Assembly: GCA_951406725.2 (NCBI GenBank) | Contig: OX597816.1 | Coordinates: 74,400,001-74,464,000, forward strand | Source of the DNA: Octopus vulgaris | Taxonomy: Eukaryota | Length of the DNA: 64,000 nt | Direction of reading: 5' to 3' | Shown: positions 1-64,000 of the stretch, piece by piece | Layout: each line of letters opens with the position of its first letter | Position numbering within the stretch: the first letter of the stretch is position 1 | Translations under genes and position numbers: made by a program | The notes under the pieces: generated by a model | Seen by the model: only the letters and a program-made list of their open reading frames with translations | Told to the model about the DNA's origin: nothing | The model's database searches: none

Positions 1-24
1 ATATATATATATATATATATATAT

Positions 25-2557
25 AGGATTGTCACTTAAGTTGATAACATGCCATTACTTTATATGTATATGAACAAAATTATTTTATTCCACACGGGTA
101 GAAATAAAGGAAAAATAGAAGTTGAAAATGCACTGAGAATAGTTCAAATATTTTTTATTAATGTAGTTAAAGCTTTAATCGGTTTCACAGTTTACACTGA
201 TTTTCAAAAAGTTCAAATAGAAAGACGTGGCTTAAGTCGCAGCTGTCTTGCTTCTGACTAGTGTTTGAAACGTGTTCTATTTCTATAGGGAGTTCATGGC
301 TTAAATTAGTATATGTTTTGAATAGGATTTGATTGGTAGAGAATAGTCACACGACTGGTCTTTAAAATTTTTGTAGGTTCCTCGCTACGTCCGTTCGTTA
401 GTATCACGGGATAATGTTTGACGTCGAACTTTAAAGCTGACACGGTTGACTGAACATGTCCAAACAATAAATACTCTGAATGTTTTCTGTCAAGTGTTTG
501 TAGAGAATAAACACATGATTAAGTTTTAACCTTTCGTGCTTTTTCCGCTACGTCCGTGCGTTAGTTTCACATGGAAGCATATTTTGCGCCTAAAACGAAG
601 GCCGACACAGTAGAGTGAACATGTTTAGTTATAACCAAGGCACTCCAAATTTAATCTGTCTGGTGGGAGAGTGAACAGGTGTCGTTTGTACGTAGTACAG
701 TGGCTAAAGTTTAGGCTGTTAGCTGTGTAGGTCCCTCATGATAAGCGGCAGAATGAGTTTGTATGGGAATAGTTATTTGTGTATGTACTCTGTTAAAGTT
801 TGTTAAGTCTTGGTTTGTACTTTTGTATGAAAGAATTTTCTTTGTTTATCCATGCTTCATCTGTGATATTCGTTGAACATAGAGTAGGAAGACCTGGAAT
901 TTGGGGGACTCATTTTTTGCACATATGTCTATGTGTCCACTCAGTGGAATCTGTCTAATACTGGGGTCTCGTATTTGTTGTCGGTGAATGGTCAGTCTAT
1001 TTCTTGAGTAAGCTTTATTTGACCAATGTAGTCTTCATTACATCCTTGACATTCGATACCGTATATTAAATTCTTTGAAGAACCTTAAAGTGATTTTATA
1101 TGGTAAAAATCTGTCCTGGTTTGAATTTGTATAGTGTGTCTTCAATAAGGTTGATGCAGGTCCTGCAATTGGGGTGACCACACTTTTTGACTGTTGGTGT
1201 AGGAATTGTGGAAGGTAATTTAGCACTTATGAGGAATTTTTTGAGGGTGTTTGATTGTCTTTTACTTTTGATTATTTTGTACATTTCGAATGCTTGCTTC
1301 ATTCTTGAGTCTTGTTTTAGTAGTCGAAAGTCCTGGGGAATACCTCTGTGTGTCTTGGATTGTGTGTTGTAATAAAGGGTAGAGTATAGGATGTATCTGG
1401 AGCGATTTTCGTTTTTCGTAGTTCTTCGATATTTATTGCTTTTGCACTTTCTATTTGTTGTCTATTAACATTAATGGATATTGTCTTTTAAATAGTACTT
1501 ATTTTAGTTCCTGGAGTCTTTTATTGCGAGTTTCAAGGTTTGAGACAATTGTTCAGATTCTTCTTGATAGATTAAAGGGGATATTCTTTATCATATGTTT
1601 TGGATGACATGGGGACGACAGTAAGTATTGTTTAGAATCTGTTTGTTTCTAGTGAATATCTGTTTCTATGATTTTATCTCTTTTGATTATTAATATATCC
1701 AGGAATGGTAGTTGAGTTTTACTGTATCCCGTGGTAAAGTCGATATTATTGTTTATGCTGTTGATCAGCTTTTTGAAATCTATAAGTTGTTCAAATGTGG
1801 GCGTCCATAGGATTAGGCAGTCATCTAAATAACGTTTACAGTTTTCTAGTAGATATTTGTGGAAGTTCAAGCTATATATTAATTTAGATTGTTCATATAT
1901 CTGGACCTCCATGTATACCATAACTAGATTTGTGTAAGTCGGAACAACTTTTGTCCCCATCGCAGTCCCAGATATTTGTTTGTAAATATTGCCTTTGAAG
2001 CCAAAAAAGTTGTTTCCGGGGATAAATTTTAATCTTCAGTGATGAAACTCTTTTCAATTCTGTCTGGAATTTCATGAGGAAATTTCTCAAACCAGAAATT
2101 TATTGCCTCTGGTCCATATTGGCGTGGGATTGTGGTATGGAAGTTTACCACATCAAAAAATACGATAGTGGTATCATTGTTTATGGACTTTGGGAGGTGG
2201 TTTAACAGGTCCAGGTCGTTCCTTACAAGAGTCGGTGTGTGTTTTAAAATAGGTTTCAGTAATATATCTAAAAAGTTGCTGAGTCTGTGTATTTCACATT
2301 TCGGGCCTGCTACGATTGGTCTAGATGTAAGGTTGGTGGGATCAAATCCTATTCAAAACATATACTAATTTGAGCCATGAACTCCCTATAAACATGAGGC
2401 AAGATTAGTCAGAAATAAGACAGCTGCGACATAAGCCACGTCTTTCTGTTTCAACCTTTTTGAAAATCAGTGTAAACTGTGAAACCAGTTAAAGCTTTAA
2501 CTATATTAATAAAAATATTATAACTATTCTCAGTGCATTTTCAACTTCTATTTTTCC
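25..2557 (-). mobile_element. Decayed Penelope-like retroelement (RT + GIY-YIG endonuclease) with inverted partial pLTR, inserted in TA/CA microsatellite
   Basis: Minus-strand fragments give RT motifs (GTKVVPTYTNLVM, RYLDDCLILW, LPFLDILI) and a Cys-rich linker (KKCGHPNCRTC), followed by a GIY-YIG-like region (~760-1100). Positions ~108-260 are the reverse complement of ~2406-2557. Confidence 0.9.
760..2340 (-). pseudogene. Frameshifted PLE reverse transcriptase/GIY-YIG ORF
   Basis: ORF pieces 1649-1960, 1096-1302 and 1893-2090 carry PLE motifs in different frames, with stops between them. Confidence 0.85.
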
Positions 2558-3321
2558 TATACACACACACATATATGTGTAAGTGTGTGTGTGTGTGTAG
2601 CTCAGCCTTGGGTTAAAAGAATCTTCGACCTATGGTTGACAGAGCATTATCCCTGCCCTTTTACGTGAAGTTAATGTTTTCTGTCATTAATATAACTATG
2701 AACGCCGTTCGCTTCGAACACACCACAATACACAATTGGCGAGCCATTATGTAATCATAGAAATATAGTATTTTTCTCTTGTAAAAATAATTGTTGCTTC
2801 AATAAAGTTTTGAGTTTGTTCTATTATGGGACAACACGCAGCTAAACTTCATAGCAATCAATAAATACACATTTAACCAGCACGACAGATGAAAGATAAA
2901 TATTAATAATATAAGCTGACATTGCTGTATAACAATTTCCACCCCATTTAACATTCATCTCGACATGTTTCTCTAAAATATGTCCCTTATATCACAAATG
3001 ATCAAACTTCTTATTTTAACGACTCTGTCAGTTATTAGCGTTACTAAGGATAAGTCAAACACATTTACTTATAAATTAGTCATGGGCAAACAGCAGCCGG
3101 CAGGACATTCTGAATGGCACGCTTCATTTCGCGAGGAAAATAACAATTTTTTTCTTTTTAGTAGTTCGGCCCCTCTGGTGGTGAGTCACGTCTCATGCGA
3201 CTTGCTTCTCGATAACGTTTGCTCATGCCTGCAATAAGTAAATGCTCTAACACCGAAATAAAACTATTTTGTTACTGTTTAGCTTCATATCAACCCCGAA
3301 TGAGTAGAACTGTGATGAAAG

Positions 3322-3493
3322 TAGTGCCGTAGATAGAGTGTGTGACGCCTGGGGCAGCCCTTCAGTTTGGTCCCCGTCTTAACCTTCACCTCTTCATTTA
3401 TTTATTCAGCAGATCCAATAGTGATGCCCCACAACCCCCATAAAAGTGTCGCCCGGAGCGGACCGCTCCAGTCGCCCCCAAGCTATGCAACAG
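3322..3493. mobile_element. Short hAT-like MITE
   Basis: Degenerate TIRs (tagtgccgtag...ctatgcaacag) and an 8-bp TSD-like pair gatgaaag (3314-3321) / gatgaagg (3494-3501). Confidence 0.55.
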
Positions 3494-4159
3494 GATGAAG
3501 GACTTCCAGCTATGACCATACCAACTTTTATTCAGACAGTATAAGCTGGAACCATATTACCCATTATCCTTCCCTTTTTAACATGGTAAAGTATAATTTG
3601 AAGAAGATTTAGCTGGTACTTCTAGCAGGCCGAGCAACCATATAGAGACCCCTTTGTCGGGTGGTGTAAAAACTTCATATTAAACACAATAGACTAATTA
3701 AAATAATTATTTTGGACATTCTTAATTAGGTAGCGAGCTGGTAGAAAAAATACTTGGCAGTATTTCTTGAGTTCAAATTCCCCTGAGGTCAAATTTGCTT
3801 TTCGTCTCATCAGAAACTGAAGTCGATGTAATCGACTTGCCCCCTCCCCTCAAAATTGTTATCCTTGAGATCTGCAATAAGTGAGCTAGATCGCAACATT
3901 CCTCTGAACGGGACGCCGATCAGAGAAATGTCCTGATCTTGAGTAACCAATCATGTCGTGCGGTTCATGATAATTTACTATAAAAATCTTTCAAAACCAT
4001 GTTCTCGTTATAAGGCAGTGAGCTGGCAGAATCGCTTGCAGCATTTCGTCCTTCTTTGAGTTCTACGTTACGCTGAGGTTGACTTTGCTTTTCATCCTTT
4101 CAGGGTCGATGAAATAAGTGCCAGTTAAGCTCTGGGGGGTCAACGTAAACAACCTACCC

Positions 4160-4540
<381 letters not shown>

Positions 4541-5045
4541 AACCTACCCTCTCCTTGAAAATTTTAGGCCTTGCGCCTATAGTAGAAAGGATTATTACAA
4601 TATTTTATAAAACTTAAGACCAATAAGAGAAACAGCAGAACGGCGGCAGGTGAGGTTCCTAATAGTAGTTACGTCCCTTTATATACTAATTGGTAAAATA
4701 CCTACCATTAACCAGATCGATCTTATTGATTTCCTCCGCTTACTAGCAAAATGTGTAACCTTATAACAATACTAAAAATCAATACTATATGTTACACCTG
4801 CTTTTTAAAGGTTACGTGAGTTTTCTTGCTAGTTCCAGCTGTGCATTCTCCGATTTAATATTTTTTCTTTTTTGAAAACCTTTCGTTTTTAACTTCTCTT
4901 TCTCTTCTTCATGTTTCAACTAAAGATGTGTAGAAACAGGCTGGGTGAATAATAAATCGAGGGGTAAATATTGATAAAACTGATCGATTATAGAATTGTT
5001 CTGTGTGTTTAATAAAGAAATTATGAAGCTTTCTAAGTTAACCCC

Positions 5046-5480
5046 GGTTAATATAAAGATCTTCACTCGTGAACCCCCCCCCCCCCCAAAAAAAAAGAAA
5101 GAAAGAAAGAAACCCAGCCTGCTGGGTGTTAACAACTATAAAGAAAACGAATATGAAAAAAAAATTGCTTTAACGACCCTGCGGTGGGTTGGGAGAGGAC
5201 TTTTGGAAAATACACAAGATCCGATTTCTCCGTCATAACTTTCGGTAAAATGGATATATATTGATTTTTTTACGAAATCCTATGTTTGTGGTTATGGAAG
5301 ATCCGATTCTGAAAAATTTTTTTCAAAAATCGCATTCTCAAAATTTCAATTACCCCCCACCCCACCCCGTCTCTCTTCATTTTTCACTTTTCCAGAATTT
5401 TTTTTTTTTTTTGCGAAATACGTAGAAAAATACGAAGATTACGATTGTGAAAAAAATTGTAAAATTGCAATTTTTCAACA

Positions 5481-5511
<31 letters not shown>

Positions 5512-6590
5512 CCCCCAGGCCTTCAAGCAGGTTATCCACATGCTAGAAATAACAGCCAAACCTCACAAAACTGATAACATAATGTAATCAATCTACTCAC
5601 CTTTCTACAAAGATTTCTTTCAGTAATATGACAAAGTCATTGAAATTTTGAAAATGCGATTTTTGAAAATTTGTTTTTTCAGAATCGGATCCTCCATAAC
5701 CAAAAAACCATAACCGTAAAAAAAAACCAATGTATATCCATTTTACCGAAAGTTACGACGGAAAAATCGGATCTTGTGAATTTTCCGAAAGTCCTCTTCC
5801 CCCTCCCACCAGGGTCGTTAGCGCAAATTTTTTTTCCATATTCGTTTCTTACATAGGAGGAATTCCAACCACGTTTCGTGGTTCGTTTCCTCACAACTCC
5901 TTTATAGGATCCAGTGGCTAAAGACATCATCAGGAGGAACCACATTCGGTTTTGGCCCCTACTCCTCTACCATTTGCAGTATGGCGCCCCACCTTTTCGG
6001 AGGTGTCTTCAGCTCTGGTGTTGAGTGCATTTCTTCTTTCTCCTTTTTTCTTCCGTTCCTTGGCCTCTTCGATGCAGAGTCAATGTGTGTCAGCGGGCGA
6101 CTGACCATCCTGCCAAATTGCCCTTTAAATATTCGCTGGTAGACTCCAGCAGCCAGCGCCAGCTGTCACGTGACACTCTCTAAACACCCATCAGGCTTAA
6201 GTTTACTGAAAGGTGGGTAAATGTCGCAAGAATGGCCAGTATAAATGGACCAATTCTGATGATACACCTGTAGTATAAAAAAGTATTATAAAAGGAGAAA
6301 GGGGCTCTCTACCCCACTTTTGACCAGGCTCCTGTGGCTTTTATGGGTTTTTCCACGAGTAACCTTTCGAAGCGCCTCCCCCTATTGGGAATTTCAATTG
6401 TTATATTTTCGTTATCTCTGAAATTTTTACACGTTTTTTTTTTTGCAAACGGACAAAACCCTTTGTAACTTTCGCCCTGTGTTTTGTCCCTTTATGTTTT
6501 AATTAATTTTTGTCAGCCCTTGTGGCCAATAAACGAATAAATTATTATTTGTTTTTTTTTTGTTCACGGATGAAGATCTTTATATTAACC
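5046..6590. mobile_element. Unclassified composite insertion with ~29-bp terminal inverted repeats, 22-bp flanking direct repeat and internal ~210-bp inverted repeat
   Basis: tgaagctttctaagttaacccc at 5024-5045 and 6591-6612. Ends are ggttaatataaagatcttca.. and ..tgaagatctttatattaacc. Segment ~5140-5350 is the reverse complement of ~5640-5850. Confidence 0.75.
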
Positions 6591-6967
6591 TGAAGCTTTC
6601 TAAGTTAACCCCAACATTGACAGGATGACTTCAGAGATAGTTTAAATTCTTTTTGCATCTTCGTAATCGTTCCATTTATATTTATTTTCATACTCAACAT
6701 TTATCAGAACCAAACTACTTTCATTTCGCTCTTAGACACTCGGGTATTAGCTGTTATTGCATCAGTGTTTACTGCAACCATCTTTATCATCCTGACTATT
6801 ATTTTTTTAACGACTATCATTTTCACCGAATCCCACATTAAATATCACTGTAAATATGATTGCAGAACCCGTCAAGTAGCAGACAAAATATAAATTGCGT
6901 ACCTGGTTGTATACTTTTGAGTTCTGAGTTTAAATTCCGCTGGGTAAAACTTTGAACTTTTTTTTTT

Positions 6968-7390
6968 TACCTCCGTCTTCACTGATGCGGAGGTATTGTT
7001 TTCAGTTGTGTTTGTTTGTTTGTTTGTTTGTCCATGGGTAAGATATCTCAAGAACAGCTGGATGGATTCGGATGAAACTTTCAGGAATGTTTGGCCTCGT
7101 GACTGGCACAAACTGATTAGATTTTAGGATCGGTTCAGTACCGGACAAGGATTCTGGATTATTTTTCCTATTTTTTAAACTTAATTTTTGAGAGCGGGCG
7201 GGTTCATTTTTAGAATTCTCGTTTGTGAGAGCAGTCGAGTTTATTTCAGATATTCTCATTTTAAAATTCATCTCCGGCTAATCGTTGAGAGGACATTGGT
7301 GTTGCCGTTGTTTGAGTTGGTCGTTTGTGGCCGCGGTTTGGTTGGGGAAGGTTGTCTTTTAGAGACTGTCTGTTGAATATATTGTTTTTT
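6968..7390 (+). mobile_element. Helentron-associated (HINE/DINE-1-like) non-autonomous element
   Basis: A T-run, then a cctccg...cggagg hairpin, (gttt)n and the ggatggattcggatgaaacttt motif, as in DINE-1-like elements. Confidence 0.55.
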
Positions 7391-8220
7391 GTAATTGTTG
7401 AAGGTTGTTGGGGCGACTTGCGCGTGGTTGTTTTTGTTGTTGTTGTTTTGCTGCTTTTCTCCATGTTGTAGGGGTGAGGGAGTTGGCTTTGTTGTGGAGA
7501 GCTGCGCGGGGTCCGCTGCAGTGGGGGTAGCTGCGCCGTTGGGGGTGAGGCGGTTAGGGATTAATATGGAGGACATGGTGGGAAGCGGGTGGTTCGTGCG
7601 GGGAACTGGGGCGCAATTGGGCTGGTCCCTCCTGAGGGGAGCGGTGGAGCGTTGGTGTGCCGCGTGGAGGCGGTCGCCACCAGCAGGATGGAGGAGTTGT
7701 CAGGGGGCGATGTTGGGGAGTGTCTGGGAGCCGTGGTAGAGGTGGGGGTGGATGACTGCATTTGTTATCGGAGTGGGGGTGCAGCTGGGTGGGGGTGGGG
7801 GCGGCCTCGCGTTCCACCGCTGTTCTTCAGTCAGGTGGGGTGGCACTGCTGTCCATGTGTGGAGACGGGTGTGGTGTTCGGGTCCAAGGTGCCGCCTGAA
7901 GTGGAGGCGGAGTTGTTGGTGGCAGCTGTTCTGTCTGCCGCTGGGGACGGTCCGGGGTTGGGGCCGGTGATGGGTGGGGGTGTGTTGGGCTGGTGGGGGT
8001 GCGGTGTCGGGATGTGGCTTTTTGTCGCTTTTGAGGGCATTAGGGAAGGTCCCTGCTGATCAAATTCTTTCCACAAGGGCAGTTTGGTGGAGGTTGGAAT
8101 GAGTCGATTACATCAACCCCGGTGTTCAACTGGTACTTATTTAATCGACTCCTAAATGATGAGAGGCAAAGTCGACCTCAGCAGAATTTGAACTCAGAAT
8201 GTAGCAGCAGATGAGATACT
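7190..8220 (+). other. A-depleted, G-enriched tract (putative A-to-G hyper-edited sequence)
   Basis: In the core (~7400-8050) the three 60-nt lines I counted have only 3-6 A each, while T and C look background-like. The adjacent SINE copy has G where paralogues have A. Confidence 0.65.
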
Positions 8221-8267
8221 GCTAAGCATTTCATCGAGAGTGCCAATGACTCTGACGACTCATTGCC

Positions 8268-8309
<42 letters not shown>

Positions 8310-8310
<1 letters not shown>

Positions 8311-9195
8311 GTAAATAATACTCATCAATGGCTAATGACTTCTGGTTTAAAATCAGAAACAGAAGGGTTTGTCATAGCAGCCCAAGATCAATGCCTACCT
8401 ACAAGGAACTACCAGGCCAACATATTAAAGAACAGCTGCTCCCCAATGTCATGTATGTCAACAACAAAATGAGATCATTGATCATGTTGTCTCCATGTGC
8501 AGTTTTCTTGTGCCTACAGAGTATTTCAACAGGCATGATAGAGTTGCACAATATATTCACTGGGTAATTTGCAAAAACCTGGACTTGCCCCATGATAAAA
8601 ACTGGTGGGAACACAAACCACCCCCAGTGCTTGAAAATGATCACATCTCACTCCTCTGGAACTTCACCATTCAAACTGACAGAAAGATAGATGCAAATAG
8701 GCCAGACATCATATTGAAAGACTTCAGACAAAAATCATGCCTCCTCATTGATATGACTGTTCCAATTGACATAAATGTATCTATTAAGAGCTACCAAAAA
8801 CTGAGCAAGTATAAAGATCTTGAAATAGAAATGTGGAACCTCAAGACTAAAACAATACCTGTTGTCATAGGTGCTCTAGGAATGATAGCAAAAGGGGCTG
8901 ATTGCTACCTAGCTCAGATACCAGGAAACTCCAAAATGGCAGAAATTCAAAAGATAGTGCTCATGGGAACTGCTCATAACCTACGTAAAATACTGTCTAT
9001 GTAATCTCAAATTTTAAAACAAACTCATAATTTTCTTATGGTTTCTTAAACATTCTCTAGAGCAACACTATGTACAAAACCAAATATATGGCACCCTAGG
9101 CATAACACCAACATGAACTTCTAACTTGTCTCTTGAGGTGTCTGGGTGAGACTTGGAGCCAACTTGTACAAATGCAAAGCAAAAGTAAAACATAA
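8310..9195 (+). mobile_element. 5'-truncated Dong/R4-clade non-LTR retrotransposon (CCHC knuckle + restriction-like endonuclease) in a (TAA)n target
   Basis: ORF 8495-9004 contains RHDRVA..IHW, NRPDIIL, LIDMTVP, KLSKYKDL and IPVVIGALG. (TAA)n lies on both sides, the known Dong target. Confidence 0.9.
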
Positions 9196-9239
9196 AATAA
9201 TAATAATAATTTTAATAATAATAATAATAATAATAAAAT

Positions 9240-9276
<37 letters not shown>

Positions 9277-10204
9277 GAAGAAGAAGAAGAAGAAGAAGAA
9301 GAAGAAGAAGAAGAAGAAGAAGAAGAATTTCTAGGATAAAAAAATCTAAGCACTTCATTTAGAAAGCAAAATATAGGCAGTGATTGACTTTAGAATGTGA
9401 GTGGGGATGATTTTTAAAGGTACTTGGCCTTTTGTTGTTGACCTGAGTGAAGTAAAAAAAGGTCATAAGTAGACAGGTGCAACACCTGGTGACAGTAGAA
9501 CCTTTATCTTTTGCATCACCCCTGCTGTTGCAGAATGATATCGATCATTGCCAGGGTAGACATTACATACATACGTACATACAAACATAACTACATACAT
9601 ACATACATACATATATACATACATACATACATGTATGTGCGTGTATATATGCGTGAGTGTGTGTGTTTGTGTGTGTGTATAATATATATCATCATCGTTA
9701 TCATCGTTGTTATTGTTGTCGTCGTCGTCGTCGTCATTGTCATCGTCATCATCATCATCATTGTTTAATATAAGTTTCGGATGTTGGTGTGGACTGGGAC
9801 AGTTTGAAAGGATCCAGCGAGCCACAGGACTGTGCCAAGTTTCAACGTCAACTTTGGCATGGTTTCAACAGCTGGGATGCCCCCCACTAACATCAACCAC
9901 TTTACAGAGTGCACTGGGTGCCCTTTCCAAGCCACTAGCACTAGTGAGGTTGCCTTGTAACTTACAGGACAAAAAGAACAGGGGAGAAGGAGAAATCTCC
10001 GATGACTATGTGTGGGGAAGCGAGTACTAGAGAAGGGGAGGTAACTCTGTACCACATGTTGAGAGAGGCTTAAGTACAATAAAGGGTGTCTTGCTATAGA
10101 GAAAATACATGACCACCACACATTTAGGGGTGGGTGAGAGTAGCGGGGAAAAAGACAAAATGGTAGTTATAAAATATGTGTTTGCATGTGTGTGTGTGTG
10201 TGTG

Positions 10205-10395
10205 GAAGCATGTGGCTAAGTGGTTAGGGGTGTTGGACTCGTGATCATAAGATTGTGGTTTCGATTCCTGGACTGGGTGACATATTGTGTTCTTGAGCAA
10301 AACACTTCATTTCATGTTGCTCCAGTCCACTCAGCTGGAAAAAATGAGTAATCCTGTGACGGACCAGTGTTCCATCCAGGTGGGGATTATATACG
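10205..10395 (+). mobile_element. tRNA-derived SINE family E
   Basis: tggctaagtggttagg...ggtttcgattcc head, then ttgagcaa.acactt..tttca.gttgctccagtccactcagctg. A fuller copy is at 17687-18003; others at ~40755, 41060-41312(-) and 46610-47020(-). Confidence 0.75.
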
Positions 10396-10399
10396 CCCT

Positions 10400-10700
10400 T
10401 GAACGTGGTCAATGCCAGGTCCACCTGACTAGCTCCTGTGCCGGTGGTACATAAAAAGTACCATCCAAACGTGGCCAATGCCAGGCCCGCCTTACTGGTT
10501 CTTGTGCCGGCGGCACGTAAAAAGCACCTACTACACTCTCAGAGTGGTTGGCGTTAGCAAGGGCATCCAGCTGTAGAAACATTGCCAGATCAGAGTGGAA
10601 CCTGGTGCAGCTGCTGGCTCTCCAGACCTCAATCAAACCATCCAACTCATGTCAGTATGGAAAACAGACGTGAAACGACGACGATGATGATAATGATGAT
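10400..10700 (+). mobile_element. RTE 3'-end-derived repeat (family C) ending in (GAT)n
   Basis: gagtggttggcgttag.aagggcatccagctgtagaaac...aaacgatgatg. Many copies, e.g. 9760(-), 10830(-), 11775-12110, 12770, 13670-14010, 16030(-), 30165(-), 34540(-), 38300, 48370, 56230, 57460(-), 58285(-), 60230. Confidence 0.8.
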
Positions 10701-13700
10701 GAAACTGGGAAACTGGCCCTCATGAGCCTGGCATGGCTCGAGAAGAAAATATTTATTCTGTTTATTTATATATGTGTATGATATTACTAATATTATAATA
10801 TGATATCGGTAATACATCACCATCATCATCATTTAATGACTGTTTTCCAAGCCAGCATGGGTTGGATGGTTTGACAAGAGCTGGCAAGGCTGGGAGCCAC
10901 ACTAGGCTCTATTGTCTGTGTTGCCATGGTTTCTACAGCTGGATATCCTTCCTAATACCAACCACTTTACAAAGTGTACTGCATGCTTTCTATGTAGCAC
11001 CAGTACCAGTAATTTTTACGAAGTACTACCACCAACAAGGTCACAAAGTAATGCAATTAAAGCAGTATTTAATTAAAATAACCATCTATGCATCATACCT
11101 AATGCATATGCACTGTTGATAGGCCAGTTACTGAAGTATTTGTCCTGAGATAACATCTTTGGTGGACTCACGGTGATAAAATCTACTTACAGTTATGTAC
11201 ATTGAAGTAAATTATCTTTAATCTTTTATCATTAGACTGCGACCATGCTGGGGCATTGCCTTGAATAAGTTTTAACCAAATGAATCATACTCAGTACTTA
11301 TATGATTTTTTAGGTCTGATGCTTACCCTGTCTGTCTCTTTTTACTCAACTGCTAAGTTACAGGGATGTAAACACACCAACACTGGTTGTCAAGCAGTGG
11401 TGGTGGAGGTCACACACACACACACACACACACACACAAGCACACACATACAGTGAGCTTCTTTCAGTTTCTGTCTACTAAATCCACTCAAGGCTTTGGT
11501 CAACCTGAGGTTGTAGCAGAAGACACTTGCCCAAGGTGCCATGCAGCAGGACTGAACCTGGTGCCATTTGGTTGGAAAGCAAGTTTCTTACCATACTGTC
11601 ACACCTATATATGTATGTGTTGTTTGTCTCATAACAGAGAATAAAAGTTATGTTAACTATGAATATTTCTTCTCTTATCTATTTCCAAGAACTCTGAATT
11701 TATTAAAATGTAGAGTTCTCAACCATACTTAACTTCATCAACATTTTGATCATAACATCCTGATAACACAAAGTGCCTCCTGACTGGCTCCCATACCAGT
11801 GGCATGTAAAAAGCACCATTCAAGCATGTGTTGTTGCCAGTGCCACCTGACTGGCTCCCATGCTGGTAGCTCATAAAAATCACCATTCAAGCATGGTCGA
11901 TGCCTGACTGGCCCTTGTGCTGTTGGCATGTAAAAACAACCACTACACTCTTAAAGTGGTTGGCATTAGGAAGGGCATTAGGCTGTAGAAACCTTACCTG
12001 ATCAGATTGGAGCCTAATGCAGCCTTCTGGCTTGCCAGTCCTCAGTCAATCTGTCCAACACATGCCAGCATAAAAAGCGAATGTTAAACGACGACGATGA
12101 TGATGATGACGACTACATCCATTCATCTACCAAGCATTATCATTGGTGACATGATTCAAATACCAATACCAATACCAATCACCATTATATCTGTTATATA
12201 TTATTACAATCATCTCTAAGGTGGCGAGCTAGCAGAATCGTTAGCATGCCGGGTGAAATGCTTAGCAGTATTTCATCCGTCTTTACATTCTGAGTTCAAA
12301 TTCCGCTGAGATCGGCTTTGCCGTTCATCCTTTCAGGGTTGATAAATTAAGTACCAGTGAAACACTGGGGGTCACTGTAATTGACTATCCCACTCCCCAC
12401 AAATTCTAGGCCTTGTGGATTTAGAAGAAAGGATTATTACAGTCATCTCTCTACCATCTAACCAACTCACCTCACATACTTATGAAATGTTTCTGTCTCT
12501 GCTCCCTTCCCATTCACATAGACCAATCCTTTGTATCTCTTCACCTACATTCCCTCTCACTGTACCTGACAACTATCCACCACCATCTCTCCTACTCTCT
12601 CCATCTTTATCTTTCTCTCTAAGTCTCTCTTACTCTTCCTTCTTCTCCAACTGATAACCTTATATCTCTTCTAAGGCAACATGCCTATTTCTATCTATTA
12701 TTCTTTTAATCTCTCATCATTTGCCGCAAAACTACCGCTGTCAATACTTCCCTCATTCCCAGTTCAAAAGACTTTGTCTTGCAAGTTGTTTAGTGACCCT
12801 GCTGGTGCTGGTGCCATGTGAAAAGCATCCAGTACATTCTGTAAAGTGGATGGTGTTAAGAAGGGCATTCAGCCGTAGAAGCCATGTCAAAACAAACAGG
12901 GCCCAGTGTAGCTTTCTGGCCTTGCCAGTTCCTTGTCAAAGTGTCCAACCCATGCCAGTATGGAGAACAGATGTTAAATGATGATCACACACACACACAC
13001 AAACAAACAATGGGCTTTCACACAATTTCTGTCCACCAAATTCACTCTCAATGCATTGGTTGCCCTGAGGCCAAGGTGCCATAGAGTGGGACTGAACTTG
13101 AAGCCAACTGGTTGCAAAGCAAGCTCCTTACTCACACAGCCATGTCTGGCTCTGTTCCTCTGTATCATTGCTAGCCGGTAAACCTCCCCACCCCCTGGAC
13201 TCTATATATATCCAGGTTTTCACCACTCACTACCTACCCCCACCCTACACTCTTTAACACTCCCTTCGCAATATCCTGCCACTTATATTATGGCATTTTG
13301 AACCTCAAGGGTATGCCCTGGCACTTGTCACCATCTATATCTCTCTCTTCCTTTACTCAACCATCCCATTTATATTCTGATCCTCATCCCTTGTGAGTAT
13401 GCCCAGCATTTTGCCACCATCTCTATCCTGCTGTCACCCAGTCTCTCTCTCCTTCTCCTGCACTTCCCTCAAGTTGGGTAACCATGTATTTTCTTTGCGA
13501 CAGTGCACCTGTTTCTGCCTTTATTCCTGATCTCTCTCTCTCTCCCTCTCTCTGGCTGGGTAACTTTGTAGCTCCTCTACAACAAGACACCTGTTTCTAT
13601 AACCTTTTATTAGCCAACATAAGATCACCTCCTCAAATGCCCCCTCCCTGTTCAAAAGTCTTTTATCTTGCAAGTACTTGGTAACCCTGTCAATGAAGGT

Positions 13701-14309
13701 GCCGCTTAAAAGCACCCAGTCCACTGTAAAGTAGTTGGTGTTTGGAAGGGCATCCAGCAGTAAAAACCTTGCCAAAACTGACCTCACCTGTGCTTGGGCC
13801 ACATAAAAAGCACTAAATCAACTCTGCTGAGTAGTTGGTATTAGGAAGGGCATCCAGCTGTAAAAATCCTGCCAAAACAGTCACAGAAGTCTGGCACAGG
13901 CTTCTGCCTGGCCAGCTTTTAAGAAATCGGCACTTATGAAATCATCCCACCCATGCCAGCATGGAAGGCAGACATTAAACAATGAGGATGATGATGATGA
14001 TGATGATAATTCATGTCCAAACTGGAAAAACAACAACATCAACAAAGACTTAAGATAAGAACAAAGCAACAGAAAAGATTTTAAAAATAAAAGAAAGTTA
14101 AAATCAAATGGAATTTCAGAATATACGGAAGAAAAAAAAAACAGGGAAACAGAGAGAGAAAGCAGTCTTTTTGTCAATATTCTGAAAGAGTTGCCAATGA
14201 AGAACCAATAGAGCATAAAATCAAACAATGGCCGAGAAGCCTTCAGCCAAGTGGAGAATCATGTCTGCTTTCAGCTGCACAAGATCAATGGTTAGTTATA
14301 AAATTGATA

Positions 14310-14680
14310 GACATATATACACACACATACATACATCCATCCATCCATCCATACATGCATACATACACACATACATCCATCCATCCATCCATCCATCCAT
14401 ACATGCATACATACATACACACATACATACACACACACATACACACATACATACATATATACATGCATACATACACACATACATACATACACACATGCAT
14501 ACATACATACATGCATACATACACACATACATACATACATACATACATGCATACAGACATACATGCATACGTACATACATGCATACATACATACAGACAC
14601 ACACACACATACATGCATACACACATCACCCATCTGTCCATATATATATATATTATCATCATCATCATCATCATCATCAT
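14310..14680. repeat. Compound (CATA)n/(CATC)n/(CA)n/(CAT)n microsatellite
   Basis: Visible directly; explains the overlapping H/T/Y/I and C/M/V ORFs. Confidence 0.95.
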
Positions 14681-15799
14681 TCAATGTCCATTGTCCATGC
14701 TGTCATAGGTTGGACGGTTTGACCAGGCTGCCAGGCTGGCACGCTGGAAGGCTCCACGCAGCTCTGGCAGAAGTTAATGGCGAACTTCTGCTGACTCTTT
14801 CGTCACAACTTTCTCTCACTCTTTCCTCCTGCATCTTGCAGCTCACCTGCGATGGACCGGCGTCCCATCCAGGTGGGGAATCCTTTACACCAAGGAAACC
14901 GGGAAACCGGTCCTTATGAGCCAGGCGTGGCTCGAGAAGGCACAAACAACAACAACAGGTACTAACAGCAAAAAATATTTGGTAGAAATAAATAGAAATG
15001 CATAGTAACAAGCATTGACCATATTTGAAGGTAAGCACTTAAAATGAAAGTTGTAGGTGGTCAGGTATATAATATGTTGGATTGTTAGTTTGTGCCATTA
15101 TGTTCATAGTCCATTAAATCTTTTGTTTCACTTAGTCCAGCCAGCTGTAAAGAAGCACTGTCCGGAGAGCTGACCAGTGCAACCTGAGAACTGTTTGATG
15201 AAAGAGCATTTGGTTGATTTGTAATGTTGAACCAAACTCTCACCATGAAACAAGTCGATCAAGCTAATTATATATTGATAGCTGGAAAAATTAAACAACT
15301 GACACCATTTATTACACTTACATGACTTTTTTTGATTGATTTATGAATTGATTATCAATAACAGGACACAATTCAGTTTTCAGATACTATTTCAGTACAA
15401 TTACAACTGCTATAGCCTCTCTCTCTCACTCTTTTCTCCTAGATTGGTACATTAAGGGCCAGTGAGTGTGTTTCTTCCTTTCTTTCTTTCTTTCTTTTTG
15501 TTTGTGCCTCACTTCAACACAGGAGAGAAGAGCAGAAACCATGGTCTGTTACTGGATTTCTGTGACACATGAGAGGAAAGGAGAAAGTACTCCTTAGACC
15601 AAGGCTATCCAATGTTATCCAAGGGAAAGGCAAAGGCCGATACAGCTTGGCACAAGTGATGTCGCAGCTCATTTATTAACGTGCAAGTGGCTAAGCAGCA
15701 CTCCACAGACACGTGTACTCTTAACCTAGTTCTTAACATAGTTCTCAGGGAGATTCAGCATGACACAGTGTGACGTGGATGGCCCTTTGAAATACAGGT

Positions 15800-15987
15800 A
15801 TAATGGAAACAGGAGTGAGCGAAAGTTGTGATGAAAAAGTACAACAGGGTTTGCCACCACCCCCTGCAAGAGCCTCGTGGAGCTTTAGGTGTTTTTGCTT
15901 AATAAACACTCACAATGCCCGATCTGGGAATCGAAACCGTGATCCTACGACCGTGAGTCCGCTGCCCTAACCACTGGGCCATTGCGC

Positions 15988-15990
<3 letters not shown>
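15800..15990 (-). mobile_element. tRNA-derived SINE family D
   Basis: Reverse complement reads ggcgcaatggcccagtggttagggcagcggactc...ggtttcgattccc. Other copies at 31565-31728(-) and 54405-54570(+), partial at 14750-14945. Confidence 0.8.
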
Positions 15991-16027
<37 letters not shown>

Positions 16028-16738
16028 CATCATCATCATCATCGTTTAGCGTCCGTTTTCCATGCTAGCATGGGTTGGACGGTTCTACTGGGGTCTGTGA
16101 AGCCAGAAGGCTTCATCAGGCCCAGTCAAATCTGGCAGTGTTTCTACGGCTGGATGCCCTTCCTAACGCCAACCACTCCATGAGTGTAGTGGGTGCTTTT
16201 TACGTGCCACCCGCACTGGTGCCAGACAGAGCTGGCAAACGGCCACGAACGGATGGTGCTTTTTATGTGCCACCGGCACGAGGGCCAGGCGAGGCTGGCA
16301 ACGGACACGAAACGGGGCGGTGCTGGCAATGGTCGCGAAACGGAAAGTTCTCTTACATGCCACCGGCACTGGTAACACATCTGCAATTTCCATTGATCGA
16401 TTTCGATTCTGATCCTCACTTGCCTCAACGGGTCTTCACAAGCAGAGTTTTGACATGCCACCGGCACTGGTAGCACATCCGCAATTTCCATTGATCGATT
16501 TCGATTCTGATCCTCACTTGCCTCAACACGTCTTCACAAGTAGAGTTTTGTGTCCCAAGAAGGGAAGGTATGCATACGTAGGCTAGCTCCATCCCATGTA
16601 GAAGGCCACGGGTTATGGACTCACTTGTCCTGCCGGGTCTTCTCGCGCACAGCACACTTCCAGAGGTCTCGGTCTCTAGTCATTTCCTCAGTGAGACCTA
16701 AAGTTCGAAGGTCGTATATATATATAATAATAATTAGT

Positions 16739-16773
<35 letters not shown>

Positions 16774-17234
16774 TATATTATAGAGTAAAGATTATTATAA
16801 TATGGCAGGCGAATGTTACTGGTATTTAGCCCCAGAAAACATCGTCTCCAGCTGGCTATATGACACACTATCTGTGTCCTTCTATTGTCCAAACACACTG
16901 TAGATTTCCACACAATTTCCACCTACCATATTTGACTGAAAAGAATTTGCTCAACGTAAGGGTTGCATATGGAAAGCATTTAATCTTGGTTTCATTTGGT
17001 GGAATCAAACCTTGAAATTACATAATCACAAGACAAACACTTCAGCCTGACAGGCATTGCTGCTGATAAAACTAATCAAAAGATAAGAGATATTGGAGTT
17101 AAGGGCACTTGTATCGATAACAAGTTCATAATAATGAACAAACAACAATAAATTGCGGTAAAGATTAAATGGTATTGAGTTATTGATCTTACTTTCTGCC
17201 TATATATATATATATGAATATAAATATACATATA

Positions 17235-17469
17235 TTCTTTTATTCTTTTATTTGTTTCGGTCACTTGACTGTGGCCATGCTTGAGCACTGCCTTTAGTCA
17301 AGCAAATCAACCCCAGGATTTATTCTTTCTAAGCCTAGTACTTAATCTCTTGGTCTCTTTTGTTAAACCGCTAAGTTACGGGGATGTAAACACAGCAGTA
17401 CCGGTTGCCAAGCAATGGCGAGGGCAACAAACACAGACACACAAACATATATATGTATATATATGTGTG

Positions 17470-17522
<53 letters not shown>

Positions 17523-17680
17523 GACAGGCTTCTTTCAGTTTCCATCTACCAAATCCACTTACAAGGCTTTGGTTGGCCTGAGGCTATAGTAGAAGACACT
17601 TGCCCAAGGTGTCATGCAGTGGGACTGAACCTGGAACCATGTGGTTGGTAAGCAAGCTACTTACCACACAGCTACTCTTG
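17235..17680 (-). mobile_element. tRNA-derived SINE family A with internal (TA)n(TG)n
   Basis: Reverse complement of the full-length copy at 50341-50747. Confidence 0.9.
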
Positions 17681-18124
17681 TATGTGAAGGCACATGGCTT
17701 AGTGGTTAGGGCATTTGGCCCATTATCATAAGGTCATGAGTTCAATTCCTGGTGACGCGTTGTGTCCCTAAGCAAGACACTTTATTTCATGTTGCTCCAG
17801 TCCATTCAGCTGGTAAAAATGAGTAGTACCTGTATTTCAAAGGACCGGCCTTGTCACACTTTGTGTCACGCTGAATCTCTCAGAAATGTTAGAGGTACAC
17901 ATGTCTGTGGAATGCTCAGCCACTTGCACATTAATTTCATGAGCAAGCTGTTCTGTTGATCGTATCAGCTGGGACCCTCATCATTGTAACCGATGGAGTG
18001 CTCCTAAAAAAATATGTGTGTGTGTGTGTATATATATATATATGTGTATGTATATATATATATATACATACATATATATACATATATATACATACATATA
18101 CATATATATATATATATATATATA

Positions 18125-18620
18125 TGTAAAAAAGCCTTGAAACTCTACTCTCTCCAGTGCCACTTCGAGCGGTACATCATTTGCACGATGTGGAAAATAT
18201 ACTGCCAGCATTGCCCAAATGACCCAAACATTAGTTTCAAGATTCATCCAAGGCTGGGACCATGGGCCATACGTCCCCTCCCCAATTCAGGAACACAACA
18301 TATAGGTACACTGTGACACAATTTCTTTTCCTCAACAGGCCCTGCCCTGTTTAACATTGCCCCAAAACTGATCAAAGAAGAAAAGGATCCCATCACCTTT
18401 AAAGGGAGTCTGAACAAATTTCTTCAGGGAATACCACATAAGCCACCCATACCTGGATACAACTAACTCAACAAGAACTCACTACTTGAATGGATCATGA
18501 CACCACAAAACTTGACTTAAAAAGGATTTAGATAATCCTTTCAGGTAGTGCTATTAAGTTAGACATGGCCTAGACCAATCTTTGGTCGAAACATATCTAA
18601 GTTTTTATCTAGGTTTTATA
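18125..18620 (+). mobile_element. 3' end of a CR1-like LINE in a (TA)n tract
   Basis: Reads GPALFNIAPKLIKEEKDPITFKGSLNKFLQGIPHKPPIPGY, typical of an invertebrate CR1-group ORF2 C-terminus, and ends in a short repeated tail. Confidence 0.6.
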
Positions 18621-18637
18621 TATATATATGTATGTAT

Positions 18638-18995
18638 AGGTGCAGGAGTGACTGTGTGATAAGTAGCTTGCTTACCAACCACATGGTTCCGGGTTCAATC
18701 TCACTGCATGACATCTTGGGCAAGTGTCTTCTACTATAGCCTCAGGCTGACTAAAGCCTTGTGAGTAGATTTGGTAGATAGAAACTGAAAGAAGCCTGTT
18801 GTATATGCATGTGTGTGTTTGTGTGTCTGTGTTTGTCCCCCCACCATCACTTGACAACCGTAACTTAGCGGCTCGGCAAAAGAGACCGGTAGAATAAGTA
18901 CTAGGTTTACAAAAAATAAGTCCTGGGGTCGATTTGCTTGATTAAAGGCTGTGCTCCAGCATAGCCACAGTCAAGATGACTGAAACAAGTAAAAG
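18638..18995 (+). mobile_element. SINE family A
   Basis: Matches 50341-50747. Confidence 0.9.
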
Positions 18996-19001
18996 ATTAT
19001 A

Positions 19002-20370
19002 CTAGCAGACACACTCGGTGCTGCTCGGGATTTAAATGGCACTGTTTGTATATATAGTACAGTTAAGTTGAAACACATGATATGGGGAAGGGCAGCATTG
19101 ATGACAAAACATTTGTGGAGTAAATGAAGGGCTAATTAATGACGTCATGCGTCTGTTTGGAGGATTCTTGGCCCTAGCCTTGTCATGAAAAAGTGAGTTT
19201 GGTGGGGTATGTATGTGATTTTTGAATGCACAAAAAAGCTCTAAGTGGATATACTCTCCTTTGCAGCTGTTGACACTGCTGCTACCACGCTGGACAATTA
19301 TCAGACATAGGAACTACATCTTTGTGGTAAATTAGGCCTGTGGTCATGCTCAACGGCACCACATGAGAGAAATCTACATGAAAGAAATGATGTGGTAAGC
19401 GGGGGAGGGGGGTTTGGAAAGGAAGCGCTTGAAAACAACACTGTCGTGTGATATTTTGGTTTGGAATCAATAGTCATGGCTCAACCGTGCACTCCTTCAA
19501 GTAAATAGCGTGCGACCAAGTGAAAACAATTCTGCATGCAGCGTCGGGGTACGGTCTCTAACAAATATGGTTGAGTCATGTGACATTGGATCGCTGACAT
19601 GGCTGGGAATTAATGGTCATGGCTCAGTTGTGCGCTCCTTCAAGTAAAACAGCGTACGACCATTGTGAGGACAACTCAGCTCCTAAACGAAAACAATTCT
19701 GCATGCAGCATCCGGGCATGCAAAGTCACATTAAGGACACGGTCTCTAACTAACGTGGTTGGGTCTTAGACACCATAAATTAGTAGGTTAATGTACATGC
19801 AATATTTCGGTTTGTAATCAATAGCTGGAGAATATTTGTTTGGGTTTCGTCTATGCTTAGAAGGAAGAATGATTCTGGAGCTAAAAGAAAATAGTTGAAC
19901 AGTTGCTCAGGATTTGACATAATTTAGCATATTTTTCATAACAGACATAGTGCATTCCAAATAGTTTTTATTCCAACAAATTGCTACCTATGGTACTACA
20001 GAAACAGACTCTTATTGATACCATTTAGACAACGCAGTTTGAAGTCTACATCAGTTTATCCATTTAATACAATTCACTTATATCATTTCAGTAGCTGTTT
20101 TTTCCAGTTTGAACAGAAGCAATACATGGACCATGTGGGTAGTCATAGTACCCCAGGAAAGGGGGTTTTCTGCCCCCAGAGGTCTCTTTACTCCTTATGT
20201 GAAAAATTTTAAGAGTCTAAAACCATCTGTGGAACATAAGTAATGTATGTTCCCAGTTTGGAGAAAGTCAGTTGTGAACTTCAGAAGTTCTGCGGGTTTA
20301 CATGCACACACACACACACACACACAAACACATACGCACGGACACGCACACACACATACATATATATGTT
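19002..20370 (-). mobile_element. Probable non-autonomous Helitron with internal diverged tandem duplication (~19470-19770)
   Basis: a|CTAG end at 19002 with a GC-rich subterminal motif and a (CA)n-rich far end. The right boundary is uncertain. Confidence 0.45.
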
Positions 20371-20489
20371 AATATATGTATGTACATGTGCAAATATATA
20401 CATAAATATACATACAGACATATGTATGTGTATGTATAACATGTCTAAAAAAAAGACACGGAGCCAATATTTTAATAAAGAGAAGGGGA

Positions 20490-22420
20490 AAAATTTGCGA
20501 AACTAAGGTTTTGTTCATTTGTAATCCAAAAAAAGACACTAAATGGGGATCTTGGACGTGTCAAGGGAAAACAAAAGCATTAAACTAAAGTTTAGTGCCC
20601 AAGTACAGACACTAAACTCAATTTTTGGTTGTGCCAAAGCTACAAAAAGACTGTAAACTAAGATCATCGTTGTACAATGGCTAAGGTAACACACGAAGGT
20701 CTTGGTCCCACAGGCGTAAAAAGCACTGCTAAACTGAATTCAAAATATCCGTAGTTTAATGTCTGTTCTCATTTGGAACGCCCAACCCCACAGTTCCATG
20801 TCGTTTTTAGCCGTGGTGCGAATAAGACGCTAGTTAATTACTTCTTGTCCTTGACGCGACAAAGAGTTTAAGTATCATTTTTTGCGGGGTGGAGGGAGGT
20901 ATGCGGATATCTTGAAAATACCCCACGAAGTGACGGTCGTACCCTGCATAGTTATGGGATACACTTTGGCAAGGCATAGCACCCATTCAGCCACCCTGCC
21001 TAGGATACGGTGACGTCATCACACAGCAGCATGGTGGATAGCGAAGAGGTAGCAGAAGAGCTCAACGAGCCCATGGTACTTCTTACGTCGATGCTGAGCG
21101 GAGGAATTTTAGAAGATCAACGGTCAGGGTCACCAAGTCCTTTGAAGAGAGTAACTGCAACGCATCTATGGGGATGGGGGCGTCCATGGTTGTGTAATCA
21201 GCTAATGAAAGATTCCCTGTGACTCAAACTCCTAGTTCAAATTCATAAATATGGAATTGGGTGGCGACAGAAACTCATGGGAATCCACAAAAGCAGAGAA
21301 AAAACCCTGAAGTTATGATCATCTCAATAGATAAAAAAAAAGGTATCTATCTAAGGTCTTAAACATACAGAGGCTAGCAAATGCACTAATCTAGGGTCTT
21401 TATCAACTGAGGGGGAAAATTCTCTAAATTAAAAAGACACTAATTTAAGGTCTTTGTCAACCAAAGTGAAAAATCCACGAAACCAAGATATTGTTTGTAC
21501 TTAATCCAAAAATAGATTAAACTGAAATCTTGGACGGGAGAAAATTAAAGATAAATGCACATTGGCATTGGTCGTACGAAGGTTTAGCAAAGAAAAAGAC
21601 TTTATACAAGTCTTTTAGTCGAAATAAGGCAAATCAAACGACTCAACAAAACTAAAATGTTGGTCTTATCAAGGCTAAGAAAAGACCGTACTAATGTCTT
21701 TGTCGTATCAAGCTGAGAAAAAGATAATGAAGAAAGTTCTTAGTCTTTGCAAGGCTAAAAAGTGTAACCTATGGTCTTGCACGTACCAAGGCTAAAAACG
21801 ATATTAAACTATATAATGTTGCGCGTTCTAAGTAAGAAAAATACATTAAACTAAGGTCTTGGTCATTTCAACGCCAACAGGGAAAATGGGCACAAAAGTA
21901 AGGTCTTGGTAAAAGTTACTAAACTAGATTCTAGTTGTCCGAAGGTTACAAAACAGCACTAAATTCAGATCTTGGTTGAGTCAATGGTAAATAAATAATG
22001 CTATTTTATGGTCATTGTGGAACCAAATCTAAAAAAGAATCTGAACTAAAGTTTTCATAACAAAGGCAGTAAACTAAGATTTGGGGCATACGAACGCCAA
22101 CGGGTAAAAATGTCAGTAATCCAGGTCTTGGTTGTCTGAAGGCAACATCACAACAATATGTTCAGATATTTGTTCAATCCAAAGAGTAAAAAATAATTCT
22201 ATTCTATGATCTTTGTAGAGGCAAGGCTATAAAGCCATAAAGCTAAGGTCTTATCAAGGCTAAAAATGTGTAACCCATGGTCTTGCATGCACCACGGTTA
22301 AAAAAAAAGTCAACTATAGTGTCAAACATGACACGAAAGTAAAGTCACATCAAGAGAGAAAAGGGACATTAAACAACAGTTTGAACATGAACAAGGAAAA
22401 AGTCACTAAACTAGGGTTCA
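20490..22420. repeat. Diverged ~40-bp minisatellite array (consensus ~actaaactaaggtcttggtcgtaccaaggctaaaaaag) with an inverted segment and an unrelated insert
   Basis: The motif recurs at 20490-20750 and 21340-22420. Reverse-orientation units lie at ~20755-20880 and a GC-richer insert at ~20880-21320. Confidence 0.7.
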
Positions 22421-22629
22421 AGAGCGCAATGCTGTTTCCTTGGTGACAAACACTTTTGTTTAAGTTTTGGTCGGCTTGTGACTATAGTAGAAGACACTTG
22501 TGTGGGACTGAACCCAGAACCATGTGGTTGGGAAGCAAACTTCTTACCACACAATCATGTCTGTGTCTTAGAGTAATACATTATTACTTGTTCAGATCTC
22601 CTTGGTTATGCACTAACGGTAACTCTGGT

Positions 22630-23001
22630 ACATTATTTATATTTGACGGATATTTGTCCTCATCTTGTTTGTTGTTTACTCAACATTTCGGTTGATATAC
22701 CCTCCAGTCTTCTTCATGTGTCTTGGGGAAATTTCGAATCTGGGTTCTCATTCCTAAGGTATTTTTTGATGTTATTATTATTATTATTGTTGTTGTTGTT
22801 GTTGTTGTTGTTGTTATCATTATTATTCTCTACATCTACCTTATGAATGAGAACCCAGGTTCGAAATTTCCCCAAGACACCTGATGAAAGCTGGAGGGTA
22901 TATCAGCCGAAACGCTGTGTTAACAACAAACAAGATGAGGACAAATATCCGTCAAATGTAAATAATGTACATAATTCCTCATCTCTTAAATATAGAATTG
23001 T
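22630..23001. mobile_element. Inverted pair of the hammerhead-containing tail element, with 12-bp TSD
   Basis: TSD ggtaactctggt at 22618-22629 and 23002-23013. Minus copy ~22630-22770, (TTA/TTG)n spacer, plus copy ~22836-23001. Confidence 0.85.
22876..22921 (+). ncRNA. Minimal type I hammerhead ribozyme motif (U16.1>C in this copy)
   Basis: gacac-CTGATGA-aagctg(gagggtatat)cagcc-GAAA-cg-cT-gtgtt. Confidence 0.75.
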
Positions 23002-23445
23002 GGTAACTCTGGTGTTCTAATCTTTCTTGATCATATGCATCCTGTTTGTTATGTGTTGGAGGGCTGATAGCAAATTCTTGTGCATGTTTTTGTTTTCAGC
23101 AGCTGACTCCTTAGATGTATTGAACTTTTGCGCGCGCGCATGTGCGTGTGTATGTGTGTATGTGAGTGTGTGAGTGTGTGTGTGTATGTATATATATATA
23201 TATATATATATATACATACATACATACACACATAATCTCTAATCTTTTACTTGTTTCAGTCTCTAGACTGCGACCATGCTGGGCCACCGCCTTGAGTTTT
23301 TAGTCGAACGAATTGACTCCAGTACTTTTTAAAGCCTTGTATATGTCTTGTCAGTCTCTTTTGCCGAAATGCTAAGTTACGGGGACATATACACACTAAC
23401 ACCAGTTGTGAAGTGGTGATGAGAGACAAACACAGATACAAAGAC

Positions 23446-24033
23446 TATCTATCTATCTATCCGCCCAGTCGAAGTCGACCCTCGGTCACTCGTTGGATCA
23501 GTGTCCTCCAGTCAGTTCTATCCTGGGCCGCTTCTTTCAGATTGGATATGTCCATTCCGGTATCACTCTTGATGGTCTCAAGCCAGCGGGTTCTTGGTCG
23601 GCCTCTTCCTCTCTTGCCACTGACCATTCCGAGCATGATGTCCTTCTCCAGGGATTTTCTCCGCATAATATGACCGAAATATGCCAATCTATGCTTGTTG
23701 ATCCTAGCTTCTAGCGACATTTTCGGCCTGATCTGCTTATGAACTTCTCCATTGGTGAGTCTCGCTGTCCATGGAATCCGTAAAAGTCTTCTCCAACACC
23801 AAAGCTCGAATGCATTAATTCTCTTCTGGTCAGCGTTCTTTAGTGTCCAGGTCTCGCATCCATATGTTGCTATTGGGAAGACAATTGCATTCACCAATCT
23901 GCATTTGGTAGCGAGTCTGATGTCTCTACTCTTCCAGACCCTGCTCATGCTGACCATTGCCTCTCTGCCTAGTACTATCCGCCGTCTTATTTCTGGAGTG
24001 CAGTTACCATCTCGATTTATTTTGGAGCCAAAG
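23446..24033 (-). mobile_element. 5'-truncated RTE-clade (BovB-like) LINE with intact C-terminal ORF and (ATAG)n tail, nested in SINE A
   Basis: VFPIATYGCETWTL, INAFELWCWRRLLRIPWTAR, YFGHIMRR and GKRGRGRPRTRWL are uninterrupted over ~190 aa. Confidence 0.92.
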
Positions 24034-24049
24034 ATATATACATGTAAAT

Positions 24050-24081
<32 letters not shown>

Positions 24082-24793
24082 GTATGTATACACACACACA
24101 CATAAACACTTATATATACATGTATATGAGTCTGCTGTGATGATTCTAAAATACAACATTTAAAACCTAACTGTATGTCTTTTTTTCTACCCCTCTGAAG
24201 AGATTTGGCCTAATATAATGATTTTAATAATTGCTATTTAATCTATTAGGCTTAATTGAAACAGCTGTAAGGGAATATGTTTGATTTTTGCAGATAATGA
24301 ATTTTTATTAAATGCTATATCTCCATTTGCTTACTTTCTTTTGAATAATTATAAACCATGAATTATATATTGTTTTATGAATATTATTGTTCACAACAGA
24401 TATTAGGTATTGAACCAGTAACTCATTGGATGATATCATCCTTTAATGAGGCTAATTCAATGTCTAATTGAATAATGTGTGTGTGTGTGTATACACACAC
24501 ACATTCAGGAATTGAACCTCCTTACGATATTCCCTGAGAGTTCATGGTATGAAATTCGTTGTCATTGCTCCAATTTGGTCACCAATGTCATGTATTTAGT
24601 TTAAATGCAGTAAAAATAGGGTGGGGTCAGTGGTGCCCCAATTAGGTGATCCTTAAATATATAGACCCCTTTAGGACATTCCCTGGGATTAGGGGAGCTG
24701 CTGGTTCGAGTTTCGGTCTAGGAGGAGTTAACGAACATAAAAACGTAATGGACAGAGAAACCTTACTCCAATTTATATTAATATATATATATC

Positions 24794-25244
<451 letters not shown>

Positions 25245-25426
25245 TGAAATTCATGCAGGCATAGCGTGGATTCAATCCTCGATTGCCAAATTTCACTTAA
25301 CCGTTCAACAGCGCTTTTCTCACAGTAAAACAATAGTTTTACTGTTCTCACAGTAACACAATAGTTTTACTGTGAGTGACAGCAGTTACATTTGTCAGAT
25401 ACCATCGCTAAGCAGAATAATGACTA

Positions 25427-25980
25427 TGTAACTTGACCCTTCTAACTTCTTCTAGGTTACCTAAAGCTAGAATAGAGATAGCTGACCGCCAACGAAATCT
25501 ATAGTTCTCAACAATATGTCTATCCTTCTGGCTGGTTTTAGATTGTTATAAATACTAGAATTTGGCAAGGCAAAATTAGTTAGTAAACGGACAACTAGAG
25601 TCATAGTTACAAGCAGGCAGCCACTAAAGACAAACGGCCAGAGGGAGAAAGAAGGCTACAACCAGCCAACTATGAGACACAACTTATCTCGACTCTATAA
25701 CTTTCACTAACTCACTTTTTTCTCTCTGTAACATTACTATATCTCTACTATATCTCTGTAACATTGCTATATCTCTACAATGAGATCGTGTACACATACA
25801 CACCGACCGAAATTAACTCTGTTTACCTCGCATGCTTTTCCATTTACTAGTTTTACATACCAACCCGTCATGGTTTTGGATATATACAACGTAACGGTAA
25901 ATAAATATCTTTTTACAACTTCAGTCACTGTTCTTCTATCTTGCACTCTAGCAACCAACACCTTAACAACAACCATTACA
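25427..25980 (+). mobile_element. Gypsy-type LTR followed by tRNA-Trp-like primer binding site
   Basis: TGTAA...TTACA termini, internal TATAAATA and AATAAA, then at-TGGTGACCCCCGAC at 25983. Confidence 0.75.
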
Positions 25981-26136
25981 ATTGGTGACCCCCGACAGCA
26001 ACGAAGAGCTAACCGTTATGGTTAGTGACCCTCGACTTCAACTAAAAACATTTACCGATACAAATTGGTGACGACTCCGACGTTCCATCGTATTGTTTAC
26101 CAATTATTGTTTAACCGTTACAACTGGTGACTCTGT
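25971..26136 (+). repeat. Four interspaced LTR-end + PBS units
   Basis: aaccattaca-attggtgacccccgac / aaccgttatg-gttagtgaccctcgac / accgataca-aattggtgacgactccgac / aaccgttaca-actggtgactctg, separated by unique spacers. Confidence 0.65.
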
Positions 26137-26164
26137 CTAAAAAGAATTGCTGCCTTCTGATGCT

Positions 26165-26203
<39 letters not shown>

Positions 26204-26929
26204 AATATATATAAGAATGAGTGAATATTCAAAATAAATACCCGTAAAGATATTATTATCGGGGGAAAAATCTAAATAATTGATAATAACAATAACAATT
26301 ACATTAGTGGTAGCAAGCGATATTTGCTTTAAACAGCTGTACTATAAATTATTAATTATATATTAGAGAGTATAATATATATATACGGCAGGCTTCTTTT
26401 TCCATCTACCAAATCCACTCGCAAGAAGATACTGATCCAAAGTTCCACGCAGTGCGACTGAACCCGGAACCATATGATTGGGAAACAAGTGTCTCACAAC
26501 AGCTTCGCCTGCGCCAACAAAGATTATTCTTGGGAAGTAGAATGTCTGTAAGAATATTTTAAAATTATGCTACATTCTTTTTCTATATCAGAGAATTTAA
26601 AGTTCTTTTGTCTTTAATTAACCTTGTTGTTGTTAAGACTTTGGCAACTTCGTTTATAAGCAAATAAGGTGTTTTTCGATATAAGAACATTTCCTTGACG
26701 GTTTTGTTGTCGCTATGCCTGGGTATATACACATGAATATTTGATCGCACCGGTTGAATATCTTGCTTTCTCTAGCAGGCATATTCGTCTTAACGTTTGA
26801 GCTTATAGTGTAAATACAAATATTGAATTATGCCGTCCACCAGTTCCACGTAGTGATATCGGTTCCTGAAACAGCCTGGCTATATCGGAGAAGTCATGAT
26901 AACAAACTGTTAAGTCATCAATTCACATT

Positions 26930-27700
26930 GTGAAGCTCGTATACACAAGAACATATATAGTCCCATATACGTACACTCACACAGCTACATACACAAACAT
27001 ATTCACTCTCATATACACACAAATAAATACACATACTGACTTCTATATTTCGATACTCACATACGCACGCAAAACTATACGTACACACACCTGGATGCAC
27101 ACAAACTCACACATAGATACTGACACATGTAAATTTCAACACACATATAGATACTCATACGCACGCACACACACACACACACACAGATACACGTAAACAA
27201 ACATCTACACAAGCATATATTTGTATAAACACACATACACACGCACTTACTTCGATACATACAAACATACATATATATTTATATCCGATACACAAACACA
27301 CCCACAGACTATATCGATACACACACATACACACACTCCCTCTTTCTCAACTGATACAACAAACATACATATATATTTAGGTTGATACAATACACATACA
27401 CACACACTCTCTCTCTCCCTCTCTCTCAACTAGACACACACAAACTCACATACACACACACCACATATATGTATGTGTATATATAGTTTGATACGCGTAC
27501 ACAGTGACTAATGCACTTTTTGATACGCACACATTCAATTGAATACGCACAAACACACATATATAGATATATTTTGATATATGCATATACTCACACACAA
27601 ACACACACGTAGCTTTCGATACACGCACACACACACTGACGTTCGCACGCATACATCATAGGCACACACGCACGCACGCACATCACAGAACACACACGCG
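26930..27700. repeat. Degenerate CA/TA-rich low-complexity tract
   Basis: Visible directly. Confidence 0.85.
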
Positions 27701-28340
27701 CAGAAAGACAAAGAGCAAGCAGGCTATTCACCCGTTCAGCTGACTCTTACATGACGCTATTAACTGTGTCGTGCCGGTTGCATCGCAGTGATGTTATACA
27801 TCCGTACACTTATTACCCTTCTTCTTTGACACTACTAGAATTAATTTCGACTCTCTAAAGTCATTTTTTTCGACCTCCAAATCATATGTTTTGTCCTAGG
27901 ATTCCTATATTTGAACTGTGAGGAATCACCGAGAAGATGTCCCTTTTCAACATAGACCAGTCTTCTTAGGTCATTGCTTTGACCAAAATTGTTATTGTCG
28001 AACAATTTTTTTGTTTTTGTTTTTCGTGTTTTATGTCTGTTTTTATTTTTCGTCCTGTTTAGCGCCTCTCCAAACTGTCTACGTTCCATCTCTGAACGCC
28101 TTCTCTTTCGTTCAGAATTTCTCCAAGGGAAGCCTCTGCAGCTCTTATTAACAATACTGACCAAAATTTAATATTAACCGTCTACACTCATGCAAATATA
28201 CTTATATACATTCGTGTAACATACACGTATTCAAACAAACGCAAACAAGCGACTTTTTTTACTGGTAAGTAAAATATATTCTTATCGTTTTATATACGCA
28301 TATATATTCGCCTTCTCACTTTATTTTTATTCCTATTGTG

Positions 28341-28386
<46 letters not shown>

Positions 28387-28879
28387 AAGAAATAACGTGT
28401 ATATGCATGTATGTATGTATATATATATATATATATTTATATACACACACACACATATATTGAATGCTACGTGTATTTATACATTTATGCATATAATATT
28501 TGTATGTGTGAGCGTGCATGCATAAATATTACCATGATTGCTATCCAAATTAATAACCTTTAGATCAAAACTTAATTCTACAAATGAGAAATATACATAT
28601 ATTTGTCAATTCCTGATCCTGTCCCACCTTCATCACACACACGTACGCACACATACAGACACACACACACCTGGCGAATGTTTATATTTACATGTTTCTG
28701 TATAGATTCACCGATATACAACGCAATATGTGTATATATACACACGTATGCATTGTGCATGCAACAGTATGCAACAAACGAGTGAATGTGGACTGTTTCC
28801 CTATTGATTTAATATCGATTCTATTGGGCACGATCATTCTGATGGTTTTTGATTACATATTCAGCTGTTATTAAAACGA

Positions 28880-29150
28880 TGATGATTATGATGTTTGTGG
28901 GTCGAGGTGTCTATCGATGGATGCACCACATTTTGGTGCGGTGCCTGTCGTAGGTGGCAACGCAAAACAACAAAATTGATTCTCAACTGAGTTCGTTGTT
29001 AGCAATGACATTTGAACTTCGTCTCTTGTTTACGACTCTCCCCTTCTCATTTTCCTCCGCCTATTTCTTCTTCCCATCTCTGCCTCTCTCCCTCTCTCTC
29101 TCCGAGAGAAGTGGTGGCGACGGGGAAGTTATAAATGTGTACAAGTTATG
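28880..29150 (+). promoter_or_regulatory. Candidate promoter region with RFX X-box-like motifs
   Basis: Repeat-poor, CpG-retaining segment with gtggcaacg (~28954), gttgttagcaat (~28995) and a CT-rich tract. The link to the downstream gene is inferred. Confidence 0.3.
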
Positions 29151-30331
29151 TGTTCTTAGATGGTTCGATTATTTCAAACACTTGGAACCGACACATCGCT
29201 TGTTCGACCAGCTGACAATGGTAGCCAAATCTCCCTCAAATCGCTGCCTTCTGTCCTAACAAAAGACACGTTAAATAATGTAACCCTTGATTCACTGTCA
29301 CAAAAGATGACAGAGTGGTCTCTGCTGGAATACTTTGAATACTCTTTTGGTTGACTCAAATGGACTTGGGTCTTAACAACAGCCTCTGTCTGTCCCTGTG
29401 TGTGTGTTTGTGTGTGGCACTGCCTTGTACTATACTGTGTGTATACATGTCAGAGATAAGGGGGGAGAAACTACAAGGACTTTCCAGACTCCGACTGATG
29501 AAGAAATCGGCTGCAAATGATCCGTGTATCGTGTTTTTGTCCTGTTTACCGTTTGTTATACTATCGTCTATTTTCCTACATGTTGGGTTTTGATGGTTTC
29601 CGTTTGTTGTGCTCTTTCTGTTCTACCTTTGATTATTCCATGCTACACTCCGTACAACCTGTTGTTTACTTTATATATATATATGCCAACTCAGAAGAGT
29701 GCAGGGTTACATAAGCAGGCTGTAATCTAACATCCATAAAACCCCCAGTGTGAAACTGATTGCTAAGACTAGCCATAATAGATATATAATATTGTACACT
29801 TTGACCTGCTGGGCAAATTGCTTAGCGGTCATTCATCCATCCTTACATTCTGAGTTCAAATTCCATCAAGGCTGACTTTGCCCTTCATCCTTTTGGGGTT
29901 GATAAAAGAAGTACCAGTTGAACACTAGGGTCAATGTAATTGATTTATCTGTTTCTGGGTAAGAATATAAAAACTACAACCCTCTGCCAAGCCATGTTAA
30001 GTCAGTGTGGTAGTGCAGGCTCATCAAACCGGTATGATCTCAAGCTCAAATTCACAGCTTCCACATCAGACCATAGTTGGGTGGAGAGAACATGCTGAGG
30101 CCTTCGTTCTTCAGTGGACTGAACACAGGCAATTCAATCCAATCCTATCAAATATATATATCATCATCATTGTTTAGCGTCCGCTTTCCATGCTGGCATG
30201 GGTTGGACGGTGCAACTGGGGTCCAGGAAGCCAGAAGGCTGCACCAGGCCCAGTCTGATCTGGCAATGTTTCTACGGCTGGATGCCCTTCCTAACGCCGA
30301 ATATATATAAGAAAATAAAATCAGGAAAAAA

Positions 30332-30481
30332 TTATATCCTAAAAATTACAGTAGAGATATGCCCATAATATAAATAATACTGTATAAATAAATAAATATA
30401 TATACATTATACTTTATATATCTATCAATACAATATTATTTATATTATGGACATATCTCTACTGTGATTTTTATGATATAA
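30332..30481. repeat. Imperfect AT-rich fold-back inverted repeat between TA tracts
   Basis: aaaaattacagtagagatatgcccataata versus tattatggacatatctctactgtgattttt. Confidence 0.75.
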
Positions 30482-30828
30482 TTATGATATACTTTTACTC
30501 TCTAATATATACTTGCTCTTAAGGCAATAAGCTAGCAATAACATGCCAGGCAAAATGCTTAGCAGTATTTTGTCTATCTTTATGTTCTGAGTTTAAATTC
30601 TGCCGAGATTGACTTTGCCTTTCATCCTTCCAGGGTAGATCTAATCAACTGGTCCCATCCCCACAAATTTTGGGCCTTGTGCCTTAAGTAGAAAAGAATA
30701 GTATGTAATCACTCTAATTGAATCTCTAAATACCTTTAAGGTTTTAGACATTTCTCATATCAAGAGCACTTATCTGAAATCCAGCACACTTTCTTCTCAA
30801 AGGACATGTTGGATTAACTATATATATA

Positions 30829-31422
30829 TCTATACACATAAATGTGTAATGGCATCTGTCTGTGTGTGTGTGTTTGGAGTTACTCTAACTCCTCCCACAC
30901 CGTCCAACTGATTTTAATGATTTTTGGCACATAGGTAGATCACATGCCCTGAAGTTCAAATAAGGCTGGAATTTTTCAAAAACTCAATAATGCTCAGTTG
31001 GCATCGATTTTTGTGAGCTCAATTGGGTGTTTGAATGGAAATTCCCATAACGGTGTTATTTTTTCCTGCAGCTTTTGCATTTTTTTGTCCAATTTTGATG
31101 AAAATCGATGAGTGAGCAAGGCTTATGGCAGTGAGTTGACAAAAAAATCAATAATTGTGCCTGAGCAATGGTTTTATAAAATCAATAGGCTTTTTACATG
31201 CAAATACCCATAACTGTAACTTTTATATTATTCATGTGATTTTAATGAAATTTGAGATTTTGGTAAATTTTGTGGTAAGGGAGGTGGTAAAGGTTTTAAT
31301 TTAATTCCAGAGCTGGCATCAAGTAATGGACATGAACTGTAATCACATGTAAAATTTCAGTGGTTAGAGATGGCCTTAATTTCAATACAGAAAACACAAG
31401 CAATGTTGGATTCAACAGCTAG
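30829..31422 (+). mobile_element. Non-autonomous Helitron
   Basis: a|TC 5' end (tctatacacataaatg), (tg)n, and a 3' CTAG|t preceded by a degenerate hairpin. Inserted between A and T with no TSD. Confidence 0.7.
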
Positions 31423-31750
31423 TGTATGTATATATATATCACATGATCACGTGACCGACCAGACCATCAGATGTTGTTACACATCGCTGGTCACAATGCG
31501 TTTGCATTGTTTTAGCCTTCGAATGACGCCACCCCGCTGGCTAAGTGAGCATGGCCAACAGAAGAAAGAGTAGGAGAAAGAGTGGTGAAAGAGTACAGCA
31601 GGGATCACCACCCCCTGCCGGAGTCTCGTGGAGCTTTTAGGTGTTTTTGCTCAATAAACACTCACAACGCCCAGTCTGGGAATCGAAACCGCGAGTCTGC
31701 TGCCCTAACCACTTGGCCATTGCGCCTCCACATACATACATATATATATA

Positions 31751-32011
31751 TATATATTAAATAAAATAAGATAAGATAAGGCCAAGGCAATTTGATATTC
31801 TTAGAACATTTATAAATTGATTTATAAATGTCAAAGGAATATCAAATAACTTTGGCCTTGTTATCTTATTTTATTTAATATATACACGCTAACACATGAC
31901 CAGCCTTTGACTCTTCACTCCTGCTATTAATTAACTGGGAGCTTAACAGCAGTCCTTCCATAGCACTTACATAGCCTTGCCTGCCTTTTGGGTCTTCTGG
32001 ATACTAAAACA

Positions 32012-32016
<5 letters not shown>
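31751..32016 (+). mobile_element. Fold-back element in (TA)n: ~65-bp inverted repeat plus unique 3' extension
   Basis: tattaaataaaataagataa..aaggccaa..tttgatattc versus gaatatcaaa..ttggcctt..ttatcttattttatttaata, centred at ~31817. Confidence 0.7.
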
Positions 32017-32054
<38 letters not shown>

Positions 32055-32061
<7 letters not shown>

Positions 32062-32353
32062 AGCGGGATCAGCCATCTGAATGTGGCTAGGGACAGGGCG
32101 GGGTGGTGGGGGTGTTACTGATGCATTTAGCCCCAGGCGACTATAAACGTCACCAGAAGAGCCGACACCATCACGGTGTCCTTGCTAACCGTGATGGTGT
32201 CGGCTCTTCTGGTGACGTCTATAGTCGCCTGGGGCTAAATGCATCAGTAACACCCCCACCACCCCGCCCTGTCCCTAGCCACATTCAGATGGCTGATCCC
32301 GCTTATATTACAGAGCAGTTACTGTTTATACCTCGCTTAGAGATTTATTATTG

Positions 32354-32355
<2 letters not shown>
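32055..32355 (+). mobile_element. Young fold-back element in (TA)n: 123-bp near-perfect palindrome plus 3' extension
   Basis: Arms 32055-32177 and 32188-32310, one mismatch seen, 10-nt loop gtccttgcta. Confidence 0.9.
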
Positions 32356-32395
<40 letters not shown>

Positions 32396-33370
32396 TTTCA
32401 TTCTTTTATTTGTTTCAGTCATTTGACTGTGGCCATGCTAGAGCACTGTCTTTAGTTGAGCAAATCAACCCCAGGAACTTATTCTTTGTAAGCCTATTAC
32501 TTATTCTATAGGTGCCTTTTGCCAAACTGCTAAGTTATGGAGATGTAAACACCCCAGCATTGGTTGTCAAACGATGTTCACACACACACACTCGACAGGT
32601 TACTTTCAGTTTCCGTCTACCAAATCCACTCACAAGGCTTTGGTTGGCCCGAATAGTTGAAGACACTTGCCCAAGGTGTCACGCAGTGGGACTGAACCCA
32701 GAATTACGTGGTTGGTAAGCAAGCTACTTACCACACAGCCACTCCTACACCTATATATATACACCATCCCTTAATGAGTATAATCTAACCTCTAATTGAA
32801 TATTTATAAATATATAAATGATATCCAACTCTGACCAGCCTAAGAGTATATGTAACAATGATGAGGACATGCTTACAACACACGCATGCACAATGCCGAG
32901 CTGGCGTGTGAATAGCTAAAATCATATGTTCCTCTCTTTAAAAAGTAGTCCAATATATAGATACTGTTTAAATAAAGAGAAAATAAAACAATAGTCATAG
33001 ATGACATCTGCTAGGTCAAGGTAAACCAAAAATAAAAAAAAGTCACTAGAATGTCCTACTAACAAAACTAATCTGTTTTTGATAATCCACTTTCTGTCAT
33101 TTGTGGTTCTGTTGTTGTTGTTGCTAGTGGTGATGATGTTGATGTTATGCTTGGCATTGTTTTGTATTGTAAATTACAGAAATGCTTTTCAATTAAATCT
33201 CCTTGTCATGAGTTCAAATCCTACTAAATTCAACTTTATCTGTTAATCCTCTGGGTGAGGTGGGGGATCAAAAAAAAAAAAACTAAAAGAACTGATCTTG
33301 TTCTGAGTTGATTAAATTAATTATTTTCCTCCCACCACCCCACATTTATGGTTTTGTACTCATATCTGCA

Positions 33371-34215
<845 letters not shown>

Positions 34216-34719
34216 ACCTAATAACTAGATGGCAGAATCGTTAGGGCACTGGAAAATATCCTTGTGATATTTGTTCTGGTTTTATACATTCGGAGTTCAG
34301 ATTCCAACAAGATTAACTTTTCCTTTATCCTTTTGATGTCCATAAAATAGAGTACCAGAAGTACCAGGCAAGCACTAGGGTCAATGGTATAGGCTCATCC
34401 TCCGCCCTTCAAAACAGTAGCCTCGCTGCTTGTATGGCAGTAAAATGCACTCAATACACTGTGTAAAATGACTCTCAAATTAATGGAGACAATGGAATAT
34501 GTTTTAGAAATAGTTGACAGAAATCATAATCATAATCATCATCATGGTCATCGTTTAACGTCTGTTTTCCATGCTGTTATGGGTTGGACGGTTTGACTGG
34601 GGACTGGCAAGCCAGAAGGCTGCACCAGGTTCCAATCTGATCTGGCAAAGTTTCTACAACTGGATGCCCTTCCTCACACCAACCACTCCAAGACTGTAGT
34701 GGGTGGTTTTTACAGGCTA

Positions 34720-35235
34720 CCAGCACGGGAGCCAGTCAGGCAGCACTGGCAACAACCACGCTTGAATGGTGCTTTTGTGTGCCACTGGCATGGGGCCAGC
34801 CAGGCGGTACTGGCTCGAATGGTGCTTTTTATGTGCCACCAGAATGGGGGCCAGTCAGGCGGCACTGGCATCGACTACACTCAAACAGTGCTTTTTACAT
34901 ACCACCAGCATGGGGGCCAGTCGGGCAGCACTGACATCGACTACACTCGAATGGTGCTTTTTACATACCACTGGTACGGGTACCAGTCAGGTGGCACTGG
35001 CATCAACCATACACGAATAGTGCTTTTTACGGGTCACTGGCACAAGTGCCAGTCAGGTGGTACTGGCATCAATCATACATGAATAGTGCTTTTTACAGGC
35101 CACTGGCACAAGTGCCAGTCAGGTGGCACTGGCAACAACCACGCTCGAATGATGCATTTTATGTGCCACAAGCATGGGGACCAGTCAGGCAGCACTGGCA
35201 TCGACCACTCTTTAATGGTGCTTTCTACATGCCAC
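34720..35235 (-). repeat. ~57-60-bp minisatellite (~9 units) within RTE 3'UTR-derived repeat
   Basis: Unit ~ccagtcaggcggcactggcatcgaccacactcgaatggtgctttttacatgccactggcatgggg. Versions with 2-3 units at ~10410, 11780, 16200, 38310, 57630 and 60240. Confidence 0.85.
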
Positions 35236-35559
35236 CGTCCATGTTCCAGGCTGGCATGGGTTGGATAATTTGATAGGATCCAATGTATTTAAGAATGCCC
35301 TTCCTAATGCTAACCACTCAACAGTGTGGACCAGGTGTTTTTTTTCAAGCTACCTGCTCTATTGAGAACACTGTGCATCTCACAGAACTACGAACCCTTC
35401 ATGATGATGATGATGGTGGGGGATGAAGGGACTGAACTATGAGAAGTGGTGGGGAATAGGGGTGGCAGCAGTACAGGTTCTTGTAGTGATTCTTGTAGCG
35501 ACATTTAGTAAAGGAAGGGGAGAGAAGAGCAAATGAACAATGGCAGGTGCAGGAGATAG

Positions 35560-35739
35560 ATGGATAAAGCCATTCACCTTTGCTCTTGTTGCAGTTTATG
35601 ATGACACTGCTATGTCAGTCATTGGATATGACACCCTCCTGAATGACTTGAATAAATATCCTGGTGGTAATCTTGTATCCCACTTCAGATATTTTAAGCA
35701 TCTTTGCAACTATCCCTGATGGACCTGTGGATTTCCCTT

Positions 35740-35742
<3 letters not shown>
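35560..35742 (-). mobile_element. Internal RTE LINE fragment
   Basis: GKSTGPSGIVAKMLK...VIQEGVISND, the pre-RT region of RTE ORFs. Confidence 0.65.
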
Positions 35743-35791
<49 letters not shown>

Positions 35792-38700
35792 ATGCACTTA
35801 TGTGAGCGTGGGTTCAGTCCCACTGCGTGGCACCTTGGGAAAGTGTCTTCTACTGTAGCCTCGGGCCGACCAAAGCCTTCTGAGTGAATTTGGTAGACGG
35901 AAACTCAAAGAAGCCCGTTGTATATATGTATATATATATGTGTGTGTGCGTGTATGTTTGTGTGTCTGTGTTTGTCCCCCTAGCATTGCTTGACAACCGA
36001 TGTTGGTGTGTTTGTCCCCGTCACTTAGCGGTTTGGCAAAAAAGACTGATAAAATAAGTACTGGGCTTTCAAAGAATAAGTCCCAGGGTCGATTTGCTCA
36101 ACTAAAGGCGGTGGTCCAGCATGGCCGCAGTCAAATGATTGAAACAAGTAAAAGTAAGTATATATGTATGTATGTATGTGTGTGTGTGTGTGTTATTCTC
36201 ACCCTGTCTTGACATTGTGCATTTTCCAAATGCCTGTCACTGTCATGCAAGCAACGTCATTCATTTCCAATCTTCCATGAAAACATGTCTGGCCAGGGTG
36301 GGGGGAATATTACCTTACTTGGAAACAGGTGAAGGTTGGCAACAGGAAGGACATTCCACCATTAAACATTTGCCTCAGCGAATTCTGTCTGACCCATACA
36401 AGCAGGAAAACTGGACGTTAATTGATGATGATGTGCTTGAATTATCGTTCTCATCTAGCTTCAGTTCACACTGATTGAAACAATATATAGTGAAAGACAA
36501 TCCAACCATGATCATCACACTTTTCCAAGACGTGGTGTACCCAGGATTACATTATCCAAAGTATCATTCTTTTTTTTTTTTTCAAAGTCTTTATGGCAAG
36601 ATTTCACAATTATTTCTAGCAAGATTAGTAAACATCTAACGGATCCCTCAAGTTTGCCATCTTGAGAAACTGGCTTACATTTGATTGACATAGTATTAAT
36701 AGGATTTGAACTTAAAACTGTTAGACACTAGCAATACAATTTCTAGTTCAACATACAATTTCTAGTTCAAACACCATACATTGCCTCTGGTCTGTTGCCA
36801 CATATCCTCTCTTTTAACACCAGACATAAATTCTGGTCTAACACTGAACACTTTCTAGTCTACACAATGTACAACTTCTCATTAACTTTCCACTTTATCT
36901 CTGATAAAAACTAATAAGAAACTTCTATAATTAATAACATGGGAAATGTTTATAGTCACAGGTGCATCTGTGTGTATGGCTGTGAGTATGGCTGTGTACT
37001 AATAGTTGGCTTCCAAACCAAACACTTCTAGGTTCAGTTTTCTATAATAGAGGACTGAAGCCTTCTATATCATCTTCTACTATTGCCATGGACCAACCAA
37101 AGCTTTGTGAGTGGATTTGGGAGACAGAAACTGAAAGAAGCCCATCACATGTAATATGTATGAGTGTGTGTGTGTCTTTGTGTTTTTAACCCACCACCAT
37201 TTGACAGTCAGTATTGTTTTTATATCCTTGTTACTTAGCAGTTTGGCAAAAGCGACTGATGGGATAAATACCAAACTTATAAAAGAAAAAAAAAAGAAGT
37301 ACTGGGGTTCATTCATAAGTGGTGCCCCAGCATGGCTACAGTCCAATGACTGAAACATGTAAAATGCACATAGGGAACTGGCTTTGACTGGTAATCCAAA
37401 CTGGTTTAGAGCTTCCATTTGCTGGGTGCTCATCCTTTCATCAATAGTACATGGCTATTTCTCTTAACTGCCTCATTAAATACAGAGTGCTTTTTGTCCA
37501 TGTTTAATGAGGTAGAACTGAAGTGCTATATTTTTTATGATTCATTTCAAAGAGGAAGAGAGTCCATAAGATTGCAAGTCAGATAAAATTTCCTAAGTTA
37601 GTTGCTTTCCCCACTTTCTATGTTGTTCTGTTTAAGACACATGTACTCTACCAAAGTCATTCTGTAACTACTTTCACTCGATTTCTTATTCATAAGCCTT
37701 CTTCTTTTAAGTTGTGGTGATAGTCACAGGTGTGTCTGTGTGTTTAGGACCTTCACTTCTCAAGCATGTAGCTTTGCACTGGCTTTCAGTTTCAATAATT
37801 CTGCAATGAGTGCAACTGGAAGAAGCTCATCATTAAAAAGTTGTGTATGACAATGACACCCATTTACAACTGTCAAAGCAAGGAGACGCTCTTGTATGTA
37901 CACACCTAAGCACTCACATAGCCCCCAACCCCCACATATATCTGTATGTTTTACCACTGAGTTTTATTTAAGTTCTTGACAGAGTTTGAGCTGGTTGTTA
38001 ACAAAGTAACAAGACTTTTTGAGTCAAGAGAGTTCCCATGTTTGTAAACATATGGTTGAATTGGTGTGTTGGTTGGACTGTCAATACATCCACCCGAGTG
38101 TGTGTATCTATTCACCTAAAGAATATCAGCTGGAAAATCTTTAGAGTGTCTTACAGATCTTCACTGTGCCACTAATAGATTGGGTTTGGAGAATCTACAT
38201 CAGTTTTTCTTGCTCTTTCTTTGAAATATATGTATTGGCCCATTTAAAAGTACCCTTCAATCATCTGCAATATGCTGTGCTTGAAATTGTTGTTGTGACT
38301 GATGCCTGTGCCACCTGACTGGCACCTGTGCTGGTGGCATGTAAAAAGCACCATTTGAGTGTGGCCAATGCCAGTACTGCCTGACTGGCTCCCATGCTAG
38401 TGGCACATAAAAAGCACTCACTATACTCTTGGGATGGTTGGTGCTAGGAAGGGCATCCAGCTGTAGAAACTTCACCAGATCAGATTGGAGCCTCATGCAG
38501 CCTCCCAGCTTACTAGTCCTCAGTCAAAGCATCCAACCCATGCCAGCATGGAAAGTGGACGTTAAACGATGATGATGATGGTGTATATACAATGGGCTTC
38601 TAGCTTCTGTTTACAAAATCCATTCACAAGGCTTTGGTTGACCCATGACTATTATAGATAACACTTACCCAAGGTGGCATATAGTTGGACTGAACTTGAA

Positions 38701-39372
38701 ACTATTTCATTTGGAAGCAATCTTCTTGCACAAGAGGCAAATGTTCTGAACAGCAATTAGCAGGATTGTCAAAATCTGATCCAGCTGCATGTGTATGGTG
38801 GGGTTGTTCTTTCATACTTTAGCTCTTCATTACTTAACATAAAGTTGCCTGTTTCTCTACTATAGTCTCTCTCTCAGTGGAAAGGGATCTTAGTCTTGCA
38901 AGCTAGATGGCAGCCTCACTGGTGCTGTTGCCCCCATTACAAAAAAAAAAAAAGATAAAAGACACCCAATACACTCTGTAAAGAAGTGGTTAGTATGAGA
39001 AAGGGCATCCAGTCATAAAAACCATACCAAAGAAAGACATTGGAGCAGGATGCAGCCCTCTGACCATTGGATCCTGTCAAACTCCCCAACCCATGCCATC
39101 ACAGAAAATTGATGTTAAAAGATGATGATGACAATGATGATGATGACAATGATGATGATGATAATGATGATGATGATGATCAGGAGGAAGACAATGATGA
39201 TGATGATGATGATATGTCACTTGTTCAGTCATCCAGTATCTGTTTCTCCATGCTTGCATGGTTTAGAGGTGGGGTGGGAGTATTTGGGGCAGGATTTTTA
39301 TAACCTGATACTCTTCCTGTAAGTAAACCTTACCTGTTTATCAGGAAAGGACACACACACACACAAATCTGT

Positions 39373-39403
<31 letters not shown>

Positions 39404-42071
39404 CTGCATACATGCATCTCTGTATGTGCGTGCCTGGATATATGCATACTTGCCTGTATGTATGTTGCTGGTGTGCATGCATGTCTGTGTATATGCCACC
39501 CTTCATGTATGACTGCATGAGCATGTGTGTTGTATACCTTATCTCATTGATTGTCAGGACATAACTGAAGACCTCAACTCTAGCAGCCGGAATGAATGAA
39601 TGCCTCTGCACACACACACACACACACACGCACACACACACACACATTACCAACCAGATAAATAGATACAGTGTATGTAAGTAGATATACTTAACTCCTC
39701 CTATAGACACTTGCAGTGACGTATGTTGAGTACATTATGTGTGTGTGTGGGTTGGGTGCGGATTGTAGCTATATTATTTAATCAATACCATCATTTCACT
39801 CATCCAGGTGGATATTTAAATACCTGCATAGAACGATACATCATTGTTGTCATCCTCACCATCACAGTCAAATTACCACCACCATCGCTGTCACACCACT
39901 ATCATCATCATCATTATCTCTACTTTCACTTTCCCGTGCTGTTATCGATTGGGCTGGGCATTTTGAGGTAGTTCTTTGTAGTTCTTGACAACCTTTTTTA
40001 AGGGCTTCTAAAGATATATAGAGATATGGCATACCTATTCTGAATACCAGAACATACATGCACATATACACACACATATATATATGCACATACATGCATA
40101 CAAGGTTTATCAAAGAAAGGGCAAAAGAAACTGATGTGGATTCTCCAAATCCAATCTATTAGTGGCACAATGAAGATATGTAAGACATTACAAAGATTCT
40201 CTATCAGATCCTTGAGGAGAATAGATGCACGCACACACACACACAGACGCACACACGCACGCATGGGTGCATGCATTGACAGCTCAAACGACCCACCAAC
40301 TCAACAACATATTTACACACAATGGGAATTCCTTAACTCAAAAAGCCTTGTCGCTTTGTTAGCGACCGCCTTGTACTTTCTTAAGAAGAGCTTAGAACTC
40401 AGAAAAATCACACATACACACATGCAACACACACATACTTTTCTCGCTGGATTAAGTGCTCGTTTCTCTTTTGTCTTCTGCAATTTTATTTTTGGATCTT
40501 CTATATATATGAAGAATTTTCCTCTGTCTGGCTGTTTTTCTCTCTACAAAACAGAAATTTGACTTGTGGAACAGTCATTTTAATGAGATTTTCTATTTAT
40601 TTATCACCCGACGAGATATGTCTGCACCAGTTGTTGAGTGTCCCACAAGAGGAATCGACGCTAGATGTGTCAAAACAATTGTTGTGATTAATAATATATT
40701 CTTGCATATTTCATCTTCTGTCTTTCATTTGTTATTTACACACATATATAGATGTGTAGCTTAATGATTTAAGGTGCAGGTCACATGACCATGAGTTAAT
40801 GAGTTTGATTCCTAGACCAAGCAACATGTGGTATTCTCAAGCAAGGTACATCATTTCACTTGGCTCCAGTCTGTTCTGCTGTAAAAGAGAACCAGCCAAC
40901 ATGATGGTGCTGCTCTCTCTCTTTCTCTCTCACTCCATCTATCACATCCTGCATGTTTCACTGGCTCAAGGGATGACAAGCTGGAGAGAGCATTTATGTC
41001 TGTTCCTGCCTAATGGCACTCTCATCAGTTGATCCGATCAGTGGAACCACCTGTTCCTGAAATTAACATGCAAGTGGCTGAGCACTCCAGAGACATGCAT
41101 ACCCTTAACATAGTTCTCAGGAAGATTCAGCATGATTCAATGTGACAAGGTTCACCCTTTGAAATACAGGTACAACTCATTTTTATCAGCTGAGTTGGAC
41201 TGGAGCAATGTGAAATAAAGTGTCTTGCTCAAGGACACAATGCATTGCTAGGAATTGAACTCGTGACTTTATGATAGTGAGCTGAATACCCCCAACCAAT
41301 AAGCCACATGCCTCTTTGTCTACATAGGCATCTAAAGCAAGACATCTGTTCCTGTACCTGTATGATTACTTTAATCTTTCAACACCTGGCATAAAGCCTT
41401 CTCCCTAAATACTGCATCTCCACCCAGGTGAGGGAGAGTTTTTTCTTGCAAGTTTCTTGGTGAATTCATTGGTGTCAATGATATGAAAAAAAGCTCCCAG
41501 TACACTTTGTGAATTTAAAGTTTAATCTAATAAGGCATTTTATTAACGACATATTTTTACAGGAAAAAAGAAACAAAAAAAACATTAGAAGTATAAAAGA
41601 TCAAATAATCAAAGAAAAAAAAACCCTGTTGGCATTAAGAAGGGCATCCAGTCTTCGAAACCATACTAAAGCAGGCATAGTCCTCTGGTTTATCAGCTCT
41701 TGTTGAACTGTCCAACCCATGCTAGCATAGAAGATAGATGTTGAATAGTGGTGGTGATGATGATGATGACAATAATACAATGGGACCCTAGCTTTGTTGG
41801 ATAGTTGTGTTCCGATAGGGTTCCATCAGACCAATGCCTGGCCTATTATATTTCTGACAACAACAGTGACAAGATGTCTATGTGTCTACATTCTTATATA
41901 CTTTCATCTGAAATGGCTTTCGTCACAGCTTCAAGGAATTTAATCCATGTCTTGGTATGTTGACAACTGAGTAAAGAACACTCATGCCCCCACTTTCCAA
42001 AGTGTAGAACTTGGAAGCCTCAGTTTTGACAGGATTCTCTGCATTTAATACAGTGTTCTTGCTGCTGCAGT

Positions 42072-42682
42072 TGTTGTTGTTGTTGTTTAGTAACTACCGG
42101 CTGGATAGTTGGTTAGTGCTGCTCCTCAATCACCACCTGCTTCTCTGCCATCTTCAGCCATCTCTCCCACACCTTGAGTGCCAGTCTGGGCTCCTTCGCA
42201 ATCGCTTCGGGGTCCGTCAGCTGACTGCGGATCGATGGATGGATAGCTAGGCACTCCAACATCACGTGTTCTCCTGTTTCTTCACCCATTTTGCAATTGC
42301 GGCAAATAGGGTCCTCAATTCTTCCAATTTTGTGCTGCCATTTTCTCAAATCCGGATGGATCTGCTAAGCGTGACTTGTTCTTGGCGAGTCAAGTGTCGT
42401 TCCTTGATGCGATTGAGCTTTTTTCCTCTTTCACCAAGATGGTGATGAAAGAGAAGTTGTTGAGTTACTCCACACTCTTCATCAACAAGAATGTGACCTG
42501 ATGTTCACGTGGTGCCCCAGTCATCGCGGGATCGTAGGGAATGAGCTGACGGATGAGAAAGCGAAAGAGGGATCTGAACAAGATCAAGAGGGAACAGATT
42601 GGCATTATGCAGCAGCAAAGGCAGCTATCAAACGATCGATAAGAAGCCCTCCAATGCAGCATGAATGGTTGCAAAAGGTTTA
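42072..42682 (-). mobile_element. 5'-inverted, truncated RNase H-containing LINE (I/Ingi/Nimb-like) with (CAA)n tail
   Basis: Minus part has a CCHC motif (PICRNCKMGEETGEHVMLEC). Plus part has an RNase H motif (WCPSHRGIVGNELTDEKAK). TSD tgctgctgcagt at 42060-42071 and 42683-42694. Confidence 0.85.
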
Positions 42683-43019
42683 TGCTGCTGCAGTCTGTGA
42701 GTTGTTTCACTTATTTGCAGCATCAGTTCCATCAACATCAATGGTCCCAACAACTTAGACATTGATTGGGTTTGTTATGTGAATCCTTCAACAATCACCG
42801 ACAGATATAAGCCACGATGTCTCAAATAGGTTTATAAATGGTGATTGTTCCATCTTTGTTGAAATTTATACAGCGTTCCAGTCCTCTGTGTTGTTTTCTT
42901 AAATGCAGAACAGACATGTTCTGTCCACATCAGATTACTGACCATCTTTGCATCAGCATCACTACTCACGCCTTTACTCTCACTACTATACCATGATGAC
43001 CACCACCTCTTGTACAATA

Positions 43020-43378
43020 TGACCACCACCACTACTACAAACAGTGCTGCCACCACTGCCACCACACCTAATCATACCATGGTCTTCTCCATACCACCAT
43101 CACCACCACCACACCTAACCATACCACAGTCTTCTTCATACAACCACCACCACCACCACCACCACAACACCTAACCATACCACAGTCTTCTCGATACTGC
43201 CATCACCACCACCACCATACACTTACTATCATACTGTCATCACCACTGCCACCATCATACCATCCCCTCACCACCACCACCGCTCTCATCATACAACCTT
43301 TCACTGTCATCTTGCCACCATCATTTCCACCATCATATTCTCTACACCATTGCAACAATGTTTACCACACTACTACTG

Positions 43379-43414
<36 letters not shown>

Positions 43415-43620
43415 TTCACTCTAGAGTTACCACATAGCCACTATTACCACCATATCACTTTCACGACTATCACCATTCTTCCATTCCACTTGCATCTCTC
43501 ACCATGCGACACCACCACCACCATCATCCTCACTATATTACTACTATATTACAATCCACCACTCGCTGCCATCACCACTGCTACTACCACTGCCTCTGCC
43601 ACCACCAGTTTTCCCAATAC
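43020..43620. repeat. (CAC)n/(CTA)n low-complexity tract
   Basis: Visible directly. Confidence 0.9.
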
Positions 43621-44222
43621 GTTAGCTGAAATGCATGAAATATTAACTGCTTCAGTGCAGTGCAGTCCTTCCTGAAACTCCGTTAATTAGTTAAAGACCT
43701 TTAAACTCCACTGGACGTCCTGTGGCTGTTACTTCTGAAATATTTAACCACTGTTTCACTTAATTGTTTGCTACAGACACCATTTCAGATAGCATCAATT
43801 ATCAAACATACCTTACCACTTACTTCTTCATCATCATTATTATTATTATTATTATAGAGCAATCATTATAATTATTATTATTATTATTATTATTATTGTC
43901 TACCATAGTCTTGTGATTTCTTCTGGCTTATTGACAACTGATTAGCCGTGTCATTAGGTATCCAACTGTTTTACTTCTGCTGTTGTTGCAGTTGTTTTTT
44001 CCCCAGTCACCGCTCGCAGTCTTACCTCTCGCATTTTCTAATCCTTTTTCTTTTTCTCTTTGAAAACACTTGAAAGACAATCTCTGTCTGAAGGGGCCCC
44101 TGCCTGAAACTTATATCCTTATCAGGTGCAGGACTGGCTGTATGGTTAAGAAGCTTGCTGCTCAAACACGTAGTCTTGGGTTCAGTCCCACTACACAGCA
44201 CCTTGGACAAGCGTTTTCTACT

Positions 44223-44408
44223 ATCATCATCATCATCGTTCGACTGTGGTCGAGACAATGGAATTTACCATGCTACACCAGACTTCACGGTCCATCATGG
44301 CATTACGGAGGTCCTGTTGCTGGATGCCTGTATCCCTGGAGATTACATCAGGGTAGGAGAGTGTGCGCCCTCTGGTATTGCGAGTAGATGACTTCCAGAG
44401 GAGAAGAG
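44223..44408 (-). mobile_element. Short 3' end of RTE-like LINE with (GAT)n tail nested in SINE A
   Basis: RGRTLSYPDVISRDTG...AMMDREVW; it interrupts the SINE A motif ttctactat|agcc. Confidence 0.75.
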
Positions 44409-45242
44409 TATAGCCCTGGGCCAACCAAAGCCTTGTCAGTGGATTTGGTAAATGGACAAGTCAAAGAAGTGCATCATGTGTGCGTGAGTGTGTAGCCTTG
44501 TCTTGAAGTTGTATGATGGTTGTAAATGAGTATCAGTGTCACAGAAGTAAGATTGTTAAAAACTCAGTCTTCCATGAAAAATACGTCTAGCTATGGGGAA
44601 ATACTCTTTTCTACTCTAGGCACAAGGCCTGAAATTTTTGGGGAGGGGGATCAGTTAATTAGATTGACCCCAGTATGCAAGTGGTACTTAATTTATCGAC
44701 CCTGAAAGGATGAAAGGCAAAGTCGACCTCAGCAGAATTTGAGCTCAGAATATAAAGACAGATGAAATACCTATTTCTTTACTACCCACAAGGGGCTAAA
44801 CACAGAGGGGACAAACAAGGACAGACAAACGGATTAAGTCGATTACATCGACCCCAGTTCATAACTGGTACTTATTTAATCACCCCCGAAAGGATGAAAG
44901 ACAAAGTCGACCTCGGCGGAATTTGAACTCAGAACATAGCAGCAGATAAATACCGCTAAGCATTTCACCTGGCGTGCTAATGTTTGCTATAGGGAAATAT
45001 TTTGCATATAAATTGGTGAAGGTTGGCAGCAGGAAGAGCATCCAGCTATAGAAAATCTGCCTCAACAAATTCTGTCTGACCTATGGAAGCATGGGAAAGT
45101 GGATGGTTAAAAGATCTTTCAGAAAGTTAAACTTCATAAAGAGATTAAATCACAGAAGGTTTAGCAGTGATGAATCCATCAGACATTACAGAAAAGCTTT
45201 AAGGCTAAGATCTTGTTTAAACCTCTAACATTCAGATTATTG

Positions 45243-45262
45243 TCATACAGTGGTAAATAAAG

Positions 45263-45304
<42 letters not shown>

Positions 45305-45413
45305 TATTATTATAATTACTGTTGTTGTTGTTGAAGTTGTGTGAAATTTTATTGTGATTGTGAAATCTCCTGAAAGATTTCAAGCATTTAATAATATTAT
45401 TAATAATAATAAT
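45243..45413. mobile_element. TSD-flanked insertion with a near-identical inverted copy at ~49650-49821
   Basis: attcagattattg at 45230-45242 and 45414-45426. The body is the reverse complement of 49650-49821. Confidence 0.8.
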
Positions 45414-45759
45414 ATTCAGATTATTGAAGCTTTTCTATTCATGTTGATTTGAATTAATTGAATTAATCATGCATTTTCTCATAGCTTCAAGATTCTTTTG
45501 ATGTGATTGTTTATATTTAGAATGAGATTGTAGGGTAGGTGTGAGAGGCCAGATATGGCTGATTTGAACATAAAATGAGTAGGATATTGGAGGTGTAAAT
45601 GTGTAGTAAAATTACAAACCTATAATTAAGCTAAAAAATGACTTGAAAAAGCTCATTTGCATATAATTAGCATATCTATTTTTATTATTTGTGGAGCATT
45701 TGAATCCTGAGGAACCCTGATTTAGTTAAAGATTGCTCAGCTGTGTGTAGTATTGTCAT

Positions 45760-46180
45760 CATCATCACGAGTGCCAGTTACACGACACTGGTATCAGCTA
45801 TGACTGTGATTTCACTTGGCATGATGGGTCTTCTTCTCAAGCATGACATATTGCCAAAGGTCTTGGTCGCTTGTCATTGCTTCTCTGAGGCCCAGTGTTC
45901 AAAGATCATGCTTCACCACCTCATCCCATGTCTTCCTGGGTCTACCTCTTCCACAGGTTCCCTCCACAGTTAGAGATCAGCACCTTTTCACACAGCTGTC
46001 CTCATCCATACACATCACATGACCATACCAGCACCGTCGTCTCTTTTGCACAGCACATCTGCTGCCTCTTATGCCCAACCTTCTTCTCAAAGACACTTAC
46101 ACTCTGTCGTACATGCACACTGATATTGCACATCCAGTGAAGCATGCTACCTTCATGTCTTTCAAGCTTTCGCATATCTT
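45760..46180 (-). mobile_element. Decayed RTE LINE 3' fragment
   Basis: Reverse complement of the 59150-59700 family. Confidence 0.75.
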
Positions 46181-47383
46181 TAAAAAGAAATTTGTTGGAT
46201 TCAGATCATACAAGTAGAGATGGCCTTTGTTGTTTAACCTCAGGTCAACTCCAATGTGATTTGAAAGATATTTAGTTGCTACTTATTGTAGGTCAAGTGA
46301 TTATATAAAGGCCTCTTTATTAACTCAACTGTACTGATGGTGTTTATGTTGTGTAGCCCCAATCAGCCCTGATTTTCAAAGACATTCCAGCTGTGACCAT
46401 CCTATCTTTTGTTCTGATAGTGTATCTAGGGCTACATCATTCAACATATCCTACTCTCTTTAAGACAGCTAAATCTGATTTGAGGGAGATTTGGTTACTA
46501 TTTCTGGTAGGTAACGGTATCACTTAAATGCCTTCTCATCAGTTCAGTTATCCTTATCTACTTTACAAAAATAGAAAAGGTTGTTTTGTCGTATCATAGA
46601 TTTTGATATTCCGCTCGGCTAACAAAAATGAGCTGTACCCATATTTCAAAGGGCCACCGTTGTCACATTCTGTGTCATGTTGAATCTCCCTTAGAACAAC
46701 TGGCATTTCGTTGGTTGCAACAATGAATGTTCCACTTGATTTGATCAACAGAACGGCCTGCTTGTGAAATTCACATGCAAGTAGCTGAGTACTCCACAGA
46801 CATGCATACCCTTCAATTTAGTTCTTATGAAGATTTTGCATGACACAGAATGTGACAAGGCTGACCTTTTCAAATACAGGTACATCACATTTTTGCCAGT
46901 CGAGTGGACTGGAGTAATGTGAAATAAGTGTTTTGCTCAAGGACACAACACATTGCCGGGAATTGAACTCAGGACCTTACGATTGTGAGCTGAATGCCCT
47001 AACCATTAAGCCATAAAACTTCACTGTCTTTTGAGAACTATGTTAAAGGTACATACGTCTATGAAGTGCTCAACCACTTGCAAATTAGTTTCGTGAGCAG
47101 GCTTTTCTGTTGATCAATTCAACTGGAACACTCATTGTCGTAACTGGCAGACTGCCGGTTATTATGCTTTGACATGATGTAAAATTCGTGGTGTATGACT
47201 GAATCTTATAAATATTTTTATGATTAGTCATATAAAAAAGCTGCCCTAAAAGGAAGTGAAAATGATAGCAGTGTCTTTAGAAGTTAGTATAGTGCATCTG
47301 ACCGGTAAGGACTTTTGGCATTGTAGAGGCTTAAGACTTATCCCCCACCCTCTCTCATCTCTTATGTCATACCTGTTCTACAG

Positions 47384-47569
47384 GTATTGAGGATTATGGA
47401 CCTTCACACCAAAGTGAATTTTCTTGAAAAGGCACAACAATAGTTTCCTGTTACCTTCTCTCAGTCAATTTACAGTTTGATCTGCCGGACCCCTGCTCTC
47501 CCAAGATTACCTTTGAAGCACAGGGTCTGCTTAACCCTTGGATGGTGATGGTGGTGGAGAGGGAGACTG
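47384..47569 (+). CDS. Candidate upstream exon of the CCP1-like gene (5'UTR + ATG at 47542, MVMVVERETG)
   Basis: ttctacag acceptor, weak gtttat donor and an in-frame upstream TGA. Phase 1 joins in frame to exon 51757. Confidence 0.4.
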
Positions 47570-49637
47570 GTTTATGTGTTACCAGAACATATAAACACTC
47601 CTGTGGTCTTGTGGCTGTTATTAAGTTGATGTTTTCCACATAAATCAACACATTTGATGGAAGATTTTGATTTGCATCACTTAAAACTGGAAATTTGTAT
47701 TATAGGAATAAGAGTGTTTCAGGTGGGTTGCTATCAAAAAGGTTAATGGAATATAAGAAATTTTACCTTCAGATACAAATGGTTGGTCCTAAATGTACAC
47801 GCTCTAAAAAAATGAGATTTGTATGAGTGGTATTCTTTTGATTAAAAACGTTTACAAAATCTGAACTGTGGCTGATCTACAATAACATCAACAACAGCAA
47901 CAATGAGATCTAGTTAAATTATTCAAGCTTGCTATGTGTGTAAGGACTGGTTGCAGGGCATAAGCTGTTCATTCTTTAGCTTCTGGTTTCATCAAATAAC
48001 TCCCCATCTATCAGCTCAATGAATACCCACTGCAGGCCCTTCCACTCTCCCTCATGTGCCTATCCACACACTCTCCATGCTTTTACATATCTACCATACC
48101 CACCTCTTAGCCACTCCAGTTCCTCTCACTGGCACCTGCTATTTCTAATTATTTGCCTTCACACTCTTATGGAATATCTTTTCTATCCCCTCTGTACTGC
48201 TCTTAATTCCTTCCACTGTTCCTTGTAGGTAGGCCTTCTCTAGCTCACTCCCACCTCCATCTCCTTCCTTGGCCTACTGGGGTTACCAAATCCTTGTGCC
48301 TCTATCATACTCCAACTTCTTGCCTGGCACATGGCCACTTCTCTTGGTTCCACTCTCTCTCTCAGCTGAGAGGTCCTTGTCTTGCAAGCAACCTGGCAAC
48401 CCTGTGGATGCTGATGCCATGTTAAATGCACCCATGCTGGCGTCACATAAAAGCACCTGGTACACTCTGTAAAGTGGTTGGCTTTAGGAAGGGCGTCCAT
48501 GTCAAGAAACCATGTCAAAACAGATAACTGGAGCCTGGTGCAGCTCTCTGGCTTACCATCTCTTGTCAAACTGTCCAACCTATGCCAGCATGAGAAAACG
48601 GACATTAAATGATGATGATTTGAAACCATTATAGACCAAGGTGTGGCTGTGTAGTAAGAAGTTTGCTTCCTAACTACCTGGTTCCATGTTTGGTCCCGCT
48701 GCATGGTACCTTGGGCAAGGATCTTCTATTATATTATGGCCTCAGGCTGACCAAAGCCTTGTGAGTAGAACTGATTGACAAAAACTGATAGATGCCTGTT
48801 GTGTTCATGTGTGTGTGTGTGCATGCATGTGTTTGTCCCCCACCACCTCTTGACAACCGGTGTTGGTGTGTTTACGTCCCTGTAACTTAGCAGCTTGGCA
48901 AATATGATTGACAGAATAAGTACCAGGTTTTAAAAAAAATATTTCAGGAGTTGATTCTAAAGCCATTCAAGGTGATGCCCCAGCATGGCCACAGTATAAT
49001 AACTGAAACAAATAAAAGATACAAGATAAAGACAGAACAACAAAAAAAAAAACAGACAAAAAAATAACAATAAGGTGTACTGTTAGAATTGGTGGAGCAT
49101 CAAAAGAAATGCCTTGTGGTCCTTGTTCCAGGTCTTTATGCTCTTTGTTAAAATGTCTCTGCTGTCAGTTCATCCCTCTGTGGGGTTGAGGGGTCAGTAG
49201 AATAAAGCATCAATCTTGTATAGGCAATGGTGGTGGGGGAGTCAATGCAATCTACTAAATCTCTCCCTTCCTCATCCCCCCCTTGCCAAATTACTGGCCT
49301 TTTGCCTAAATTAAAAACAGGCATCACCACCATCATCATCATCACCACCATCATCACCACCACCACCATCATCACCACCACCATCATCATCACCACCATC
49401 AACTTTATCTACCCCATCTTCCTTCTTGTCATTATTTTCCTCCTCCTCCTCCCCTTCATCATCATCATCACCGTCTCGTCTCCCTCCTCCTCAATTATAG
49501 TGCAAAAACTAAACATCAAACGCAGTTATTATCATCATCCATTTCCTCTACCCTTCCTCCTCATCAATCATATAACAAAAACTAAACAACAACAAGTACA
49601 CTTATGTAATTTTCCTTCAATGCTAAATTAAATCTCA

Positions 49638-49673
<36 letters not shown>

Positions 49674-49756
49674 ATGCTTGAAATCTTTCAGGAGATTTCA
49701 CAATCATAATAAAATCTCACACAACTTCAACAACAACAACAGTAATTATAATAATA

Positions 49757-49801
<45 letters not shown>

Positions 49802-50340
49802 GCTTTATTTACCACTGTATGTTCACAAAAAGAAAAAAACATTGGGAACAGTGGAGGACAATACAATGTGGGGTTACATAAATAGAAGCTTAGTTGTTAT
49901 ATATTAAGGACAGTGTCAAATATGATAAATGTGGGTGTATTAGGGTGTCATTTCAGCTGTAACAAGTGGCACTCCATCACATTACCCATTACCTCTGAAC
50001 AATTCTCTTAACTGTCTGACTGTTAAACAGGCTTAAGTAGAAACCCCAACACCACCAGCACACTGCCTCACGTCTATTGATTTTGTATTAAGGTGGGCAT
50101 TACATACATACGTGTGTGTGTGTGTGTGTGTGTGTATATAAATATGTTTGTGTATGGGTGTATGTATGATAAATGTATGAATATTTTATACAAATGCATA
50201 CATACAGGAAGAGAAGGAAAGAGATGTGGATCAGTGTTTGCATTTATATACGTTACACATGCGACTAAATATGACTATATAAGTCGTTCATATATTTTTG
50301 TGTGCGTATGTGTGTGTATGTATGTAAGTATATATATATA

Positions 50341-50745
50341 TAGGCGCAGGAGTGGCTGTGTGGTAAGTAGCTTGCTAACCAACCACATGGTTCCGGGTTC
50401 AGTCTCACTGCGTGGCATCTTGGGCAAGTGTCTTCTGCTATAGCCCCAGGCCGACCAATGCCTTGTGAGTGGATTTGGTAGACGGAAACTGAAAGAAGCC
50501 TGTCGTATATATGTATATATATATGTGTGTGTGTGTATGTGTGTGTGTATGTCTGTGTTTGTCCCCCCTAGCATTGCTTGACAACCGATGCTGGTGTGTT
50601 TACGTTCCCGTCACTTAGCGGTTCTGCAAAAGAGACCGATAGAATAAGTACTGGGCTTACAAAGAATAAGTCCCGGGGTCGATTTGCTCGACTAAAGGCG
50701 GTGCTCCAGCATGGCCGCAGTCAAATGACTGAAACAAGTAAAAGA

Positions 50746-50747
<2 letters not shown>
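50341..50747 (+). mobile_element. Full-length tRNA-derived SINE family A (reference copy)
   Basis: A-box tggctgtgtgg and B-box ggttcagtc, with a central (TA)n(TG)n. About 20 copies in the window, e.g. 11230, 23245, 32395, 35805, 36980, 48635, 53430, 55200, 62078. Confidence 0.92.
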
Positions 50748-50780
<33 letters not shown>

Positions 50781-51168
50781 AACACACGTATATACACACA
50801 TATATATATGTGAGTTTGCATTGTGTATATGTGTGCTTATAACTATTTTATACACCTGTACAAATAGTAGCATGTACTTATTTATGTGTGTGTGTATATA
50901 TTTATGTGTGTGTATGTGTGTGATTGTCATCATCGTCATTCATATATTTGTGTGTGTGTGTGTATGCAAGCATGTGTATATGTATGTAAGTGTATATATG
51001 TATATGGGTTTGCATTGTGTATACGTGGGCTTATAACTAATTATACACCTATACAAATAGTAGCATGTACCTATTTATGTATGTATGTGTATATATTTAT
51101 GTGTGTGATTGTCATCATCATCACCATCATCATCATTTAACATAAACGTTTCCTTGCTGGCATGGATT

Positions 51169-51205
<37 letters not shown>

Positions 51206-51339
51206 GTAAACAAAACATTCAAACACTAAGGTCTGAAATAAGATGTCACTATTGCTAATATCATCTGTGGATAAGATTTAAAATTGGTGGTATCGACATT
51301 AGTAACACAGGTGGCTCGCAGGCAAAAAGCATTACTTAG

Positions 51340-51549
51340 CATTACTTTCGGAAACATTTTTTCACGCTCAGGGTTGCTGAAGCGTGGAATAAACTGCCTG
51401 CATCAGTTGTTGACTGCCATGACACTGCATCCTTTAAGGCCCTCATGCTTTCCGAAATCCGTCGAAACTACACCTGATTATATATACACTTTAGATGAGT
51501 TGTAGTGCACCTGAGCACTGTACACAATTATTATTATTATTATTATTAT
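51340..51549 (+). mobile_element. CR1 LINE 3' end with (ATT)n tail
   Basis: FRKHFFTLRVAEAWNKLPASVV...SFK, the characteristic CR1 ORF2 terminus. Confidence 0.8.
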
Positions 51550-51620
51550 AAATTACAAATTAGCATGAAGCGTAAGGGTGCAGAAAAAGCATCAATCCGC
51601 TAGAAATAAGAGCTAAAGTC

Positions 51621-51657
<37 letters not shown>

Positions 51658-51756
51658 GTATATATTCAGATGTGTGTTTTCTTATGATAAATACTGTAGT
51701 AGTAGCAGCAGCAGCATGGCCTTGCCTCCTTTATTGTTAATCTTTGTTGATTACAG

Positions 51757-51847
51757 GTAGATCTGCTTTAGACAGAATGATGGAGGAAACACGCTGTAAG
51801 AAAATGATAGACAACCAACCTCAAGGAGGTAAAATGGATCGAAGTGG
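51757..51847 (+). CDS. AGTPBP1: Cytosolic carboxypeptidase 1-like, exon (RSALDRMMEETRCKKMIDNQPQGGKMDRSG); alternative start ATG at 51777
   Basis: ttacag acceptor and strong gtgagt donor. The 91-nt exon is open and ends in phase 2, matching exon 56929. Confidence 0.65.
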
Positions 51848-53619
51848 GTGAGTATATGCCTTTATTTTCCTATTTCACATTTATTTTTTAAATAATGAAG
51901 TATTTACACAGCTTCTTAGGGGCCACTGGTCCTCCTAGAAATACGCACGCACGTATTTGTGTGTGTGTTTGCATTTTTGCCCCTACCATCACTTGTTTAT
52001 GTCCCCGTAACTTAGTGGTTCGGCAAATGAGACCAACAGATTGAGTACTAGGCTTACAAAGAATAAGGCCTGGGGCCCATTTTTCAACTAACACCCTTTT
52101 AGGCAGTGCTCCAGTATGGCTGCAGTCAGGTGAGTGAAACAAATAAACAAACAAAAGAATATGACTCCCCCCCCCAAAAAAGGTCATATGGACCCTGATT
52201 GAAAACCTCTGGACTAAAGTGTCATCCTAGGTATATGTGATGGAATGGTCATGACTGCAGCTGCTTTGTCCTTATAGCATTACTTAGCTATAAATTACAA
52301 ATTAGCTAAACAATAGTAGCTTGCTAAATCTCCCACAAGTTACACTTCCAGTATTAAAAAATGGTAAGTCATCCCAAATATATACAATGGAATGGCTGAA
52401 GCTTCTTTGATTGTACAAGTCTACAACAGTGATTCTCAATCATTTTTTTTTTCATCTGTGGACCCCGTTTGAATGTTATTTTACTAGGGTGGACACTAAG
52501 AGCTATTCAGAGTTTTAAAATAAGCCTATTAGATCTTTATAATTAAATATTATTAGGCGTGGCTGTGTGGTAAGAAGCTTGCTTCCCAACCACATGGTTC
52601 CGGGAAAGACTCTTCTACTATAGCCTCAGGTTGACCAAAGCCTTTTGAGTGGATTTGGTGGAGAGAAACTGAAAGAAAAAGGTATAAAGATACATAGTCT
52701 TTCCAAGCCACGCAGTGAACTACATAGTTTGCCTCTCCCAATTCTATGCTCGATTCTAGTGAAACCCATATTGTACGGCCGCCACCTTCTTGAAAAGGAA
52801 AGTCCTGGAGACTAGAGGAATGGTAAACATTATTTAATAAAACATCAGATTAGATTGTGTGAAATAAGAAAACCAAATATTTCAGAACCAAATCTAAAAT
52901 ATGAACAGCCAAATGACTAAATGTCCTAAAGGCTCGGATGCCATAGAAATGTAACTACGCAAAGTTAAAATTCTAGATGTCAAGTATACGGCCAGCAACT
53001 CTTCTCTATAGAAATCAATTCTATGATAGCTAATAACCTCACTGCTGGCGTGTATAATTCATAAAGTGTCAAATTACAGCATTTCAATGAAATTAATTTG
53101 ACGTACACGGGAAAACATTACATATGGAATCTAACCCCCAGAACAAAAAAAAAGTGTAGATGCACTAATACTGGTCAAAGATTCGGCAACAACAGTAAAA
53201 AAGCACAAAAAAAAAAAACAGATCGACATACTAAGACTGTCACTCCGCTGCCAAAACTGTGAATATTCTTTAAATGACTAAGTACGCAATTTACATAATA
53301 TAAGCGGGACATGACTCCAAGCTCCAATTTCGCCGAGGTACGCTCCCCTCCCCCCTCCACTTAACAGAACTGTAAATTGCAATGCAAAATCATACAATAG
53401 AATGCAGACATATAAAAGAAATTGAACTCATGTAGAAGTGACTGTGTGGTAAGTAGCTTGCTTATCAACCAGTCACTCCTACGTGACTGGTTGATAACCA
53501 TATAATCCGGGTTCAGTCCCACTGCATAGCACCTTGGGCAAGTGTCTTCTACTGTAGCCTCGGGCTGACCAAAGCCTTGTGAGTGAATTTGGTAGACGGA
53601 AACTGAAAGAAGCCCGTTG

Positions 53620-53656
<37 letters not shown>

Positions 53657-56600
53657 ATATTTCTGTGTCTGTATATGTTCCTCCAACATTGCTTGACAAC
53701 CGATGCTGGTGTGTTTACGTCCCTGTAACTTAGTGGTTTAGCAAAAGAGACCGATAGAATAAGAACTAGGCTTACAAAGAATAAGTCCTGGGGTCGATTT
53801 GCTTGACTAAAGGCAGTGCTCCAGCATGGCCACAGTCAAATGATTGGAACAAGTAAAAGAGAGTTACCAAAATTCAGTAGCTGGCCTTAATTTTAAATAA
53901 AATTTTAAAAATACTAAGCCAAAGAATTGGTGTATGAAAGTTACAGACAGCTTCCTTTTTATTTTAAAACCAATACAAACTAATATTTTAAAAAACGTAA
54001 TATTAGCGAGATATTTTTCTTTTATTCGAACAGAATCTAAAAATTGAGTGTTGAGTTTGCTGTTGTAAGGAAGCAACTTTGGGACACATTTCCAGCCAAA
54101 TGCTACTGACATATTAGACAGATTGGTCTTATAAGTGAGGCCAAGATACAAAAAGACTCAATTGACACAAGCAAAGTTCATAGTCACTAAAACAATGTGC
54201 TAGTATCAATTCTTTATTCCTTTTACAACAGATGTTCACATTTTAAAAAGTCTCTCATTCACCCCACCCACCCAAGGTGGTCTGAAGCATTCAGACTGAA
54301 AAGATAGAATTAGAAATAGACAGTTCAAGATTAAAGTTTTTAACAAGGCTCCTCCTCCTCTCCTTCCTCCTCATCCAAACCGCCTTCATCAGCAGTAGCA
54401 AGTTTAGGCGCAATGGCCCAATGGTTAGGGCAGCGAACTCGCGGTTTCGATTCCCAGACCGGGCATTGTGTGTGTTTATTGAGCGAAAACACCTAAAGCC
54501 CCACGAGGCTCCGGCAGGGGATGGTGGTGACCCCTGTTGTACTCTTTCACCCCAACTTTCTCTCACTCTTTCTTTCTGTTTCTTCTCCCCAACTTCCTAC
54601 GCAACTGCTGAGCCTGGATGCGCATTCATCCATCTGTCAATGCTCTCAGTGTTGGGGGTTGACCTGCTTTGTCTTCTGCGAGTCTTACGAATAGCAAAGG
54701 ACCATGTTTCGGACTTCCCTCACTACAGAAGACTGCTTCGCTCAACATCAACATCATCATCAACATCAGCAGTAGCATCCTGATATTGTTGGTACTCTGA
54801 TATCAAGTATATATATATATGTGTGTGGGTGTGTGTGTGTGTATATCTGTGTTTGTTTGTCACTCCCGCCCACCATCGCTCGACAACCTATGTTGGTGTG
54901 TTTGCATCCCCATAACTTAGTGGTTTGGCAAAAGAGAATGATAGAATGAGTACTAGGCTTACAGCAAATAAGTCATGGGGTCAATTTGTTTGACTAAAAG
55001 GTGGTGCTCTAGCATGGCTGCAGTCAAATGACTCAAACAAATAAAATAATAAAAAAAATTGTCAAAACATTTTATATATTGCAGAAGAATAACTAATTTA
55101 TTGCAAATAAATCTTCACAACAAAATCTAATATGGACCCCTAAGGGTTCACTTAAAATTAGGGGTTTCAGGGTATAAGAGCAAAGTTTTAGAGTCTACTC
55201 TTTTTACTCTCTCTTTTACTCTTTTACTTGTTTCAGTCATTTGACTGTGGCCATGCTGGAGCACTACCTTTAATCGAGCTAATTGACCCCAGGACTTATT
55301 CTTTGGAAGCCTAGTACTTATTCTATTGGTCCCTTTTGCTGAACCGCTAAGTTCAGGGACATAAACACACCATCATTGGTTATCAAGCAATCTTGGGGGA
55401 CAAACAAAGACACACAAACATATACACACAAATACAGATATACATAAATATATACGACGTGCTTCTTTCAGTTTCCGTCTACCAAATCCACTCACAAGGC
55501 TTTGGTCAACCCGAGGCTATAGTAGAAGACACTTGCCCAAGGTGCCATGCAGTGGGAAGGAACCCGGAACCATGTGGTTGGTAAGCAAGCTTCTTACCAC
55601 ACAGCCACATTGCAAAACGAGAAATAATTTTCCACCTAAGTTCGTTATTTGTTTGTAATTATTTTACTTTGAGTACTTTCTAATGTAAAGGCATGACCTT
55701 CACAACATCCATTCCTCTCTCTCCTCTTGAAATGAATAGAACTGATGACACTTTCAGTGTATTCCACTGACCTCAGATAATTACCTTGTTGATTAATATA
55801 GATACCGGTGTTATGCAAATGGCATGTAAAAGCACCCATTGCACTCTCGGAGTGGTTGGCGTTAGGAAGGGCATTCAGCTGTAGAAAGCCATGCCAAATC
55901 AGACTGGAGTCTGGTGCAGCCTTCCAACTTAACAACCCTGGTCAAACTGTCCAACCCATACCAAAGAGAGAGAGAGAGAAAGTTTGATTGATCTTAATCA
56001 TCTTTCCAATTGTGGAGTAACATTCTGATAATTAATTTGAAAATTTTTCGAGTGTTGGACCCTGTGGAGGCAATGACCAAGATCTTTGGCATTATGTTGT
56101 GCTTGAGATGAAGACCCATCAAGCCTAGCAGTTGTGGCATAATACTGGTGTCGCACAAATTGGCACCCGTGCCAGTAGCATGCAAGCGCACCCTGGTGTC
56201 ACACAAACGACGCCCATGGCGGTAGCACGTAAAAGCACCCATTACACTCTCAGAGTGGTTGGCGATAGGAAGGGCATCCAGTTGTAGAAAGCCATGCCAA
56301 ATCAGACTGGAGTCTGGTGCAGCCTTCCAACTTAACAACCCTGGTCAAACTGTCCAACCCATACCAGCATGGACAACAGGCATTAAATGGTGATGATGAA
56401 ATTAAGATGTTGGTCTTGCAGAATCCTTAGCAAGCTGGGCAAAATGCTTAGTGATTTCTTGTTCATCCTTGCGTTCTGAGTTCAAATTCCACCAAGGTTG
56501 ACTTTGCCTTTCATCCTCTTAGGGTTGATGAAATAAGTACCAGTTGTGTACTGGGGTCAATGTAGTTGATTTACCTGCTCCCCTGAACTTGTCGGCTTTA

Positions 56601-56928
56601 TGCCAAAATTTGAAACCAATATTAATTATTGAAATTAAGTTTCCATTATCTCATTGCAACAGGAATTTAAATTAATTGACATTTTTGACTCAATACATTA
56701 TGTTAGCACTCACTTAACTATTGTGTTTCATTCAGATGGTGACCCTAAGTTGTTGTCCTCTTGTCATATAAGTTTAGATACAGATGAAGATGACAATAAC
56801 ACTGATATGGTGGTGTGGTGGCCTGCCTTCTTACCTACCTACCTTTATCCCTTCCTCCCTCCCCTATTTATCCTTCTCTTTCTTTCCTTTTTTTCTAATT
56901 CTTTTTATTTTTATCTTTTACTCTTTAG

Positions 56929-57083
56929 ATCTCGAAGTAATCAGTTTTTGCAAACAATTGAGAGAATCTGCAGCAGACCATCATACATGTGTGGTGGATC
57001 GAGACGAGATGCAGCAGAGGATCTACTGCAGTTACGGTTTGCGACTGGAAAGATCCATCTAATAATTACATCAAGCAAATTTG
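56929..57083 (+). CDS. AGTPBP1: Cytosolic carboxypeptidase 1-like, exon (SRSNQFLQTIERICSRP...LRFATGKIHLIITSSKF)
   Basis: Long polypyrimidine tract plus tttag acceptor and gtaaaa donor; phase 2 to 1. Resembles the vertebrate AGTPBP1 N-terminus as I recall it (SRIVGLLAQLEKINAEP...RYVTSKILHL). Confidence 0.75.
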
Positions 57084-59149
57084 GTAAAAATCCTTTGGAT
57101 TACACCTATCATCATCATCATCATTTTCATCATCTTCATCATCATTTAACTTTCATATTCCATGCTGGCATGAATTGGAGAGTTTGACTGGATCCAATCA
57201 GTCTGAAAGACATGTCATGCTTCAGTGTCTGCTTTGGAATAGTTTCTATGGCTGAATGCCTCTCCTTACGTCAAACACTTCACAATGTGTACTGGGTGCT
57301 TTTTCTGTGACACTAGTCCTAGTGAGGCCATCCTGCAGCTTTCAAGACTATGGAACCCTAATGAGTTGGCTTTACACAAAGAGTTGAATGGTTAGGGTTG
57401 AATGGAAGAAGTGATTAAAGAAGTTTGATTAAATGGAGCCACCTGAAACAGTTATTATCATCATCATTGTTTAATGTCCGTTTTCCATGCTAGCATGGGT
57501 TGGACGGTTTTGACTGAGGGTTGGCAACCAGATGGCTGCACCAGGCTCCAGTCTTGATCTGGCAGAGTTTCTACAGCTGGATGCCCTTCCTAATGCCAAC
57601 CACTCCGAGAGTGTAGTGGGTGCTTTTTACGTGCCACCTGCATGGGGGCCAGTCAGGCGATACTGGCAATGACCTCGCTCGAATCTTTTTACACATGCCA
57701 CCAACACAGGTGCCAGTGAAGCGACGTTGGTAATGATCACGCTCGAATGGTGCCCTTTTATGTGCCACGGGTACAGAAGCCAGTTGGCTGCTCTGGCAAC
57801 GATCACTCCATTAATACCTGACATCCTCTTACTTATTTGATTTATACATACATACATATGTCCATCCATCCATCCATCCATCACAGCTGCATCCTCGTTA
57901 CACGAGAAAAGCCATTGCCAAGAAGACTTACTGAAATGATTCATGGTTGTTGCCATGTGATGCCCTTATATGACTTTTAAGCCCGACCAAGCCTTTACAC
58001 CATTTTATTACATACTAGACAACTGTGCTGGCTGGCAGGAGAAACAGGTGCCACCATATGCACTCTCTTAATATGTCTTTTTAGACCTCCAACTGAGAGG
58101 CACACCCTTCCACATTTTGACATACATTCTTTTATGAATTTTAATAGCCACATCATTGTTTATCATGGGTCGATTTCTATGAGATTTTGATGGCTCACCA
58201 GACCTGCATGACTCAAACACCTCCACCAACAAACTACACACATAAAAAGCAACATACATACATACATACATCCCCATTCTCCTCATCGTTTACCGTCCGC
58301 TTTCCATGCTGACATGGATTGGATGGTTTGACAGGAGCTGGCCAGGCAGAAGACTGCACCAGACTTCTGTGTCTGTTTTGGCAGGGTTTCTACAGCTGGA
58401 TGCCCTTCCTAACACCAGCCACTTTACAGAGTGAGCTGAGTGCTTTTTACATGGCACAAGCACGAGAGGTCAGTTTTGCCTGCCCTTTCCGCTGTCTGAC
58501 CTTTGAGTTTCATAAGCTTCTTAATCTCGCGTGTCTTCACCATTTCAAATTCTTTCATGTACAACTTTTCTAGATCTTGTTGGGTTCTCTTTCAGTTGTC
58601 ATCTCTGGTTATTTTCCTAAGTAATGAAGACAACTTCTCTTTGATTTCGTTATTTAGTTGATGTTTTTTCTAATGGTTGTCATGGATCCTCTCACAGACG
58701 AGGGCATGTCCTGCCCTTTCTGCTCAGTTTTGGTTTGACTTTTACAGCTGGATGCCCTTCCAAATGCCAACCACTTTACAGTGTTGATTGGATGCTTTTT
58801 ACATGGCATCAGCATGGGTAGGGTCACCAAGTAACTTGTGAGACAAAGATCCTTTGAGAGGGGAGGAGGTATTAGCAGAGGGGATCCTGTGTCAGACGAT
58901 GAATGGTTAGAATGTGTGTGTGTGTGTGTGTGAAATTAAATATTAAAGTATTTTCCTTCTTTTGTTTAAAAGTACTTTTTTCTGAAACAACCATCAATGT
59001 GCTTCGTCAGTGATTGATGGATTGCCTGATTGCAGTATAGAGAAAACCAACATGTCTGTCACTGGAGGATAAATGAATCTAAAGCAATAGAGTCACGTTT
59101 GTTGTTTGTGCTGATGACAAAAAAGAAATTTGAAAGTTCTGTTATCAAA

Positions 59150-60135
59150 TACCAGGAGAGGGGGGATACCCAGAAGTAGTTGAAAGCTTCTGTTATCTAG
59201 GTGATCAAGTTAGCACTGGAATAAGAATAGGCTGGGGAAAGTTTGGAGAGCTCCTGCCTTTGTTGGCAACAAAGGGCCTCTCCCTCAGAATGAAAGGTAG
59301 ACTGTATGCTGCCTGAGTGTGAACAGCCATGCTCCATGGCAGTGAAACATGAGCTGTAACTGCAGAGGACATGTGAAGACTTGAAAGAAATGAAGCCAGT
59401 ATGCTTTGCTGGATGTGCAATGTCAGTGTGCTTGTACGACAGAGCGTAAATGTCTTCAGAGAAAAACTGGGCATAATAGGCATTAGATGTGGTGTGCAAG
59501 AAAGATGAATGTTCTGGTATGGCCATGTGATGCTTATGGACGAGGACAGCTCTATAAAGAAGTGCTGATCTCTAACTGTGGAGGGAACCTGTGGAAGAGG
59601 TAGACCCAGGGATGAAGTGATGAAGCATGATCTTTGAATGTTGGGCCTCATAGGAGCAACGACAAGAGACCAAGACCTTTAGCGATATGCTGTGCTTGAG
59701 AAGATGCCTCAAGTGAGGTGAAATTGTAGTCGTGGCCATTGCCAATGTCATGTGAATGGCACCTGTGAAATCATATTTGTGGCCGTTGCTGGTAGCAGGA
59801 TCTTTGAATGTCAGACCTTATGGAGGTGAAGACAAGTGACCGAGACCTTTGGAGAGGTGCTGTGCTTAAGAAGACTTGCCAAGCCAAGTGAAATCGCCAC
59901 AGAGACAACTGTTGCCAGTGCCATGTAAATAGCACCTGTGAAATCATAGTTGAGGCCATTACCAGCGTCATGTAAATGACACATATGTCAGTGGCATGTG
60001 AAAAGCACATATTACTCTCTGGAAGTGGTTGGCTTTAGGAAGGGCATCCAGCCAGAGAAACCAAGCCAAATCAGACAGGAACCTGGTGCAGCTCTCCAGC
60101 TCAGCAGTTCCAGTCAAACCACCTAATCCATGCCA
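59150..60135 (+). mobile_element. Decayed RTE LINE 3' region and 3'UTR
   Basis: Interrupted RTE motifs (F.YLGD, KGRLYAA, MLHGSET, WYGHV, RGRPR) leading into the family C tail. Confidence 0.85.
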
Positions 60136-60160
60136 GTATGGAAAGTTTTATATATATATA

Positions 60161-62072
60161 CTAGCTGAAGGTGACACGCTCTATGCGTGGGTAAGAGTGT
60201 GGTTGTTACTTTCTGTTGCTTCCTTTCAGCACGTAAAAAGCACCATCCGAACGTGGCCAATTGCAGCGCCGCCTTGACTGGCTTCTGTGCCGGTGGCATG
60301 TAAAAACACCAACTGATCGTGGCCGCTGCCAGCCCCCTGGCACCTGTGCTGGCGGCACGAAAAAGCACCCACTACGCTCACAGAGTGGTTGGCGTTAGGA
60401 AGGGCATCCACCTGTAGAAACACTGCCAGATCAGACTGGAGCCTGGTGCAGCCTCCTGGCTTCCCAGACCCCGGTCAAACTGTCCAACCCGTGCTAGCAC
60501 GGACAACAGACGTTAAACGATGATGATGATGATTCTCTCTCCTTTCTCTCTCACTTTCCCCACTCTCTTACTCTTCCTTTCTCTCGGACTCTCCCTCGCT
60601 TTCTCTTACTCTCTATCTTTATCTATCTCTCTCCCATTTATTAACAACAAAAGATCTTGAGTAAGTTGAGAAATAAAATATTTAGAAAGATCAATCATAA
60701 ATATCAGGCAGTAACAATGGAAAAATCTGCTTCAAGGCAGACAGCAAAACACTAACATTTAAAAGGGACAGACGAACTTGCGAGCTGAATAAAAATAATA
60801 AAATATTGGAAACCAAAGTTTGAAGGGATAGAATGTGAGGATAGTAGAGTCACCATGGCCGGCATTTCTTAATGACGGACAGCAACGTTTTGACAGTTTA
60901 ACGGCTGGCGTAAAATTTTGAACTTGATGTAAAAGAAATCCCTAAACACCAAGTTTTGAAGTGATTCTTTCTCATGACAATAGACTCACCATGGTAAGCA
61001 TTCAAAACTTCTTCATCATGGACGGCAACACATTGACGATTAAAAGGCTGGCGCAAATTTTTTAGCTTGATGTAGCAGAGAATTCCTAAACACCTGCTCC
61101 TTTAAATTTTAATCCCCTTCCAGCCCCATTTAGACCCTTTTCACATTTTGGTTAATATAACCCAATTTCATTTGGGTCTACTGGGGCCACATATGAGGAA
61201 TTTTGTCCTAGAGGTCACGCCTTTCATTTGAGGGAAAAAAATAGTTGTCATGCAAACTTGCGAGCACTTTTAACATAGGTCTGCATATTTTCAGCTCAAC
61301 CGACCACATAATGCACACATTATATATATATATATGTATATATGTGTGTGTGTGTGTGTGTTTGAGTCTCTCTCATACGTGAGCGTTGATGCTGAATTCG
61401 ACTGGTAAGCAGGTAACCTTGTCTTTGTTGAAATAGTTGTGAGCTGCTGGAGTTATTTCTCTGACGGGTAATAGGAATTTCCATATCCTCCGAGGAAATT
61501 AACTGTTGACCCAGACAATTAGAATTAATTTTAATCAAAGCATTAATTTAAGAAAAAATAATAAAGTAGTAAAAAATGAAAATTTAACACAAAAAATTTG
61601 CAGGGTTCTAAATAAATGTTAAAATGTAATAGATACGAAAAACCTACGTTATCACCAGAACACGAACGCTGGTTGGTGTGTTCTGTTTGTATTTGCTCCA
61701 TCGGCGTGTTGACAGGCAGACAATAGAATACGATGGCGGTGGCGATGATAATTCTCTCTATGAATGCAGACAGATACATAAAAGAAGGCCATTTGAGGAA
61801 GTGAAAGTAATGGGAATGTATGAAATAGAGTGAGTGAAAAAGTGCTGGGAAGAGAGGAAATAGCGAGAGTGAGTTGAGGAAGACAGATACATTAAAGAAC
61901 CGGAGTGGACTTGTCAAAGTGGGGTTTTGGCCCTAGCAACGACACCTTTTAAGACGGGCATCGTCACCTCATTTTACATGTCCCTGTAAATTTTGGAGTC
62001 AATCGGACAGGATGTAGTGGCCTTGAAAGCGATCCAAGCAGTAAAAACGCATTTCAGTTTTATATATAGAGA
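60161..62072 (-). mobile_element. Probable non-autonomous Helitron (Lep1-like) with nested repeat at 60230-60530
   Basis: On the minus strand, a 5' TC at 62072 and a 3' CTAG at 60161 with hairpin cacgc-tctat-gcgtg. Internal ~130-bp duplication at ~60840-61100. May be composite. Confidence 0.55.
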
Positions 62073-62802
62073 TAAAACTTTACTCTTTTACTCGTTTCAG
62101 TCATTTGACTTCAGCCATGCTGGAGCACCACCTTTAGTTGAGCAAATCGACCCCATGATTTGCCTAGTACTTATTCTATTGGTCCCTTTTGCCGAACCGC
62201 TAAGTTACGGGGATGTAAACACACCAGCATCAGTTGTCAAGTGATGTTGGGGGACAAACACAAATACACACACGCATATATGTATACATATACATATATA
62301 CGACTGGTTTCTTTTCAGTTTTGTCTACTAAAATCCACTCACAAGGCTTTGGTTGGCCCGAGGCTATAGTAGAAGACACTTGCCCAAGGTGTCACGCAGT
62401 GGGACTGAACCCAGAACCATGTGGTTGGTAAGCAAGCTGCTTACCAAACAGCCACTCCTATGCTTTGACAATAATATTTTCAAAAACATGTAGTTTGGTA
62501 TAGAAATTATTTTCAAAAAAACTAATTCAATATGTAATTTTTCACACATACACGACATCACATCATCATAATTTAATGTCCATTTTCCATGCTGTCATGG
62601 GTTGAACAGTTTAACAGTATCTGGCAAGCTTCAGTATCAGCATTGCTGTAATTTCTCCAGCTAAATGCCCTTCCTAAAGCTAATTTCTTTACAGTGTGTT
62701 TTGGGTGCATTTTTGGGGGTTAAATAATTTCTTTGAAATATTTCAGCTGAAAATATTAATCTCATTCTTCATTTCCCATTTTTCTCTTTTCTCCTTGCCT
62801 AG

Positions 62803-62870
62803 ATGCTGCATCCAAAGAGTCCTTCATTCGACAGAATGGTCTGCCTATTTTAATAATGGCGCTGCGGGCA
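62803..62870 (+). CDS. AGTPBP1: Cytosolic carboxypeptidase 1-like, exon (DAASKESFIRQNGLPILIMALRA); gene continues beyond window
   Basis: Polypyrimidine plus cctag acceptor and perfect gtaagt donor; phase 1 to 0. Aligns with AGTPBP1 ..TGMEILLSTLEN as recalled. Confidence 0.75.
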
Positions 62871-63411
62871 GTAAGTGGATTGTTTCTTGCATCTTTTGAT
62901 CAAACTATCATCTCTCTCTCTCTAAAGGGAACTACCATGTTGCTGTTGTTGTTGTTGTTGTTGTTGCTTATCTCCTCATCAGATCTGATGCAGTTGGCTT
63001 CTCATCAAAAACTTTGCAGCCATGACCATCTCATCATTTTTTCACCTTGAGCCCTAAACCACGGTTTCCTTGGTATATAAGTGACTGAGATCCCAACATT
63101 CCCCCCTGGATGGGATACTGGTCCATTGCAGGGTCTGAGACTAGCAATTTTGAGGGGAGGGGTAAAGTCAAGTGCATCAAACCCTAGCACTTGACTAGGA
63201 CTATTTTTTTTAATTATCAAAGGATGAAAGACAAAAGTTGACCTCTGTAGGATTTGGACTCAGGATATAAAGAACTGGAAGATACAGTTAAGCATTTAGT
63301 CTGATGAGCTAACAATTCTACCAGCTTGCTGCTTTCATATCATAGCATATCTTGGACTACATAATCTGTAAGCTGTCCTCTATATTTCATAAGAAGCTAG
63401 GCATTATTTAA

Positions 63412-63631
63412 CCCTTTTGTAACCAACCCAGCTGAAACCAGCTCTGGCTCTGAGTACAAATGTCTTGTTTTCATAAGTTTTGAATTAAAATCTTCCACCA
63501 AACCTTAGTCACAATTTATGTTCCTAACACTAGCTTAATGATAACTAAGTTATTTTGCTAAATTCTTTGTGATATTTAAAGTCATTGAAAGAAACACAGA
63601 GCATCTCAACAGAAATATGGTATCAAAAGGG
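63412..63631. mobile_element. piggyBac-type MITE
   Basis: TTAA|cccttttgt.acc...ggtatcaaaaggg|TTAA. Confidence 0.85.
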
Positions 63632-63662
63632 TTAAAATATATAATACAGAAATAATACTTAA

Positions 63663-63768
63663 CCCTTTTGAATGATAACTAAGTTATTTTACTAAATTCT
63701 TTGTTATATTTAAAGTAATAATTGAAAGAAATACAGAGCATCTCAAAATAAATACAGTAATGAAAGAG
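63663..63768. mobile_element. Internally deleted tandem copy of the piggyBac MITE
   Basis: TTAA|cccttttg...gaaagag|TTAA; shares the 3' half of 63412-63631. Confidence 0.75.
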
Positions 63769-64000
63769 TTAATGGAAATTTGGTCGATATTGCTAGCAGG
63801 TTCTGCATCTGCATAGAGCAGTGATTCTCAACCCCTTTTTTCCCTATGGACCCCTTTGGTTTCTATTCTTCTCAAATGGCCCCCATAACCATTTGATGTT
63901 TAAAAGATCCCCTTACATTTTTATAATCAGATATTAGGAATTGTATAAAAAATTGTTACAATATTTTGTACGTAGAAGTATCACCAGTTTATTGCAGATA

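What the first reader, a model, noticed from the sequence alone, without database searches (positions are those of the whole stretch)
7190..8220. Genomic tract with an ADAR A-to-G hyper-editing signature
Seen: in an AT-rich genome the + strand here loses A (3 in 7921-7980, 3 in 7981-8040, 6 in 7741-7800) and gains G, while T and C stay roughly normal. It is not a tandem repeat. Surviving As are mostly preceded by G or C and rarely by T or A. The adjoining SINE B copy has G where the 44.6-44.9 kb paralogues have A (tgagtcgattac vs taagtcgattac, ccccggt vs ccccagt, gatgagaggc vs gatgaaaggc, gatgagatac vs gatgaaatac). The long G/V/W/C-rich ORFs are what loss of TAA/TAG stops would produce. Established: ADARs disfavour a 5' G, and coleoid cephalopods edit heavily. 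Inference: hyper-edited RNA was written back into DNA by retro-integration or cDNA-mediated conversion; alternatively the assembly was polished with RNA reads.
Basis: partly seen in the sequence, partly recalled or inferred. Interest (0 to 1): 0.88.

Follow-up and report, generated by a model that had tools for sequence, protein, structure and literature searches.

The report
Hyper-edited retroelement RNA fixed in DNA
This stretch is half of a jumping-gene copy in an octopus genome in which about two thirds of the A letters on one strand have become G, stopping where the copy meets its landing site, most likely because the RNA-editing enzyme ADAR altered its RNA before it was copied back into inherited DNA.

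Summary
Real, and ADAR write-back is the best reading, but the unit is 7308-8060, not 7190-8220. It is the 5' half of an ORF1-only (zinc-knuckle) mobile element that inserts at one fixed site of a ~400-bp host repeat. Contigs of other samples and organism labels carry the tract: no polishing artefact. 13 of 83 sampled units are A>G-hypermutated, none T>C; they lie among ordinary copies in a tree and show ADAR's 5' order T>A>C>G. Inferred: ADAR edited duplexed element RNA, which was then reverse-transcribed into the germline. The duplex partner and the mobilising reverse transcriptase were not found. This scan noted the same phenomenon earlier in other elements, two in this genome; my paper searches found only retroviral and APOBEC precedents.

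The parts
6960..7307 (+). Left ~345 bp of an abundant ~400-bp host repeat (short 5' hairpin, (GTTT)n tract); not hypermutated; serves as the built-in control
   Evidence: 88-92% identical paralogues; A>G 3/68, G>A 6/85, T>C 1/129
7291..7306 (+). Target motif of the host repeat at which the element inserts; about 13-16 nt of it recur at the 3' end of complete copies elsewhere (target-site-duplication-like)
   Evidence: position; 46 of 90 fetched loci show the left junction, the right or both; 16 both; some loci are one place fetched twice; empty site in L003
7308..8060 (+). 5' half of the ORF1-only element (subfamily beta), sense strand +, with 101 of 156 conserved A read as G; first change 7323, last 8058
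7565..8059 (+). Remnant of the ORF1 reading frame, ending just before the zinc knuckle that follows in sister copies
8060..8320 (+). SINE copy with (TAA)n tail that follows the truncated element; no directional A>G excess; not part of the edited unit

Best explanation
The tract is the 5' half of an ORF1-only, site-specific mobile element whose sense strand carries A>G at about two thirds of its conserved adenines, most likely because ADAR hyper-edited the element's RNA while it was double-stranded and that RNA was then likely reverse-transcribed into germline DNA. Shown: the DNA is real and shared between samples and organism labels; the change is one-way, one-strand and one-type; it starts at the insertion junction; it recurs in sister copies of two subfamilies with the 5' order T>A>C>G. 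Inferred: (1) the element moves through RNA, borrowing the reverse transcriptase and endonuclease of an autonomous target-specific LINE that I did not find; (2) its RNA was duplexed with an antisense transcript or an inverted copy at the source locus; (3) ADAR deaminated A to I; (4) reverse transcriptase put C opposite I, fixing G; (5) the copy has since decayed neutrally and lost its 3' half.
For: Spectrum: A>G 101/156, T>C 5/152, G>A 11/170, C>T 12/100, A>T 6, A>C 0; 62-66% at all four conservation cut-offs tried. Junction: host flank 3/68 (p 4e-20 against the element); host flanks of five other hypermutated loci 0-2 of 65-69 (L018, L019, L067, L068, L073). In tandem arrays one unit is changed and its neighbour is not: L015 82/375 vs 14/458, L017/L078 74/331 vs 25/460, L014 71/165 vs 12/284, L082 98/345 vs 13/318. 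13 of 83 units pass both A>G>T>C and A>G>G>A tests after Bonferroni; 0 of 83 show T>C excess at p<0.05. Neighbours (ancestral context, 19 pieces chosen by eye): beta 5' T 0.53, A 0.44, C 0.30, G 0.16; alpha 0.41, 0.31, 0.13, 0.08; TAG the top triplet in both; 5' test p<0.05 in 15 of 19 pieces; window T 10/10, A 24/31, C 16/24, G 25/48, p 0.011. This matches the metazoan ADAR motif (PMC9989829, passages: 5' U/A favoured, G disfavoured; 3' G favoured in most species). Without A-majority columns, hypermutated copies group with ordinary ones at 97-99% support and share few other changes. Genomic reality: contigs of X1 (850 bp, 0 differences; may be the assembly's own sample), X2 (other sample and study, 5 other letters), X5 (organism B, 19 differences in ~600 bp), X7, X9; 102 of 108 converted sites in 7464-8047 are also G in X5. 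The genome encodes A_deamin-family genes at four places. Octopus has one of the two strongest RNA hyper-editing signals in PMC5625713 (passages).
Against: No edited RNA was seen and no enzyme was tested. No duplex partner was found: no second family copy in the window or in nine 10-kb flanks of five hypermutated loci, longest exact inverted repeat in three ordinary copies 10-12 nt; opposite-strand family hits occur in only 3 fetched loci, partly between distant subfamilies. No ORF2 or autonomous partner was found, so the RNA route rests on anatomy. PMC5625713 (passages) reports 3' A, not G, enrichment for invertebrate hyper-edited sites; here 3' G is highest when pooled (0.41 vs 0.24-0.30; 0.26 vs 0.17-0.24) and the window copy has no 3' bias (p 0.42). 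Ordinary copies show a weak 5' bias in the same direction (T 0.08 vs G 0.04-0.05). Pooled p-values treat shared sites as independent. 65% conversion exceeds the ~50% ceiling I recall for one round of ADAR on a perfect duplex (recalled, no call). Six interspecies differences are family-A, window-G, orthologue-A and could not be polarised. L015 and L049 are sisters (97%), so not every copy is a separate event; no formal monophyly test was run.
Confidence: 0.8

Rival explanations
1. The conversion happened after insertion: edited transcripts of the resident copy were used for RNA-templated repair or cDNA gene conversion, or a deaminase acted on the displaced sense DNA strand in an R-loop, possibly more than once.
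For: Confinement to a transcription unit and the neighbour order would look alike. L028 is converted only over ~400 columns with a sharp edge (1 of 204 before, 53 of 105 within). 6 of 19 differences to organism B are at family-A sites where only the window lineage has G. The window's 65% may mean several rounds.
Against: Adjacent tandem units and host flanks are untouched. 102 of 108 converted sites are shared with organism B. G>A reversion at a converted site is seen (7963: A in X2, G in window and in the X5 orthologue contig), and 6 of 108 converted G against 3 of 131 ancestral G reading A in X5 is within what reversion could give. No inverted partner near the copies.
Confidence: 0.1
2. The mobilising reverse transcriptase, or an unbalanced dNTP pool, occasionally misreads template adenines, as in diversity-generating retroelements (family property recalled).
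For: Explains strand, confinement to the insert and one event per copy without needing a duplex, which I did not find.
Against: A>C and A>T are not raised (0 and 6 of 156; other copies); the 5' order and top TAG triplet match ADAR; segmental conversion in L028.
Confidence: 0.05
3. Regional DNA processes: GC-biased gene conversion, or replication- or transcription-linked strand asymmetry.
For: The tract is GC-rich (up to 0.67) in an AT-rich genome.
Against: No T>C, A>C or T>G gain; flanks and neighbouring tandem units unchanged; always the element's sense strand, whichever chromosome strand it lies on.
Confidence: 0.02
4. Assembly or polishing artefact, or wrong polarity (G-rich ancestor, APOBEC-like G>A in the others).
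For: Run kinds are guessed ('DNA?' or '?') and only contigs, not raw reads, were available.
Against: Contigs of several studies and organism labels hold the tract with their own variants. A-rich copies are the majority, share their A and keep long open frames with conserved Trp; G-rich copies mostly do not share their G.
Confidence: 0.02

Closest known systems
ADAR-linked A-to-G hyper-editing in avian retroviruses RAV-1 and avian leukosis virus (Felder 1994; Hajjar and Linial 1995, as cited in PMC8586724; passages of the review read, originals not seen)
   Same: Clustered A>G in a reverse-transcribed element, ascribed to ADAR acting on its RNA.
   Different: Here it is a non-viral, ORF1-only genomic element, fixed in the germline, older than a split between organism labels, and repeated in at least 13 of 83 sampled units.
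APOBEC 'DNA-edited' LTR retrotransposons of vertebrates (PMC4866542, PMC2873906; passages read)
   Same: Strand-biased, clustered, context-dependent hypermutation of single retroelement copies, inherited in the genome.
   Different: G>A on the sense strand by a cytidine deaminase on cDNA; reported absent from 19 invertebrate genomes. Here A>G with the ADAR context, in an octopus.
HAL1 (half-L1) non-autonomous elements (PMC5753468, passage read)
   Same: Dispersed family that encodes only an ORF1-like protein.
   Different: HAL1 derive from mammalian L1; this ORF has one CCHC knuckle and ZCCHC3-like features, and the element inserts at one fixed site and forms head-to-tail arrays.
Target-specific Tx1-clade LINEs, e.g. 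Xenopus Tx1 inserted in the Tx1D DNA transposon (PMC4494074, passage read)
   Same: Insertion at a fixed site of another repeat with a short duplication.
   Different: No ORF2 here, so the clade cannot be assigned; no variable poly(A) tail, the 3' end is a fixed AATAAA plus a short A-rich run.

Membership tests
ADAR hyper-edited sequence | Clustered, one-directional A>G dominating all other changes | tested here: met
   101/156 A>G vs 5/152 T>C and 11/170 G>A
ADAR hyper-edited sequence | 5' neighbour U/A favoured, G disfavoured | tested here: met
   T>A>C>G in both subfamilies and in the window copy; motif from PMC9989829, PMC5625713, PMC8586724 passages
ADAR hyper-edited sequence | Weaker 3' preference (G in most species) | tested here: inconclusive
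   3' G highest when pooled, none in the window copy; the two papers differ for invertebrates
ADAR hyper-edited sequence | Long double-stranded RNA substrate | tested here: inconclusive
   No inverted copy near five loci, no long internal inverted repeat; the source locus of each copy is unknown, so absence at the landing site does not test it
ADAR hyper-edited sequence | Host encodes adenosine deaminases of the ADAR/ADAT family | tested here: met
   PF02137 matches at four places of G000; dsRNA-binding domains not checked
ADAR hyper-edited sequence | Inosine in the RNA, dependent on ADAR | not testable with these tools
   No raw RNA reads of the family; needs stranded RNA-seq and knockdown
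Non-LTR retrotransposon, ORF1-only non-autonomous (HAL1-like) | ORF1-type nucleic-acid-binding protein | tested here: inconclusive
   zf-CCHC at or near the Pfam cut-off in 5 of 6 intact copies; Atlas features 0.89-0.92 to CCHC and ZCCHC3-like clusters; model pLDDT 57; fold search not run
Non-LTR retrotransposon, ORF1-only non-autonomous (HAL1-like) | No ORF2 in the unit | tested here: met
   Units 1.6-1.8 kb close with the target motif; no long family-linked ORF downstream in 8 of 8 loci read for ~6 kb; RT-like pieces in L113 and L119 lie on the other strand
Non-LTR retrotransposon, ORF1-only non-autonomous (HAL1-like) | Target-site duplication | tested here: met
   13-16 nt motif on both sides in 16 loci, single in the empty site; a recombinase-type core repeat would look the same
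Non-LTR retrotransposon, ORF1-only non-autonomous (HAL1-like) | Variable 3' poly(A) tail | tested here: not met
   3' ends are AATAAA plus a short, mostly fixed A-rich run
Tx1 clade | APE and RT phylogeny | not tested
   No autonomous partner identified
APOBEC DNA-edited retroelement | Sense-strand G>A | tested here: not met
   Direction is A>G

The most novel reading that the evidence does not exclude
Edited RNA keeps rewriting resident copies after insertion: the window copy took several rounds of ADAR edits into its DNA, including six A>G since it parted from organism B, so octopus RNA editing would be a continuing, locus-directed germline mutagen rather than a one-off scar at insertion.
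Probability: 0.08. Interest if true: 0.95.

Novelty: new variant of a known kind. Interest (0 to 1): 0.72.

Why it matters
RNA editing is normally not inherited. Here a mobile family in an animal with extreme editing seems to have carried whole hyper-edited molecules into the germline many times. Each copy is a single-molecule record of ancient ADAR activity in germ cells (level, extent, neighbour preference), datable across species. The fixed landing site gives a same-locus unedited control that excludes regional DNA mutation more cleanly than most repeats can. It also suggests that ADAR cripples a share of new insertions, an invertebrate counterpart of APOBEC editing, which the published screen for G>A would not have seen. 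The phenomenon is not unique to this locus: earlier notes of this scan report it for Penelope, CR1 and L1 copies.

Tried and rejected
Polishing artefact: rejected. SINE and left repeat as edited: rejected. gBGC and regional asymmetry: rejected. One edited founder for all G-rich copies: not supported (tree used 31 of 44 beta and 36 of 39 alpha units of at least 700 nt; the window's branch is inflated by ~140 nt of SINE in that alignment). Local duplex partner: none found. Rest of the element or of the host repeat in the window: none. Polarising the six ambiguous sites: organism F (X14) gave no orthologous contig, and no related genomes are held. No RNA holder was listed; this says nothing on expression. 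Protein-picked sample of 23 alpha-like units: composition only, none extreme; it is biased to A-rich copies and was not scored by alignment. Homologue search gave 5 Octopus bimaculoides-type unnamed proteins of 193-616 aa only; longer, ORF1-ORF2 forms were not searched. PDB sequence search hit only zinc knuckles and a weak Pcc1 match. The structure model was poor and the fold search could not be run. Seven paper searches (listings read) gave no report of ADAR-edited retroelement copies fixed in a cephalopod genome; the library lacks most subscription papers and no supplements were read.

Full report
Observation. C and T are not far from the window's background (0.15 and 0.29 against 0.21 and 0.30). 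It is not a tandem array.

It is genomic DNA. Contigs from public runs hold the stretch. X1 covers 7279-8128 with no difference, but may be the assembly's own sample. X2, another sample and study of the same organism label, covers 7277-8128 in two contigs with five other letters and small gaps; X5 (organism B) covers 7464-8128; X7 and X9 cover parts. Run kinds are guessed and these are contigs, not reads, but independent samples with their own variants exclude polishing with RNA reads.

What the tract is. A search of the genome (2.8 Gb; protein relatives are labelled Octopus bimaculoides) splits the region in three. 6960-7307 is the left part of an abundant ~400-bp repeat. 7308-8060 has dispersed paralogues at 66-72% identity, which continue into a reading frame with a CCHC knuckle on the same strand. 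8060-8320 is a SINE. The middle unit belongs to a large family (150 scored of 14,511 first-look candidates) of 1.6-1.8 kb elements with one ORF, 410-483 aa from stop to stop in the most intact relatives, and no ORF2 within about 6 kb downstream in 8 of 8 loci. Copies sit at one fixed site of the host repeat: 46 of 90 fetched loci show the left junction, the right junction or both, 16 both, with 13-16 nt of the target repeated on each side and single in an empty site. Head-to-tail arrays are joined by the same motif. This works like an ORF1-only, target-specific non-LTR element (HAL1, PMC5753468; Tx1 in Tx1D, PMC4494074; passages read), but it has no variable poly(A) tail and no partner was found, so I do not file it in either family. 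The window copy has lost its 3' half.

The mutation spectrum. Against 27 ordinary sister copies the window unit has A>G at 101 of 156 conserved A, T>C at 5 of 152, G>A 11 of 170, C>T 12 of 100, A>T 6, A>C 0. Changes run from 7323 to 8058.

It recurs. Of 83 units (44 beta, 39 alpha), 13 pass both strand and direction tests after Bonferroni, 10 beta and 3 alpha; five more pass one; none shows T>C excess. The beta sample was drawn with G-rich queries and the alpha sample with an A-rich one, so neither gives the true share. In four tandem arrays one unit is converted and its neighbour is not; host flanks of five other converted loci have 0-2 of 65-69. With all A-majority columns removed, converted copies group with ordinary ones at 97-99% support; one pair (L015, L049) are sisters. 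Pairs of converted copies share G more than chance (odds ratios mostly 1.5-7) but share few other derived changes, which fits site preference better than descent.

The signature. In ancestral context the conversion rate by 5' neighbour is T 0.53, A 0.44, C 0.30, G 0.16 (beta) and 0.41, 0.31, 0.13, 0.08 (alpha); TAG ranks first in both; 15 of 19 pieces are significant alone. This is the ADAR order in PMC9989829 and PMC8586724 (passages). The 3' side is less clear: G is highest when pooled, the window copy is flat, and PMC5625713 reports 3' A for invertebrate hyper-editing. Ordinary copies show a weak bias in the same direction, which could be light editing or ordinary mutation context. The genome has A_deamin-family genes.

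Timing. 102 of 108 converted sites in 7464-8047 are also G in organism B, so the bulk is older than that split. Six sites are family A, window G, orthologue A. They may be reversions in B (three ancestral G also read A there, and 7963 shows such a reversion in X2) or later gains in the window's lineage; without an outgroup I cannot tell.

Mechanism. Most likely a sense transcript of a source copy was held in a long duplex, hyper-edited by ADAR, and then reverse-transcribed at the target site in a germ cell by a borrowed enzyme, fixing I as G. Strand, type, context, junction and recurrence are shown; duplex, enzyme and RNA route are inferred. The weak points are the missing duplex partner (none in the window or nine 10-kb flanks; no long internal inverted repeat; opposite-strand hits in three loci) and the missing autonomous element. 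Write-back after insertion (0.10) and a biased reverse transcriptase (0.05) are the live rivals.

What is known. The nearest published cases I found are ADAR-linked hypermutation in two avian retroviruses (cited in PMC8586724; originals not seen) and APOBEC G>A editing of vertebrate LTR elements, reported absent in invertebrates (PMC4866542, PMC2873906; passages). Searches listed no paper on ADAR-edited retroelement copies fixed in a cephalopod genome; the library is incomplete. This scan's notes report the same phenomenon in 11 findings in at least 6 genomes (8 shown, two in this genome); I did not test them, and my reading was set before I saw them. What this locus adds is a further element type, the highest conversion among the 83 units, a same-site unedited control and cross-species alleles.

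Verdict. Real; a new variant of a known kind; confidence in the ADAR-before-insertion reading 0.8; interest 0.72.

Noticed in passing
G000, e.g. L112:6477-7877, L113:6436-7884, L115:595-2007: A very large octopus family of ORF1-only zinc-knuckle elements (ZCCHC3-like features), several subfamilies, fixed target site in another repeat, head-to-tail arrays; some copies keep open frames of 410-483 aa. No named family was found for it.
   Followed up: partly
L028 (G000:C4:67185018-67186395): Copy converted only over ~400 alignment columns with a sharp 5' edge; may mark the length of one RNA duplex or a template switch.
   Followed up: partly
window 6960-7307 and L002-L012: Host repeat with a short 5' hairpin and a (GTTT)n tract, reminiscent of Helentron/HINE or 'pearl'-type elements (names recalled, not tested).
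   Followed up: no
window 8320-9010: 3' fragment of another non-LTR retrotransposon (191-aa frame, weak zf-RVT hit E 0.014) between (TAA)n tracts.
   Followed up: no
L044, L045, L048 (C10:6.82 Mb, C29:13.98 and 15.96 Mb): Near-identical two-unit arrays at three places, probably recent segmental duplications.
   Followed up: no
L061 (G000:C6:5907981-5910464), L041, L047: Family copies on opposite strands within 2-3 kb; candidates for duplex-forming source loci, though partly from distant subfamilies.
   Followed up: partly
window 34760-35236: 66-bp tandem array, about 6 copies, with related units at 10402-10528 and 16192-16311.
   Followed up: no
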